A stretch of DNA of 64,000 bases, taken from the NCBI GenBank assembly GCA_038087875.1, contig CM075987.1, positions 26,972,001-27,036,000 of the forward strand, in the 5' to 3' direction. Positions 1-64,000 of the stretch are shown here, piece by piece (positions within the stretch are counted from its first letter, which is position 1; every line of letters begins with the position of its first letter). This DNA comes from Malacoraja senta (taxonomy: Eukaryota). The position numbers were made by a program, and so were the translations under genes. Below the pieces are notes generated by a model, which was given only the letters and a program-made list of their open reading frames with translations, was not told where the DNA came from and ran no database searches.

Positions 1-590
1 TCCCTCTTCTCCCCTCTCCCATCGGGCAAAAGGTACAGAAGTGTGAAAACGCACACACCTCCAGATTCAGGGACAGTTTCTTCCCAGCTGTTATCAGGCA
101 ACTGAACCATCCTACCACAACCAAAGAGCGGTCCTGAACTGCTATCTGCCTCATCAGTGACCCTCGTACTATCCTTGATCGGACTTTGCTGGCTTTACCT
201 TGCACTAAACGTTATTCCCTTATCATTTATCTGTACACTGTGAATAGACAATAGACAATAGGTGCAGGAGTAGGCCATTCGGCCCTTTGAGCCAGCACCG
301 CCATTCAATGTGATCATGGCTGATCATCCCCAATCAGTACCCTGTTCCTGCCTTCTCCCCATGTCCCCTGGCTCCACTATTTTTCAGAGCCCTATCTAGC
401 TCTCTCTTGAAAGCATCCTGAGAACCTGCCTCCACCGCCCTCTGAGGCAGAGATGGGTCGATTGTAATGGGTCGATTGTAATGAATAATCATGTATTATC
501 TTTCCGCTGACTGGTTCGCACGCAATAAAAAGCCTTTCACTGTACCTCGGTACCCTTGACAATAAACTAAACTGCAACTGAACTGAAACT
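1..590 (+). mobile_element. Rex1/Babar-type LINE 3' fragment (ORF2 end + 3' UTR), interrupted by a CR1 tail at ~245-450
   Basis: Encodes ..SLFSPLPSGKRYRSVKT..SRFRDSFFPAVIRQLN; tail CTTTCACTGTACCTCGGTAC..GACAATAAAC(TGAAC)n; same sequence recurs at 8470, 39740, 44710, 51585. Confidence 0.75.
245..452 (-). mobile_element. CR1 (HER1-like) LINE 3' tail fragment
   Basis: (AATAGAC)n tail followed by AGGTGCAGGAGTAGGCCATTCGGCCCTT.., reverse complement of the CR1 3' UTR seen after RT-coding fragments such as 22985-23428. Confidence 0.8.
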
Positions 591-844
591 AGATTTGCAC
601 TGTCGCTGAATTCAAATTTTCACTGACAATCTTAATCTTCCTCTTGGAGTCACATGGGGACAACCGTATATGATGTCTCAGTTCTCAATCTCACACTTGA
701 ATTTTCCAATTCATGCCAAAGCTTTTTTTGAGCCAGAGCTGTATTGCGATAGAGCCGGTGATTCTTGTGTTCAGGGAGTGTCCTCACACCACACTCAAGG
801 GTGGCCCAAACAACACTGGACTCACCAGATGAGGAGCTGTTCAC

Positions 845-1022
845 GAAGGAACTGCAGATGCTGGAAAAACCGAACGTAGAGAAAAATGCTGGAGAAACTC
901 AGCGGGTGAGGCAGCATCTATGGAGGGAAGGAATAGGTGACGTTTCGGGTTGAGACCCGAAAGGGTCTCGACCCGAAACGTCACCTATTCCTTCGCTCCA
1001 TAGATGCTGCCTCACCCGCTGA
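845..1022. mobile_element. Penelope-like terminal repeat in fold-back (inverted) arrangement
   Basis: 60-bp inverted arms 899-958/963-1022 around a GAAA loop; same repeat follows the GIY-YIG fragments at 26575 and 62033. Confidence 0.7.
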
Positions 1023-1059
1023 TTGATTAGTAGGACTGGATGTTACAATCCCTATTGGA

Positions 1060-1223
1060 TGTTACTCCCAAGCCTTTCCTGACGTCCTCTGAGTGAGGGC
1101 TACATGTATATATGTATGTAGTTTGTTTTGTTTGTGCTTTTCTTATAACAAATGTAAAGCACTTTGGCCAACGAGAGTTGTTTTTTAAATGTGCTATATA
1201 AATAAATGTGACTTGACTTGACT
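1060..1223 (+). mobile_element. L2-type LINE 3' tail
   Basis: TGTAAAGCACTTTG..AAATGTGCTATATAAATAAA plus (GACTT)n tail; near-identical copy on minus strand at 54241-54420. Confidence 0.65.
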
Positions 1224-1224
1224 G

Positions 1225-1420
1225 TTCTTCTTCTTTTCGTGTCCATCTTGTTACAAATGTTAGCCTCGCTGTCATCGTCCGTCCTGAAAAGGACCGCGAG
1301 CTTCCGGCGACAATCAGTGGAAGCCATCACTTGTCGCAATAGATGATGGTGGTAGCAGAATTAGCTCAGGATACTTCCAGTTTCCAGCCCCGCGACGTGG
1401 ACGCTTCTGCTATGGGGGCC
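1225..1420 (-). mobile_element. 196-bp non-autonomous retroposon headed by an HDV-like ribozyme (Ingi/Vingi-like, inferred)
   Basis: Flanked by GACTTGACT direct repeats (1215-1223, 1421-1429); 3' end GGACACGAAAAGAAGAAGAA; 5' nucleotide is ribozyme G1. Confidence 0.7.
1353..1420 (-). ncRNA. HDV-like (CPEB3-type) self-cleaving ribozyme
   Basis: Minus strand GGCCCC CA UAGCAGAA GCG UCCACGU CGC GGGGCU GG AAACUGGAAGUAUCCUGAG CUAA UUCUGCUA: P1 6 bp with G1.U, P2 8 bp, P3 GCG/CGC, P1.1 CC/GG, weak P4, J4/2 CUAA with putative catalytic C at 1364. Confidence 0.85.
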
Positions 1421-1922
1421 GACTTGACTATGATTTCACTACAATTGACATTCTTGGGTGTGACCACTAGTTGAATTTGCTACCAATCAGACACATCTTC
1501 AGTTGTGTTGCTCATCGTCACTGGGTGTATCGACAAGACACCCTCAGTCGAGGCAGGCCCACCGCAGGTTGATCAGACCTGGGTGTGTGTCTTATTGTTA
1601 GCCTCTAGATGGTCAAGTGGCAGCCCAGACAGCATCTTTCTGGGCTGCCACATGGCCATCTAGAGTGTCTCCAGCATTTTTATCTATCTTCATCAGATGA
1701 GGAGGTCTCCAATTCCTCAAACTCTCATGGCTTCAGTAAATAAATCACCTTTCCAATTCCAGTAAATCCTCGTTATAATGCGTCGTAGGGAGCGGAATGT
1801 TTCCATGTAGATTACTGTCAGGTGTACCGAGGTACAGTGAAAAGCTCTTGTTGTGTGCGAACCAGACCATGCAATGGTGCCCATTATCGCCGGTTGTCTG
1901 CTATAGAAAGTCATAGAGTAAA

Positions 1923-2251
1923 ACCCCTGTCCCACGGCACGAGTTCATTCCAAGAGTTCTCTCGAGTTTGCCCTGATTCGAACTTAGGAGATTTACGGTA
2001 ATGGCCGCTCGTCGGTACTCGGGGCTCTCGTGGACATTTCTCAACGTGTTGAAAAATCTTCACGAGTCTTCCCGTGCTTACCTGCCGTTAGCGAGTCTTC
2101 CCGAGTACCTGCCGTTAGCGTTACGAGCCGCTAAGAGACGTCCCCGAGCTCCGACGTACCCGCTACGTTCATTCTCCGTGCTTACCACGAGTTTGATTTT
2201 TTTAAAACTCGGGAGAGCTCTTGGAATGAACTCGTACCGTGGGACAGGGCT
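1923..2251. mobile_element. PIF/Harbinger-type MITE
   Basis: ~45-bp TIRs CCCTGTCCCACGGCACGAGTTCATTCCAAGAG.. / ..CTCTTGGAATGAACTCGTACCGTGGGACAGGG; inserted in a CR1 tail; TSD imperfect (TAA/TTG). Confidence 0.7.
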
Positions 2252-2784
2252 TTGAGTGATACAGCGTGGAAACAGGCCCTTCAGCCCAACTTGCCCACAC
2301 AGGACTACATGTCCCAGCTACACCAGTCCCTCCTGCCTGCGTCTGGTCCCATATCCCTCTCAACCTGTCCTATCCATGTACCTGTCTAAATGTTTCTTAA
2401 ACACTGCAATAGTCCCTGCTTCAACTACCTCCTCTGGCAGCTCGTTCCATACACCCTCCACCCAGAAGCCATAACCGAGAAAGGTATTATCTTTCAAGAG
2501 AGAGCTAGATAGGGCTCTTAAAGATAGCGGAGTCAGGGGATATGGGGAGAAGGCAGGAACGGGGTACTGATTGGGGATGATCAGCCATGATCACATTGAA
2601 TGGCGGTGCTGGCTCGAAGGGCTGAATGGCCTACTCCTGCACCTATTGTCTATTGTGTGTGTAGTAGAAACACAAAAGGGCTCGAGGGCCCGAGCTATAG
2701 GGAATGGTTGCACAGGCTAAGACACTAGTCAGTTTGAATCAGTTTAGTATATTGTCGCGGGTTCCGAGCTACAGTGAAAAGTAT

Positions 2785-3195
2785 TCTTTGGAGAGCAGGA
2801 GGATGAGGGGTGATCTTATAGAGGTGTGTAAAATCATGAGGGGAATAGATCAGGTAGATGCACAGAGTCTCTTGCCCAGAGTAGGTGAATCGAGGACAAG
2901 AGGACATAGGTTTAAGGTGAGGTGGGGAGGGAAGTTTTAAGAGGAACCTGAGGGGTAACCTTTTCACACAGAGGGTGGTGGGTGTATGGAACGAGCTGCC
3001 ATAGGAGGTAGTTGAGGCTGGAACTATTATAATGTTTAAGAAACAGTTAGACAGGTACATGGATAGGACAGGTTTGGAGGGATATGGGCCAAACGCGGGC
3101 AGGTGGGACTCGTGCAGCTGGGACATGTTGGCCGGTGAGGGCAAGTTGGGCCGTAGGGCCTGTTTCCACGCTGCATCATTCTATCACTCTATGAC
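2785..3195 (+). mobile_element. CR1 LINE 3' fragment
   Basis: Translates YSLESRRMRGDLIEVCKIMRGIDQVD..RTRGHRFKV, homologous to the C-terminus of ORF 15489-18440, followed by 3' stem-loop tail. Confidence 0.85.
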
Positions 3196-4518
3196 CAAAC
3201 AAAGTGCTGGATGTGTTTTTGATCCTCCAGTGGCTTCTGTGTTGCTCAGGATGCTGCATTGTAGGCGAAAGGAGAAACTTCTGAAAACAGAAGTTGGAAG
3301 GAAAGTTAAGGGAAACTTTGGATCTTATCTTCTCTAAAGCACAAGAGAGACTCCTGGATTATTTAATTAAGATTTTCAAGACTGATGAAACTGTTCTGGA
3401 ATTGTTTGTGGTTTTGAAAGGTTCAATATGCCACAGATAAATGTATCTAGGCGTGGAAGTTTGGTGGAAATGGTTTCCTGAAGATGTCACGAAAGCAGAT
3501 AGCGGGAGTGGAATCCCAAGAAAGGTCTTAGAGAGGGTAATTTTATAAAGTTTCCCAATACTTCGCATTCTGCAGAATTCACACAATCTCATTTTAGGAT
3601 TGCATTACAAGAAGAATTGTGGAGAAAGACATTGTAATTGGAATTGCAGAGAAGATTCTGCCGATGATTATTTCAAAACATGGGAAGAATTAAATAGGAG
3701 CATGATATGATTGAAGTGATGGAATTTAATGAGATTATGAGTAGTTCTCCCAACGCTGCCGCGACCTCCATATGAGGAGTAGGCCGGACGGAGAGCGAGC
3801 GGGGGTATTGCCTGTGAGTTGCCTGTTTCCTTTAGAGGGCGGTGGAGGCTGGTTCTCTGGACACTTTCAAGAGAGAGTTAGATAGAGCTCTTAAAGATAG
3901 CGGAGTTAAGGGATACGGAGAGAAGGCAGGAACGGGGTACTGATTGGGGATGATCAGCCATGATCACATTGAATGGTGGTGCTGGCTCGAAGGGCCGAAT
4001 GGCCTACTCCTGCACCTATTGTCTATTGTCTATTATCATTGTTATATTTTGCATATCTTTCATTCATTGTTCTTTATCTCTACATCACCGTCTATATCTC
4101 TCATTTCCCTTATCCCTAACCAGTCTGAAGAAGGGTCTCGACACGAAACATCGCCTATTCCTTCTCTCCAGAGATGCCGCCTGTCCCGCTGAGTTACTCC
4201 AGCATTTTGTGTCTATCCTCAGGGCATTGCCCTATCTGGGACATATGACAAAAAAAAAAACACTCTTGACCCTTGAATAATCCGGCCTTCAAGGTCGGCT
4301 GCAGGAGGCGCCCGTCCCTGGGTCGGGCGGGCAAGGAGAGGAGAGGAGAGGGACATGGGTCAGTGGGCCGAGCCGGTCGAGGGCCCCTGCAGTAGCCTGC
4401 GGCTCACCTGGTCAAGAGCCAATACATCGAGTGCACGGGCCTGATGGGACTTTTTGTAAATGGCGTCAAAATGTGGCGACTCGTGCATGTGTGAGCTTTG
4501 CAAAATGAATTGTGCAGC

Positions 4519-4840
4519 GGCAACACGGTGGCGCAGCGGTAGAGTAGCTGCCTCACAGCACCAGAGACCCGGGTGCCATCCCCACTACGGGTGCTGTCTG
4601 GACGGAGTTTGTACGTTCTCCCCGTGACCGCGTGGGTTTTCTCTGGGATCTCCAGTTTCCTCCCACACTCCAAAGACGTGTTGGTTTGTAGGTTAATTGG
4701 CTTCGGTAAAATTGTAAATTGTCCCTAGTGTGTATAGGATTGTGCTCATGTACGGGGTGGATGCTGGTCGGTGCAGACTCGACTCAACAGGCCGAAGGGC
4801 CTGTTTCCACACCGTATCTTTAAATTAAACTAAACTAAAC
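4519..4840 (+). mobile_element. tRNA-derived V-SINE (HE1-like)
   Basis: A-box-like GGTGGCGCAGCGG, degenerate B-box, V-domain GGAGTTTGTACGTTCTCCCCGTGAC..GTTTCCTCCCAC, CR1-like 3' stem-loop, (TAAAC)n tail. Confidence 0.85.
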
Positions 4841-4990
4841 ATTGAACGTTGACCATCTTCAGAAGGAGAAGCAATTTTAGGTCCAAGAGGCTTCATTCTG
4901 ATGAAGAGTCCCAGACCTGAAACATTAACTGTGTAGAAGGGAACTGCAGATGCTGGTTTATGCTGAAGATAGACACAGAGTGTTGGAGCA

Positions 4991-5160
4991 ACTCAGCAGG
5001 TCAGGCAGCATCTCTGGAGAAAAAACTCAGCAGGTCAGGCAGCATCTCTGGAGAAAAAACTCAGCAGGTCAGGCAGCATCTCTGGAGAAAAAACTCAGCA
5101 GGTCAGGCAGCATCTCTGGAGAAAAAACTCAGCAGGTCAGGCAGCATCTCCGGAGAGAAA
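4991..5160. repeat. 34-bp tandem repeat x5 within a Penelope terminal repeat
   Basis: ACTCAGCAGGTCAGGCAGCATCTCTGGAGAAAAA starting at 4991, 5025, 5059, 5093, 5127. Confidence 0.9.
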
Positions 5161-6304
5161 AAAGATGCGGGGCGTTTTGAGTCAGAAACCTTCCTTAGAC
5201 TATGAAGAAAGGTTCCGATCCAAAACATCACCCATCATTTCTTTCTCCAAAGATGCTGCCTGACCCACTGAGTTACTCCAGCACTTTGTGTCTATTCCAC
5301 TGGAACATTAACTGTATCTCCTTCCACAGATGCTGTCTGATCTCATGAACGTTTCCAAGTATTTTCTGTTTTTACGTCAGATTTTCAGCATCTGTAGTTT
5401 TTTTGCTTTTTCAGGTAGAAAATAACAGATTGGAATTTCTAAGTTTTCACGACTTAGGCCCAAGCGCCTTCATTCTGACCTGAAACATTAACTGTGTAGA
5501 AACATAGAAACATAGAAAATAGATGCAGGAGGAGGCCATTCGGCCCTTCGAGCCAGCACCGCCATTCATTGTGATCAATGCTGATCGTCCCCAATCAATA
5601 ACCCGTGCCTGCCTTCTCCCCATATCCCTTGATTCCACCAGCCCCCCGTGCTCTATCTAACTCAGATCTAACAAAGGAACTGCAGATGCTGGTTTGTACA
5701 GTAGATAGACACAAAGTGCTGGAGTAACTCAGCGGGTGCAAGGTTGATGTATGGCTGCACCAAAACCTCTCTGGTCATATCAAAATTTATGTAGATATTT
5801 ACACAACGGCTGATATATAGGACAACGTGGTCAAAGTAGCTCACAGTCCTCATCACTTCTCTGGCACTGTAATCACAAATCTTTATCATCAACTTCTGCT
5901 GAACCAACGCTATAAGTTATCATGAAGGTCATGCTGACTTGGAATTATCTCAACAAGGACCTCATTGGCATCATCATCAATCATCCAATCCAGTACGCAT
6001 TAAGTCAAAAGGAGATGCCTATGTCTGTGATGTGATGTTTGGCCAAAAGACAATTAGACAACTCAGGACAAAGTTAGACAAGGGCAAACAATTGTGCAAC
6101 ACAACTTCAACGTCTAAGAAACATTTAGACAATTAGGAGCTAGTCAAAAAATGCTGGAGAAACTCAGCAGGTGAGGCAGCATCTATGGAGAGAAGGAATA
6201 GGCGGCGTTTTGGGTCGAGACCCGCCTTCAGACTGATGTCGGGGGGGGGGGGGGGGGAGGGGGCGTGGAAAAAAAAGTCCCTCAGATTCCTACAAGATCT
6301 TTCC

Positions 6305-6690
6305 TTAGAGGTTGAGCAGACTGGGACTCTATTCCCTGAGAGAAGGGTGATGAGGAGGGATCTTATAGAGGCGTACAAAATCATGAGAGGAATAGATCGG
6401 GTGGGCGCACAGAGTCTCTTGCACAGTGGTAACTTTTTCACACAAAGGGTGGCGGGTGTATGGGACATGCTGCATGAGAAGGTAGTTGATGCTGGGAATA
6501 TTGTAACATTTAATAATCATTTAGACTATAAACTAAACTGAACCGAACTGAAACTGACCTGAACTGGATAGGACAGGTTTAGAGGCTACATGGGCCAAAC
6601 ACAGGCAGGTGGGACTAGTATAGATGGGACATGATGGGCAAGTTGGGCTGAAGGGCCTGTTTTCACACTGTATCACTCCATGCCTATGAC
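6305..6690 (+). mobile_element. CR1 LINE 3' fragment
   Basis: RRVMRRDLIEAYKIMRGIDRVGAQSL..FFTQRVAGVW plus tail. Confidence 0.8.
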
Positions 6691-6995
6691 TCTCTAATAG
6701 CAGCTTACAGTATGTACAACCTGTAATACTCTGATATTGGGAAAAGCCATTAACTTGTTCTGGGAGTTAACATCGTTCCTATGCTTTTTGCTTACAAGCT
6801 AAATTATATTCATAGTTTAGATAGACACAAAAATCTGGAGTAACAGCGGGTCAGTCGGCATCTCTGGAGGAAATAAATAGTTGACTTTCCCGGGTCGAGA
6901 CCCTTCTTCAGACTGAGAGTCTCATATAACGTAAGATAAGTTTCTCATATAATAAGCTGAGCTATGTATAGTTCCCACAACATATATATATATAT

Positions 6996-7027
<32 letters not shown>

Positions 7028-8469
7028 TTCCCACAACATGGTAGGAAGCATCAAAGTGTAGAAACAAGGAACTGCAGATGCTGGTTTACAAAACTAACAC
7101 AGAGTGCTGGAGTAACTCAGCGGGTCAGGCAGCATCTGTGGAGAACATGGATAGGTGACGTTTCACGGAGTGCTGGAGTAACTCAGCGGGTCAGGCAGCA
7201 TCCGTGGAGCGAAGGAAATGGGCAACCTTTCGGGCCGAAACCCTGAAGGAAATAGGCAACGTTTCGGGCCGAAACCCGGAAGGGTTTCGGGACGAAACGT
7301 TGCCTATTTCCTTCGCTCCATAGATGCTGCCGGAACATGGATAGGTGACATTTCACAGAGTGCTGGAGTAACTCAGCGGGTCAGGCAGCATCTGTGGAGA
7401 ACATGGATAGGTGAAGTTTCGGGTCAGGACCCTTCTTTAGACTGATTGTAGAGAGAAAAGAGAAAACTGAAAGAGTGGAGGGGCAGGACAAAGCCAGGCA
7501 AGTAATAGGCTGGCAGATACAAGATGCTGGAGTCACTCTACAGGACGGCAGCATCTCTGGAGAAAAGGAATGGGTGACGTTTCGGCTCGAGACCCTTCTT
7601 CAGACTGGTAATAGGTTGATGTGGTAGAGGGGGGGGGGTTGGAGGAGGGGGGGGGGGGTGCCGCCCCTTCTTAAGTGAAGGAAGTTAGGTCTGTCCTCTG
7701 TATCTCCCCTTGGAGGTCACATTCTCCATGAATATATTGAGGATATTGAAGACGGAGGCTGGCAGGTCTACACCAGTTGGTGCTATGAGCTATGGAAATC
7801 AGCTGCGGCAGTGGATTGAGATGCCCTTCTGAATTTCGACCTTCACAACGTGCAGCAAAACACACTCATGAGCAGAGTATGAATAAGGACACAGCAGATG
7901 ACGTGCGTGGTTGAACTCCGTAACTATTCCATTCCAAGTAATTTCCATCATTTTGTTTTGCGAAATGAAAAAGCAAGTGAAGTCAGGCTCGGCAAGAAGC
8001 AGAGAGAGAGAAAAAACCCTGTCGCTTGGATAAGCTGGCCTGCAAACCTGTCCCTTCATTAAACCCCGGGACTAAATGTAGCGTGTTCTACGGCGTATTC
8101 TCCCCGCAAGTCAACTGTGTGCTAAAGTACATTAGTGACATTACGGAGCACTTGTGTATAATAGACAGATGCCGAATGCATCAGTGTAATGGGGGAAAAT
8201 ATAATTACCACAAAAAGCTTCATCGCAGCAAAGTGGCAGGGAAAGGTTGCAAATAAAACATGTTTTTGTTGATGGCATACCGTCAGAAGCATAATGAATG
8301 CATCCTGCCAAACAAATGCCTGCTTTCCTATCAACTAAATTCCAATTGAGAGTCATAGAGTGATACAGTGCCCTTCGGCCCAACTTGCCCGCACCTGCCA
8401 ACAATGTCCCAGCTACACTAGTCCCACCTTGCCCGCGTTTGGTCCATATCCCTCCAAACCTGTCCTATC

Positions 8470-8968
8470 CAGTTCGGTTCAGTTTCAGTTCAGTTCAGTT
8501 TAGTTTATTGTCACGTGTACCGAGGTACAGAGAAAAGCTTTTGTTGCGTGCTAACCAGTCAGCGGAAATACAATACATGATTACAATCGAGCCGTTTACA
8601 GTGTACAGATACATGATTAGTGCAAGGTAAAGCCAGCAAAGTCCGATCAAGGATAGTCCGAGGGACACCAAAGAGGTAGATAGTAGTTCAGCTCTGCTCT
8701 CTGGTTGTGGTAGGATGGTTCAGTTGCCTGATAACAGCTGGGAAGAAACGGTCCCTGAATCTGGAGATGTGCGTTTTCACACTTCTGTGCCTTATGCCTG
8801 ATGGGAGAGGGGAGAAGAGGGAGTGGCCGGGGTGCGACTCGTCCTTGATTATGTTGCTGGCCTTGCCGAGGCAGCGTGAGGTGTAGATGGAGTCAGAAGA
8901 AGGGAGGTTGGTTTGTGTGACGGTCTGGGCTGCGTCCACAATTCGCTGCAATTTCTAGCGGTCTTGAA
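8470..8968 (-). mobile_element. Rex1/Babar-type LINE 3' fragment
   Basis: ORF 8688-8951 QRIVDAAQTVTQTNLPS..HPGHSLFSPLPSG..FFPAVIRQLN, homologous to the C-terminus of ORF 9296-10210. Confidence 0.8.
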
Positions 8969-9016
8969 TGTCGGGCAGTCTAGTAGATGCTCTACGTTAA
9001 CTTTAAAGACCTTGCC

Positions 9017-10718
9017 TGTCTTTCAAATGTTTTTACATTTGCAAGATAAAGACTACTTGGTAAGATCTGAGAGATGATGTCTCTTTTTAGAAGCACAATT
9101 TCCATTTTTCACGTAATTCTCAGAGGCCAGAAGTGATTCGATTGAATTCTTCGGAAGGTTTGTTGAAATGAATAAATGGAGTCACTAGAATGGAGGTTAT
9201 TTCTGATTACTCTTGGCCAAGTGTGGTAGACTTCACAACGAGCCAGGGTCTATTATAATTTTCATAATAGAAGGTTTGACTGGAGAGGTGCCTCAGTGGG
9301 AATAGAAAGTAAATATAACAAATGCGCGTCCCTCTGCAATTGGATCCTCGACTTCCTCATTCTCAGACCACAGTCTGTTCGTATTGGTGGAAATGTGTCA
9401 GACTCGATAACAATCAGTACGGGAGCACCTCAATACTGCGTGCTTAGCCCCCTGCTGTACTCACTCTATACTCATGACTGCGTAGCCGGACATAGTGCGA
9501 ACTCCATCATCAAGTTCGCTGACGACACCTCTGTTGTGGGACGTATCACTGATGGGGATGAGTCAGAGTATAGAAGAGAGATCGAGCAACTGTCCATATG
9601 GTGCCAGCACAATAACCTGGCCCTCAACACCAGCAAGACCAAGAAGCTGATTGTGGACTTTGGAAGGAGTAGGATGGGGACCCACAGTCCCGTTTATATC
9701 AACGGGTCGATGGTTGAAAGGGTCAAGAGCTTCAAATTCCTGGGCATGCACATCTCTGAAGATCTTTCCTGGTCCGAGAACAATGATGCCATTATTAAGA
9801 AAGCACATCAGCGCCTCTACTTCCTGAGAATATTACGGAGAGTCGGTTTGTCAAGGAGGACTCTCTCTAACTTCTACAGGTGCACAGTAGAGAGCATGCT
9901 GACCGGTTGCATCGTGGCTTGGTTCGGCAACTTGAGCGCCCTGGAGAGGAAAAGACTACAAAGAGTAGTAAACACTGCCCAGTCCATCATCGGCTCTGAC
10001 CTCCCTTCCATCGAGGGGATCTACCACAGTCGCTGCCTCAAAAAGGCTGGCAGCATCATCAAGGACCCACACCATCCTGCCCACACACTCATCTCCCTAC
10101 TACCTTCAGGTAGAAGGTACAGGAGCCTGAAGACTGCAACGACCAGGTTCAGGAACAGCTACTTCCCCACAGCCATCAGGCTATTAAACCTGGCTCGGAC
10201 AAAACACTGAACTTTATTAGCCAATACTGTTATTTGCACTTTATCAGTATATTGACCATTGTGTATATATTTATAGAATGGTATATGGACACACTGATCT
10301 GTTTTGTAGTCAATGCCTACTATGTTCTGTTGTGCTGAAGCAAAGCAAGAATTTCATTGTCCTATCAGGGACACATGACAATAAACTCACTTGAACTTGA
10401 ACTAATTGCTCTTACCGGCTGATCAACGAACATTTGAACAAATCGTCTGAATAATGCAATATCGTCACTTCTGGCCTCTGTGAATAACGTTAAACATGGA
10501 AATTGTGCTTCTAAATAAAGACATAGTAACAGGAACATAGAAAATAGGTGCAGGAGTAGGCCATTCGGCCCTTCGAGCCAGCACCGCCATTCAATATGAT
10601 CATCCAAAATCAGTACCGCGTTCCTGCTTTCTCCCCATATCCCTTGATTCCGTTACATCATATCTCAGATCTTACCAAGTAGTTTTTTTTCTTGCAAATG
10701 TAAAGAACATTGGAGATA
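9017..10718. repeat. Long inverted repeat (arms ~9017-9170 and ~10431-10718) enclosing the Rex1 insertion
   Basis: TTTACATTTGCAAGA..CTACTTGGTAAGATCTGAGA..TTTAGAAGCACAATTTCCAT..CAGAGGCCAGAAGTGA recurs as reverse complement on the right; the right arm is split by a CR1 tail (~10525-10655). Confidence 0.85.
9323..10403 (+). mobile_element. 5'-truncated Rex1/Babar LINE (RT C-terminal half, open frame to 10210)
   Basis: LCNWILDFL..[34 protein letters not shown]..; 3' UTR ending GACAATAAACTCA(CTTGAA)n. Confidence 0.9.
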
Positions 10719-11034
10719 AGAGTTTCAAACACTCCCTGTCCACCAGTGTGATGTCATTTAATATTTTCCCAACTTTTTAAACTATTTTATTATTGATTGC
10801 AATACTGTTTCAAACAGAAAGTAAATAAAGGTTGACAAACTTTATATTGGAAATAACAAGCCTTTTTAATTAACAAATTTCCCACTAGAACAGGGTCAAG
10901 GGGCTGGAATATTTTTTCTGTCTTTATTTTATGTTTAATTCATCTGCACAAAAGAATAAAAACCCAACTAATTTCCCACTTCTAGCCCTCGCCTCAGCCT
11001 ACAGAACGTGGCCACACCCTCAACAAATTATCTT

Positions 11035-11347
11035 TTAGTTTAGTTTAGTTTTAGAGATACAGCATGGAAACAGGCCCTTCGGCCCACCGAGTCCACACCG
11101 ACCAGCGATCCCCGCACATTAACACAGCCCTACACACACTAGCGACAATTTACAATTTTACCTAAGCCAATTGATCTACAAACTTGTACGTCCTTGGAGT
11201 GTGGGAGGAAACCGGAGCACCCGGAGAAAACCCAGGCAGGTCACGGGGAGAGCGTACAAACTCCATACAGACAGCACCCGTAGTCGGGATCGAACCTGGG
11301 TCTCCGGCGCTGTGAGGCAGCAACTCTGCCGCTGCGTCACCGTGCCG
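11035..11347 (-). mobile_element. V-SINE (HE1-like)
   Basis: Full-length reverse complement of the SINE with (GTTTA)n tail. Confidence 0.85.
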
Positions 11348-11427
11348 CTCACACACAGGGTTAGGTTCCACTTCTTACATCTTTCCAGTCTGAAAAAAAC
11401 CCATATTCCAACTCCGTGTCTACGCTG

Positions 11428-11740
11428 TCAGTGGCGCAGCGGTAGAGTTGCTGCCTCACAGCGCCAGAGACATGGCATCGATCCTGACTACGGGTGCTGT
11501 CTGTACAGAGTTTGTCCATTCTCCCCGTGACCCCGTGGGTTTTCCTCGGGTGCTCCGGTTTCCTTCCACACCCCAAAGACGTCCAGATTTCAAGGTTAAT
11601 TGGCTTCAGTAAAAATTGTACATTGTCCCTGGTGTATGTAGGATAGTGGTATTATACGGGGTGATCGCTGGTCAGCACGGGCTCGGTGGGCCGAAGGGCC
11701 TGTTTCCGTGCTGTATCACTAAACTAAACTAAGCTAAACT
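11428..11740 (+). mobile_element. V-SINE (HE1-like)
   Basis: GTGGCGCAGCGGTAGAG head, V-domain, (TAAAC)n tail. Confidence 0.85.
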
Positions 11741-13024
11741 GATATAACATTGGTAGACTTAGTTACCTTCCATGCTGATCGTCTCTGTGAGTTCCAAGTG
11801 AGATTGTTTGACAAAGGCAGTTAAAAGCAGAATGACTTTGCTTGATTTTAAACCATCCTCCGTATGTGTAGAGTCCTTTGTTGTGCTTTTGTGTATTTTT
11901 GATTGGATGCACAAAAGTGCAGAATAGGAAATGAATGAGCTAATCAACAGAGTGACACTTTGCTCTGCTTTTCAATTCTCATCGCACGCGCACGTTATAC
12001 TTTGTCACATTCACCAAAAGTCTTTGCCATTGAAAGAGTTGCTTTTGATGAACATGAAAATGCGCAGCAGTGAAAAATGAATGAGTCAGAAATTGGACAA
12101 GGGTGGTGCAGCGGTAGAGCTGCTGCCTCCCAGCAGGTAACTGGCTTCAGTGAGGATTGTAAATTGTCGCCCGTGTGTAGGATAGTGCTAGAGTGCGGAG
12201 TGATCGACAGTTGGTGCAGACTCGGTGGGCTGAGTTGCTGCCTTACAGCACCTGAGACCCAGGTTCGATCCTGACTACAGGTGCTGTCTGTACGGACTTC
12301 GTACGTTCTCCCTGGGACCATGTGGGTTTTCTCCAGGTGCTCCGGTTTCCTCCCACACTCCAAAGACGTACCTCTCTGTAGGTCAACTGGCTTGATGTAA
12401 TTGTACATTACTCCTTGTGTGTGTAAGACACTGTTCGTGTGCGGGGATTGCTGGTCGGCACGGCCTCGGTGGGCCGAAGGGCCTGTTTTCGCGCCATATC
12501 TCTAATCTAAACTAAACAAAACTAATCTGAGCTAAAGATATTTGCATGGACATTGCGTGCCAATTATCTCCTCTCCTGGTGACCTGCGTCTCAATTATGC
12601 ATCAGATATTTACAGAAGAAGCTCATAAATAAATAACACGATGAAAAGAGTTTGCAACATGCACTTTTATTTGTATTGAATGTTCCTTTACGCTTATTCC
12701 CAGGACATGAGTAGTTAAAACTATAACCTAGGGTTCAAAGCTGTTCCAAACCAACATGAAATAGCAATTAGCATAGGACTGGTTATGACGTTATGATGTC
12801 CCACAGCAATTCATACCCGACAAGGAGTAGTCCCTTTGCATCCTGGTAACACAAAAGGCAATTTGCACAAAGTAGGGGAAGAGAAAGGCTATGCTTTGCC
12901 TTTGAAGGGGATGCATCACAGCTTGCGTTTGGGAACAGCTCCATCCAAGACCCGTAAGAAATTGCAGCGAAATTTGCACGCGGCCCAGACCATCACACAA
13001 ACCAACCTCCTTCTTATTGAGTAG

Positions 13025-13390
13025 TAAGGAACTACTGATGCTGGTTAAAACCGAAGATAGACACAAAAGCCTGGAGTAACTCAGCGGGACAGTCAACATC
13101 TCTAGAGAGAAAGAATGGGTGACATTTCGGGTCGAGAAGAAGGGTCTCGACCAGAAACATCACCCAATCTTTCTCTCCAGAGATGCTGCCTGTCCCGCTG
13201 AGTTACCCCAGTATTTTGTGTCTATCTTCGGTGTAAACCAGCATCTGCAGTTCCTTCCTGCTCATCTTTCTAATGCTAGTACAGGTTAACAAAGTCTGAA
13301 GAAGGGTCTCGATCCGAAACGTCACCCATTCCTTCTCTCCAGAGATGCTGCCTGTCCCGCTGAGTTACTCCAGCATTTTGTGTCTATCTC
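13025..13390. mobile_element. Penelope terminal repeats (fold-back plus direct copy) with hammerhead core at 13296-13323
   Basis: CTGAAGA-A-GGGTC-TC-GATCC-GAAAC-GTC; inserted in a Rex1 fragment (~12905-13510). Confidence 0.7.
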
Positions 13391-13641
13391 CCTTCCACTG
13401 ACTCCATCTACACCTCACGCTGCCTCGGCAAGGCCACAGCATAATCAAGGTCGAGTCGCACCCTGGCCACTCCCTCTTCTCCCCTCTCCCATCAGGCAAA
13501 AGGTACAGAAATGGTGAAAGATGCCAAATAAAGGAGAATATGGAACATAGAACATTAGCTTAGTTTAGTTAAGAGATGCAGTGCAGAAACAGGCCCTTCG
13601 GCCCACCGAGTCCGCACCAACCAGCGATCCCCGCACACTAA

Positions 13642-13864
13642 AGGGCCTGTCCCACTTGCCGATTTCGCCAGCTTCATATCAGCGTCGCCAAAAGATTTTG
13701 AACATTTCAAAATCCAGCGGCGACAAAAAAAATGTTGCGACTTGAAAAAATACAGGGAGTCAAACGTCATCACGCCGCGTCATACATCATCACGCCGCGT
13801 ATTTTTCGGTGACCTGATATGTCAGTCAATGATGCTGAAAAAATCGCCAAATGGGACAGGCCCT
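13642..13864. mobile_element. PIF/Harbinger-type MITE
   Basis: TIRs AGGGCCTGTCCCA.TTG.CGATTT / AAATCGCCAAATGGGACAGGCCCT with TAA duplication at 13639-13641 and 13865-13867. Confidence 0.85.
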
Positions 13865-13988
13865 TAACACTATCCTACCCACACTAGGGACAATTTACAT
13901 TTATACCAAGCCAATTAACCTCCAATCCTGTACATCTTTCGAGTGTGGGAGCACCCAGAGAAAACCCACGCAGGTCACCGGGGAGAAC

Positions 13989-14974
13989 CAAAGATACTAG
14001 AGGAGCAAGATAGACCACTCCTCCGAAATCCAATGGACTGACGTGTAGTACGTAACGGAACGTCACGGCCGCCATTTGTTTATGCCAAACGCAACATCTT
14101 TGGTAGCGGGGACGGACTCCACAGATATACAATCTGCTCTTACATCAGGTCGCAGGGATGAGCAAAGATACTAGAGGCTCCTCTTGTATCTTTGGGGGAA
14201 GAGAACGTTTCCTCCACTCCTGAGTTGATCCAGGACTGATTCCTGGTCCCCCCAATACCAGATGAAGGCGGCCGGTCAGCACCAGGCTCTCTGTCCGGCG
14301 GGAGAGCCTCAAGCGTCTGCCCGCGTTCGGCGCTCCCGAGGCAGCGGGCAAAGCTCCTCTAGTATCTTTGGTGTAATCCGTCCCAAAGTTTGATCCGCTC
14401 TATCATCTTTGGTGTAATCCGTGTTGTAGGGAACAGTGGTTTATATAGCATCTATCACTGCACATATTTAGTTAATACTATACCAAGTGCAGACCCGTTG
14501 GGTCTGGACCCCGAACGTGCTTTAGACCCCGGGGCGAAAATCGCTAGCAAAAGAAAAAAATGCCGTCATTTTTGGAGCAGAGCCGGGCGGCAGCAGCCGG
14601 TCGGCAGGAGACAAAATTAGTGAGAGGGGGGGGGGGAGAAGGATTTTATTAAAAATGTGTAAATAAACTGGATGAAATTTAATCAGGAGTGGATACTTGG
14701 AATGAAAAGTGAAATATCTACCAGAAATGGAAAAAATCTCGGCGTTTCTGCGTGTGGTGTTGGCGTAGCAAGGAATCAAAGGAAGGCTGGCACCCACAAG
14801 ACAGGCAGAAACACACACACACACACACACAGAGTTTTAAATATAGATAGATTATTGTAAATGTTATTATTATTAGTGTAAATTGTAGCCCAACAAAATG
14901 GAGTCAACAATCACCCATGTCATACTACGCTTTTTTCGCAGAGTGGAGCATCTTGCTCTGCTCTGTAATCTTTG
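13989..14974. mobile_element. Non-autonomous DNA transposon with 8-bp TSD (hAT-like), composite
   Basis: Ends CAAAGAT.. / ..ATCTTTG; exact TSD GGGAGAAC at 13981-13988 and 14975-14982. Confidence 0.8.
14478..14851 (-). mobile_element. Non-autonomous Helitron
   Basis: Minus strand starts A|TCTATCTATATT, ends with hairpin GACCCAACGGGTC and GGTATAG|T (CTAG variant); inserted between A and T, no TSD; contains (CA)n. Confidence 0.7.
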
Positions 14975-15488
14975 GGGAGAACGTGCAAACTCCGTACAGA
15001 CAGCACCCGTAGTCGGGATCGAACCCGGGTCTCAGGCGTTGTAAGCGCTGTAAGGCAGCAACTCTACCGCTGGGCTGCCGTGCTGCGCTGAATAGTACAG
15101 CACAAGAGCAGGCCCTTCAGCCCCCAATGTCCATGCCAAACAGAATGCCAAGACATAGAAACATAGAAACATAGAAAGTAGGTGCGAGAGTAGACCACCA
15201 GGCCCATCGAGCCCGCACCGCCATTCGCTCATGGCTGAACACTAAACAGACACCCTTACCCACAAACAGTAGACACAAGACACAGAACACAAGACACTAC
15301 CCTCCCCTTTATATCGCTATCACCCCTCTCCACCCCAAGAACCGCGTGATCTCCTGGGGGAGGCAAAAAAACGGATAAAAACCCAGGTCCAATTCGGGAA
15401 AAAAATCCGGGAAATTCCTCTCCGACCCCAATCCAGGCGATCGACACTTGTCCAGGAGATCACTCAGGTCTTACTATACTAACCATAC

Positions 15489-18440
15489 CTAGGTCCATAT
15501 CCCTGCCCTCTCCCCGTAGCCCCTTATCCCCTTGGCAGCTAAAAAACCATCTATTTTAGACTTAAATATATTTAATGTTTCTGCTTCCACTGCTCCCTGG
15601 GGCAGTGAATTCCATAAATTAACCACCCTCTGGGTGAAGAAGTTCTTCCTCATCTCAGTTTTAAAAGAGCCCCCTCTTATTCTACAACTATGTCCCCTAG
15701 TTCTAGTTTCCCCGATCATTGGGAACATCCTCGGTGCATCCACCCGATCAAGGCCCCTCACGATCTTATATGTTTCAATGAGATCGCCTCTCATTCTTCT
15801 AAACTCCAAAGAGTAGAGTTCCAGCCTACTTAACCTTTCCTCATATGTCAATCCCCTCATTGCAGGAATTAATCTTGTAAACCTTCGCTGCACTGCCTCC
15901 AGGGCCAGTACATCCTTTCTTAAGTATGGACCCCAGAACTGTACACAGTATTCCAAATGTGGTCTCACTAATACTGTGTACAGCTGCAGCAAGACCTCCG
16001 TGTTTTTATACTCAATCCCCCTAGCAATAAAGGCCAAAACTCCATTGGCCTTCCTGATTGCTTGCTGCACCTGCATACTAACTTTTAGTGATTCATGTAC
16101 TACTACCCCTAGATCCCTTTGCGTTGCATTACAACGCAGCTCCACCTCATTTAGAAAATAACTTGCCCTATCATTTTTTTTCCCAAAGTGAATGACTTCA
16201 CATTTATTAGTATTAAATTTCATCTGCCAAGTTGTTGCCCACTCACCTAGCTTATCTATATCCTTTTGCAGACTCTTCCTATCCTCCTCATCCCCTACTT
16301 TTCCTCCCATTTTTGTATCGTCCGCAAATTTTGATATATTACACTTGGTTCCCTCCTCCAAATCATTTATATAAATTGTGAACAACTGGGGTCCCAGCAC
16401 CGACCCTTGCGGAACCCCGCTAGTTACCGGTTGCCATCCCGAGTATGAACCATTTATCCCCACTCTCTGCTTCCTATTTGTTAGCCAATCCTCTACCCAT
16501 GCTAATATATTACCCCCAATCCCATAATTTTTTATTTTTAGCAATAGTCTCTTATGTGGCACCTTGTCAAAAGCCTTTTGGAAGTCCAAGTATACCACAT
16601 CCACCGGTTCCCCTTTATCCACCCGGGTTGTTACTTCCTCAAAGAATTCGAGCAGATTCGTTAAACAGGACTTCCCCTTCACAAAACCATGCTGGTTCTG
16701 TCCGATGAAGTCATGTCCATCCAAGTGCCCCGTTAGTGTTTCTTTAATAATTGTCTCTAACATTTTACCCACCACCGATGTTAGACTAACCGGTCTATAG
16801 TTACCCGCCTTCTGTTTACTTCCTTTTTTAAATATAGGTGTTACATTGGCCATTTTCCAATCCACTGGGACCGTTCCTGCCTCCAGGGAGTTTTGGAAAA
16901 TTATCACCAATGCATCCACAATCCCCACCGCTATCTCCCTCAAGACCCTTGGATGTAATCCATCAGGCCCAGGGGATTTATCCTCCTTCAGTCTCATTAA
17001 TTTCCCTAATACCACCTCCTTGGTGATCTTAATAGTATTTAGCTCCTCCATTCCTACCGCCCCCTGTTTATCCAGCGTTGGAATATTTTTTGTGTCTTCT
17101 ATGGTGAAGACTGATACAAAATACTCGTTTAATGCCTTTGCCATTTCCATGTTCCCCACCAACAACTCTCCAGTCTCACCCTCCAATGGACCAACGTTCA
17201 CCTTAGCCACCCTTTTTCTTTTTATATAGCTATAAAAACTCTTACTATTAGTTTTTATGTTGTTCGCTAAATTCCTTTCATAGACTATTTTCCCCGTCTT
17301 AATTAATCTCTTAGTTATTTTTTGCTGACCTTTAAATGCTTCCCAATCCTCTACCCTCCCACTATCTCTAGCTACCTTATATGCCCTTGCCTTCAGCCGA
17401 ATACTATCCTTTATAGTTTTACTGAGCCATGGCTGACTGTTCTTTCCCTTACCCCTTTTTTTCTTCATAGGAATAAATTTTTCTTGAAGGTTATACAGTA
17501 GATCCTTAAACGTACACCACTGCTCATGTACCGTCTTATTCTTGAGTCTGCTATCCCAGTCAACTTTGATCAGCTCAGTCCTCATACCTTCATAATCCCC
17601 TTTATTTAGACTAAGTACCCTAGCCTGAGTTTCAACCTGCTCTCCTTCTATTTGAATATGGAATTCGACCATATTGTGGTCACTTGTTCCCAACGAGTCC
17701 CTAACTATGACATTTTTAATTAATCCTGCTTCATTACACAGGACCAGATCCAAGATTGCCTCCCTCCTTGTCGGTTCTGTGACATACTGTTCTAGGAACC
17801 CGTCTCTAATACATTCTATAAACTCTTCCTCTAGTCTACCCTGCCCAGTTTGGTTTGCCCAATTAATATGAAAATTGAAGTCCCCCATGATTACAGCAGT
17901 TCCCTTTTTACATGCGTCAACTATTTGCAGATTTATGTTCTGACTAACAGCGTCACAGCTATTTGGAGGTCTATAAATTACACCCACTAGTGTTTTTTTC
18001 CCCTTGTTATTCTCTATCTGTACCCAAGCTGTTTCACTATCCTGATCCTTCAACGCAATATCCTTCCTCTCTATTGCCGTTATTCCCTCCCTTATTAAAA
18101 GGGCCACCCCTCCTCCCTTTCTTTCCTGTCTATCTTTTCTAATTGTCGAGTACCCCTCTATATTTAACTCCCAATCCTGATCCCCTTGCAGCCATGTCTC
18201 CGTAATGGCCACGATATCATAACTATATGTACTTAATTGCACCGTTAATTCATTTATCTTATTTCGAATACTCCGTGCATTTAGATACAGCACTTTCAGA
18301 TGATTTTTACTACCCTTCCTTTCTGTTTTTGCCCCTTTTACATCTAGAGCTTTATCTTCACACATTCTGGATCCTCCTGTCACATTTTGATTTTCCGTTT
18401 CCCCACTGATACCCTGCTCTATTTCCTCTACCCCTGCCAT
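15489..18440 (-). CDS. CR1 ORF2: APE endonuclease + reverse transcriptase (983 aa)
   Basis: APE motifs YLNARS, ITETWL, GDFN, LDLV, SDH; RT motifs YRPVSLTS, DFQKAFD, GVPQGSVLGP, FADD; no stops or frameshifts. Confidence 0.97.
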   Translation of the reverse strand: MAGVEEIEQGISGETENQNVTGGSRMCEDKALDVKGAKTERKGSKNHLKVLYLNARSIRNKINELTVQLSTYSYDIVAITETWLQGDQDWELNIEGYSTIRKDRQERKGGGVALLIREGITAIERKDIALKDQDSETAWVQIENNKGKKTLVGVIYRPPNSCDAVSQNINLQIVDACKKGTAVIMGDFNFHINWANQTGQGRLEEEFIECIRDGFLEQYVTEPTRREAILDLVLCNEAGLIKNVIVRDSLGTSDHNMVEFHIQIEGEQVETQARVLSLNKGDYEGMRTELIKVDWDSRLKNKTVHEQWCTFKDLLYNLQEKFIPMKKKRGKGKNSQPWLSKTIKDSIRLKARAYKVARDSGRVEDWEAFKGQQKITKRLIKTGKIVYERNLANNIKTNSKSFYSYIKRKRVAKVNVGPLEGETGELLVGNMEMAKALNEYFVSVFTIEDTKNIPTLDKQGAVGMEELNTIKITKEVVLGKLMRLKEDKSPGPDGLHPRVLREIAVGIVDALVIIFQNSLEAGTVPVDWKMANVTPIFKKGSKQKAGNYRPVSLTSVVGKMLETIIKETLTGHLDGHDFIGQNQHGFVKGKSCLTNLLEFFEEVTTRVDKGEPVDVVYLDFQKAFDKVPHKRLLLKIKNYGIGGNILAWVEDWLTNRKQRVGINGSYSGWQPVTSGVPQGSVLGPQLFTIYINDLEEGTKCNISKFADDTKMGGKVGDEEDRKSLQKDIDKLGEWATTWQMKFNTNKCEVIHFGKKNDRASYFLNEVELRCNATQRDLGVVVHESLKVSMQVQQAIRKANGVLAFIARGIEYKNTEVLLQLYTVLVRPHLEYCVQFWGPYLRKDVLALEAVQRRFTRLIPAMRGLTYEERLSRLELYSLEFRRMRGDLIETYKIVRGLDRVDAPRMFPMIGETRTRGHSCRIRGGSFKTEMRKNFFTQRVVNLWNSLPQGAVEAETLNIFKSKIDGFLAAKGIRGYGERAGIWT

Positions 18441-18472
18441 TATTACCCCCCTTGATACCTCCCCCCCGCTAC

Positions 18473-19426
18473 TTAGTTTAAAGACCTCTCTACTGCCCTA
18501 GTTATATGATTTGCCAGGACCCCAGTCCCAGCACCGTTCAGGTGAAGTCCGTCCTTACAGAACAGATCCCCCCTGTCCCAGTACTGGTGCCAGTGGCCCA
18601 AGAAACCAAACCCATTTTTCCCACACCAGTCTTTGAGCCACGCATTCAGCTTTTTAATTTTTCGTACCCTCGCCGATTTGGCCCGTGGCTCAGGTAGCAA
18701 TCCGGAGATCAGTACCCTCGAGGTTCTGCTTTTTAATTTATTCCCTAACTGCTCAAACTCGTTCAGCAGATCCTCCTTCCTCGTCCTTCCTATGTCATTG
18801 GTCCCCACATGGACCACGACCACTGGATCCTCCCCCTCACTCTGCAAATTTCTCTCCAGCATCGCAGAGATATCCTTAACCCTAGCACCGGGTAGGCAAC
18901 ACAGCCTTCGGGACATGTTCTGCTGGCCGCAGAGAACCTTATCTACCCCCCGAATAATACTATCCCCTATCACCACGGCATTTCTTCTAACTCCCCCCTC
19001 TTGAATGGCCCCCTGATCCACGGTGCTGCAGCCAGGTTGCTCATCCCTCCCACAGCCCCTGATCCCGTCCTCACATTGAGTAAGAGCCTCGGTCATGCTC
19101 GTCAGGGACAAGGGCTGTGGCTCCTGCCGCATCTCCTCCTGGTTCCCCCTACCTGCCTCGCTTATGGCCACACCTTCCTTTCCCTGCTCACTAACTACTG
19201 AATTAGTTAAACTGGTCGGTGTGACCATCCCCTGGCACAAAACATCCAGGTAATACTCCCCCTCCCTGATGCACCGCAGCGTATGAAGTTGGGTCTCCAG
19301 CTCATCAATGCGGAGCTCGAGTTCCGCTAGCTTCAAACACTTACTGCAGCTGTAGGGATCATCTACATCAATGGTGTCGACAATTTCCCACATCTCACAG
19401 TATTGGCACATCTCCTGGCCACCCAT
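18473..19426 (-). CDS. CR1 ORF1: zinc finger/leucine zipper + SGNH (GDSL-like) esterase domain (317 aa)
   Basis: CxxC..CxxC followed by heptad LAELELRIDELETQL; SGNH blocks VIGDS, PGA, GTND, DGLH. Confidence 0.95.
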   Translation of the reverse strand: MGGQEMCQYCEMWEIVDTIDVDDPYSCSKCLKLAELELRIDELETQLHTLRCIREGEYYLDVLCQGMVTPTSLTNSVVSEQGKEGVAISEAGRGNQEEMRQEPQPLSLTSMTEALTQCEDGIRGCGRDEQPGCSTVDQGAIQEGGVRRNAVVIGDSIIRGVDKVLCGQQNMSRRLCCLPGARVKDISAMLERNLQSEGEDPVVVVHVGTNDIGRTRKEDLLNEFEQLGNKLKSRTSRVLISGLLPEPRAKSARVRKIKKLNAWLKDWCGKNGFGFLGHWHQYWDRGDLFCKDGLHLNGAGTGVLANHITRAVERSLN

Positions 19427-20073
19427 CTTATATAAGTAATTAACTGGTCCTATTAAGAATAAAGTCTGCCTGTGCTTGGCTTCTACTTTTCAACTGTTTT
19501 TCCCCCCTCTGACTCACTTCTCTCCTCCCACTCGGGCTAGAGCCAATCAGTCGTATCTCTTGCTAATCTCCTGCTGCTGTTGCTCCCAAATCTACAGCAG
19601 TTCTGAATCTACAGCAGACTATCTCTTATCTGCCTGGACTGTATGTGAAGTTGTAACTAACTAATCTTTAAACACTGCAGCGTTTGCTTTGACCGCTGGT
19701 GACACAAAGGAGCACTGTCCCACTATTCTATGCTCAAAAACATTTCTTATCCAGATATTTGAGTACGACTTGTATTTAATTTCCCACTTCAATCCAGCTG
19801 CATTGAGAAATGTCGAGGCTTTTACATTAGTTCCCACTTATTGCCGTGGTACAACTCCCCAGCTAAACTTAATCCACTAATTAGTAATTACAGTTTCTCA
19901 CTTTCACACATGTGTTCATATTTTATCTACGGTACTTTGTACTTTCAATATCCATTTGGGATGTAATCTCTTCAAAGAGCTAAGAAGATTTAAGGTGTCA
20001 AGGATATCAAACTCTTGAAGATGATAAAACGTTGTAAAACCTTCAGATATCTTCGGAGTGACTCATGGAAGCA

Positions 20074-22255
20074 TATGGTCCACCACTGATTTTCCGGCAC
20101 CCTTGGTTCCAGAGCCTTGCCGGATTATCCATTTTGCCGGACCAACAGAGGTCACAGCATCTGAGAGGAGTCCGAGAAACCAGCCCACGAAACCGGCCGC
20201 GGAAGTCGGCTATGGGAACGGATCTGCCGGCTCTGGCCGGGCTGGAGTTCCAGAGCCCCGGCCACAGGAGGCAAATTCCACCCGCTGATCGGCCGCGGAA
20301 GTCCCGATGAGGTAGAGATCGGCCGCCTCACCCAGCCTAGGCGCCACATTTTCGGGGGGACTTCCGGTGTAGGGGGGGGGGGGGTGGATTTCAAGAGCGT
20401 TCTTGTAATTTCGTCTAGAGTAAATGAGGTTTTTTGGAGATATGTGAAATCCAGACGGACAGACAACACTGGTGTCCAGATGCTTATAGTGAACAACTGT
20501 CTGATCACTGAGGACCAGGCGAAAGCAGAAGCTCTTGGAAACCAATTTCAACACGTTTTCACCCGGGAAGATATGGAGCCTTCATCATTTCCAGTTCTAC
20601 CGCCCAGCCCGTATGCTGATATGCCTGCTATTAAAATTGAGGTTGAAGGTGTCAAGAAGTTATTGCTTAACATCAATACAACAAAAGCAATTGGACCAGA
20701 TCAGATCAAATCAACCCCTCAAGATCGCGGCCGAAGAACTGGCTCCAGTTTTGCAGTTCATTTTCCAACAATCGCTTGACTCAGGTGATGTTCCGCTGGA
20801 TTGGAGGAAGGCTAACATTACTCCTCTCTTTAAGAAGAGTTCAACCACCAACCCGGCGAATTATCGCCCTGTTTCATTAACAAGTATTTGCTGCAAACTG
20901 CTGGAGCATTTAATTGATAGTAATCTGATTAGACATGTGAGCAAACATAATATTCTTGCTGACAACCAACATGCATTTAGGAGGCATAGATCATGTGAGT
21001 CTCAGCTTATCCTGACGACAAATGACCTGGCCAAGCACCTTGATGGTAACGTCATCATGGATTTAGTAGTGCTGGACTTTTCTAAAGCATTTGATGTCAT
21101 CCCACACCAGAGACTGCTTCGGAAGCTTGACTTCTATGGTATTCGTTCCAACACGAAACAATGAATTTCCAGTTTCCTGACAAAATGTCTTCAGTGCGTG
21201 TGTGTGAACGGAAAGAGCTCTGATTGGTGTCCAGTGTTGAGTGGTACACCTCAGGGCACAGTACTTGGCCCACATCTGTTTTTGCTTTACATAAATGACA
21301 TCCATGAAAAAGTCGCAAGCACGACCAGACTATTCGCTGATGATTGTTTGCTGTACCGTCCAATTAAGTCAGCTGATGATGAAGATGCTCTCCAAAAGGA
21401 CCTTGATACAATGCTTGAGTGGTCACACCAATGGGGCATGCAGTTCAACCCTTCCAAATGTGAAACCATGCGTGTCACCAGAAAGGGGAATCCAGGCGAA
21501 ACATCGTACAATATACTTGGTGCCACCCTTGAAGAATCCAAACAAACCAAGTATCTTGGCATCAAATTGCAGAACGATCTACGTTGGAATGGTCAGACTC
21601 ATCGTGCAACGGTGAAAGCAACAGGTGTCCTAAATTTTCTGAGACGCAACTTTCATCATTGTTCAACTTCTGTCAAGGAGAAGCTATACTTCACCCTCGT
21701 TAGACCTCATTTGGACCACGCAGTTGCAGCATGGGACCCATACACAAATAAAAACATTTCTTCCATCGAACGTGTCCAAAGACAGGCAGCTCGATTTGTT
21801 ACTAACACCTATGAGAGAGAAGCGAGTGTTACCAAACTTCTGAATTCTCTGGGGTGGAACCCTCTCCAAGACAGACGTGAAGCTCACCGTTTGACCTGTT
21901 TTTACAAAATGTTAAATGGTCAGCTCGACATAGATTACAAGACCTACACCAAACCCAAACCAATTAGGAGCAGGCGAGGGCATTCGATCCAATTTGTGAT
22001 TCCAGCTACCAAGACAGATGTGTACAGCAATTCATTCTTCCCCCGCACAATTAAAGCATGGAATAATCCCCACCCTACTATAGTTACCCAACCAGATGCA
22101 ACTAAATTTCTTCCCAAAAACCCTTTCTGGCTTAAGTCCTCCCTCCACCACATCCAGTTTAAATTCCATTTGGAATATTTTGGAGGACCAAGAAAGCAAG
22201 AAGAACCAAGAGGTGCTGGACCACCAGATGCCAGATAATCGGTGGCGGATCTGTA
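20074..22255. mobile_element. Tc1/mariner (pogo/Tigger-like) MITE interrupted by a LINE
   Basis: Left TA-TGGTCCACCACTGATTTTCCGGCAC versus right reverse complement TA-CAGATCCGCCACCGATTATCTGGCAT; TA flanks. Confidence 0.65.
20431..22209 (+). pseudogene. 5'-truncated, disrupted CR1-group LINE ORF2 (RT), divergent from the other CR1s here
   Basis: ORFs 20384-20779, 20535-21164 and 21198-22238 join across one frameshift and one stop: NYRPVSLTS, RSCESQL, DFSKAFD, GTPQGTVLGP, FADD, SFFPRTIKAWN; GAGGT direct repeats at 20426-20430 and 22210-22214. Confidence 0.9.
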
Positions 22256-22984
22256 ACACATGAGGATGTTTCGCTGAAGATGTGCTGTATGTACAGAGAT
22301 TGTACGTTCCCCTTGTGACCTGTGTGGGTTTTCTCTGGGTGCTCCGGTTTCCTCCCACGCTCCAAAGGCATGCAGGTTTGTAGGTCAATTGACTTCGGTA
22401 AAACTCTAAATTGTCCCGAGCATGTGTAGGATAATGTTAGTGTGCGGGGATTGCAGGCTGGCGCAGATTTGGTGGGCCGAAGGGCCTGTTTCCGCGCTGT
22501 ATCTCTAAACTAAACTAGTCTGAAGATCGCCACCTTCCAGACTGTTATCAAACGCTCATCAGACGTTAACCCAATCCCCGGGATCATTCATGTAAACCTC
22601 CTCTGGGACCTCTCCAGAGCCAGCACACCCTTCCTCAGATAAGGGGTTCAAAACTGATCATGATAATTCAAATGCGTCATTCAAAAGTTATTGGCAAAAC
22701 CTTGCTGCAGTTTTGGTTTTACACCAATTCTGGTGAACAACCTCGGCCTTATGTCAATCCATCTTGTCTTAAGTTGACTTAATTCCCCAGTTCCAAAGCA
22801 TTTTAATTATAGCAGGAATTAGAGCATGTCAAACAACTCATTCAAGGAACAATAATCCTTGGCATTGACCCTGGCTTGGTAAATCTTGCAGTAAAACTTT
22901 AAAAAAATACTCTTTGCAATATTTATCCTTAGATCCTTGAAGACCAATCTGTCAGACAAATCAATAGAAGATAGATACAAAATC

Positions 22985-23428
22985 CGAGAGAATGGAGCAG
23001 CTGGGCTTGTACACTCTGGAGTTTAGAAGGATGAGAGGATATCTCATTGAAACATAAGATTGTTAAGGGCTTGGACACGCTGGAGGCAGGAAACATGTTC
23101 CCGATGTTGGGGGAGTCCAGAAACAGGGGCCACAGTTTAAGAATAAGGGGTAAGCCATTTAGAACGGAGACGAGGAAACACTTTTTCTCACAGAGAGCGG
23201 TGAATCTGTGGAATTCTCTGCCTCAGAGGGCGGTGGAGGCAGGTTCTCTGGATGCTTTCATGAGAGAGCTGGATAGGGCTCTTAAAGATAGCAGAGTCAG
23301 GGGATATGGGGAGAAGGCAGGAACGGGGTACTGATTGGGGATGATCAGCCATGATCACATTGAATGGCGGTGCTGGCTCGAAGGGCCGAATGGCCTACTC
23401 CTGCACCTATTGTCTATTGTCTATTGTC
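22985..23428 (+). mobile_element. CR1 (HER1-like) 3' fragment
   Basis: LGLYTLEFRRMRG..NMFPMLGESRNRGHSLRIRG..VRGYGEKAGTGY* plus (TATTGTC)n tail. Confidence 0.9.
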
Positions 23429-23921
23429 TACAAAATGCTGGAGTAATTCAGCGGGACAGGCAGCATCTCTGGAGAGAAGGAAAGGGTGACGTTTCAGAGC
23501 CCCGACCCGAAACGTCACCCCCAAAAAATGTAGGATAGTGTTAGTTTACGGGGTGATCGCTGGTTGGCGTGGACTCGGTGGGCTGAAGGGCCTGTTTCCG
23601 TGCCGTATCTCAGAACTAAACTGAAAAGCAGGAAAATAAAATTCACAGCATGAAATAAAAGGAACAATGCTCGAGCTTTCTGTTATTTTTAACAGCGGAG
23701 GTGCAGAGGATGGAGAGAGAGAGAGGCAAGACAGATGGAAGGTGTATACCATCATGAGGGGAGATGAGATAAAGTGTGGAGATCGGTCATGTTACCTCAT
23801 ATTCCAAGGTTGACTAAGGCTCTGGCAAAGTGATTTATTGGATGCTGTTGAACAAGGGCACGGAGACACTTCCATCCGCACATGATTTATGCGTGCAGTC
23901 AAAAGTTAACCAACTAAAGGA

Positions 23922-24228
23922 AGGGTGGCGCAGCGGTAGAGTTGCTGACTCACAGCGCCAGAGACCCCAGGTTCGATTCTGACTACGGGTGCTGTCTGTA
24001 CGGAGCTTGTATGTTCTCCCCGTGACCCGCGTGGGTTTTCTCCGAGGTCTTCGGTTTCCTCCCACACTCCAAAGACGTGCAGGTTTTGTAGGTTAATCGG
24101 CTTGGTGTATGTGTAAAAAAATTGTCCCTAGTTTGTGCAAGATAGTGTTAATGTGTGGAGATCGCTGGTCGGCACGGACTGTTCCCACACTGTGTCGCTA
24201 AACTAAAAAACTAAAAATTAAACTAAAC
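23922..24228 (+). mobile_element. V-SINE (HE1-like)
   Basis: tRNA-like head, V-domain, tail. Confidence 0.85.
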
Positions 24229-25579
24229 AGTTTATTCAGGGTGGTGAATCTGTAGGATTCATCGCCATGGAAGGCTGGCGGCTGTGGAGGCCAAGTCAAT
24301 GGATATTTTTAAGGCATAGTTAGATAGACTCTTGATTAGTACGGGTGTCAGGGGTTATGGGGAGAAGGCAGGAAAATGGGGTTGAGAGGGAAAGATTGAT
24401 CAGCTATGATTGAATGGCAGAGTAGACTTGATGGGCCAAATGGCCTAATTCTGCTCCTATCACTAATGAACTTATGAACATGAGCTACCCATGAACCAGA
24501 AAGACCCAGGGTGAAATATCTGTGATCTCTTTGGACGATATTTGTGATCTCTTTGGACCGCTCCGCCACCGTGAAACTAGAATCCACGTGGTAGGATTTC
24601 TGCAGTTTGTCTGAGATTATGGCTAAAAGGCAATTCAAGAAACTTGGAATGCCTATTGTTCAAGTAACGACTTTCCCCTCTCCATCTGTTTACCTCATTG
24701 GAGTTTATTACTATCAACCTCATTGGAGACCATCGGACTATCTTTGATTGGATTTTACTGGACTTTATCTTGCACTAAATTTTATTCACGTTATTCCGTT
24801 ATCATGTATCTGTACACTGTAAACGGCTCGATTGTAATCATGTTTTGTATTTCCGCCGACTGGATAGCACGCAACAAAAAGCTTTTCACTGTACACGTGA
24901 CAATAGACTAAACTGAAACTTAAATGGGAAGTAGACTAGCAGTTTGGGCTGCAAGCATGGTAAGGTCACGATGAAGATGCTGGAGTAACTCACAGGGTCA
25001 GGCAGCATCTCTGGAGAGAAGGAATAGGTGATGTTTCAGTTCGAGACTTACATTCTCTGATAGGAGATGGGATGGCTGGCGGGTTTACATTGCATTCCTC
25101 TAAATGCTACTGGAGAGTCAGAGTCATACAACGTCTTTCCACTGACCGGTTGGCACGTGACAAAAGCTTTTCACTGTACCTCAGTACACGTGACAATAAA
25201 CTCAACTGAACTGTGCCATCTATGGACATAATAGGAATGGATTTCATTCCGTCTGTGACTAAATTCAATCTTCTGCACTTTGCATAGGTGGTGGGGTTAG
25301 GAAATTTCACCTCCGCAATTGCAAGAAAGAAAATTCTCCTTCCAATAAATCTTCAGCCTGGAGATTGAATTGAAATTGGCCAAAAACATTTGGAGCCACA
25401 AGCAGTGAAATTAGCTAAATGTGGAACATTTATGCTGCTCCGTAGGAGATTAGATTCATCGGTCACATTCCTAACAAAAGCCTTCATCAGAGAAACATTC
25501 TGCACGAGAACATATCACTGGATATTGTCCAATCACAATGATGGATTAGACAAACCACATACCCCCCCGCCCCCCCCCC

Positions 25580-26327
<748 letters not shown>

Positions 26328-26571
26328 GAAGATGCATAATTCATTATTCTCTGTAGCAGGTCAGGCAGCATTTCTGGAAGCATGGATATGTTTTGGGTCT
26401 GGCCCTTCTTCAGACTAAACATTCCCATCACTATCAGAAACTTAAATCTTCTGTCCCTGGTTTATAGTGTTTAGTTTAGTTTAGTTTAGTTTAGTTTAGA
26501 GATACAGTATGGAAACAGGCCCTTCGGCCCACCGAGTCCGTGCCGACCAGCGAACCCCGCACACTAGTTCC

Positions 26572-27212
26572 AGTCCTTTCAGGTGAGAAAGAGGTTCACT
26601 TGCACCTCCTCCAACCTCATCTATGGTATATGTTGTTCCAGGTGTAGGCTCCTGTATATCGGTGAGACCAAACGCAAAATTGTTTCGCTGAACACCTCTG
26701 CTCAGTCCGCCTGGGCCTACCTGATCTCCCAGTTGCCAAACACTTTAACTCCCCCTCCCATTCCCACACTGTCCTTTCTGTCCTGGGCCTCCTCCACTAT
26801 CAGAGTCAGGCCCAGCACAAAATGGAGGAACAGCATCACATATTTCGCTTGGGCAGCTCACACCCCAGCGGTACGAACATTGACTTCTCTAACTTCATGT
26901 AACCCTTGCTTTCCCCCTCTCTTTGTCCCTCCCCCTCTCCCTATTTCACTGCCCTTCTGATTAATTTGATTTGTATGCCACGTTGTCACCTTCCACACAA
27001 CTAACGATCAACCTTATCATCGTCTGATTTGATCGGTTGTTTTCACACCTTACCCTTCCATATATCTAGACTCTCTCTCCCCTGATTCACAGCCTGAAGA
27101 AGGTTCTCGAACCCGAAATGTCACCTATTCCTTCTCTCCAGAGACGCTGCCTGTCCCGCTGAGTTACTCCAGCACTTTCTATCTTAGGCATCTGCGGTTC
27201 CTTCCTACACAA
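26572..27212 (+). mobile_element. Penelope-like element 3' fragment: GIY-YIG endonuclease + terminal repeat with hammerhead-like core
   Basis: FTCTSSNLIYGICCSRCRLLYIGETKR, frameshifted continuation VAKHFNSPSH..EEQHHIFRLGS; CTGAAGA at 27094 followed by stem and GAAA. Confidence 0.85.
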
Positions 27213-27660
27213 GATAGATTGAACCTCATTTCTACGCCTCCTATCGTTCAAATGCATTTAGATATTAGATTACAGCAAATTATTATGTGGATATATATCT
27301 AACAGAGATTTTGCTTCATCTGGACGTATCTAGGTAAAATGGTTTAATCCAATTGTTTTGATTAGTTTTACCTTCCTTTTAACTTAAGCACTGACCTATT
27401 GTCGACTATATTTGATATTAATACGGTCCAGTCACCGTCTACAGTTTTTGGGTCCATACATCATCAATTGCTTCATCGTCTTTACTGACAACCAGTGGGG
27501 AATAAATAAAACAGATAATGGCGGGCAGGGATGTACTGGGATGTCATTTAATTATGTTGTAAACAAGCAGAACTAAACTTCATTCAGTTTGCGAGTCTCA
27601 TCAGAAACCTGAGCTTTAGAAATCGATTTAGCTCTCCATAACATAGAAACATAGAAACAT

Positions 27661-28045
27661 GGGGGATGATAGTTGAAGAGTTGGTATGTCCTATTTACGT
27701 GATGCTCAAAAAAAAACCATTTGTTTTTCTTTTTTTCTCTTTCTCTTTTCTTTTCTTAGGGCCTATTTCTTAACTCTTTTTCTTTTTGTTTTTAATTTCG
27801 CTCTCATAGGGTCCTCGTCCTTTTTTGTTGTTACATTTTCTACACTTTTCTACACTTTCACTTTTTCCTTCACTTTCTTCTCTCTTTCAATCTTTTCTTT
27901 CTTTAGTGTAAAAAAATAAATAAAGGGAGTACATTAATTGTAAGAAGATATAAATGACGAGTATTAATGTATGTGGCTGTGATGTAATGTACTTCTAATA
28001 AATAAAAATTAAAAAAAATAAAAAAAATAAAAAAAAAAAAAAAAA
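27661..28045 (+). mobile_element. Poly(A)-tailed L1/Tx1-type 3' fragment
   Basis: T-rich UTR, AATAAA, poly(A); 15-bp TSD GAAACATAGAAACAT at 27646-27660 and 28046-28060. Confidence 0.7.
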
Positions 28046-28607
28046 GAAACATAGAAACATAGAAAATAGGTGCAGGAGGAGGCCATTCGGCCCTTCGAGC
28101 CAGCACCGCCATTCATTGTGATCATGGCTGATCGTCCCCTATCAATAACCCGTGCCTGCCTTCTCCCCATATCCCTTGACTCCACTAGCCCCTAGAGCTC
28201 TATCTAACTCTCTCTTAAATCCATCCAGTGACCTGGCCTCCACTGCCCTCTGTGCCAGGGAATTCCACAAATTCACAACTCTCTGGGTGAAAAAGTTTTA
28301 AATGACCTCCCCTTTATTCTAAGACTGGTTCTGGACTCGCCCAACATTGAAAACATTTTTCCTGCATCTAGCTTGTTCAGTCCTTTTATAATTTTATATG
28401 TTTCTATAAGATGCCCCCTCTCATCCTTCTAAACTCCAGTGAATACAAGCCTAGTCTTCGATTTTTCCTCATATGACAGTCCCGCCATCCCAGGGATCAA
28501 TCTCGTGAACCTACGCTGCACTGCCTCAATCACAAGGATGTCCTTCCTCAAATTAGGAGACCAAAACTGTACACAATACTCAAGATGTGGTCTCACCAGA
28601 GCCCTAT
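28046..28607 (-). mobile_element. CR1 3' fragment
   Basis: (ACATAGAA)n tail and reverse-complement RT C-terminal sequence paralleling 15490-15970. Confidence 0.85.
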
Positions 28608-28986
28608 AGTTGAGTTTAGTTGAGTTTAGTTGAGTTTAGTTTAGTTTAGTTTAGTTTAGAGATACGCCGTAGAAACAGACCCTGAGTCCGCGCCATCCAG
28701 CAATCACCCGTACACTAGTTGTATCCTACACACTAGGAATAATTTACAGAAGCCAATTAGCCTACAAACCTGCATGTCTTTGGAGTGTGGGAGAGTACCC
28801 GATGAAAACCCACGTGGTCCCAGTCAGAATGTATAATGGCGGAGTCGATTTTTAGAAGGCAAAACCAGGGCAATATCTGACCACACAGTAATGGTCAATG
28901 TGCTTGCATTTATTAAACAATCTTGACCGCTGACTTCAAATTAAATCACTATATGCAGTATATTTGAAATGGTTCAGAAATATTTA

Positions 28987-29297
28987 GGCAGTGCAGTGCC
29001 ACAGCAGTAGAGTTGCTGCCTCACAGCGCCAGGGGCCCAGGTTCGATCCCGACCACGGGTGCTGTCTGTACGGAGTTTGTACGTTCTCCCCGTAACCACA
29101 AACCGTGTTTTCTCCAGTTTCCTCCCACATTCCAAAGACGTACGGTTCGTAGATTAATTGGCTTCTGTAAATTGCCCTGAGTGTGTAGGATGCTAAAGTG
29201 GAATAACATAGAACTAGTATACATGTGATTGATGGTCAGCGTGGGCTTGGTGGGCCGAAGGGCCTGTTTCCAAGCTGTATCTCTAGACTGAACTAAA
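28987..29297 (+). mobile_element. V-SINE (HE1-like)
   Basis: Head, V-domain, tail. Confidence 0.8.
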
Positions 29298-30384
29298 GTC
29301 ATAGGATTGACTCTTAAGTGAACGATGCGATACGATACGACAGAACTTTATTTATCCCAGGTGGGAAATTGACCTGCCAACAGTCATTTAAAAAAATACA
29401 TGAAATATGAAATTAAAGTGACGAGTGGAGAGGTTTGGGGTTGTGCAAAGATTGGGGAAGGTGACGGGAGAAAGGGGGGTCAGTCTACCCCACGACAGAA
29501 GGAGGAGGAGTTGTACAGTTTGATGGCCACACAAATAGAAAGAAGGTTGATGGCAATAGAAAAATGGGAAGTTCATACGTTCTAGGAGCAGAGTTAGGCC
29601 ATTCGGCCCATCAAGTCTACTCCGCCATTCAATCATGGCTGATGTATCTTTCCCATCCTAACCCCATTCTCCTGCCTTCTCCCCATAACCTCTGACACTT
29701 GGACTAATCAATAATCTATCAATCTCTGCCTTAAAAATAGCCATTGACTTGGCCTCCAAGCCCTTCTGTGGCAGTGAATTCCACAGATTCACCACCCTCT
29801 GACTAATGCAATTTCGACTCATCTCTAAAGCTGCGTCCTTTAAATCTGAGGATGTGCCCTCTAGTCTTAGACTCTCCCACTAGTGGAAACATCCTCTCCA
29901 CATCCACTATCTCCGAGCCTTGGAACAATTGAACGAATTAAAAATTGTTCCAAGAACAATTAAACAAATTAAACATTGGAACAATTGAATATTTTCAAGG
30001 GCATATGCACCTGTAAAGATGAAAACAGCGAGAAATGCTTCAACTACGGCAAGTTGTAATCATACTTAAACTTTGAAAATGTAATTGAACTTAATGAAGT
30101 CAAAATATGTGACAAAGGCAATGTTTCATTTTCAATTATAACCTGATCAGAGCTTCAAAGTAATCAGTGGAAAACAAGTCTCAACAATTACAGTATTGAA
30201 TAATTCGTGATTACACAACATAGTCGAGGTGCTGATTGATCTTTGTTCTAATTAAATAATTTGAAATGAAGTCATTCAATATTTCCTCATTCAGTGTAAA
30301 AATGAGCTGCTGTTGATTGCGGGAGGGTTATATTGTCAACGTAGCCTGTGTTTTCCTTGGCCTAAATGAATGAAGAATATTATG

Positions 30385-31270
30385 GGCGGCACAGTGGCGC
30401 AGCGGTTAGAGTTGCTGCCTTACAGTGCTCACAGCGCCAGAGACCCAGGTTCGATTCTAACCGCGGGTGCTGTCTGTACGGAGTTTGTACGTTCTCCACG
30501 TGACCTGCGTGGGTTTTCTCCGAGATGTTCAGTGTCCTCCCACACTCCAAAGACGTACAGGTTTGTAGGTTAATTGGCTTGGTATAAGTAGAGATGAGAT
30601 TAGAGATTCCTTTATTTGTCATTCAGACCTTTCGGTCTGAACGAAATTTTGTTGCCTGCAGTCATACATATAATAATAAATGACAAAACACACAATAAAC
30701 ACAAATTAACATCCACCACAGTGAGTTCACCAGGCACCTCCTCACTGTGATGGAGGCAAAAGTCTTAAAGTCTCTGTCTCTTCCCGCTTTCTTCTCCCTC
30801 TGCGCTGAGGCGATCCAGGCTTCTGACGCTGTGGCCCCGCCGGGCGACGGTAAGCCAATCCCGCGGCCGAATCCGTGCTCCGCGACGGGCCGGCTCAAAC
30901 TCCGCGGCCTGGGGTGGTCGAAACTGCCGAAGCTGCCGCCCTCCAGTCCAGCGGACGCAGCTGTAGTTGCGGGAGCCCCAGAAAAACAGGTCACCAACCT
31001 GTGACCTGCGCGCTCCCGACGATGTCGTCCACCGGGCCCGCGGCCGAGCCCCGGATTCAGGTCGCCACCAGTGTCCTCGGTCGCCACCGCCGGAACGCCA
31101 CCGCAGCCCCGAAGTTGGCCAGCCTCGCGCTCCCGAAGATGTCGTCCACTGGGCCAGCTAAGTTGTCCCTAGTGTGTGTAGGATAGTGTTCGTGTGCGGG
31201 GATCACTGGTCGGCGCGGACTCGGTGGGACGAAGGGCCTGTTTCCGCGCTGTATCTCTAAACTAAACTAA
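30385..31270 (+). mobile_element. V-SINE split by an insertion at ~30590-31158
   Basis: SINE stops at ..GGCTTGGTATAAGT and resumes at TAAGTTGTCCCTAG. Confidence 0.8.
30590..31158 (-). mobile_element. GC-rich non-autonomous retroposon with Rex1-like 3' tail
   Basis: Minus-strand end TTCAGACCGAAAGGTCTGAA hairpin + TGACAAATAAA + short repeat; related shorter copy at ~50945-51122. Confidence 0.55.
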
Positions 31271-31574
31271 ATAAAATGAATAATGAGGAATAGTGAGGGC
31301 AAGATAGATTAGGCATGATTGAATGGCAGAGTAGATTTTTAGTTTTAGAGAAACAGGTCCTTCGACGCACTGAGTCCGCGCCGACCACACACGTCTTTGG
31401 AATGTGGGAGGATACCGGAGATCCTGGAGAAAACCCACACAGGTCACGGGGAGAATGTACAAACTCCGTACAGACGGCACCAGGAGTCAGGATTGAAACC
31501 GGGTCTCTGGCGCTGGAAGGCAGCAACTCTACCGCTGCACAACACAAAAAGAAAATATATTAAACTCAGGGAAT

Positions 31575-32023
31575 CAATAGACAATAGACAATAGGTGCAG
31601 GAGTAGGCCATTTGGCCTTTGAGCCAGCACCGCCATTCAATGTGATCATGGCTGATCATCCACAATCAGTACCCCGTTCCTGCCTTCTCCCCGTATCCTC
31701 TGATCCGCTATCTTTAAGAGCTCTATCTAACTCTATCTTGAAAGCATCCAGTGAACCGGCCTCCACCGCCCTCTGAGGCAGAGAATTCCACAGACTCACA
31801 ACTCTCTGTGTGAAAAAGTGTTTCCTCGTCTCCGTTCTAAATGGCTTGCCCCTTATTCTTAAACTGTGGCCCCTGGTTCTGGACTCCCCCAACATCGGGA
31901 ACATGTTTCCTGCCTCTAGCGTGGCCAACCCCTTAATAATCTTATATGCTTCAATAAGATAACCTCTCATCCTTCTAAAGTCCAGAGTATTCAAGCCCAG
32001 CCGCTCCATTCTATCAACATATG
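31575..32023 (-). mobile_element. CR1 (HER1-like) 3' fragment
   Basis: ORF 31656-32075 RMERLGLNTLDFRRMRGYLIEAYKIIKGL... Confidence 0.9.
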
Positions 32024-32464
32024 AGAGTGCAATGTAGGTTAGGTTCCTGAATGTGTTACTGCCCGCTTGTACCACTCAATGGTGTAGGATGATTCAGGCT
32101 CAAGTTACGCCATGTTGCTTTGTATGACACAACTCCCAACATGATCCCCTGTGTCCACCTGAACAAGCAACACTGAATGTATCTGCCACCTGGGATGGAT
32201 CATTCAACTCTAGTGACACCATGGTGGGTGACAATCACTCATTGCCAGGAGTTGAACATGTTTTATTCAGTTAAGAGACGCAGTGCATAAACAGGCCCTT
32301 CGGCCCACCTAGTCCGCACCGACCAGTAATCCCTGTGCAATAGCACCTATCCTGCACGCTCGGGACAATTTATAATTTTCATCTGAACCAATTAATCAAC
32401 AAACTTGTACGTCTTGTACAAGAAGACTTTAAATTAAACATTTAATAAATTTTTATGTTTACCT

Positions 32465-32776
32465 TTTAGAGATGCAGCGTGGAAACGGGCCCTTCGGCCC
32501 ACCGAGTCCATACTGGCCATCAATCATCCATTAACACTAATGTTATCCCACTTTCTCATTCACTCACTACATACTGTGGACAACTTCGCTGGAGGCCAAT
32601 CAACCTACAAACCTGCACGTCTCTTTGCGATGTGGGAGGGAACCGGAGCACCTGGAGAAAACCCACTCAGGTCACGGGGAGAACGTACAAACTCTGTACA
32701 GACAGCACCCGTAGTCAGGATCGAACCCGGGTCTCTGGCCCTGCGAGGTGGCAACTCTACCGCTGCGCCACCGTGC
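32465..32776 (-). mobile_element. V-SINE (HE1-like)
   Basis: Reverse complement of SINE consensus. Confidence 0.8.
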
Positions 32777-33782
32777 CCCCCCCCCAATGTCTGTGCTGTC
32801 AGGAAGACTCAAGAACATATCGCCTGACAACTGCAAAAGATTAATCCGTCGAACACAACACTGTCGCCATTGAGCCTTCAACAAGTTAATAATCTCACCA
32901 CCAAAAAAAACTCAGTACATTTATTGTGAAATTCAACTTCATCACGAGAAAAGTTATTACTTAATTTTCTCTTTTTTTAATTTGTTTTTCTTTGCAGTTC
33001 TTAATTATTTTCCAAATCACTCTAACAAGAAACTACTTCCCTCGGAGATAAGTGAATGAGTTATTTCGTCTAATTAATAATATCGGCAATCTTTGCGGGG
33101 AGTTTTAATTATTAAAAATCATTGTTAATGAAACAATGTGCAATTCGGCCTTAACCACCTAGCGATCTGTGACCAACAATAATTACATTAGTACTTCCCC
33201 AGTCTTTTACAAATGGGGATATTTCATTATTAATACAATTTGCTCTCATTACCTCATCGTGGAGTCATACAATAAGGTAAACAATAACCGCGATTGGTCA
33301 GGTTTGTTAATTAAATTACCAGTTTCCCTGAAGCTATATCATAACCACAGAATACTTAATATCAGGATTATCCAAAAGACAGTGGGACGATTCAAAATTG
33401 TTATATAAGTGTTTTATTACAACTTATTATGGATGTAATAGTTTTTGCTTGATTTCACCTCCTCCAGTTAAGCACCGTGGGCCCATTGTGTTTGTATCTC
33501 AGGTTACAAGTCCGGTGTAGTCTTTTCTTTGAAGACAGACACAAAGTGCTGGAGTAACTCAGCGGGACAAGCAACATCTCTGGTGAAAAGGAATGGGTGA
33601 CGTTTCGGGTTGAGACCCTTCTTCAGACTGGATAGCAGGTAACAAAAAGCTTTCCACTGTACCTGGCAACACATGACAATAAGAAACTGAACTAAAATCT
33701 ATTCTTACAGCTGCACAACAGATATGCAAACATAGTACATTCATTCATAGTACTCTGTAAAACCTATATTAAACAACAACAA

Positions 33783-34312
33783 TGTATGCGTGTGTGTGTA
33801 TATTTGTGTGTGTGTGAGAGTGTGTATATGTGCACATGTGAGTGTGTGTGTGTATATGTGTGTGTGTATATGTGAGAGTGTGTGTATATGTGTGTGAGTT
33901 TGTATATGTGAGTGTGTGTGTGTGTATATGTGTGTAAAAGTGAGTGTGCGCGTGTATTTGAGTGTTTGTGTGTGTGTGTGTGTATATGTGAGTGTGTATA
34001 TGTGTGAGTGTGTGTATATGTGAGTGTGTGTGTATATGTGATTGTGTGTGTATATGTGTGAGTGTGTGTGTATCTGAGTGTGTGTGTATGTGTGTGTTTG
34101 TTTGTGTGTGTGAGTGTGTGTGTATGTGTATATGTAAGTGTGTGTATATGTGTGAGTGTGTGTTTATATGTGAGTGTGTATGCGTGTGTATGTATGTATG
34201 TGTGTGTATATATGTGAGTGTGTATGTATATATGTATGTATGTATATGTGTGCACAATTGTATGATGTACAAATGTATGTGTACATATGTGTGTTTATAT
34301 ATTTGTGTGTAT
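33783..34312. repeat. Compound (TG)n/(TA)n microsatellite
   Basis: Degenerate TG/TA/GA dinucleotide array. Confidence 0.95.
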
Positions 34313-35481
34313 AAGTATACAAAGAAAGACAAATAAATATACAATAATAGCAGTCAAAAACAATGCCCCCAAGTCTCTCTGGTCTATTTGGAGGTTGTCG
34401 TGTTTAACAGCCTGTTGGTTGTAGGGAAGAAGCTGTTCCTGTACCTGGATGTTACAGTTTTCAGGCTCCTGTAATTTAGTTAGCATGACTATGAAATACT
34501 AAAGTATGGTGCTTGAATATGGGCAAAGTGTTTAGTTTAATTTAGTTTAGTTTAGAAGGTACAGCACGGAAACAGGCCCTTCAGCCCACCGAGCCATGCT
34601 GACCAGCGATCATCCATCCAAACTAAACTCAACTAAACTAACTAACCTTAGTGTGAATGTGTGATCGCTGGTCGGCATGGACTCGATGGGCCGAAGGGCC
34701 CGTTTCCATGCTGTATCTGTGAACTAAACTAACCCACGCCTCATAGTTTTTGGCAGGGGCTGTGACATTTGCCGTGTCCCTATCAAGATATAAACTATCG
34801 CAGCCAGCAGAAGTTTAATAGAATTAGCACGGCTTCCCCATTTATTAGTTCACCCACTTGATTTCGCTCGCACGTTACGGTATTAAGGAGATGGGGAGGG
34901 AATAATTTGATTGAACACCAGGATCAGCTCTCAGCAGGGCATGAAGTGAAATCCAGAGGAACAAATGACCCTCTTGTGGCAGAGAGTTAATAAAGAAAGT
35001 TCAGCTAATGTGCCAATTTCTCCCCGTGATCTGCAAACGAGTGACACTAATGGTTTCCGCAGTTCGATTCTGTCGCGATTAATTCAACATTTCAACCGAA
35101 AATTCAAGTGATTCATGTCGGACTAATTGCCTGCTATTTATTACGGAGACACCAGGCTGCTCGTGACTCAACCATTGCGGCTTGATAGTCATCTCGAATC
35201 TGTAGCCTGCATACATAACGGATCCATTACCCCACTCACTTCATTAGGTTGCATTGTAGATCAGAACGCACGCACCTTTCTCTCCCAAGATTCCCTCCCC
35301 TCCACTGCACGGGATCTTGCTCTCAAATCACCGTCCATTCCTAAGATCATCCGCTCTAAGATCTTTGGTGCAATCTGCCCGTTCCTTGTGGAAGTTGTCA
35401 AAGAGCATCGTTGGGCGAGGAAGATCAGAATGGTGGATCGCAGTCCTTTAGACTTGTATCTTCCCTGCAAATACATTTAGA

Positions 35482-35762
35482 GGGTGGCACAGTAGAGTTG
35501 CTGCCTCACGGCGCCAGAGACCCGGGTTCGATCCTGACTACAGGTGCTGTCTGTACGGAGTTTGTACATTCTCCCTGTGACTGGCGTGGGTTTCTCCAAG
35601 GTCTTCGGTTTCCTCCCACACCCCAAAGACGTGCAGGTTTCCAGATTAATTGGCTTGGTATAAATGTAAATTGTCCTTTGTGTGTGTAGGATAGTGTTAA
35701 TGTGCAGACTCGATGGGCCGAAGGGCCTGTATCCGCGCTGTATCTCTAAATTAAACTAAACT
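35482..35762 (+). mobile_element. V-SINE (HE1-like)
   Basis: Head, V-domain, tail. Confidence 0.8.
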
Positions 35763-35980
35763 AGAGTGCATAGCTTTAAGGTGAGAAGGGAAAGTTTAAA
35801 TGGTAGATGCGATGTTACTACTTTACACAGAGCGGTGGGGGCCAGCAACACTGCCTCGTCTGGGTTAGTCCAACTTTTTGTGTCTCTTTTCAATCTGTTA
35901 TCTACCACTTGTCCTGTCCCTGCCCTCTTCCAGCTTCCTTCTCCCCCCTCTACAATCAGTCTGAAGAAGGGTCTCCACCC

Positions 35981-36245
35981 AAAACGTCACCTATCCATGT
36001 TCTCCAGAGATGCTGCCTGACCCGCTGAGTTACTCCAGCACTTTGTGAAACGTCACCTATCCATGTTCTCCACAGATGCTGCCTGACCCGCTGAGTTACT
36101 CCAGCACTGTGTGAAACGTCACCTATCCATGTTCTCCACAGATGCTGCCTGACCCGCTGAGTTACTCCAGCACTCTGTGAAACGTCACCTATCCATGTTC
36201 TCCAGAGAGGCTGCCTGACCCGCTGAGTTACTCCAGCACTCTGTG
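35981..36245 (+). repeat. 66-bp tandem repeat x4 from the Penelope terminal repeat
   Basis: GAAACGTCACCTATCCATGTTCTCCA..CAGCACTxTGT; CGTC at 35985, 36051, 36117, 36183. Confidence 0.9.
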
Positions 36246-36437
36246 TCCTTTTGAGAGAAAGCAGACTCCTCTTGCTTCCTTTAGTTGTTACTGCAAATTA
36301 AGTTCATGTGATAGGAGCAGAATTAGGCCATTCGGCCCATCAAGTCTACTCCGCCATTCATTCGTGGCTGATCTATCTTTCCCTCTCAACCCCATTCTCC
36401 TGACTTCTCCCCATGACCCCTGACACCCGTACTAATC

Positions 36438-36766
36438 GGGCGGCCCTGGTGGCGTAGCGGTAGAGTTGCTGCTTTACAGCGCTTTCAGCGCCTGAGACCC
36501 GGGTTCGATCCTGACTACGGGCGCTTGTCTGTCCGGAGTTTGTACGTTCTCCCCGTGACCTGCGTGGGTTTTCTCTGAGATCTTCGGTTTCCTCCCACAC
36601 TCCAAAGACGTACAGGTTTCCAGGTTAATTGGCTTGGTATAAATGTAAATTGTCCCCAGTTTGTGTAGGATAATGTTAATGTGCGGGGATTGCTGGTCGG
36701 CACGGACTCGGTGGGCCGAAGGGCCTGTTTCCGTGCTGTATCTCTAAACCAAACTAAACCAAACTA
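36438..36766 (+). mobile_element. V-SINE (HE1-like)
   Basis: Full-length copy. Confidence 0.85.
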
Positions 36767-37347
36767 ATCAAATTGACAAACCAGATGAGTCTGAAGAAGG
36801 GTCTCGACCCGAAACCTCACCTATTCCTTCTCTCCAGAGACGCTGCCTGTCCCGCTGAGTTACTCCAGCGTTTTGTGTCTATCTCGGGTAATATTCTGTT
36901 TGTGGGCAACATATTTCTTCCCTGCTGTTCTGCGGGTTTCTCAACCCTGTTTGAGTTTCAATCAGCAGTGCTCTGTAGTGTTGTGATTCTGCTTCTCCTA
37001 ATCTATCTGCCAACTTCAAAGGAAATGGTATCAATAGGTCCGCGAGGCAAATTAGATATTGTTGATGTGTGTCAGGAGAGCAGGGATGGAGGGAAGCGCG
37101 CGCGGAGCAGACTGGTACACTTGGCTGGGATCGTGGGGAAACAGATGGCTTCATTGGACCTAATGGTCGTTTACTGAAATTACAATTTCCTGTGAATTTA
37201 ATTGTGCGTCACCAATTATATTTTGAGTTTGCCTCTCGGGCAAACGTAGCTCACTCCCAACAACAGCATCGGCCTCGTCCCTGTTAGCGGGACGTTACAA
37301 GGTGCGAGTGTCTGGCGTTGTCCCGACGTACCAGTCCCCTTCACCGG

Positions 37348-38062
37348 GGTGGCACGGAGAGGCAGCGGTAGAGTTGCTGCCTCACAGCACCAGAATCCCG
37401 GGTTCGATCCCGACTATGGGTGCTTGTCTGTACGGAGTTTGTACCTTCTCCCCGTGACTATTGCACTATGTTTGTTATTTATTATTGGTTAAATGGAGCA
37501 CTTTCATTCCCTTCGGCTTGCATTGGTTCCTGGATCATTTAAATGGAGGACTGGCCAAATGTTGTGCCTTCCACTACAGTGATGAATGCGGTGGTGGGTG
37601 TTTGTGTTACATTTTGAGTGTGTTTTTGTGTGTTCTTTCTCATTGTACCGCTGCTGGCAAATTCATTTCACTTCCACTTTATGTGCAAGTGACGAATAAA
37701 ACTGATTGTATTGTATTGTTATTTATGCAACTTTTTCTTTTTTTTCTCTTCCCCCGTCATGTACAATGTTTACATATTCACATCTTCTGTTGTGCTGCAG
37801 CAAGTAACAATTCCATTGTCCCATCCGGGACATATGACAATAAAACACTCTTGACTCTTGACCTGCGTGGGTTTTCTCCGAGATCTTCGCTTTTCTCCCG
37901 CACTCCAAAGACGTACAGGTTTGTAGGTTAATTGGCTTGGTGTGTGTGTAAATTGTCCCGAGAGTGTGTAGGATGGTGTTAATGTGCGGGGATCGCTGGT
38001 CGGTGCGGTCTCAGTGGGCCGAAGGGCCTGTTTCCGCGCTGTATCTCTAAACTAAACTAAAC
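37348..38062 (+). mobile_element. V-SINE split by Rex1-type tail insertions (~37459-37860)
   Basis: SINE breaks at CCCCGTGAC and resumes at TGACCTGCGTGGG. Confidence 0.8.
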
Positions 38063-38277
38063 ACCGATGGGAAATGATCCAGGAACCAACGCAAGCTGAA
38101 GGGAATGAAAGTGCTCTGTGATAATCGGAAGCTCTCAGCGATTGTTGATGGGAGCGAGGGGGTTACGTTGAACAAATCTGTATTTTTATAAATCTGAAAC
38201 GCTTTCATCGTGTCTCACGCCTACTCTTCTTATCCCTGGCCTTTGTTCCAACCATGTGCCTATCAAAAGGGTGTGAG

Positions 38278-38698
38278 CTATAGAGAGAGGTTGAGCATTC
38301 CTTGGAACCCAGCAGGATGAGGGCTGATCTTATAGAGGAGTATAAAATCATGAGAGGAATAGATCGGGTAGATGCACAGAGTCTCTTGCCCAGAGTAGGG
38401 GTCGAGGACCAGAGGACATAGGTTCAAGTTGAGGGGGAAATAATTTAATAGGAATCTGAGGGGTAACTTTTTCACACAAAGGGTGGTGGGTGTATGGAAC
38501 AAGCTGCCAGAGGAGGTAGTTGAGGCTGGGACTATCCCAACGTTTAAGAAACAGTTAGACAGGTACATGGATATGACAGGTTTGGAGGGATATGGGCCAA
38601 ACGCAAGCAGGTGGGACTAGTGTAGATGGGACATGTGGCCAGTGTGGGCCGAAGTTGGGCCGAAGGGCCTGTTTGCACGCTTTATCACTATATGACTC
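38278..38698 (+). mobile_element. CR1 3' fragment
   Basis: Same subfamily as 2785-3195. Confidence 0.85.
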
Positions 38699-41286
38699 TA
38701 AACCTCTGTCGACCAAGAAGGGCTTACTCACGCAAGTCATGGGGAGAACGTAAAACTCCGTACAGACAGCGCCCGTAGTCAGGATGGAACCCAGGTCTCT
38801 GGTCTCTGGCGCGGCGAGGCAGCAACTCTACCGCTGCGCCGCCCTGAGGCGGTGGGATGAGAGCGAGGAGCCGGAGAGCGGTGGGATTAACTGAAGAATG
38901 GTTTGTGACACCTCCGACTGACATAACACAGAACCACTGGGGCACTTCACAGAGAGCTGCAAAGGTTACGTGAATCGGGTCAATGCAACGTCTTAACCTA
39001 ATACATTACACTGGATTCTAATGTTGCATTAATGACATTTATGTCACCTCAAGGGACTGTTTATCATATCAAAGCTGTTCCAAATTGAACGAGATTAAGG
39101 TCACAGCGAGGCCACAGTGTTGATTGATTCCACACTACTTTCCCTGAATATGCTTTAATCAACAGACTGAAAACGATTAACCTGCTCACTTTTTTTCTCT
39201 CAGATGTTTCTGCCCGTACAAATGTAGTTAAATCCGTCTCCTTCTGTGCAACATTGACGAATAGTCCATGGTCATCGCAGCACAGTTTGGGAACAGCTCC
39301 ATCCAAGACCGCAAGAAATTGCAGAGAATTGCGGACGCAGCCCAGACCATCACACAAACCAACCTCCCTTCCATTGACTCCATCTACATCTCACGCTGCC
39401 TCGGCAAGGCCAGCGGCATAATAGAAAACATGGAAAAATAGATGCAGGAGTAGGCCATTCGGCCCTTCGAGCCAGCACTTGCCATTCAATATGATCATGG
39501 CTGATCATCTAAAATCAGTACCCCGTTCCTGCTTTCTCCCCATATCCCTTGATTCCGTTAGCCCTAAGAGCTAAATCTAACTCTCTCTTGAATACATCCA
39601 GTGAATTGGCCTCCACTGCCTTCTGTGGCAGAGAATTCCACACATTCACAACTCTTTAGGTGTAGAAGTTTTTCCTCATCACAGTCCTAAATGGCCTGCC
39701 CCTTATTCTTAAACTGTGACCCCTGGTTCTGGAATCACCAGCGTAATCAAGGACGAGTCGCACCCTGGCCACTCCCTCTTCTCCCCTCTCCCATCGGGCA
39801 AACAGTGCAGAAGTGTGAAAACGCACACCTCCAGATTCAGGGACAGTTTCTTCCCAGCTGTTATCAGGCAACAGAACCATCCTACCACAACCAGAGTGCA
39901 GTGCTGAACTACTATCAACCTCATTGGAGACCCTCGGACTGTCCTCGATCAGACTTTGCTGGCTTTACCTTGCACTAAACGTTATCATGTATCTGTACAC
40001 TGTGAATGGTTCGATTGCAATCATCTATTGTCTTTCCGCTGGCTGGTTAGCACGCAACAAAAGCTGTTCACTGTACCTCGGTACACGTGACAATAACGTA
40101 AATAAAACTGAGGCTCTGAGCTATAAGGAGAAGTTGAGTCGGCTGGGACTCTATTCCTTGGAGTGCAGGAGGATGAGGGATGGTAGACAATAGACAATAG
40201 GTGCAGGAGCAGGCCATTCCGCCTTTCGAGCCAGCACCGCCATTCAATGTGATCATGGCTGATCATCCCCAATCAGTACCCCGTTCCTGCCTTCTCCCCA
40301 TATCCCCCAACTCCGCTATTTTTAAGAGCCATATCTAGCTCATATTAAGGTGTACAAAATCATAAAAGGAATAGATCGGGTAGACCCAGAGTAGGGGAAT
40401 CAAGACCTAGGTTTGTGAGGGGAGGAAGATTTAATAGGATCGTATTAGGTTATGGGGAGAAGGCAGGAGAATGGGTTTAGAAGGGAGAGATAGGTAGATC
40501 AACCTTGATTGGATGGCAGAGTAGACTTGATGGGCCAAATGGCCTAATTCTGCTCCTATTCCTTATGGCCTTATGATCTTGAAGGTAGAGAAATCAATAT
40601 TCATACCTCTGGGTAACTATTGTTGTGGTCTTTGCTTTGCAGTGGGTTTTCGATTCAAACAAATTTAACAATCATCCTTGGCTGCATGACATCTCCATCA
40701 AAATGGAGATAATTGGATAGTTTCTCCAATCAATCTTGTGTGGGGACCACGCTCTGGCATGTTGCTTATTTTACAGTCATAATTTGAAGAGTGTAATTAG
40801 GCTGCATTCATTCCATTCACCAGGGGCCATCATCTTGTTGTACTCCAGGGTCCTTTTGCTACATGTACATTCAGAGTGCTGCTTGTTGATGAGTTTCCTG
40901 AGACTCTGTTTACCGAGTAAATAGACTTTTGCTAATGCTTACGAGTAAATTAACATAATTGCCAATTCTGCCTTGGTCACCAACTTTAAATGTACATTAT
41001 GTGAAGTTATCGAGTAAAGTTGAGTTTAGTTTAGAGATGCAACGTTTCCTATCCATGTTCTCCAGAGTTAGACAATAGACAATAGACAATAGGTGCAGGA
41101 GTAGGCCATTCGGCCCTTCGAGCCAGCACCGCCCTTCAATGTGATCATGGCTGATCATCCCCAATCAGTACCCCGTTCCTGCCTTCTCCCCATATCCCCT
41201 GACTCCGCTATTTTTAAGAGCTCTATCTAGCTCTCTCTTGAAAGCATGCCTGACCCGCTGAGTTACTCCAGAATATTGAGTCTCTG

Positions 41287-41770
41287 GAGAGGGTCCAGAG
41301 GAGATTTACAAGAATGATCCGAGGAATAAGTGGGTTAACCTATGATGAGCGTTTGTCGGCAGTGGGCCTGTACTCGCTGGAGTTTAGAAGAATGAGGGGG
41401 GGACCTCATCGAAACTTACAGAATTAAGATAGGCTTGGATAGAGTGGATGTGGAGAGGATGTTTCCACTAGTGGGAGAGTCTAGGACTAGAGGTCAGTAT
41501 TGAAGAACGTTCCTTTAGGAAGGAGATGAGGAGGAATTTTAGTCAGAGGGTGGCGAATCTGTGGAATTCATTGCCACAGAAGGCTGTGGAGGCCAAGTCA
41601 TGGATATTATTAAGGCAGAGATAGATAGATTCTTGATTAGTACGGGTGTCTGGGGTTATGCGTAGAAGGCAGGAGAATGGGGTCAGGAGGGAGAGATAGA
41701 TCAGCCATGATTGAATGGCAGAGTGGACTGGATGGGCTGAATGGCCTCATTCTGCTCCGATCACATATGA
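41287..41770 (+). mobile_element. CR1 3' fragment
   Basis: LERVQRR..YDERLSAVGLYSLEFRRMRG.. plus tail. Confidence 0.85.
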
Positions 41771-42484
41771 CGTTATGGATCCCAGAATGTTTCTGTAAAT
41801 TATCACTTGTCCCAAAAGGAATTCTTTAGGATGGAGTGAATGCAGTGTTTATATTTCTTCCATGAGATGGAACATATGTTGATTATTTTGCCTGCAATGT
41901 GATCATTTCTTGAATTGCCATATTTATTATAATATTATATTGCCATATTTATTTCTAACCCTGGGTAAGAATGGCGTGACGGGTAAAATAATTAATAATT
42001 AAACTAATTAATGAAAATAGCAGAGCTTTAGAAAATAATTTTCAAGTCAACATTTCAGAACATTCCCATTCAAGTGTAATGCAGCAAATCTTAACATCCC
42101 TTATGTGGAAATAGACAGCACCAACTCAGAATTAATTTGAGTAAACTACGAAACTACCTCGGTGAAAGCTGTGAATGCTGCAGCAGTCGCTGCAGACAAT
42201 ATTCTCCAGAACAGACTATTAAAACAATTGTAATGGTAGCATATGTAATGTGATGATTTCTGCTTGCTCAAATGTAGGCGTTTGAAAATTGAGTTGTCCC
42301 CAGGGTACAGGAGCCTGAAAACTGTAACGTCCAAGTTCAGGAACAGCTTCTTCCTCATTAGCCATTAGGTTATTAAACACTGCAACCTCCAAATAAGCTT
42401 AGAACTACATAGACTATTATTGCACTTTTATTGTTTGTTTTTTATGTATATGTATGAGTGTGTATATATATATACATATTTGGT

Positions 42485-42700
42485 CACAAAATGCTGGAGT
42501 AACTCAGCGGGTGAGGCAACATCTCTGGAGAGAAGGAATAGGCGACGTTTCGGGTCGAGACCCTTCTTCAGTCTGAAGAAGGGTCTTGACCCAACAAGTC
42601 GCCCATCCCTTCTCTCCAGAAATGCTGCCTCACCCGCTGAGTTACTCCAGCATTTTGTGTCTACCTTCGACTTGAACCAGCATCTGCAGTTCTTTCTTAC
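42485..42700. mobile_element. Penelope terminal-repeat fold-back
   Basis: ~87-bp inverted arms centred on 42572 (CTTCTTCAG-T-CTGAAGAAG). Confidence 0.75.
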
Positions 42701-42804
42701 GCATATATATATATATATATATGTGTGTGTGTACGTGTGTGTGTGTGTGTGTGTTTGTGTGTCTGTGTATATGTATGTGTTAGGACATACAGCAGACATT
42801 GAAG

Positions 42805-43125
42805 CACTGTAAGGCAGTAGTAGAGTTGCTGCCTTACAGCGCTCACAGCGCCAGAGACCCGGGTTCGATCCTGACTACTGGTATGGTCCATACGGAGTTT
42901 GTACGTTCTTCCCGTGACCCATGTGGGTTTTCTCTGGGAGCTCCGGTTTCCTCCCACATTCCAAAGACGTACAGGTTTGTTGGTTAATTGGCTTGGTATA
43001 AATGTAAAATTGTCCCTAGTGTGTGTAGGATAGTGTTAGTGTGCGGGGATCGCTGGTTGGTGCAGACTCAGTGGGCCGAAGGGCCTGTTTTCACCCTGTA
43101 TCTCTAATCTGAACTAAAAACTGAA
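42805..43125 (+). mobile_element. V-SINE (HE1-like)
   Basis: Head, V-domain, tail. Confidence 0.8.
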
Positions 43126-43323
43126 CCTGACTCCACTTAGCCGTCTTGTTGAGCCTCATTGTCAGCTACTCATTCTCACCTAGCCCACAGCCAACAATGG
43201 CCTGTTTATCATCGTGACTTTTTTTGCATATCTTTCATTCATTGGTTCTATATCTTTCTCCATGGCCGTCTATATCCCTCGTTTCCCTCTCCCCTGACTC
43301 TCAGTCTGAGGAACGGTCTCGAC

Positions 43324-43662
43324 AGGAAATATTTCCCCAATGTTGGGCGAGTCCAGAACCAGGGGGCCACAGTCTTAGAATAAAGGGGAGGCCATTTAAG
43401 ACTGACGTGAGAAAAAACGTTTTCACCCAGTGAGCTGTGAATTTGTGGAATTCCCTGCCACAGAGGGCAGCGGAGGCCAAAGCACTGGATGGATTTAAGA
43501 GAGAGTTAGATAGAGCTCTAGGGGCTAGTGGAATCAAGGGATATGGGGAGAAGGCAGGCACGGGTTATTGATTGGGGACGATCAGCCATGATCACAATGA
43601 ATGGTGGTGCTGGCTCGAAGGGCCGAATGGCCTCCTCCTGCACCTATTTTCTATGTTTCTAT
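43324..43662 (+). mobile_element. CR1 3' fragment inserted in a Penelope terminal repeat
   Basis: GHSLRIKGRPFKTDVRKNVFTQ, (TTTCTATG)n tail; host repeat resumes at GACCCGAAACGTC. Confidence 0.85.
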
Positions 43663-44104
43663 GACCCGAAACGTCGCCCATTCCTTTTCTCCAGAGATGC
43701 TGCCTGAGTTACTCCAGCATTTTGTGTCTATCTTCGGTGTAAACCAGCATCTGCAGTTCCTTCCTGCACATGACTCCACTCTGATATGTTTGGGTAGTAA
43801 AACTGCTGAACTTGTTGATCAAACCATACTCTCTCACCATTTCTATCTATTATACCAAGGGCAACTCATCTCATGCTGTTTGTAAGAATGTGCTGGATTT
43901 GCATATTAAATGCCATTAGACTCACAGCAGAAAGTCAGGCCTGGAATATAAATCGCCGTTTACCAGCATAAGCAGAAAACAAACAGCTAAACACAGTTCT
44001 GATATTATTTTGAGTTTTGAATTGCAGTTTGATATATTTTAAAATCAAGCAAAACAGAAGACGTCCTCTCCCTTTCTCTCTCGTGAATCAATCTTTCCTT
44101 CCTT

Positions 44105-44470
44105 CTGAAGACAGACACAAAATGCTGGAGTAACTCAGCGGGGCAGGCAGCGTCTCTGGAGAGAAGGAATGGGTGACGTTTCTTGTCGAGACTCGTCTTC
44201 AGACTGAGAGTCAGGGGGGGGGGGGAAAGGTGAGATAGGAAGAGGTACAAAGAACAATTGAATGAACGGTAGGCAAAAGGGACACATCAAAGCCAGCAAC
44301 AATGATCAAGGAAAGATGGAGCCCACAATGGTCCATTGTTGGCTGTGGAGAAGGTGATAACGAGTGGATACCAACAGTGAAACTAGCACGACGTCTAGGG
44401 TGGGGGAGAGATGGAGCAAGAGGGAATGGAAGGGTTACTTGAAGCTAGAGAAATCAATATTCATGCTGCT
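44105..44470 (-). mobile_element. Penelope-like 3' UTR/terminal repeat fragment
   Basis: Reverse complement of the sequence following the GIY-YIG end (GMNIDFS..). Confidence 0.7.
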
Positions 44471-45733
44471 GCTTATTCCTTCTGCTTATTTCTTATTTTG
44501 TAACTGTTTTGATTGAAATTCGCCTGACCACCCCATCATTACACTATTACTTTCTCAGCCTTCACTTGAGGAGATGCACTGTAAGAACTGATACCCATCA
44601 GGGTTCCCGATCAATTTCCTTCGAACACAATGATCAATTCAGACTTCAACTGAGTTATGGCACAAAAATATATTGAGCTGAAAGATGCAGGAAAGTCTTA
44701 AATGCTTTAGTTTCAGTTTAGTTTGAGTCTAGTTTATTGTCGAGGTACAGTGAAAAGCTATCGTTGCGTGCTAACCAGTCAGAGGAAAAATAATACATGA
44801 TTACAATCGAGCCGTTCATAGTGTACATGATAAGGGAATAATGTCAATACCATTCACTGCAAGATAAATTCCAGTAAATTCCCATCAAGGGTAGTCCGAG
44901 GGTCACCAAAGAGGTGGATAGTAGTTCAGGACTGCTCTCTAGTTGTGGTAGGATGATTCAGTTGCCTGATAACAGCTGGGAAGAAACAGTCCCTGAATCT
45001 GGAGGTGTGCGTTTTCACACTTCTGTACCTTTTGCCAGATGGGAGAGGGGAGAAGAGGGAGTGGCCGGGGTGAGACTGGTCCTTGATTATGCTGCTGGCC
45101 TTGCCGAGGCAGCGTGAGATGTAGATGGAGTCAGTGCAAGGGAGATTGGTTCATGCGTCAGAAGGAACTGCAGAGAAGATAGACACTAAAAGCTGGAGTA
45201 ACTCATCTGGACAGGCAGCATCTCTGGAGAGAAGGAATGGGTGACGTTTCAGGTGGAGACCCTTCTTCCTTGTGTGATGGTCTGGGTTGTGTCCACAACT
45301 CTCTGCAATTTCTTGCTGCGATCTACTGCACTGGACAAGATGCAGCTTTCGCATACTCTATCTCACAATATTGGAGAACAATAACCCAATCCATTGAACC
45401 TTAGCTTCTTTCTAATCTGTGTAAATGGTATTTTCCTGCCAGGTCAAGTAAACTAAAGCATTTCTCCATTCTCCTCACTCCCTCCCATATTAGACATGAA
45501 CATAATTAACGATCAACATTATTTCTATTTATGCCTCACAGCGCCAGTGACCCGGGTTCGATCCTGACTACGGGTGCTGTCTGTACGGAGTTTGTGCGGT
45601 ACATTCTCCCTGTGACTGCGTGGGTTTTCCCCGGGTGCTCCAGTTTCCTCCCACACTCCAAAGACGTACAGGTTTGTAGGTTAATTGGCTTGTTATAATT
45701 GTAAATTGTCCCTAGTGTGTGTAGGGTAGTGTT

Positions 45734-46054
45734 AAGCCCCTGTCCCACTTGGGAAACCTGAACCGTGCGATTCCCGGAGGTTTTTGTCAGTCTCCCTAAT
45801 GGTCGAAAGTGGTTTCCGCTTCTTCTATGTTCCGGCGATTATTTCAAAAAATTCAAAACCGGCCGCGACTAAAAATAGGTTGCCGTTTTAAAAATCGGTA
45901 ATTTTTTAGTCGAAGCCGGTTGCGATGCTAGTTGAAAGTGGTTGCCGGAGGTTGCAGGTAGTGGAACGTAAGACATTTTTTGCACCCAGTTTTATTCCAC
46001 CAGGGAGGTCTTACCTTCCACTACCTGCAACCTCCGGCAACCACCTTCAACTAG
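45734..46054. mobile_element. Harbinger-type MITE (one terminus) with internal 47-bp inverted repeat
   Basis: TTA-AGCCCCTGTCCCACTT end; arms 45928-45974 and 46008-46054. Confidence 0.6.
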
Positions 46055-46404
46055 TCTAAACTTGTATCCTGTATGAACTCTAAAGGTATGTACTGCTAAG
46101 CCACGCACTTTTTTATAGGTGACTTTGACTCATGCAGAGCATAGATGAATCATCACACTTCGTACAAAATGTTCGCCCTGAACTTGCAAACACAAAAAAA
46201 ATTGAAAAATCAAATTAGCACTTGGCCATGTGGACTTAAGTGTGAAGCATGACCTGTCACTGTGTTGGTCACTATTCACACAGGTACAAAGCTGATATCG
46301 GGTCAAGGCATGTACAGGAACTTTAAGAGGTTAATCACGATAATGTGAAAGACAAATTTGTTGCTAGGTTTTCCGAAAAAAACTGAAAAGCTACAAAATT
46401 AAGA

Positions 46405-46833
46405 TATAGTGAGAGGTTGAGCAGGCTGGGACTTTATTCCTTGGAGCGCAGGAGGATGAGGGGTGATCTTATAGCTCTGGATAAATTCATGAGAGGAATA
46501 GATCGGGTAGATGCACAAAGTCTCTTGCCCCAACGTAGGCGAATCAAGAAACAGAGGGCAAAGGTTTAAGGTGAGGGGGGGATAGATTTAGTAGGAATTA
46601 ACATTTTCACACAAAGGGTGGTGGGTGTATGGAACAAGCTGCCAGAGGAGGTAGTTGAGGCAGGGATCTATCACAACGTTCAAGAAACAGTTAGACAGGA
46701 ACATGGATAGGATGGGTTTGGAGGGATATGGGCCAAAACGCAAGCAGGTGGGACTAGTGTAGATGGGACATGTTGTTCGGTGTGGGCAAGTTGGGCTGAA
46801 GGGCCTGTTTCAATGCTGTATCACTCTATGACT
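46405..46833 (+). mobile_element. CR1 3' fragment
   Basis: ERLSRLGLYSLERRRMRGDL.. plus tail. Confidence 0.85.
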
Positions 46834-48010
46834 GTAAAATGCACTCCAAAGATGCACAGGTTTAATTGTCTTGTTAAAATTGTAAATTGTCCCTGGTGTG
46901 TGTAGGATCGTGTTAATGTGCGGGGATCGCTGGGGGTTGCGGACTCGGTGGGCCGAAGAGCCTGTTTCTGCGCTGCATCTATGAACTAAACTAAATTAAA
47001 CATTCCATGCAACATTTTTTGTTTCATTCCATGTGACCGGAATCATTACTTTATTTGCATTTATTTTATTTTCCAATTAATTTTCTCAATTCATGAGGAA
47101 ACACATTTTCACCCAGAGAGTTGTGAGTCTGTGGAATTCTCTGCCTCAGAGGGCGGTGGAGGCAGGTTCTCTGGATTCTTTCAAGAGAGAGCTAGATAGG
47201 GCTCTTAAAGACAGCGGAGTCAGGGGATTTGGGGAGAAGGCAGGAACGGGGTACTGATTGTGGATGATCAGCCATGATCACATTGAATGGCGGTGCTGGC
47301 TCGACGTGGGCCGAATGTCCTACTCCTGCACCTATTGTCTATTGTCTATAAATTACAGCTTGCTTGTGTTGCAGCTTGGTATGGGAATCCCAAAGGGGGA
47401 GTTTAGTGTAGGTTCCATAACTGCACCTTCTCTGTTTTCACCACCAAATCTCTCGGCTTCAGTGAGGCACCTCTGGGCGTGAGGCTCTTAGTCAGCACAT
47501 CTTCGTTTTACTTGGATCGTAATTTCCAGGAAATAACTTGAAGTGCGCCGAAGTCATTATTGTCAATCAGGACCAGAGGCAGTTCATAAATAGGAAGAGA
47601 TCGCTGAAACATGAAGTCAGCAAAGTCCCCATTTTGACATCTCAGCAACTATGAAAAAATTAGCTCATCATTTTTGCAGGCATCATTTATTTTGCAGCAG
47701 CCCATTGACTTAAAGGAGAAAATGCCGGTGGAGGCTTGTCAAGTACAAATTAAATATCACCCCGCCACATTTGAAGTGTTACCTTTTGCTGAAATGAAAT
47801 GAGAGGGAACGATTAGTTAGTTGGCTCAGGTAGACAAAAAATGCTGGAGAAACTCAGGGGGTGAGGCAGCATATATGGAGCGAAGGAAATAGGTGACGTT
47901 TCGGGTCTCCACCCATAGATGCTGCCTCACCCGCTGAGTTTCTCCAGCATTTTTGTCTACCTTCGATTATCCCAGCATCTGCAGTTCCTTCTTAAACAGT
48001 TAGTTGGCTC

Positions 48011-48304
48011 AGTTTAGTTTAGTTTAGTTTGGAGATACAGCGCCGAATCCAGCCCTTTGGCCCACCGAGTCCGCGCCGACCAGCGATCCCCGCGCACTAA
48101 CACTACCCTACACACACACTAGAGGCAATTTACATTTACACCAAGCCAATTAACCTACATACCTGCACGTCTTCGTAGTGTGCGAGGAAACCAAAGATCT
48201 TGGAGAAAATCCACGTGGTCACGATGAGAACATACAAACTCCGTACAGACGGCACCTGTAGTCGGGATCGAACCCGGCCTCTACCGCTGCACCACCGTGC
48301 CGCC
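48011..48304 (-). mobile_element. V-SINE (HE1-like)
   Basis: Reverse complement of SINE consensus. Confidence 0.8.
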
Positions 48305-49282
48305 CACTTTGCTTAGATGCCTGGGGAAGTTTGAATCCAATACACATCTGAGAAGTAATTGTACAATCCAAGGCTGATGAGAAGAAAATGTTGGTTCTCA
48401 TTTCAATCATTCTCAGATGTTAAATGGTATTCATGAGTGGAATTGTTCTGTAATGTAATTATTTGGCACGGGATTCTGCGCATTTTAATAAAATAATTCT
48501 CTGGTTGGCAGACATTAGAAGTCGGACTAAAATCTAGAGCACACAAAACACATATAAATAACGCAAAGGAATGTTACTGAGGAGGCAGGTTGTTCCAAGC
48601 CATTTGACAATTCTCTCACATCGCCCCGTGGACAGTGATTCTCTTGCTAAACAGCATCACTCAGAAGACCGGGTGTGAGAACATTGATGGGGCAAATGGC
48701 CCAATTCTGCTCCTAGAACTTAGAGTCAGACCACGAGGAAACAGCCTCTTCTGCCCAACTTGCCCACACCGGCCAACCGGCCCATCTACACTAGTCCCAC
48801 CTGCCTGTGTTTGGTCCATATCCCTCCAAACCTGTCCTGTCCATGTACCTGTCTAACTGTTTCTTAAACGTTGGGATAGTCCCAGCTGCAACTACCTCCT
48901 CTGGCAGCTCGTTCCATACACCCACCACCCTTTAGTTGCCGTATATATGAATTTCTAGACCATTACTTTTTTCATGAAGTCAATATTCAGTGGTACCTCA
49001 AAAAATTGCAAACTTAGAAAACTTAGAACTTCAAACGCAGTTGATTTTTTCCTGTTGTGAATAGTTATTTTACAGATACTGAGTTAGCAGGCAATTGCTT
49101 TTTAAGATAAAGTGCAGAATAGTTTCACCAGTGGCACGAGTTAAAAACATTTGAAAAGTGGTGGACTAACAATGGCCTGTTTCCTTTATCATCGATACCT
49201 TTTTGCATATCTTTCATACGTTTGTTCTATATCTCTCTGCGTCACCGTCTATATCTCTCGTTTCCCTTTCCCCTGACTCTCA

Positions 49283-49314
49283 GTCTGAAGAAGGGTCTCG
49301 ACCCGAAACGTCAC
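49283..49314 (+). ncRNA. Minimal type-I hammerhead ribozyme motif in a Penelope terminal repeat
   Basis: GU-CUGAAGA(49285-91)-A-GGGUC-UC-GACCC-GAAAC-GUC(49310-12)-AC; core intact, palindromic ACGU stem III, proximal stem I only 2 bp. Confidence 0.6.
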
Positions 49315-52300
49315 CTATTCCTTCTCTCCAGAGATGCTGCCAGCATTTCTTGTCTACTTTCGGTAAAAATGTGAAAGTACGTTAATATTTTCCATGTTAT
49401 TTTCTAGCCATTCCTCTGTGTTTTCGTCTCCTGAACACAAGGTTTCCGGAGGCAGAGTAATATATGAATATTATTCCTGTATTAATGAATCTTTCAATTT
49501 CCTTCCTCAATGGTCACTGCTATTCTCGATTGCCCGAAACAGAAAACACAGAAAGAGTTAGATTTAGCTCTTAGGGCAAAAGGAATCAAGGGACATGGGA
49601 AAAAGCAGGAACGGGGTACTGATTTTAGATGATCAGCCATTATCGTATAGAATGGCGGTGCTGCCTCAAAGGGCCGAATGGCCTACTCTTGCACCTATTT
49701 TTCTACATTTCTATGTTTCTACAATGACCTTGCAATAAGATAGACACAAAATGCTGAAGTAACTCAGCAGGACAGACAGCCTCAACCACCTCCTCCAGCA
49801 GCTCGTTCCATACACCAACCACCCTTTGTGTGGAAACGTTACCCCTGAGGTTCCTGTGAAATCTATTCCCCTTCACCTTAAAACTATGTCCTCTGGTCCT
49901 CGATTCCACAACTCTGGGCAAGAGACTCTGTGCGTCGACCCGATCTATTCCTTTCATGATTTTATACACCTCTATAAGATCACCCCTCATCCTCCTGCGC
50001 TCCAAGGAATAGAGTCCCAGCCTGCCCAACCTCTCGAGACCTGGCAACATCCTCGTAAATCTCTCTGTACCCTTTCCAGCTTGACAACATCTTTCCTATA
50101 ACATGGTGCCCAGAACGGAACACAATACTCTAAATATTCTAAATAAACGAGGGATCTTCAAATCTTAAGATAGACGCAAAATGCTGGAGTAATGCAGTGG
50201 GACAGGCAGCATCTCTGGATAGGAATGGATAATGTTTTGGGTCAAGACCCTTCTTCATTCCCATCACCCATCCCTTCTATCCAGAGATGCTGCCTGTCCC
50301 GTTGAGTTCTTCCAGCATTTTGCATCAATCTTCGGTGTAACCCAGCATCTGCAGTTCCTTCCCACACAATATTAGACACGGGTTACTGATTGTGGATGAT
50401 CAGCCATGTTCACAAGGAATGGCGATCCAGGCTCGAAGGGCCAAATGGCCTCATCCTGCACCTATTTTCTATGTTTCTAATACTCTAAATACTCTAAATA
50501 AAGGAGGTATCTTCAAAACTTGGTTCCTATTTAAGAAGCTGGGATTTCTACAGTGGTGTCCTACAGAAGTGTGCTGCATCTATTTCTGGAATGCAAACTT
50601 TAATTACTTCCTCCACTAACAGATCTGGGAGGTATTGATCTGTGGCTTTAGTGACCTGAACATTGATGCGAAGATAGACACAAAAAGCTGGAGTAACTCA
50701 GCGGGACAGGCGGCATCATTAAACCAGCAGTTCCTTCTTGAACATTGATGGCCTTGCTTATCTGCAGTTGTTGGGTTCAATACCACACCCCCCCCCCCCC
50801 CACCCCCAAGGACTTCAACATGGAGTCACAGAGTGATACAGCATGGAAACAGGCCCTTCTCCCAACCTGCCCACACCGGCCGACATGTCCCAGCTACACT
50901 AGTCCCACCTGCTCACTATTGGTCTATATCCCTCCAAATTTGTCCTATACAATACAATACAATACCATTTATTGTTATTTGAACCTCAAATGAAGTTCAA
51001 ACGAAATTTGGTTTCTGCAGTCATAAAACAAGAAAAGAACCAAGACACAACACAATTTACACAAACATCCATCACAGTGAATCTCCTCCTCACTGTGATG
51101 GAAGACAAAGTCTTGTCTCTCCCCTGTATCCATGTACCTGTACCTAATTGCTTCTTAAACGTTGGGATAGTCACAGTCTCAACTACCTCCTCTGGCAGCT
51201 TGTTCCATACACCCACCACCCTTTGTGTGAAAAAGTCACCCCTCAGATTCCTCTTAAATCTTTTCCCCTTCACCTTGAACCTCTGTCCTCTGTACAGTGA
51301 TGCTGCGGCTTATCTGCAGTTGTTGAGTTCAACACCTCATCCCAAGGCCGCAACGTACTCACACAGAGGATGAGTGTGATGTTCCTCGAGCTTGCATCAC
51401 CGTCTTTACGACCCAGTGTTGTAGTCAAGCATTTCAGGTGGTTTGACAGAGTCTGAAGAAGGGTCTCGACCCGAAATGTCATCCATTCCTTCTCTTCAGA
51501 GATGCTGCCTGTCCCGCTGAGTTACTCCAGCCTTTTGTGTCTGTATTTGCTTGTAAGAAGATTCAGTGTAAAATCAGGCAAAATATATAGAAGTGTGAAA
51601 ACGCACACCTCCAGATTCAGGGACAGTTTCTTCCCAGCTGTTATCAGGCAACTGAATCATCCTCTCACAACTAAGAAGCAGTCCTGAACTACTATCTACC
51701 TCATTGGTGACCCTCGGACTATCTTTGATCTGACTTTTCTGGCTTTATCTTACACTAAATGTTATTCCCTTATCATGCATCTATACACTGTAAATGGCTT
51801 GATTGTAATCATGTATTGTCTTTCCGCTGACTGGTTAGCACGCAACAAAAGCTTTTCACTGTACCTCGGTACACGTAACAATAAACGTAACGGTTAAACA
51901 CATAAAGGTCAAACATAGACACAGGTAGACCAGACTGGTTAAGGCTGATATTTCCTTCCCTAGAGGGACGGTGGCGCAGCGGTAGAGTTGCTGCCTCACA
52001 GCGCCAGACACCCCGGGTTCGATCCTGACCATGGGTGCTGTCTGTATGGAGTTTGTACGTTCTCCCCGTGACCTGCGTGGGTTTTCTTTTAAAAAAAATA
52101 TGAGTAATCCATAGATGTAATGAATAGGACACTTGAGGTGGAACATGTGAAAAGTAATTACCGTTGAAATGTTTTCCATTAGAAGTTCAGAAAACATATA
52201 TTTCTCACTCGGTTTGATTAGCTACAGGATCTTTGTATGAATCATCTCCAGAGATCTTCGGAGAGCAATGCGTTTAGGTGAGGTTGAATTGCAACGCTTC

Positions 52301-52734
52301 CAGTCTATCCTCCAACCTGAGATAAAGGCAGAAACAACATTAAATGTGATTTATATCGTGAAAATGCTTTTACATTTGACTGGTTATTTTGGCATTAATG
52401 CACACTGAAGATGATGTTTCCCGCAACCTATGATAGGATATTTATGTCTCGGTATTACCTCCCCGCGTATCTTTCCTGTAATGGACCGACATTAAATTAC
52501 AGACTTCAATTCCATGGTTTATCAATCTTCAAATATTAAAATGCCTATTAGCCAATGTAGCTGCCAGTTGGTGGAAAGGTTCCCAATAGATGATGTACAT
52601 CTGGCCTTTTGAAATAACTATTATATAATTAACTGTGAGCGGAAACATGAATGGGATGCCTGCGGACCTTTTATAGTCACGTGTAACAGTTTCAGCGGAA
52701 TATATTTTCTGCCTACAGCTTTTCCACTTGGTTT

Positions 52735-53443
52735 ACAGTGTATAAAATCATGAGAGGTATCGATCGGGTTGATGCCTCTTGCCCACAGTTGGGGAATCGA
52801 GGACCAGAGGAAATTGGTTTAAGGTGAAGGGGAAAAGATTTAATCGGAATCTGAGGGGTAACTTTTTCACACAGAGGGTGGTGGGTGTATGGAACGAGCT
52901 GCCGGAGGAGGTAGTTGAAGCAGGGACTATCCCAACGTTTAAGAAACAGTTAGACACGTACATGGATAGGGCAGGATTAGAAGGATATGGGCCAAACGCA
53001 GGCAGATGGGACCACTGTAGTTGGGACATGTTGGCCAGAGTGGGCAAGTTGGGCCAAAGCCATTTGGGACAAATCCCAAATTCTTAAGGGATTGGACAGG
53101 CTACCTGCAGGAAAAATGTTCCCGATGTTGGGGGAGTCCAGAACCAGGGGCCACAGTTTAAGAATAAGGGGTAAGCCATTTAGAATGGAGACGAGGAAAC
53201 ACGTTTTCTCACAGAGAGTTGTGAATCTGTGGAATTCTCTGCCTCAGAGGGTGGTGGAGGCCGGTTCCCAGGATACTTTCAAGAGAGAGCTAGATAGGGC
53301 TCTTATAGATAGCGGAGTCAGGGGATATGGGGAGAAGGCAGGAACGGGGTACTGATTGTGGATGATCAGCCATGATCACATTGAATGGCGGTGCTGGCTC
53401 GAAGGGCCGAATGGCCTACTCCTGCACCTATTGTCTATTGTCT
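52735..53443 (+). mobile_element. Two adjacent CR1 3' fragments
   Basis: ORFs 52779-53087 and 52987-53355 each encode the ORF2 C-terminus. Confidence 0.85.
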
Positions 53444-54017
53444 ATATTTGTTTATTTAGTGAGTATGTGGGAATGTGTGTATATATATACACAGAACTTT
53501 TTTTTCCTCTCCCGTTCTGTATTATGTTTACATATTGTGTTGTGCTGCAGCAAGCAAGAATTTCATTGTCCTATCTGGGACATATGACTATAAAACAATC
53601 TTGACACTTAATGCCACACTGATGCTATTGAAAAGCTCAACAACATATGACAGTTCTTCAAAACATTTACCTGCCAGGCCAGTGCTCTCAATTATTTTTT
53701 TCCATGACCCTGTACAGTACTGATGTTCAGAGAGCACGACCACTTTCTAACGTGTAATTACACTTCTCATTGACCTTCACTTGTTCTCTATCATCCTGCG
53801 CTCTCATTGTGTCTCGGTAACAGAGCAATGAGCCTGTCGCAGAACAGATTTGTCCAACGTTCGAAACCAAATGAACTAAGATGGCTGTGCATGCTTGACT
53901 TCCAGTCACAGAGAGGGTAGAATTGCACTCGACTCCTTTGCAATCCAGACAGTGCTTTGGCGCTGTGAAGCGGCAACTCTACTGCTGCGCCACCGTGCTG
54001 CCCCTCATCCCGTTCCA

Positions 54018-54515
54018 TTGGCGCAGCGGTAGAGTTGCTGCCTCACAGCGCCAGAGACCCGGGTTCGATCCTGACTACGGGTGCTGTCTGTACGGAGTTT
54101 GTACGTTCTCCCCGTGACCTGCGTGGGTTTTCTCCGCGTGCTCCAGTTTGCTCCCACACTCCAAAGACGTACAGGTTTGTAAGCTACTTGAATTAATAAA
54201 ACTGCAAATTGTCCCCAGTGTGTGTTGGTTAGTGTTAGTGTCAAGTCAAGTCAAGTCACATTTATTTATATAGCACATTTAAAAAACAACTCTCGTTGGC
54301 CAAAGTGCTTTACATTTGTTATAAGAATAATATAAACAAACAAACTACATACATATATACATATAGCCCTCGCTCAGAGGATGTCAAGAAAGGCTTGGGA
54401 GTATAGATAAGTTTTTAGTCTTGAGTCTTAGGTTTTTAGTGTGCGGGGATCGCTGGTTGGCATGGACTCAGTAGGCCGAAGGGCCTGTTTCTGCACTGTA
54501 TCTCTAAAATCTAAA
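54018..54515 (+). mobile_element. V-SINE split by an L2 tail (54241-54420, minus)
   Basis: SINE resumes at TTAGTGTGCGGGGATCG after the L2 fragment. Confidence 0.75.
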
Positions 54516-55195
54516 GCTCTAAACCTTCCTGTAGTATTGTATCTCCTGAGGCTGCACTATATACACAGTTAAGATGAACAGACATTGATATTGTGTCTCA
54601 TTCACTGAGCCTCTGTACATTATCATGATCACCACAGCTAGAATGTGGTGATTCCACTGTGAGTCATGAGATGGTGTTAATTTTGGTACTTTGGAGAAAA
54701 GTCTGGAGTGGTACATAACAAGCGGTGTTAATATTTGCAATGTTAAACAGATATTGGATTTGCTCTTTTATACCACCCAGAGGAGCTGGTACAGGCTCTC
54801 TGCTAGGAATAGTTACTCTGCAGAATAGATTAAACTTTATTGCAACCATTTTAGAACCCGTTAGAAGAAAATTGCATTAATAAATGCTTTTTATTCCTTT
54901 CCACTAACGGAGGTGAGTGACTCTGAAATATTATCTTTATTTACAAACACATTCTGTTGAAAACTCAACCAATTTGCAGTCAAATCTCTTGAACGTCACT
55001 TGGAATAAACAGACGTTTAAAACAGCAACATTATTACTCAGTTTTTCTTCCGATCTGCCCATTGAGAGGAGTTGGTGGAAGTCGTAATTAGGGCCTGAGT
55101 TCCTTAGTTTTAAATGGGGGAAAAGCAACAAAAAATCTCCTGCATCACCCATTCGGAAGTGCTTCCCACGACTCCAATTGCCTCCTGCTTGGCTG

Positions 55196-56212
55196 TTCAT
55201 AAGTTCACAAGGATAGGAGCAGAATTACACCATTCGGCCCATCATCATCTCCGCCATTTCAATCATGGCTGATTTATCTCTCCCTCCTAACCCCATTCTC
55301 CTGCCTTCTCCCCATAACCCCTGACACCCGCACTAATCAAGAATCTATCTATCTCTGCCTTAAAAATATCCACTGACTTGGCCTCCAACGCTGTCAGTGG
55401 CAAAGAATTCCACAGATTCACCACCATCTGACTAAAGAAATTCTTCCTCATCTTCCTAAAAGAACGTCCTTTAATTCTGAGGCTATGACCTCCAATCCTA
55501 GACTCTCCCACTGGTGGAAACATCCTCTCCACATCCACTCTGTCCAAGCATTTCACTAATTTGTACAGGGTCCCCCCTCATTCTTCTAAACTCCAGCGAG
55601 TACAGGCCCAGTGCTGACAAACGCTCATCATATGTTAACCTACTCATTCCTAGAATCATTCTTGTAAACCTCCTCTGGACCTTCCCGAGAGCCAGCACAT
55701 CCTTCCTCATATATGGGGCCCAGAATTGCTCTCAATATTCCAAACGTGGCCTGACCAGCGCCTTATAGAGCCTCAGCATTACATCCCTGTTTTTGTACAC
55801 AAGCCCTCTTGAAATAAATGCTAGCATTGCGTTTGCTTTCTTTACTACTGATTCAACTTGCAGATTAACTTTTTGGGAATCCTGCACCAGCACTCCCAAG
55901 TCCCTTTGCACCTCCGATTTCTGGATTCTCACCCCATTTAGAAAATAGTCCACGCCTTTATTCATACTACCAAAATGCACGACTCCACACTTTGCTCCAC
56001 TGTGTTCCATCTGCAACTTCTCTGCCCACTCTCCCAACCTATCCAACTCCTTCTGCAGAGTCCCTGCTTTCTCTACACTACCTGCCCATCCACCTATTTT
56101 CATATCATCCGCAAACTTGGCCACAAAGCCTTCAATGCCCTCATCCAAATACAGTGACCCCAGCGCCAAGCCCTGCGGAACTCCGCTAGTCACTGGCAGC
56201 CAACCAGAAAAA
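55196..56212 (-). mobile_element. CR1 ~1-kb 3' fragment (disrupted RT)
   Basis: TSGVPQG..KFADD..LYKALVRPRLEY..RRFTRMI..GHSLRIKG over ORFs 55732-56193, 55498-55710, 55287-55556. Confidence 0.9.
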
Positions 56213-57049
56213 GTTCACCAAATTCTCTAAATGCACTCTTTTCATTTTATTAGTAAGATTTTTATCATTTTCCATTTGCTTCAGGAAACATTTTGACAAA
56301 CATTTTTGCTAAATGAATAGAGATGCAATCTATACCTAGTTTTCTTTCATGATCAGAACTCAGATAGAATATCTAGCCCACTGCATTTCCCAACAGCAAT
56401 GGAAGAACTACCGACACCACCTGATAAGGCCAGCACAGATGCTTTCTTCGGTGAACCTGTCCTGTGGACAATTGTTGTTTAACTGGGCAGAGAGGGCAGA
56501 CGGCTGTGGGCAGCGCAGTGGCGCAGTAGTAGAGTAGCTGCCTTACAGCGCCAGAGACCTGGGTTCTAAAATTGGCCGAAATAAGAACTGCAGATGCTGG
56601 TTTATACCAAAGATAGATACAGAGTGCTGGATTAACTCAGCGGGTCAGGCAGCATCTCTGGAGAAAAACGATAGATGACGTTTTGGGTCGGGACCCTTTT
56701 GAAGATGACCTTCAGGCTATTAATCCTAATGGATCATTCACCTTAATGTTCACATCTTAGGTTTAAATGTCTTGTTTCCAGCCGTTTGAAGAAGTGTCCT
56801 AACCCGAAATGTCACCTATCCATGTTCTCCACAGATGCTGCCTGACCCGCTGAGTTACTCCAGCACTCTGTGTATTTTTGTGCATTAACCAGCATCTACA
56901 GTTCCTTGTTTCTATCATGAGGATTACCACCTAAATTGTACCAATCTAAAATAAATGATAAAAATATGCATATTTTTAAAGGACCTAAAGTAGTAGTTAC
57001 AGTGTGACACTTGGAAATGTGAACTATTAATGATACTTTAATATTTCAT

Positions 57050-57363
57050 TTTTAGTTTGGTTTAGAGATACGGTGTGGAAACAGGCCCTTCGGCCCACCT
57101 AGACCGCACCGACCAGCGATCCCCGCACATTAACACTACCCTACACACACTAGGGACAATTTACATTTATACCAAACCAATTAACCTACAAACCTGCACG
57201 TCTTTGGAGTGTGGGAGGAAACCGGAGATCTCGGGGAAAACCCACGCAGGTCACGGGGGAGAACGTACAAACCTCGTACAGACAGCACCCGTAGTCGGGA
57301 TGGAACCCAAGACCTGGGTCTGTGGCGCTGTGAGGCAGCAACTCCACCGCTGCGCCACCGTGC
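57050..57363 (-). mobile_element. V-SINE (HE1-like)
   Basis: Full-length reverse-complement copy. Confidence 0.85.
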
Positions 57364-58610
57364 TGACATGAAAATCCAGAGAATCGCCAACATCCAGCGA
57401 ATGGTTGATACAAATCCACCTAAAGCAAAGTAATCAATACCTTGCAAAGTGGATAAACGGGAATTAATTTGCACAACTGAAAACATTAGAAATGCAAATG
57501 ATTAAATCAATAGGGTGTTTAGCAAGTCTTTTAACTTCCAAACATGGGAACGCAAAATTGCAATTAGTTTGACACAAAAATGTTGTTGCAATTGCAACAG
57601 AGCAAGAAATCACATTAAGATACCGAAAATAATGGAGGCATCAAAGACGCATTAAGATATTCATAGGAATGGGAATTTTAAATTGGTTATTGCTGTGATT
57701 GAGAAGGGCTGAAGAATAATTTGAAGGTTCGTTGAGTCCTGACTCTGATTCTGATTTGCTGTTTTAATTTGTCTTCCTACATTATAGTAAATATTTCATT
57801 CCTCATTCATAGATTGGATATTTACCAATCTGTGACTTATTTGTTTTGCTTGAAGAGACCATTGCCCTGTCAGTCTTAAAAACTGTGTGTATGCATCCCA
57901 GCCCTAATTCCATTAAGATGCTGCGGTATCCTGGCAGTACTTTAGTCATTGGACCATATACAATGCCTTGAAGTATTTATGTGTGATTTGCTGCTAAACA
58001 ATGTTCGCTACATGAGGTGTAGGAGCAGAATTAGGCCATTCACCTCATCGAATCAACCTCCGCCATTCAATCATGGCTGATCTATCTTTCCCTCTCAAGC
58101 CCATTCCCCTGCCTTTAGACAGGTGCATGGATCGGACAGGTTTAGGAAATTCTTGGAGCACCTTGGACAATACAGCTCACCCCCTCCATGACACACTGGT
58201 CAACCTGAGGAGCACCTTCAGCAACAGACTGGTTCCACCAAGATGCAGCACAGAACGCCACAGGAGATCCTTCTTCCTGTGGCTATCAAACTGTACAACT
58301 ACTCCTCCCCCTTCTGTCGTGGGGTAGACTGACTCCCCTCCCCAGTTTTTGCACATCCACAATCTTTCCCACGTCACTTTAATTTAATGTTTCATGTATT
58401 TTGTGTTTTGTGATTGTTGCCAGACCAATTTCCCTCCTGGGATAAATAAAGTTCTATCGTATCGCATCGTAGAGAGAAATATGGCAAACACAAGCAGGTG
58501 GGACTAATGTAGATGGGACATGTTGGTCAGTGTGGGCAAGTTGGGCCGAAGGGCCTGTTTCCGCGCTGTATCACTCTATGACTCCATGGGATTCCCCAGG
58601 TATAGGGGAT

Positions 58611-58913
58611 TAGATTAGTTTTAGTTTAGTTTGGAGATACAGCGTGAATACAGGCCCTTCTGCCCACTTGAGTTTGCACCCACCCTTGATCAGCCATATA
58701 TTAGTTCTATCCTACATACTAGAGACAATTTACAGAGGCCAATCGACCTACAAACCTGCACCTCTTTGGAGTGTGGGAGGAAACCGGAGCACCAGGAGAA
58801 AAAAAACAATATGGTCATAGGGAGAACATACAAACTCTGTACAGACAGCACCCGTAGTCAGGATCGAACCTGGGTCTCTGGCGCTGTGAGGCAGCAACTC
58901 TACCGCTGCGCCA
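58611..58913 (-). mobile_element. V-SINE (HE1-like)
   Basis: Reverse-complement copy. Confidence 0.8.
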
Positions 58914-59409
58914 CTGGAGCTGTGAGTCAACTGTGCTTTATTCAGTACAATGTGTCATCTTTGGAAACAACAGCCCCAAAGCCATGGATTCCACATTTCC
59001 TTCCATGTTCACACCTTTCCATGAACTCTCCCCTACTGCCTGTGTTCCAATAAATGCCGCATTCCTCTTCATTTATGCTTTTTAGTTCCAGCGTTTTCAT
59101 GCTGGAAGCTGCAAGCACAGAGGAGCAGGTTTTCATTCATTCCATTTGGATGGTAATGATGCAGATTTTTTTCCATGATTTATTTAATGCTTTCTTCCTT
59201 CCTTGACAAGGAACTACATTTTGTTCTCCACAGGAAAAACATTCCAAATCCTCTTTGAATGTGCTAGAAATCTGTCTTCAGATATTCTCATCTATTCATA
59301 AATTCATGTTCATAAGTGATAGGAGCAGAATTAGGCCAGAATCTATCTCTCCCTCACAACCCCCATTCTCCTGCCTTCTCCCCATAAGCCCTGACACCCG
59401 CACTAACAG

Positions 59410-59685
59410 CAACATGGTGGCGCAGCGGTAGAGTTGCTGCCTTACAGCACCAGAGACCCAGGTTCGATCTGTGACCTGCGTGGGTTTCCTCCGAGATCTT
59501 CGGTTTCCTCCAACACTCCAAGGACGCACAGGTGTGTAGGTTAATTGGCTTGGTGTATGTGTAAAAACTGTCCTAGTGTGTGTGGGATAGTGTTAGTGTG
59601 CGGGGATCGCAGGTCAGCGCAGACTCGGTGGGCCAAAGGGCCTGTTGCCATGCTGTATCTCGAAATAAAACGAAACTCAACTAAA
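59410..59685 (+). mobile_element. V-SINE (HE1-like, internal deletion)
   Basis: Head joined directly to GTGACCTGCGTGGG. Confidence 0.8.
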
Positions 59686-60073
59686 TGTACAGTTTATTAT
59701 TTATGCAATTAGAATTTATCACTATATCTCAGTACACATGTCAATAATCCAGTGGGCCTTAACTCATTTGGAACCACATTCTTCACTAATTAAATTCAGT
59801 CTTAAGAAGCATAGCTTTTTTTATTTTTAATATAGATGATCTAATCTGCACATCACATTCTCTCAGCATACTCTAGCCAATCGGTTATGCTAAGCTAACC
59901 AAGCACTGGGATGGAGATGATTATTATTGAATTTTAAATGTTAACTTTGCTGGTTGTTAAGCAGCCAAAGGATCATTCAATGGCACAAAATACACGCAGT
60001 CATTATATTATTGTGAAAGGCCGGTTCAATTTAACTGAGGCAGCAAGCAAGCAAAGGGCAGTTAATTTGTGTA

Positions 60074-61740
60074 TCTATATTACTAAAGGTCTGATCTTGA
60101 TCACTTCCTGTTGTTCAGTATATTGATTTTAGAAAAAAAACGCTGCCACTTACTGCTGTGATTTTTGGCCATCTTACTCAGAGTCCTCCTCCTCTGCGCA
60201 GGTCAAGAGGATTTTTCTCATCGATGAAAAATAAAAGAGTTATTAGTGTTTAAAAAATGTTGAGATTCTCTCTCCTGAAGGCCACGCCCTTTCCGGAGGG
60301 ACTATAAAACCTGGAATTGTTGAGTGCTTCAGCAAGTCTCTGCAAGATGGGGAAGCGAGAGGGTCACGTCTCAGTCTGAGCTGTGAATAACACTGAACAC
60401 ATGTCTACTAAACTGTTAGTGTGGTTTGAAAATGAAAATGGTTGGTGATGGTTGCTTTGAAATGAAGCACAGCAAATGGTTGGTGGTAGTCCCCGGTAGC
60501 TCAGCACTTCAGCTCCCCCTCCCATTCCAAGTACGACCTCTCTGTCCTGAGCCTCCTCCATGGCCAGAGTGAGCACCACTGGAAATTGGAGGAGCAGAAC
60601 CTCATATTCCGCTTGGGCAGTTTACACCCCAACGGCATGAACATTGACTTCTCCAATTTCCGGTAGCCCTTACTGTCTCCTCCCCTTCTCAGCTCTCCCT
60701 CAACCCACTGGCTCATCCTCTTCCTTTCTTCTTCCTGCCACCCCCCCCCCACACCCCCGCCCCACACACCCCCCCCCCCACATCCCCCCCCCTGGCAAAT
60801 CAACTGGCAAATGATTAAAAGTCTAAACTTAACAACTTCCTGTTTGTCCCCCTCCACTCATCAGGTGCAGAGAATTCTTCCCTTCAATGAAAAATAAAAG
60901 TGTTATTAGTGTTTAAAAAATGTTGAGAATCTCTCTCCTGTCAATCACGCCATGAAGGCTATGCCCCTTCCGGTGGGAGGGGGAGGGATTATAAATCCTG
61001 GAAGTGTGGGTGTGGCTCAGTTTCTGCAAGATGGGGGAGGGAGAGATCACGACTGTCTGAGCTGTGAATCAACTGAACACACTAAATGTCTACTGAACTG
61101 TGAGTGTGGTGTTTTGTGTGGTTTTATGGTGGTTTTATGGTGGTTTTATGGTGGTTTCACCCTGCTTGAAATGGTATGAAACTGCACTTGAATTTGGTGG
61201 CCTCGCATCATGCTTGAAGTGGCATGAAACTGCACTTGAATTTGGTGGCCTTGCACCCTGCTTGAAGTGGTATGAAACTGAACTTGAATTTTGTGGCCTT
61301 GCACCCTGCTTGAAGTGGTATGAAATTGCACTTGAATATTGTGGCCTTGCACCCTGCTTAAAGTGGTAGGAAACTGCACTTGAATTTGGTGGCTTTGCAC
61401 CCTGCTTGAAGTGGTAGGAAACTGCATTTGAATTTGGTGGCCTTGCACCCTGCTTGAAGTGGTAGGAAACTGCATTTGAATTTCAAGGAATAGCCGTGAG
61501 TGAGCTGCCAGCTCATCAGGCTTGAGGACTGAGCTGCCACCTCAAGAATCCATTTGGCCCACAATGTCCATACTAGCCCTCTGGAAATCAGTCCCTTCAG
61601 CCCACACCCATACTAGCGCTCCAGAAAGCCCCACCCCCACCACTGGCCACCAATATTGGAATTGGTGGAGGTGGAATATTGCATTGGGAGATCAGCCCTC
61701 CCGTGTGAACATGGGACCTAACGGGTCCCACTTAGTCTAG
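60074..61740 (+). mobile_element. Non-autonomous Helitron (1667 bp)
   Basis: A|TCTATATTACTAAA start; hairpin GGGACC-TAACG-GGTCCC at 61713-61729, then CTAG|T at 61737-61741; no TSD. Confidence 0.8.
61149..61483. repeat. 48-bp minisatellite, ~7 copies
   Basis: Unit GGTGGCCTTGCACCCTGCTTGAAGTGGTATGAAACTGCACTTGAATTT. Confidence 0.92.
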
Positions 61741-62032
61741 TTTTTATATCTATCCTTATGACATAGAGGAGGCCCTTCAGCCCATCGAGTCTCTACCATC
61801 TTTCTGAGAAATCCAATCAATCCTATTTCCTTGGTGGACAAAAAAGCTGGAGAAAATCAGCGGAAACTCAGCTCCAGCTTTTTTGTCTCCCTTTGATTTT
61901 TCCAGCATCTGCAGTTCTTTCTTAAACAATCCTATTTCCTTGTGACTTACTCTTTCACACGTGCCCATTAACACCCACAATTCTCCGTTTGTCCACCCAT
62001 TCTAGGGTTAAATTACAGTAATCAGTTAATTT

Positions 62033-62397
62033 GTAAATTGGAGGAACAGCATCTCATATTTGTCTTGGGAAGCTTACAGCCCAGTGGTATAAATATTGAA
62101 TTTCTCTCGCTACAGGTAGCCCCGGCATTCCCTCTCTCTCTATCTCTCCCCCACCCAAGGCACACCAGCTTCTCGTTTTCACCCATCAAACAGCTAACAG
62201 CGGCCTGTTTCCTTTATCATCGTTACTTTTTTGCATATCTTTCATTCATTGTTCTTTATCTCTCTCTACATCATCGCCTATATCTCTTGTTTCCCTTATC
62301 CATAACCAGTCCGAAGAAGGGTCTCGACCCGAAACGTCACCCATTCCTTCTCTCCAGAGATGCTGCCTGTCCTGCTGAGTTACTCCAGCTTTTTGTG
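62033..62397 (+). mobile_element. Penelope-like element 3' fragment
   Basis: KLEEQHLIFVLGSLQPSGINIEF (GIY-YIG C-terminus) + UTR + mutated hammerhead core CCGAAGA..GAAACGTC. Confidence 0.8.
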
Positions 62398-62645
62398 CAT
62401 GTAATCAGTTAGTTTAGTTCAGTTGAGTTCGTGCTGCAACAGGAATACATAAGAACTGGAGGTGCTCAGTGATTCCACGCACTTGTAGAGTTGGAGGAGG
62501 TTCTGGTGATAGGGAGAATCAGAACCATTAAAGTATCTGAAAGCAAGTGTCACATTGGTAGTTTTATTCAGACTCATTGCCAGGAATGAAGTCATTAGCG
62601 GTCAACAAGCTTCGCAGTAATGGCCAAATGTATTTCACGAAGGGT

Positions 62646-62821
62646 CAAAGTATGGACACTGGAGGTTTGGAGAATCTTACATCTGAGGGGCCATCGAGAT
62701 GGGAAGCCAGCTAAAAGGATGCAGAATATTGCTCAAGGTATTGACACTGGAGGTTTGGAGAATCTTACATCTGAGGGGCCATCGAGATGGGAAGCCAGCT
62801 AAAAGGATGCAGAATATTGCT
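62646..62821. repeat. 88-bp tandem duplication x2
   Basis: GACACTGGAGGTTTGGAGAATC..GCAGAATATTGCT at 62655 and 62743. Confidence 0.9.
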
Positions 62822-64000
62822 GGGGATTCGTTTGAAATCTGGCTGAGTTTAGTTTAAATTAGTTTCGAGATACAGCGCGGAAACAGGCCCTTCGGCCCAC
62901 CGGGTCCGTGCTGACCAGCGATCCCCACATATTAACACTATCCTACACACACTAGGGACAAATTTTACATTTACCAAACCAATTAACCTACAAACCTGTT
63001 CGTCTTTGGAGTTGATATCCAATTATCCCCTTATCCTCTTGTCATGTTTCGGTACACTGTGAATAGGATATGGGGAAAAAGTCGGAACGGGCTACTGATT
63101 CTGGATGATCAGCCATGATTATATTGAATGGCAGTGCTGGCTTGAAGGGCCGAATGGCCTATTCCTATTTTCTATGTTTCTATGTTTCTATACTCGACTC
63201 TAATCATGTATTGTCTTTCCGCTGACTGGATAGCATGCAACAAAAAGTTTTTCACTGTACCTCGGTACAGGTGACAATAAACTAAACTGAACCGAACTAA
63301 ACAGTGGTACTAACTTTTTTTAGACTTTGGAGATACAGCGTGGAATCAGCCCTTCGGCCTACCGAGTCCGCGCAGACCAGCGATCCCCAATATAGAAACA
63401 TAGAAAATAGGTGCAGGAGTAGGCCATTCGGCCCTTCGAGCCTGCACCGCCATTCAATATGATCATGGCTGATCAACTCGGGACAATTTACAATTTACAA
63501 TATCCTTCACACTCGGGACAATTTACAATTTTATCAAAGCCAATTAACCTACAAACCCACACATCTTTGGAGGAAACCGGAGCACCAGGAGAAAACCCTC
63601 GCGGTCACGGGGAGACGGTACAAACTCCGTACAGGCAAGCACCCATGGTTAGGATTGAACCCAGGACTCTGGCACTGTGAGTCAACAACTCTACCGCTGC
63701 GCCACCATGCTGCCACACACAATGGATAGCTCGGACTACGCCAAGCGAAAGCGGTCACTTCTATGCTGTCGATCACAAATCAATATGACTGTCCTTGAAG
63801 TGAGATTTTGGATTTTGTTTGCTCAATGAAACAAACTTTCAGATTTAGCGTCATCTGAAGCAGCTGCTGAAGTGAAACTGGAAGCAAACGTACAGCTGAC
63901 ATGGGCTTGTGTCAGCGCCATGCCAAGCACAGCATTGAGGGGCTGGCAAACACCAAACTACACATGCATTGGCTGCTCGATACAGGAAGCTACACTCATA

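What the first reader, a model, noticed from the sequence alone, without database searches (positions are those of the whole stretch)
1215..1429. 196-bp ribozyme-headed mini-retroposon whose 5' end is the predicted cleavage site
Seen: the element 1420->1225 lies inside the (GACTT)n tail of an L2 fragment with GACTTGACT on both sides, its first base is ribozyme G1, and it ends in ACACGAAAAGAAGAAGAA. There is no Pol III A/B box. Established: Ingi/L1Tc and R2 elements use 5' HDV-like ribozymes to release their 5' ends from host transcripts. Inference: a promoterless SINE-like bipartite deletion derivative of an Ingi/Vingi-type LINE. CGGTCCTTTTCAGGAC (RSFSG) resembles, from memory, a Vingi ORF start and is joined via a GGAC repeat to a TDDDSEAN ORF-end-like piece. 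The TSD call is weakened by lying in a microsatellite.
Basis: partly seen in the sequence, partly recalled or inferred. Interest (0 to 1): 0.82.

Follow-up and report, generated by a model that had tools for sequence, protein, structure and literature searches.

The report
Ribozyme-headed mini-retroposon of a Vingi-like LINE
A 196-base mobile element that begins exactly at the cut site of a self-cutting RNA is real and multi-copy, and its ribozyme is so close to the mammalian CPEB3 ribozyme that this LINE lineage may be where that ribozyme came from.

Summary
The element at window 1420->1225 (- strand) is one copy of a young family: 147 exact internal 22-mers and about 2000 first-look candidates in the 1.94-Gb genome.

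Every copy examined starts at the same G. Copies end in ...GGACACGAAAAG(AAG)n, and most carry 9-13 bp target-site duplications that abut that G.

The first 67 bases pass Rfam's CPEB3_ribozyme cut-off. They draw as a full HDV-type double pseudoknot with the first G at the cleavage position.

The same genome holds five more retroposon families headed by this ribozyme type. One is a 3.1-kb single-ORF LINE (endonuclease plus reverse transcriptase) that ends in the same GACACGAAAAG(AAG)n. P1 and P2 covary between the families.

Distant LINE relatives in metagenome contigs share the 5' ribozyme and the 3' GACACGA box. The 5' end of Repbase Vingi-2_Gav, as printed in a 2018 supplement, is this same ribozyme sequence.

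So this is a promoterless non-autonomous retroposon of a Vingi-like LINE lineage, a new member of a known kind.

Not supported: the proposed ORF-start/ORF-end deletion joint. No parent LINE with this body was found. Self-cleavage itself is untested.

Bolder reading: the mammalian CPEB3 ribozyme is a domesticated head of this lineage.

The parts
1225..1420 (-). The whole 196-b non-autonomous retroposon copy. It differs from the family majority at 4 places, including one extra C in the P1 5' strand and one extra G near 1293.
1354..1420 (-). CPEB3-type HDV-like ribozyme, from G1 at 1420 to the end of the P2 3' strand at 1354.
   Evidence: Rfam RF00622 36.8 bits; own model R1 60.0 bits; pairs read from the sequence
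1414..1420 (-). P1 5' strand, GGCCCC plus a private extra C. G1 (1420) is the first base of the element and the predicted cleavage site. G1 pairs with U at 1386 as a G.U wobble.
1386..1391 (-). P1 3' strand, GGGGCU.
1405..1411 (-). P2 5' strand AGCAGAA, which pairs with UUCUGCU at 1354-1360 to form the pseudoknot.
1392..1404 (-). P3 (GCG 1404-1402 with CGC 1394-1392) enclosing loop L3, UCCACGU (1401-1395). The two C at 1400-1399 can pair with GG at 1385-1384 to form P1.1.
1361..1364 (-). J4/2, CUAA. The C at 1364 sits where the catalytic cytosine of HDV-type ribozymes lies.
   Evidence: the role of this C is inferred from established knowledge of the family
1325..1327 (-). An ATG in the context GACAAGTGATGG. 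This resembles the start-codon context GACAAATGATG of the co-resident LINE. The short frame behind it is not conserved between copies.
1281..1294 (-). Hairpin GTCC-TTTTCA-GGAC.
1237..1243 (-). The 3'-terminal box GACACGA, shared with the co-resident LINE and with distant LINE relatives.
1225..1236 (-). The (AAG)n-type tail, whose length varies between copies.
1421..1429 (-). Upstream target-site duplication, AGTCAAGTC.
1215..1223 (-). Downstream target-site duplication, AGTCAAGTC.

Best explanation
The element is a non-autonomous, promoterless non-LTR retroposon of a Vingi-like LINE lineage. It has three parts: the LINE-type 5' ribozyme, about 105 bases of unknown origin, and the LINE-type 3' terminal box GACACGA followed by (AAG)n.

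Proposed mechanism, with what is shown and what is inferred:
1. A copy is transcribed passively as part of a host transcript (inferred).
2. The HDV-type ribozyme folds and cuts just 5' of its own first G. This releases an RNA that still carries the whole ribozyme (inferred from the fold and from the exact shared 5' ends; cleavage was not tested).
3. The endonuclease-RT protein of a co-resident 3.1-kb LINE, or of a close relative, recognises the 3' box and repeat, nicks a target and reverse-transcribes the RNA to its 5' end. This leaves 9-13 bp duplications (duplications, tails and shared ends are shown; action in trans is inferred).

Because the ribozyme lies wholly downstream of its cut, each full-length daughter copy inherits it. 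The window copy itself is a slightly damaged daughter.
For: Copy number and age:
- 2068 first-look candidates, of which 40 were scored, all at 95-100% identity over about 190 b.
- 147 exact internal 22-mers in the genome.
- Median 2.7% divergence from the majority in 48 distinct copies. These are the best-scoring copies, so the sample is biased towards young ones.

Ends:
- My script anchored 38 of the 48 distinct copies at both ends, and all 38 begin GG(C/T)CC.
- 27 of the 38 have an exact duplication of 6 bases or more, mostly 9-13, that abuts the first G and the tail. Most of the other 11 show imperfect ones.
- In DNA contigs of another coded organism, loose ends with unrelated flanks pile up at the same base: 64, 77 and 22 contigs at 1694-1696 of L006.

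Ribozyme:
- Rfam RF00622 scores over the cut-off in the window and in 6 of 10 other copies searched.
- All HDV elements can be drawn.
- Across six families, 88.8% of 320 cells pair, against 36-53% when partners are slid. Eight of 17 pairs change on both sides (44 cells), and 0 of 500 shuffles reach the observed covariation score.
- Compared with the nearest LINE-borne relative (L102: GGGGGCC...GGCCCCU), this family has GGCCCC...GGGGCU. Three G-C pairs are flipped to C-G on both strands.

Partner LINE:
- 12 of the 30 best RF00622 loci are heads of a 3120-bp LINE with one roughly 1014-aa ORF (Exo_endo_phos plus RVT_1).
- Its copies are 97-98% alike, have 10-12 bp duplications, and end AGACACGAAAAG(AAG)n. 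There are 167 exact tails in the genome.

Conservation of both ends:
- LINE relatives at 35-56% aa identity in metagenome contigs carry the 5' ribozyme: L102-104 at 55.6-64.6 bits, and L115 and L120 weakly, with P2 fully re-paired as GGCATCG/CGATGCC.
- The 3' box GACACGA followed by a short repeat or A-rich run is seen in at least 10 loci.

Literature:
- Bipartite ORF-less non-autonomous LINEs are known for RTE, Ingi, Vingi and R2, and usually keep the LINE's 5' end (PMC5786205, passages).
Against: - Self-cleavage was not tested.
- In polyA RNA-seq raw reads of a related coded organism, only 73 reads lay on the element, in both directions. No pile of read starts was seen at the first G, and 9 reads run across it. 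This is weak evidence: polyA selection, low depth and mostly decayed copies.
- P1 has 6 pairs here, against 7 in the Rfam model and in the LINE heads.
- No autonomous LINE with this element's own ribozyme subtype or body was found in this genome.
- The co-resident LINE shares with the element only the ribozyme type, a start-codon context and the last 11 bases (GACACGAAAAG) plus the repeat. The rest aligns no better than shuffled sequence.
- Only 2 of the 19 metagenome loci that have 5' sequence hit RF00622.
Confidence: 0.8

Rival explanations
1. The kind of element is the same, but the driver is not the co-resident 3.1-kb LINE seen here. Instead it is a separate LINE, rare, extinct or unassembled in this genome, that carries this element's own ribozyme subtype (L3 UCCACGU, J4/2 CUAA) and perhaps its body.
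For: A LINE with exactly this ribozyme subtype exists elsewhere. L102-104 match 26 of 26 core bases and 17 of 17 3' bases, while their ORF is only 52% identical to the co-resident LINE. The element's body does not align with the co-resident LINE.
Against: No such LINE turned up among 60 loci, 147 exact 22-mers or 24 anchor hits in this genome. The co-resident LINE is equally young and has the same terminal box, the same repeat unit and the same duplication length.
Confidence: 0.3
2. The shared 5' end is a transcription start, not a cleavage site. The first roughly 70 bases would act as an internal promoter at the DNA level, as Pr77 does in L1Tc, with the ribozyme fold secondary or inactive.
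For: L1Tc/NARTc combine a promoter and an HDV-like ribozyme in the same 77 bases (PMC3383444, abstract start in the listing; PMC8256844, passages). No pile of cleaved ends was seen in the RNA reads.
Against: Covariation keeps P1 and P2 paired while their sequences change, which selection on a DNA promoter would not do. The two roles do not exclude each other.
Confidence: 0.1
3. It is an ordinary Pol III SINE, or a chance ribozyme look-alike inside a repeat.
For: It has SINE-like size and copy number.
Against: There is no A or B box beyond chance and no tRNA, 5S or 7SL family hit. The same fold heads a protein-coding LINE and five other families, with compensatory changes.
Confidence: 0.03

Closest known systems
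Vingi-clade LINEs and their derivatives (Vingi-2_Gav; alligator SINE2-1_AMi; hedgehog Vingi-1_EE internal-deletion families). Source: Kojima 2018, PMC5786205, passages and supplement passages. Kojima et al. 2011 is not held.
   Same: Vingi-2_Gav bases 2-74, as printed, contain CCATAGCAGAAGCGTTCACGTCGCG and ...GCGAATTCTGC. That is 25 of 26 and 10 of 11 bases as in this element, counted by eye. SINE2-1_AMi carries that piece and ends ...AAGGACACGAAAAAGG, the same terminal box. The clade is known for ORF-less derivatives. The LINE sizes are 3128 and 3120 bp.
   Different: SINE2-1_AMi has a tRNA head in front of the ribozyme piece, whereas here the ribozyme is the head. The paper calls that 3' end 'unknown' and does not list Vingi among the clades with ribozymes. 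No internal-deletion parent was found here. Clade membership of the LINE seen here rests on architecture and 5'-end likeness, not on an RT tree.
Mammalian CPEB3 intronic ribozyme (Rfam RF00622)
   Same: The fold is the same and the core sequence is nearly the same. P2, P3 and L3 match the Rfam consensus at 20 of 21 bases in this element. In the older family C, both arms of P4 (CAGAUUCU / GAAUCUG) are also identical to the consensus. Scores reach 64.2 bits against a cut-off of 35.
   Different: It is not a single conserved intronic copy. It heads dispersed retroposons with target duplications. This element has a 6-pair P1 with flipped pairs, a two-pair P1.1, a different P4, and CUAA instead of CGAA before P2.
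RIME/NARTc, the non-autonomous partners of Ingi/L1Tc in trypanosomes
   Same: They are short ORF-less derivatives that keep the LINE's first 77 or so bases with an HDV-like ribozyme, plus the LINE's 3' end.
   Different: They occur in protists, have poly(A) tails, a clear deletion parent and a promoter function for the same bases. None of these is shown here.
R2 SIDEs (short internally deleted elements), PMC3414825 (abstract start only)
   Same: They have a ribozyme at the 5' end and a protein-binding 3' end, with nothing coding in between.
   Different: They are site-specific in 28S rDNA, use a restriction-like endonuclease LINE, and are co-transcribed by Pol I.
RTE and baggins LINEs with 5' HDV-like ribozymes (Ruminski et al. 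2011; not held; known here only through PMC6765202 and PMC5786205 passages)
   Same: They are promoterless compact LINEs released from host transcripts by a 5' HDV-like ribozyme.
   Different: They belong to different clades. I could not see whether their ribozymes resemble CPEB3.

Membership tests
HDV-like self-cleaving ribozyme (nested double pseudoknot) | A P1 helix whose first pair, a G.U wobble, sits at the cleavage site. | tested here: met
   G1.U34 plus five G-C/C-G pairs in majority copies such as L006, giving 6 pairs rather than 7. Pairs 2-7 of P1 are kept across six families, with changes on both sides.
HDV-like self-cleaving ribozyme (nested double pseudoknot) | A P2 pseudoknot between the segment after P1 and the 3' end. 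| tested here: met
   AGCAGAA/UUCUGCU. 94% of cells pair and 4 of 7 pairs change on both sides. In L120 the helix is re-paired as GGCATCG/CGATGCC.
HDV-like self-cleaving ribozyme (nested double pseudoknot) | A 3-pair P3 with loop L3, and P1.1 between L3 and the bases after P1. | tested here: met
   GCG/CGC with 93% of cells paired. The CC of L3 faces GG after P1. P1.1 was read by eye, not counted.
HDV-like self-cleaving ribozyme (nested double pseudoknot) | A catalytic C in J4/2, just before the P2 3' strand. | tested here: met
   C-N-A-A precedes P2 in all 19 aligned sequences (column 69 of A1 is at least 90% C). The role is inferred.
HDV-like self-cleaving ribozyme (nested double pseudoknot) | Self-cleavage that gives a 5'-OH at G1. 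| not testable with these tools
   The RNA reads give no verdict.
Rfam RF00622 CPEB3_ribozyme | A score at or above the curated cut-off of 35 bits. | tested here: met
   36.8 bits in the window and 35.1-41.6 bits in 6 of 10 other copies. Sister families score up to 64.2 bits.
Rfam RF00622 CPEB3_ribozyme | A single conserved copy in an intron of the CPEB3 gene of mammals (orthology). | tested here: not met
   All 30 best loci fall into five dispersed repeat families. This one has target duplications and many copies. The gene context of CPEB3 itself was not examined.
Bipartite ORF-less non-autonomous LINE (sense of PMC5786205) | A 5' end identical in kind to the 5' end of an autonomous LINE. | tested here: met
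   The ribozyme head is shared with the co-resident LINE (same type) and with the L102-104 LINE (same subtype).
Bipartite ORF-less non-autonomous LINE (sense of PMC5786205) | A 3' end taken from the LINE's 3' end, including the repeat tail. | tested here: met
   Only the last 11 bases (GACACGAAAAG) plus (AAG)n are shared.
Bipartite ORF-less non-autonomous LINE (sense of PMC5786205) | Origin by internal deletion of an identifiable parent LINE. | tested here: not met
   No parent was found. The body does not align above shuffles. The searches were limited to exact words and the best 40 hits.
SINE with a Pol III head | A head derived from tRNA, 5S or 7SL, with A and B boxes. | tested here: not met
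   No such Rfam hit. Boxes are no better than in shuffles (the box consensuses were recalled).
Vingi clade (for the co-resident LINE) | A compact single ORF with AP endonuclease and RT and without RNase H. | tested here: met
   Pfam finds only Exo_endo_phos, Exo_endo_phos_2 and RVT_1 in 1014 aa. The definition is taken from PMC13708176 passages.
Vingi clade (for the co-resident LINE) | Placement inside Vingi in an RT phylogeny with reference elements. | not tested
   No labelled reference proteins were available. Database relatives carry only generic names.

The most novel reading that the evidence does not exclude
The mammalian CPEB3 intronic ribozyme is not a mammalian invention. It is the domesticated 5' head of a Vingi-type LINE or of one of its ribozyme-headed mini-retroposons. 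Under this reading, the families seen here, together with the 5' ends of Repbase Vingi elements, are the outgroups that the CPEB3 ribozyme is said to lack. They also add Vingi to the LINE clades that process their 5' ends with an HDV-like ribozyme.
Probability: 0.65. Interest if true: 0.8.

Novelty: new member of a known kind. Interest (0 to 1): 0.6.

Why it matters
By itself the element is one more ribozyme-headed non-autonomous LINE derivative. Its value is what it points to.

First, it exposes a whole set of retroposons, down to about 95 bases, that consist of little more than a self-cutting head and a short 3' recognition box. That makes them a compact natural model of what a LINE protein needs in its template.

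Second, the heads are CPEB3-type in sequence, not only in fold. Bendixsen et al. [quoted passage not shown] The only origin statement I found is a general remark on domestication (PMC7761336, passage).

A retroposon source would turn the origin of a ribozyme linked to memory into a question that genome comparison can answer. Vingi elements are also now being developed as gene-insertion tools that keep their native 5' UTR (PMC13708176, passages). A ribozyme in that UTR would be of practical interest.

Tried and rejected
Search for an autonomous parent of this element:
- The 3' 65 bases alone gave 30 loci, all of them the short element (two 5'-truncated, one interrupted).
- A pattern asking for the internal 22-mer with a different upstream sequence found 0 of 147.
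- A pattern asking for the 5' anchor with a different downstream sequence found 24. Most are small deletions. The one I could still fetch (L094) is a diverged subfamily copy with its own duplication.

Other checks that led nowhere:
- Local alignment of the body against the co-resident LINE scored 25 and 21, against shuffle means of 20 and 18 (maxima 39 and 28). This is not significant.
- Nested minimum-energy folding finds P2 but not P1, and its z-scores were uninformative, as expected for a pseudoknot.
- Sequencing runs: no RNA holder was listed.
- Pfam on eight open frames in window 1977-8464 found nothing.
- The scan's earlier findings had nothing on this genome or sequence. The word search returned only unrelated phage, archaeal-virus and fungal cases.
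- Literature search was badly framed and useless.
- Papers not held: Ruminski 2011, Webb 2009, Webb & Luptak 2011 and Kojima 2011. Whether they already note a CPEB3-like ribozyme in Vingi or RTE elements stays open.
- The search 'Vingi' plus 'ribozyme' gave 6 papers. The three relevant ones do not say that Vingi has a ribozyme.

Rejected reading: that the T found before the first G in 26 of 38 copies belongs to the RNA, which would give a 7th P1 pair U.G. In copies with clean duplications that T is repeated at the 3' duplication, so it comes from the target.

Full report
**What is at the coordinates.** On the - strand the window reads ...ATCATAGTCAAGTC|GGCCCCCATAGCAGAAGCGTCCACGTCGCGGGGCTGG...GAGCTAATTCTGCTACC...GATGGACACGAAAAGAAGAAGAA|CAGTCAAGTCAAGTCA.
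- The element is 196 b (1420->1225) and is flanked by AGTCAAGTC on both sides.
- Rfam finds exactly one family over its cut-off in the 64-kb window: RF00622 CPEB3_ribozyme at 1431-1354 (-), 36.8 bits against 35.
- A permissive search of 1150-1500 adds no other ribozyme family.
- The 22-base core occurs once in the window and in none of 100 shuffles.

**It is a family with exact ends.**
- The window lies in a 1.94-Gb assembly. A search with the element gave 2068 first-look candidates, and all 40 scored were 95-100% identical over about 190 b.
- An internal 22-mer occurs exactly 147 times in the genome.
- From 60 loci I obtained 48 distinct copies. Their median divergence from the majority is 2.7% (range 0-12.9). 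These are the best-scoring copies, so the sample is biased towards young ones.
- My script anchored 38 copies at both ends, and all 38 begin GG(C/T)CC.
- 27 of the 38 have an exact duplication of at least 6 bases, mostly 9-13, that abuts the first G on one side and the (AAG)n tail on the other. Most of the other 11 have imperfect duplications.
- Upstream flanks are unrelated to each other. L002/L003 and L007/L008 are duplicate loci.
- The window copy, L002 and L035 happen to sit in similar AGTCA-like targets, but they share nothing further upstream.
- The base before the first G is T in 26 of 38 copies. Where duplications are clean, that T is repeated at the 3' side, so it is target-derived. 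The co-resident LINE shows T in 4 of 8 heads read by eye.
- The window copy differs from the majority at four places.

**The ribozyme.** In majority copies such as L006 the parts are:
- P1 is GGCCCC with GGGGCU, where G1.U34 is the wobble at the cleavage position.
- P2 is AGCAGAA with UUCUGCU.
- P3 is GCG with CGC, around loop UCCACGU.
- The loop's CC faces the GG that follows P1 (P1.1).
- C-U-A-A precedes the P2 3' strand.

Against the Rfam consensus, the stretch covering P2, P3 and L3 is identical at 20 of 21 bases. P1 has six pairs rather than seven. Both cmscan and MAFFT place the element's first G at position 2 of the seven-pair P1 of its relatives. I cannot say from these tools how much activity a six-pair P1 keeps.

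**Sister families and a LINE in the same genome.**
- Searching the genome with RF00622 gave 51 matches among 59 scored candidates. Of these, 39 were over the cut-off, and the best scored 64.2 bits. None of 14 control genomes matched.
- The 30 loci returned fall into five repeat families: 12 A, 3 B, 5 C, 4 D and 6 E.
- Family A is a LINE. It is 3120 bp from its first G to the tail box and has one ORF of about 1014 aa with Exo_endo_phos and RVT_1 and no RNase H hit. Three copies are 97-98% alike and have duplications of 10-12 bp. The 3' UTR is very short and ends AGACACGAAAAG(AAG)n.
- That tail occurs exactly 167 times in the genome, nearly all with the LINE's A in front.
- Families B-E show no such ORF within 1.5 kb. 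They share only about 60-180 b.
- Family E has clean duplications and ends GGACTCGATAAG(AAG)n. Families C and D are old elements of about 95 b.
- Family C matches the mammalian consensus even in both arms of P4.
- In an alignment of 19 heads from the six families, 88.8% of 320 cells pair, against 36-53% with slid partners. Eight of 17 pairs change on both sides (44 cells), and no shuffle out of 500 reaches the observed covariation score. Related rows inflate such counts, so the slid control is the fairer one.

**Beyond this genome.**
- The LINE's protein has relatives at 45-63% identity (two partial hits reach 84-86%). Named source organisms include amphioxus, sea urchins, insects, teleosts and Anolis. 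Many hits sit on contigs of 3.0-3.4 kb.
- A scan of metagenome contigs returned 80 loci. Of the 19 loci with sequence upstream of the ORF, 2 (L102 and L103, the same LINE as L104) hit RF00622 at 55.6 bits.
- That ribozyme has this element's own subtype (UCCACGU, GG after P1, CUAA) but a seven-pair P1, GGGGGCC/GGCCCCU. The element therefore differs by three pairs flipped on both strands.
- A model built from the 19 heads found these loci again (64.6 bits), found the window copy (60.0 bits), and weakly found L115 and L120 (16 bits, E about 0.04).
- Read directly, L120 has P1 GGGGAAG/CTTCCCT and P2 GGCATCG/CGATGCC, and L115 has P2 GGCATCA/TGATGCC. Both lie just upstream of the ORF match.
- At least ten of the loci end in GACACGA followed by a short repeat or an A-rich run (AAG, ATC/TCA, ATA).
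- So both ends of the short element are the conserved ends of this LINE clade.

**What the literature adds.**
- Kojima 2018 (PMC5786205; passages) describes bipartite ORF-less non-autonomous LINEs in RTE, Ingi, Vingi and R2. [quoted passage not shown] Vingi is not on that list.
- Its supplement (passages) prints Vingi-2_Gav bases 2-74, which are plainly this ribozyme. It also prints the alligator SINE2-1_AMi, which is a tRNA head, then that piece, then an 'unknown' 3' end reading ...AAGGACACGAAAAAGG.
- A 2026 review defines Vingi-1 as a compact single-ORF endonuclease LINE without RNase H (PMC13708176, passages).
- The searches turned up no paper that links CPEB3 to Vingi or gives Vingi a ribozyme. 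The key primary papers were not readable, so I cannot say it is unpublished.

**RNA evidence.**
- Runs of several coded organisms hold parts of the stretch.
- Laid on the L006 copy, DNA-type contigs of organism E (2974 records) and small contig sets of organisms A and B cover exactly the element. Their unrelated loose ends begin at its first G and at its tail.
- PolyA RNA-seq raw reads of organism E gave 73 reads, in both directions. There was no pile of starts, and 9 reads cross the first G.
- This shows passive transcription of copies in both orientations. It does not settle cleavage.

**What was not found.** No LINE with this element's body turned up, and there is no significant alignment of the body to the co-resident LINE. 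The 'GGAC repeat' is a hairpin arm. The host taxon was not established. The 'L2' label of the flank was not tested, although the flank is a repeat of about 215 bp.

**Verdict.**
It is unsupported in its detail, the ORF-start/ORF-end deletion joint.
- The element is a new member of a known kind.
- The more interesting by-product is that the heads of this LINE lineage are CPEB3-type in sequence. That makes a retroposon origin of the mammalian ribozyme likely and testable.

Noticed in passing
L061-L090 (own genome), e.g. L072/L074/L082 (family C), L075/L078 (family D), L081/L089 (family E): There are four further ribozyme-headed short retroposon families of about 95-175 b. C and D are little more than the ribozyme plus about 25 bases. 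E lacks P4, has clean 11-12 bp duplications, and starts one base inside the seven-pair P1 register.
   Followed up: partly
L092 (own genome), the 5' end of a LINE copy, on the - strand of the locus: Two partial tandem repeats of the first roughly 20 bases of the ribozyme core precede the full head. This looks like template jumping at the end of reverse transcription.
   Followed up: no
window 940-1060: A long perfect palindrome (...GGTGACGTTTCGGGTCGAGACCCTTTCGGGTCTCAACCCGAAACGTCACC...) formed by two inverted copies of an abundant short repeat.
   Followed up: no
window 1428-1640, with an inner inverted repeat at 1603-1665: The host repeat of the insertion is about 215 bp, with 523 first-look candidates at about 90% identity. 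It ends in (AGTCA)n and contains a hairpin of about 60 b.
   Followed up: partly
Copies of the element genome-wide and LINE heads: There is a strong T bias at the last base of the target duplication: 26 of 38 for the short element and 4 of 8 for the LINE. This probably reflects a preference in second-strand cleavage.
   Followed up: partly
L132:509-554: A histone 3' stem-loop-like match (26.7 bits, below the cut-off of 34) lies just upstream of the ORF of a distant LINE relative.
   Followed up: no
L117:1-75: By eye, another re-paired HDV-like head (P2 GTTGGTA/TGCCAAC) precedes a LINE with 37% aa identity. Neither Rfam nor my model picked it up.
   Followed up: no

What the first reader, a model, noticed from the sequence alone, without database searches (positions are those of the whole stretch)
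1353..1420. HDV-like ribozyme with a CPEB3-like core
Seen: the minus strand folds into a complete nested double pseudoknot: P1 GGCCCC/GGGGCU with G1.U, P2 UAGCAGAA/UUCUGCUA, P3 GCG/CGC, L3 UCCACGU, full 2-bp P1.1 CC/GG, J4/2 CUAA with putative catalytic C1364. From memory of the human CPEB3 ribozyme (AGCAGAAGCGUUCACGUCGC..GCGAAUUCUGCU), this copy matches 19/20 nt across P2-P3-L3 and 11/12 nt across J4/2-P2', while P1 differs by compensatory changes. P2 sequence is normally unconstrained, so identity there suggests common descent. Inference: a retroelement-borne relative, possibly of the family from which the mammalian CPEB3 ribozyme was domesticated. Caveats: P1 is 6 bp rather than the usual 7 and P4 is weak, so this copy may be impaired.
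Basis: partly seen in the sequence, partly recalled or inferred. Interest (0 to 1): 0.93.

Follow-up and report, generated by a model that had tools for sequence, protein, structure and literature searches.

The report
CPEB3-like self-cleaving ribozyme heading a shark retroposon
The flagged 68 bases are a hepatitis-delta-type self-cutting RNA at the very front of a short mobile element in a cartilaginous fish, and its close likeness to the mammalian CPEB3 ribozyme points to jumping genes as that ribozyme's source.

Summary

It is not a CPEB3 orthologue. It is the first 68 nt of a young, ~196-nt SINE-like retroposon (window 1224-1420). 39 other copies are 95-98% identical. In 24 of 28 parsed copies a target-site duplication ends exactly before G1, the predicted cleavage site.

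The last 19 nt equal the 3' end of a 3.1-kb single-ORF endonuclease/reverse-transcriptase LINE of RTE-like build. That LINE starts with its own CPEB3-like ribozyme.

The host is a cartilaginous fish by mitochondrial COX1. It holds at least six such ribozyme families. They covary in P1-P4: 86% of cells paired against 35-45% in slid controls.

Related LINEs in metagenome contigs carry the same ribozyme. One matches the CPEB3 consensus at 35 of 37 positions. Descent of the CPEB3 ribozyme from this retroelement lineage is plausible but unproven. Cleavage itself is untested.

The parts
1421..1429 (-). Upstream copy of the 9-bp target-site duplication AGTCAAGTC. It ends at the base before G1.
   Evidence: The same 9-mer recurs at 1223-1215, directly after the element's tail.
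1353..1420 (-). HDV-like (CPEB3-like) ribozyme, the head of the element. Predicted cleavage is 5' of G1 (1420). P1 1415-1420/1386-1391; extra C 1414; P2 1405-1412/1353-1360; P3 1402-1404/1392-1394; L3 1395-1401; P1.1 1399-1400/1384-1385; P4 1367-1380.
   Evidence: RF00622 at 36.8 bits. Own model R1 at 68 bits, though this copy was in the seed. Coordinates. Covariation of P1-P4 among families.
1364..1364 (-). Candidate catalytic cytosine in J4/2 (position 57 of the ribozyme).
   Evidence: The column is C in at least 90% of the 22 aligned family members ('C63' of the first row). The catalytic role is inferred from the HDV family, not tested.
1244..1352 (-). Body of the SINE-like element. No coding capacity is evident, and blastn found no likeness to LINE A.
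   Evidence: No tRNA, 5S or 7SL match at E<=10.
1225..1243 (-). 3' tail GACACGAAAAGAAGAAGAA, identical to the 3' end of the 3.1-kb LINE (family A). It is the presumed recognition site for the LINE's reverse transcriptase.
   Evidence: 19 of 19 identical to L061 3215-3233. Coordinates.
1215..1223 (-). Downstream copy of the target-site duplication AGTCAAGTC.

Best explanation
Window 1224-1420 (-) is one copy of a young, non-autonomous, SINE-like non-LTR retroposon of a cartilaginous fish. Its head is an HDV-type self-cleaving ribozyme of the CPEB3 sequence type.

Proposed mechanism:
1. The element has no recognisable polymerase III head, so it is transcribed as part of longer host or read-through transcripts (inferred).
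2. The ribozyme folds into the nested double pseudoknot. It cuts 5' of G1 (window 1420), with C57 (window 1364) and a divalent ion, and frees an RNA that begins exactly at G1 (inferred from the fold and from the ends of the genomic copies).
3. The endonuclease/reverse transcriptase of a partner LINE of RTE-like build recognises the shared 3' end GACACGAAAAG(AAG)n. It copies the RNA into a nicked target and leaves 6-13-bp target-site duplications (the shared tail and the duplications are shown; trans-mobilisation is inferred).

The partner LINE, at least four further short families in this genome, and related LINEs elsewhere all carry homologous ribozymes at the same place.
For: Fold and sequence:
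- RF00622 match above the cut-off.
- All helices are present.

Covariation, 22 members of six families in a MAFFT alignment:
- 85.8% of 485 cells are paired, against 36-47% when partners are slid.
- 17 of 25 pairs change on both sides.
- 0 of 500 shuffles reach the covariation score.

Covariation, 64 matches (53 distinct rows):
- 86.0% are paired, against 35-45% when slid.
- 20 of 25 pairs change on both sides.
- P2, which the search model did not encode as pairs, is 97.5% paired, with 5 of 7 pairs changed on both sides.

Mobile element:
- 2,338 rough first-look candidates. All 39 other scored copies are 95-98% identical over ~190 nt.
- The SINE-specific 22-mer occurs 365 times in the genome and its reversed control 0 times.
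- 24 of 28 parsed copies have an exact duplication of 6-13 nt that ends at the base before G1. By eye, three more are imperfect. Two of the 30 copies were not parsed. L032/L033 and L037/L038 are duplicate loci.

Partner LINE:
- Family A has a 934-aa ORF with Exo_endo_phos and RVT_1.
- Two copies are 98.2% identical over 3,142 nt.
- It starts at its own ribozyme's G1; 8 loci are alike from there for more than 1.5 kb. A near-perfect duplication flanks L062.
- Its last 19 nt equal the SINE tail.

Relatives elsewhere:
- Model R1 matched 9 of 80 metagenome loci that encode related reverse transcriptases.
- All 9 matches lie upstream of the ORF and on its strand.
- L108 has a duplication that ends at its G1.
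Against: - No cleavage assay exists.
- P1 has 6 bp where other families here have 7, P4 is weak, and this copy has an extra C at 1414.
- A majority-type copy (L036) scores below the Rfam cut-off.
- Poly(A) RNA raw reads of a related coded organism (X22) cover the element in both directions and run across its 5' boundary. No pile-up of read starts at G1 was listed. That library is not suited to see 5'-OH ends.
- Nested-fold energies are no better than shuffles, with z-scores of +0.43 to -1.06. The program cannot model pseudoknots.
- Placement of the LINE in the RTE clade rests on architecture only.
Confidence: 0.85

Rival explanations
1. The likeness to the mammalian CPEB3 ribozyme is convergence within the HDV fold. 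The retroelement ribozymes and the CPEB3 ribozyme do not share descent.
For: - The fold constrains L3, P3 and J4/2.
- P2 takes at least seven sequences among the families seen, so identity of one variant to CPEB3 could be luck.
- The SINE copy itself only just passes the cut-off (36.8 against 35), and L036 fails it.
Against: - The likeness extends to parts the fold does not constrain. L108 has P1 and P2 letter for letter as in the CPEB3 consensus: 35 of 37 from G1 and 11 of 12 at the 3' end, my count.
- Family C shares the P4 stem (6 of 7 pairs) and is about 81% identical over 67 positions (my count, L012).
- No other HDV-like Rfam family matches even at E<=10.
Confidence: 0.25
2. The head is a relic that no longer cuts. 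The uniform 5' end of the copies reflects a transcription start or a structural stop for the reverse transcriptase, not ribozyme cleavage.
For: - 6-bp P1 and weak P4.
- No listed pile-up of read starts at G1 in the one raw RNA run laid.
- In family E the copies begin one base short of a G.U-closed 7-bp P1. So ends need not equal a canonical cut site in every family.
Against: - In the SINE, in LINE A and in L108 the first base of the element is the G that closes P1 opposite U. This holds although their P1 sequences differ.
- The helices are kept by compensatory change, which argues for selection on the fold in the master copies.
- No polymerase III head was found.
Confidence: 0.1
3. The transfer ran the other way. 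A retroelement picked up the ribozyme from a host CPEB3-like intron and then spread, possibly between species.
For: Proteins about 50% identical to this LINE's ORF occur in very different animals, including aphids, amphioxus, sea urchin, fish and a lizard. That spread is compatible with transfer between species.
Against: - Carriers of the ribozyme have reverse transcriptases only 38-53% identical to the shark LINE (L100, L108, L091). The head is therefore old within the lineage.
- The CPEB3 ribozyme is reported from mammals only (PMC8233481, passages).
- Neither point is decisive.
Confidence: 0.08

Closest known systems
Mammalian CPEB3 ribozyme (Rfam RF00622; Salehi-Ashtiani et al. 2006, known to me only through citations in papers read)
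   Same: - Same nested double-pseudoknot layout.
- Same P3 (GCG/CGC).
- L3 differs by one letter and J4/2 by one letter.
- P2 is identical in the window copy.
- Sister families here score 44-64 bits against the model.
   Different: - It is not in a CPEB gene: the CPEB zinc-finger domain matches lie on contigs C2259, C2128, C15 and C17, and the window is on C11.
- It is multi-copy, flanked by target-site duplications, and found in a cartilaginous fish.
- P1 is 6 bp of a different sequence, P1.1 has two C-G pairs, and P4 is unrelated and weak.
HDV-like ribozymes at the 5' end of non-LTR retrotransposons (R2, RTE, L1Tc, baggins). Seen as passages in PMC6765202, PMC3774820 and PMC7761336, which cite Ruminski et al. 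2011 and Eickbush and Eickbush 2010. Those two originals were not held.
   Same: - Position at the exact 5' end of the element.
- Cleavage site coincides with the element's first base.
- Presumed release from a co-transcript.
- In LINE A the ORF starts about 110 nt behind the ribozyme's first base.
   Different: - The sequence type is that of CPEB3.
- None of the other Rfam HDV-like models, which include mosquito drz-Agam models (a name I recall, not seen in a call), matches at E<=10.
- The host is a vertebrate.
- In the window the carrier is a 196-nt non-autonomous element rather than the LINE.
NARTc of Trypanosoma cruzi, the non-autonomous partner of L1Tc that keeps the L1TcRz ribozyme (PMC3383444, abstract in a search listing)
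   Same: A short non-autonomous element carries an HDV-like ribozyme at its 5' end and depends on a LINE that has one too.
   Different: - A different LINE clade and host.
- Here the SINE head and the LINE A head differ in P1, P2, L3, J4/2 and P4.
- The SINE body shows no likeness to LINE A, so it is not a simple internal deletion of that LINE.
Minimal, P4-less HDV-like ribozymes (microbiome and theta ribozymes; PMC10879173, abstract in a search listing)
   Same: Family E of this genome replaces P4 with a 6-7-nt linker.
   Different: This concerns a sister family, not the window copy. Family E sits in a vertebrate retroposon, not in a phage.

Membership tests
HDV-like self-cleaving ribozymes | Nested double pseudoknot with P1, P1.1, P2, P3 and P4 in the canonical order | tested here: met
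   The helices were read from the sequence. Covariation: 86% paired against 35-45% in slid controls, and 20 of 25 pairs changed on both sides.
HDV-like self-cleaving ribozymes | Cytosine in J4/2 as general acid, and a G.U wobble closing P1 at the cut site | tested here: met
   C at window 1364. G1 (1420) lies opposite U (1386). The J4/2 column is C in at least 90% of 22 members. Presence only; the chemistry is not tested.
HDV-like self-cleaving ribozymes | Self-cleavage 5' of G1 that leaves a 5'-OH | not testable with these tools
   Indirect only: 24 of 28 copies begin at G1 next to a target-site duplication. The RNA reads gave no listed pile-up of starts.
Rfam RF00622 CPEB3_ribozyme | Score at or above the curated gathering score of 35 bits | tested here: inconclusive
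   The window copy scores 36.8 bits. The majority-type copy L036 is below the cut-off. Sister families score 43.7-64.2 bits.
Rfam RF00622 CPEB3_ribozyme, as the orthologous intronic element of mammals | Single copy in an intron of the CPEB3 gene | tested here: not met
   Multi-copy with target-site duplications. CPEB zinc-finger domain loci are on other contigs. The host is a cartilaginous fish.
SINE in the strict sense | Head derived from tRNA, 5S or 7SL with an internal polymerase III promoter | tested here: not met
   No such Rfam match at E<=10 on window 1150-1500. The head is the ribozyme. Hence I call it 'SINE-like'.
LINE-dependent non-autonomous retroposon | 3' end shared with an autonomous LINE; target-site duplications; dispersed copies | tested here: met
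   19 of 19 tail identity with L061. Duplications. Copies lie on many contigs.
RTE clade of LINEs (partner element) | About 3.2 kb, a single ORF with AP-endonuclease and reverse transcriptase, short untranslated regions, and a short-repeat tail instead of poly(A) | tested here: met
   The element spans 3,142 aligned nt between two copies. The ORF is 934 aa, with Exo_endo_phos and RVT_1. The tail is (AAG)n. The list of hallmarks is from my own knowledge.
RTE clade of LINEs (partner element) | Placement inside the RTE clade in a reverse-transcriptase phylogeny with reference elements | not tested
   No reference LINE set was at hand. Named homologues carry only automatic names.

The most novel reading that the evidence does not exclude
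The mammalian CPEB3 ribozyme, reported to influence memory, is the exapted head of a retroposon of this RTE-like lineage. The source may have been a ~100-nt 'ribozyme plus short tail' element like family C here, which would leave no other recognisable transposon sequence behind. On this reading the shark families and the metagenome LINE L108 are the first outgroups to a ribozyme that was said in 2021 to lack any (PMC8233481, passages).
Probability: 0.55. Interest if true: 0.85.

Novelty: new variant of a known kind. Interest (0 to 1): 0.78.

Why it matters
HDV-like ribozymes at the front of non-LTR retrotransposons are known. What I did not find in print is a retroelement lineage whose ribozyme is alike to the mammalian CPEB3 ribozyme in sequence, not only in fold.

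Literature basis:
- Nine full-text searches found no paper that links CPEB3-like ribozymes to RTE elements, SINEs or cartilaginous fish.
- Key older papers (Webb et al. 2009, Webb and Luptak 2011, Ruminski et al. 2011) were not held, so priority cannot be excluded.
- Bendixsen et al. [quoted passage not shown]

If the kinship is real, three things follow:
- The origin of the CPEB3 ribozyme becomes testable.
- Ancestral reconstruction gains outgroups.
- There is a natural series of active-looking variants: 6-bp and 7-bp P1, one or two P1.1 pairs, with and without P4.

It also adds a vertebrate example of a short retroposon that uses a ribozyme in place of a polymerase III head.

Tried and rejected
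1. CPEB3 orthologue: rejected. The element is multi-copy with duplications, and the CPEB domain loci lie on other contigs.

2. Deltavirus-like insert: rejected. No HDV_ribozyme or other HDV-like Rfam family matches at E<=10, and the context is a retroposon.

3. RNA evidence:
- The look-up of sequencing runs listed no holder on record as RNA.
- Four runs were laid. The element is present in all four (coded organisms A, D and F).
- The one raw poly(A) RNA run gave reads in both directions that run on beyond the element's 5' end. No place was listed where many molecules begin.
- So nothing can be said about cleavage in vivo.

4. Minimum-free-energy folding of four heads gave z-scores of +0.43, +0.66, -0.61 and -1.06. 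This is uninformative because pseudoknots are not modelled.

5. A LINE in this genome with the SINE's own head type was sought with the 38-nt L108-type pattern at up to 3 mismatches. It gave 0 matches. The donor of the SINE head remains unknown.

6. Extra copies near the known ones:
- Model R1 found only 1 match in the 64-kb window.
- In 338 kb of window plus loci it found none beyond the expected central matches and two partial repeats in L011.
- The '102,231 first-look candidates' therefore greatly overstate the copy number. Exact-core counts are 1,004 and 365.

7. Family C was extended with a DNA search. The 39 other scored matches cover only query 112/116-586. That stretch is an unrelated abundant repeat abutting this copy.

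8. Host of L108: the longest open fragment of its broken ORF found at best a 70%-identical unnamed protein and a 56%-identical one named from a brittle star. The host is undetermined.

9. Earlier findings of this scan: nothing on this genome. The five 'CPEB3 ribozyme' notes concern phages, archaeal viruses and fungi and do not bear on this case.

Full report
**1. The observation**

On the minus strand, window 1420-1353 reads GGCCCCCAUAGCAGAAGCGUCCACGUCGCGGGGCUGGAAACUGGAAGUAUCCUGAGCUAAUUCUGCUA.
- P1 GGCCCC/GGGGCU, 6 bp, with G1.U at the cut site.
- P2 UAGCAGAA/UUCUGCUA.
- P3 GCG/CGC.
- L3 UCCACGU.
- P1.1 CC/GG.
- A weak P4.
- J4/2 CUAA with C at 1364.

A scan of the whole window against 4,227 Rfam families gave one match over its curated cut-off: RF00622, the mammalian CPEB3 ribozyme, at 1354-1431 (-), 36.8 bits against 35, E 3.5e-6. 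A permissive scan of 1150-1500 (E<=10) added only a 13-bit chance hit. It found no other HDV-like family and no tRNA, 5S or 7SL likeness.

**2. What it is: the head of a retroposon**

The window lies in a 1.94-Gb assembly. A DNA search with window 1150-1450 (-) gave 2,338 rough first-look candidates. All 39 other scored copies are 95-98% identical over about 190 nt and no further.

Aligned, the copies begin at GGCCCC and end at ...GACACGAAAAGAAGAAG(AA), with unrelated flanks.

In 24 of 28 copies that my script could parse, an exact repeat of 6-13 nt (mostly 11-12) follows the tail and also ends at the base just before G1.
- Three further copies have imperfect repeats by eye.
- Two of the 30 copies were not parsed.
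- L032/L033 and L037/L038 are duplicate loci.

The window copy has AGTCAAGTC at 1429-1421 and at 1223-1215. So the element is a ~196-nt retroposon (window 1224-1420), and its first base is the predicted ribozyme cleavage site.

The 6-bp P1 and the weak P4 are shared by the family. This copy differs in the ribozyme only by one extra C at 1414, as do 3 of 30 copies.

The SINE-specific 22-mer occurs 365 times in the genome and its reversed control 0 times.

**3. The partner LINE**

The best genome-wide matches to RF00622 (up to 64.2 bits; 51 matches at E<=0.001 among 59 scored; 39 over the cut-off) belong to other repeat families.

Family A is a LINE:
- Eight loci are 95-98% alike from the ribozyme's first base for more than 1.5 kb.
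- Two longer fetches are 98.2% identical over 3,142 nt.
- One holds an intact 934-aa ORF with endonuclease and reverse-transcriptase domains: RVT_1 at E 3e-32, plus Exo_endo_phos and Exo_endo_phos_2.

This is the build of an RTE-type LINE: size, single ORF, (AAG)n tail. I did not test clade placement by phylogeny.

Its last 19 nt are identical to the tail of the window's element. A near-perfect duplication ends right before its GGGGATC. Apart from the ribozyme core (17 of 18) and the tail, blastn finds no likeness between the SINE and this LINE. The SINE is therefore not a simple deletion derivative of it.

**4. The host**

The assembly contains a mitochondrial genome with a 16,723-bp period. 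Its COX1 is 96% identical to a 90%-identity cluster represented by an angel shark sequence and 94% identical to one represented by a requiem shark sequence. Bony fishes and tetrapods follow at 86-94%. The host is a cartilaginous fish; I went no further.

CPEB zinc-finger domain matches lie on four other contigs, none on the window's contig.

The element also lies in sequencing runs of at least three coded organisms: A, D and F.

**5. A family of ribozymes, kept by compensatory change**

The 30 loci and the SINE copies fall into at least six families with a common core (AGCGUUCACGUCGCG or a near variant) but different helices:

| Family | P1 | P2 | Notes |
|---|---|---|---|
| A | GGGGAUC/GAUCCCU | GGUAGAA/UUCUACC | the LINE |
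| B | GGGGGUC/GACCCCU | GUAGAA/UUCUAC | P3 is GCA/UGC in L005 |
| C | GGGGGCC/GGCCCCU (5' strand from L014, 3' strand from L016) | AGCAGGA/UCCUGCU | |
| D | not listed here | AGAAGGA/UCCUUCU | |
| E | GGGGUC/GGCCCC | GGAAAGA/UCUUUCC | no P4 |
| SINE (window) | GGCCCC/GGGGCU | UAGCAGAA/UUCUGCUA | |

On a plain MAFFT alignment of 22 members:
- 85.8% of 485 cells pair, against 36-47% when the partners are slid.
- 17 of 25 pairs change on both sides.
- No shuffle of 500 reaches the covariation score.

On 64 matches (53 distinct rows) aligned to my model R1:
- 86.0% pair, against 35-45% when slid.
- 20 of 25 pairs change on both sides.
- P2, which crosses P1 and was not encoded as pairs in the model, is 97.5% paired, with 5 of 7 pairs changed on both sides.

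The sequences are related and were picked with a model that encodes P1 and P3. The slid controls and P2 are therefore the fairer tests.

The exact 15-nt core occurs 1,004 times in the genome and its reversed control 0 times. Model R1 found no further copy in the window or in the flanks of the loci.

**6. Kinship with the mammalian ribozyme**

Six of seven loci scanned reach the RF00622 cut-off: 59.7, 59.7, 51.4, 48.2, 47.7 and 43.7 bits. The majority-type SINE copy L036 does not.

In the printed alignments, family A shares an 18-letter run with the consensus. Family C (L012) shares about 54 of 67 positions, including 6 of 7 pairs of the P4 stem. That is a part the fold leaves free (my counts).

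I then took relatives of the LINE protein from metagenome contigs: 80 loci kept of 433 confirmed. Model R1 matched 9 of the 80 at E<=1. All 9 matches are upstream of the ORF and on its strand. Five of the nine loci, representing three distinct elements, match strongly.

L108, L109 and L110 are one element seen in three contigs, with 51% protein identity to the shark LINE and a broken ORF:
- The head scores 55.6 bits against RF00622.
- By my count it equals the CPEB3 consensus at 35 of 37 positions from G1 through both strands of P1, P2 5', P3 and L3, and at 11 of 12 in J4/2-P2'.
- It carries the L3 (UCCACGU) and J4/2 (CUAA) of the window's SINE.
- A duplication (ATCATCCGAGTCTT) ends at its first G, and its tail is GAGACACGAA.

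L091 (53%) and L100 (38%) have weaker matches with other P1 and P2 sequences, at 31 and 26.5 bits.

So each CPEB3 state of P1, P2, P3, L3 and P4 is found on one or another element of this lineage, and the carriers are old relatives of each other. This fits descent of the CPEB3 ribozyme from such a head. It does not prove it:
- I could not search vertebrate genomes other than this one.
- The host of L108 is unknown.
- The direction of transfer is inferred only from the depth of the LINE lineage.

**7. What is known**

Reviews state that RTE, R2, L1Tc and other LINEs, and some non-autonomous elements, carry HDV-like ribozymes that cut at the element's 5' junction (passages of PMC6765202, PMC3774820 and PMC7761336). 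The kind is therefore known.

Bendixsen et al. [quoted passage not shown] My nine full-text searches found no paper that links CPEB3-type sequence to RTE elements, SINEs or cartilaginous fishes. Three older key papers were not held.

**8. Limits**

- Nothing here shows catalysis.
- The one raw RNA run laid, a poly(A) library from a related coded organism, shows the element transcribed within longer molecules in both directions, and no place was listed where many molecules begin. It cannot see 5'-OH ends well.
- Nested folding energies are uninformative.

**9. Verdict**

The feature is the self-cleaving head of an RTE-dependent, SINE-like retroposon, in a genome with several such families. It is a new variant of a known kind. 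Its main interest is that it supplies non-mammalian, retroelement-borne relatives of the CPEB3 ribozyme.

Noticed in passing
L021, L023, L027-L030 (own genome; e.g. L021:1498-1554:-): Family E is a second SINE-like element of about 175 nt. Its head is a P4-less, minimal HDV-like ribozyme and its tail is GGACTCGATAAGAAG. Target-site duplications end right before GGGGTC. P1 would therefore be 6 bp closed by G-C, with the usual U left unpaired, or else each copy lacks the first G of its master.
   Followed up: partly
L005/L009/L013 (B), L012/L014/L016/L022/L025 (C), L015/L018/L024/L026 (D): In families B, C and D the likeness among copies stops only 30-45 nt after the ribozyme. The elements would then be just ~100-125 nt: a ribozyme plus a short tail. 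No clear target-site duplications were seen in these older copies, and what mobilised them is unexplained.
   Followed up: partly
L011:1592-1621 and 1670-1699 (-), beside the full head at 1498-1573: There are two extra partial copies of the first ~30 nt of the LINE A ribozyme, 78 nt apart, upstream of a full copy. It is a small tandem array of ribozyme 5' halves.
   Followed up: no
window 1150-1221: A different and far more abundant repeat abuts the SINE's 3' duplication. Summed contig depth in DNA run X1 is about 10 times that over the SINE.
   Followed up: no
window 9296-10210 (+): A 304-aa open frame looks like the C-terminal part of a different LINE reverse transcriptase. I judged this from the translation and did not scan it against Pfam.
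   Followed up: no
own genome contig C2915 (COX1 at 10356, 27079, 43802, 60525) and C6182: The mitochondrial genome is assembled as a head-to-tail concatemer with a 16,723-bp period, and also as a separate contig. This is probably an assembly artefact of a circular molecule.
   Followed up: no
L086, L087 (metagenome contigs): Two metagenome contigs encode reverse transcriptases 86% identical to the shark LINE A. This is presumably host DNA of a related fish in those data. Both lack the 5' end, so the head could not be checked.
   Followed up: no
L089, L092, L093, L105, L111, L128, L146, L150: Several related LINE copies have ample upstream sequence but show no HDV-like match with R1 at E<=1. 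All but L111 were also scanned with Rfam at E<=0.01 and gave no ribozyme match. They may be 5'-truncated or may use another head. A review mentions twister variants on RTE elements (PMC7761336, passages).
   Followed up: no
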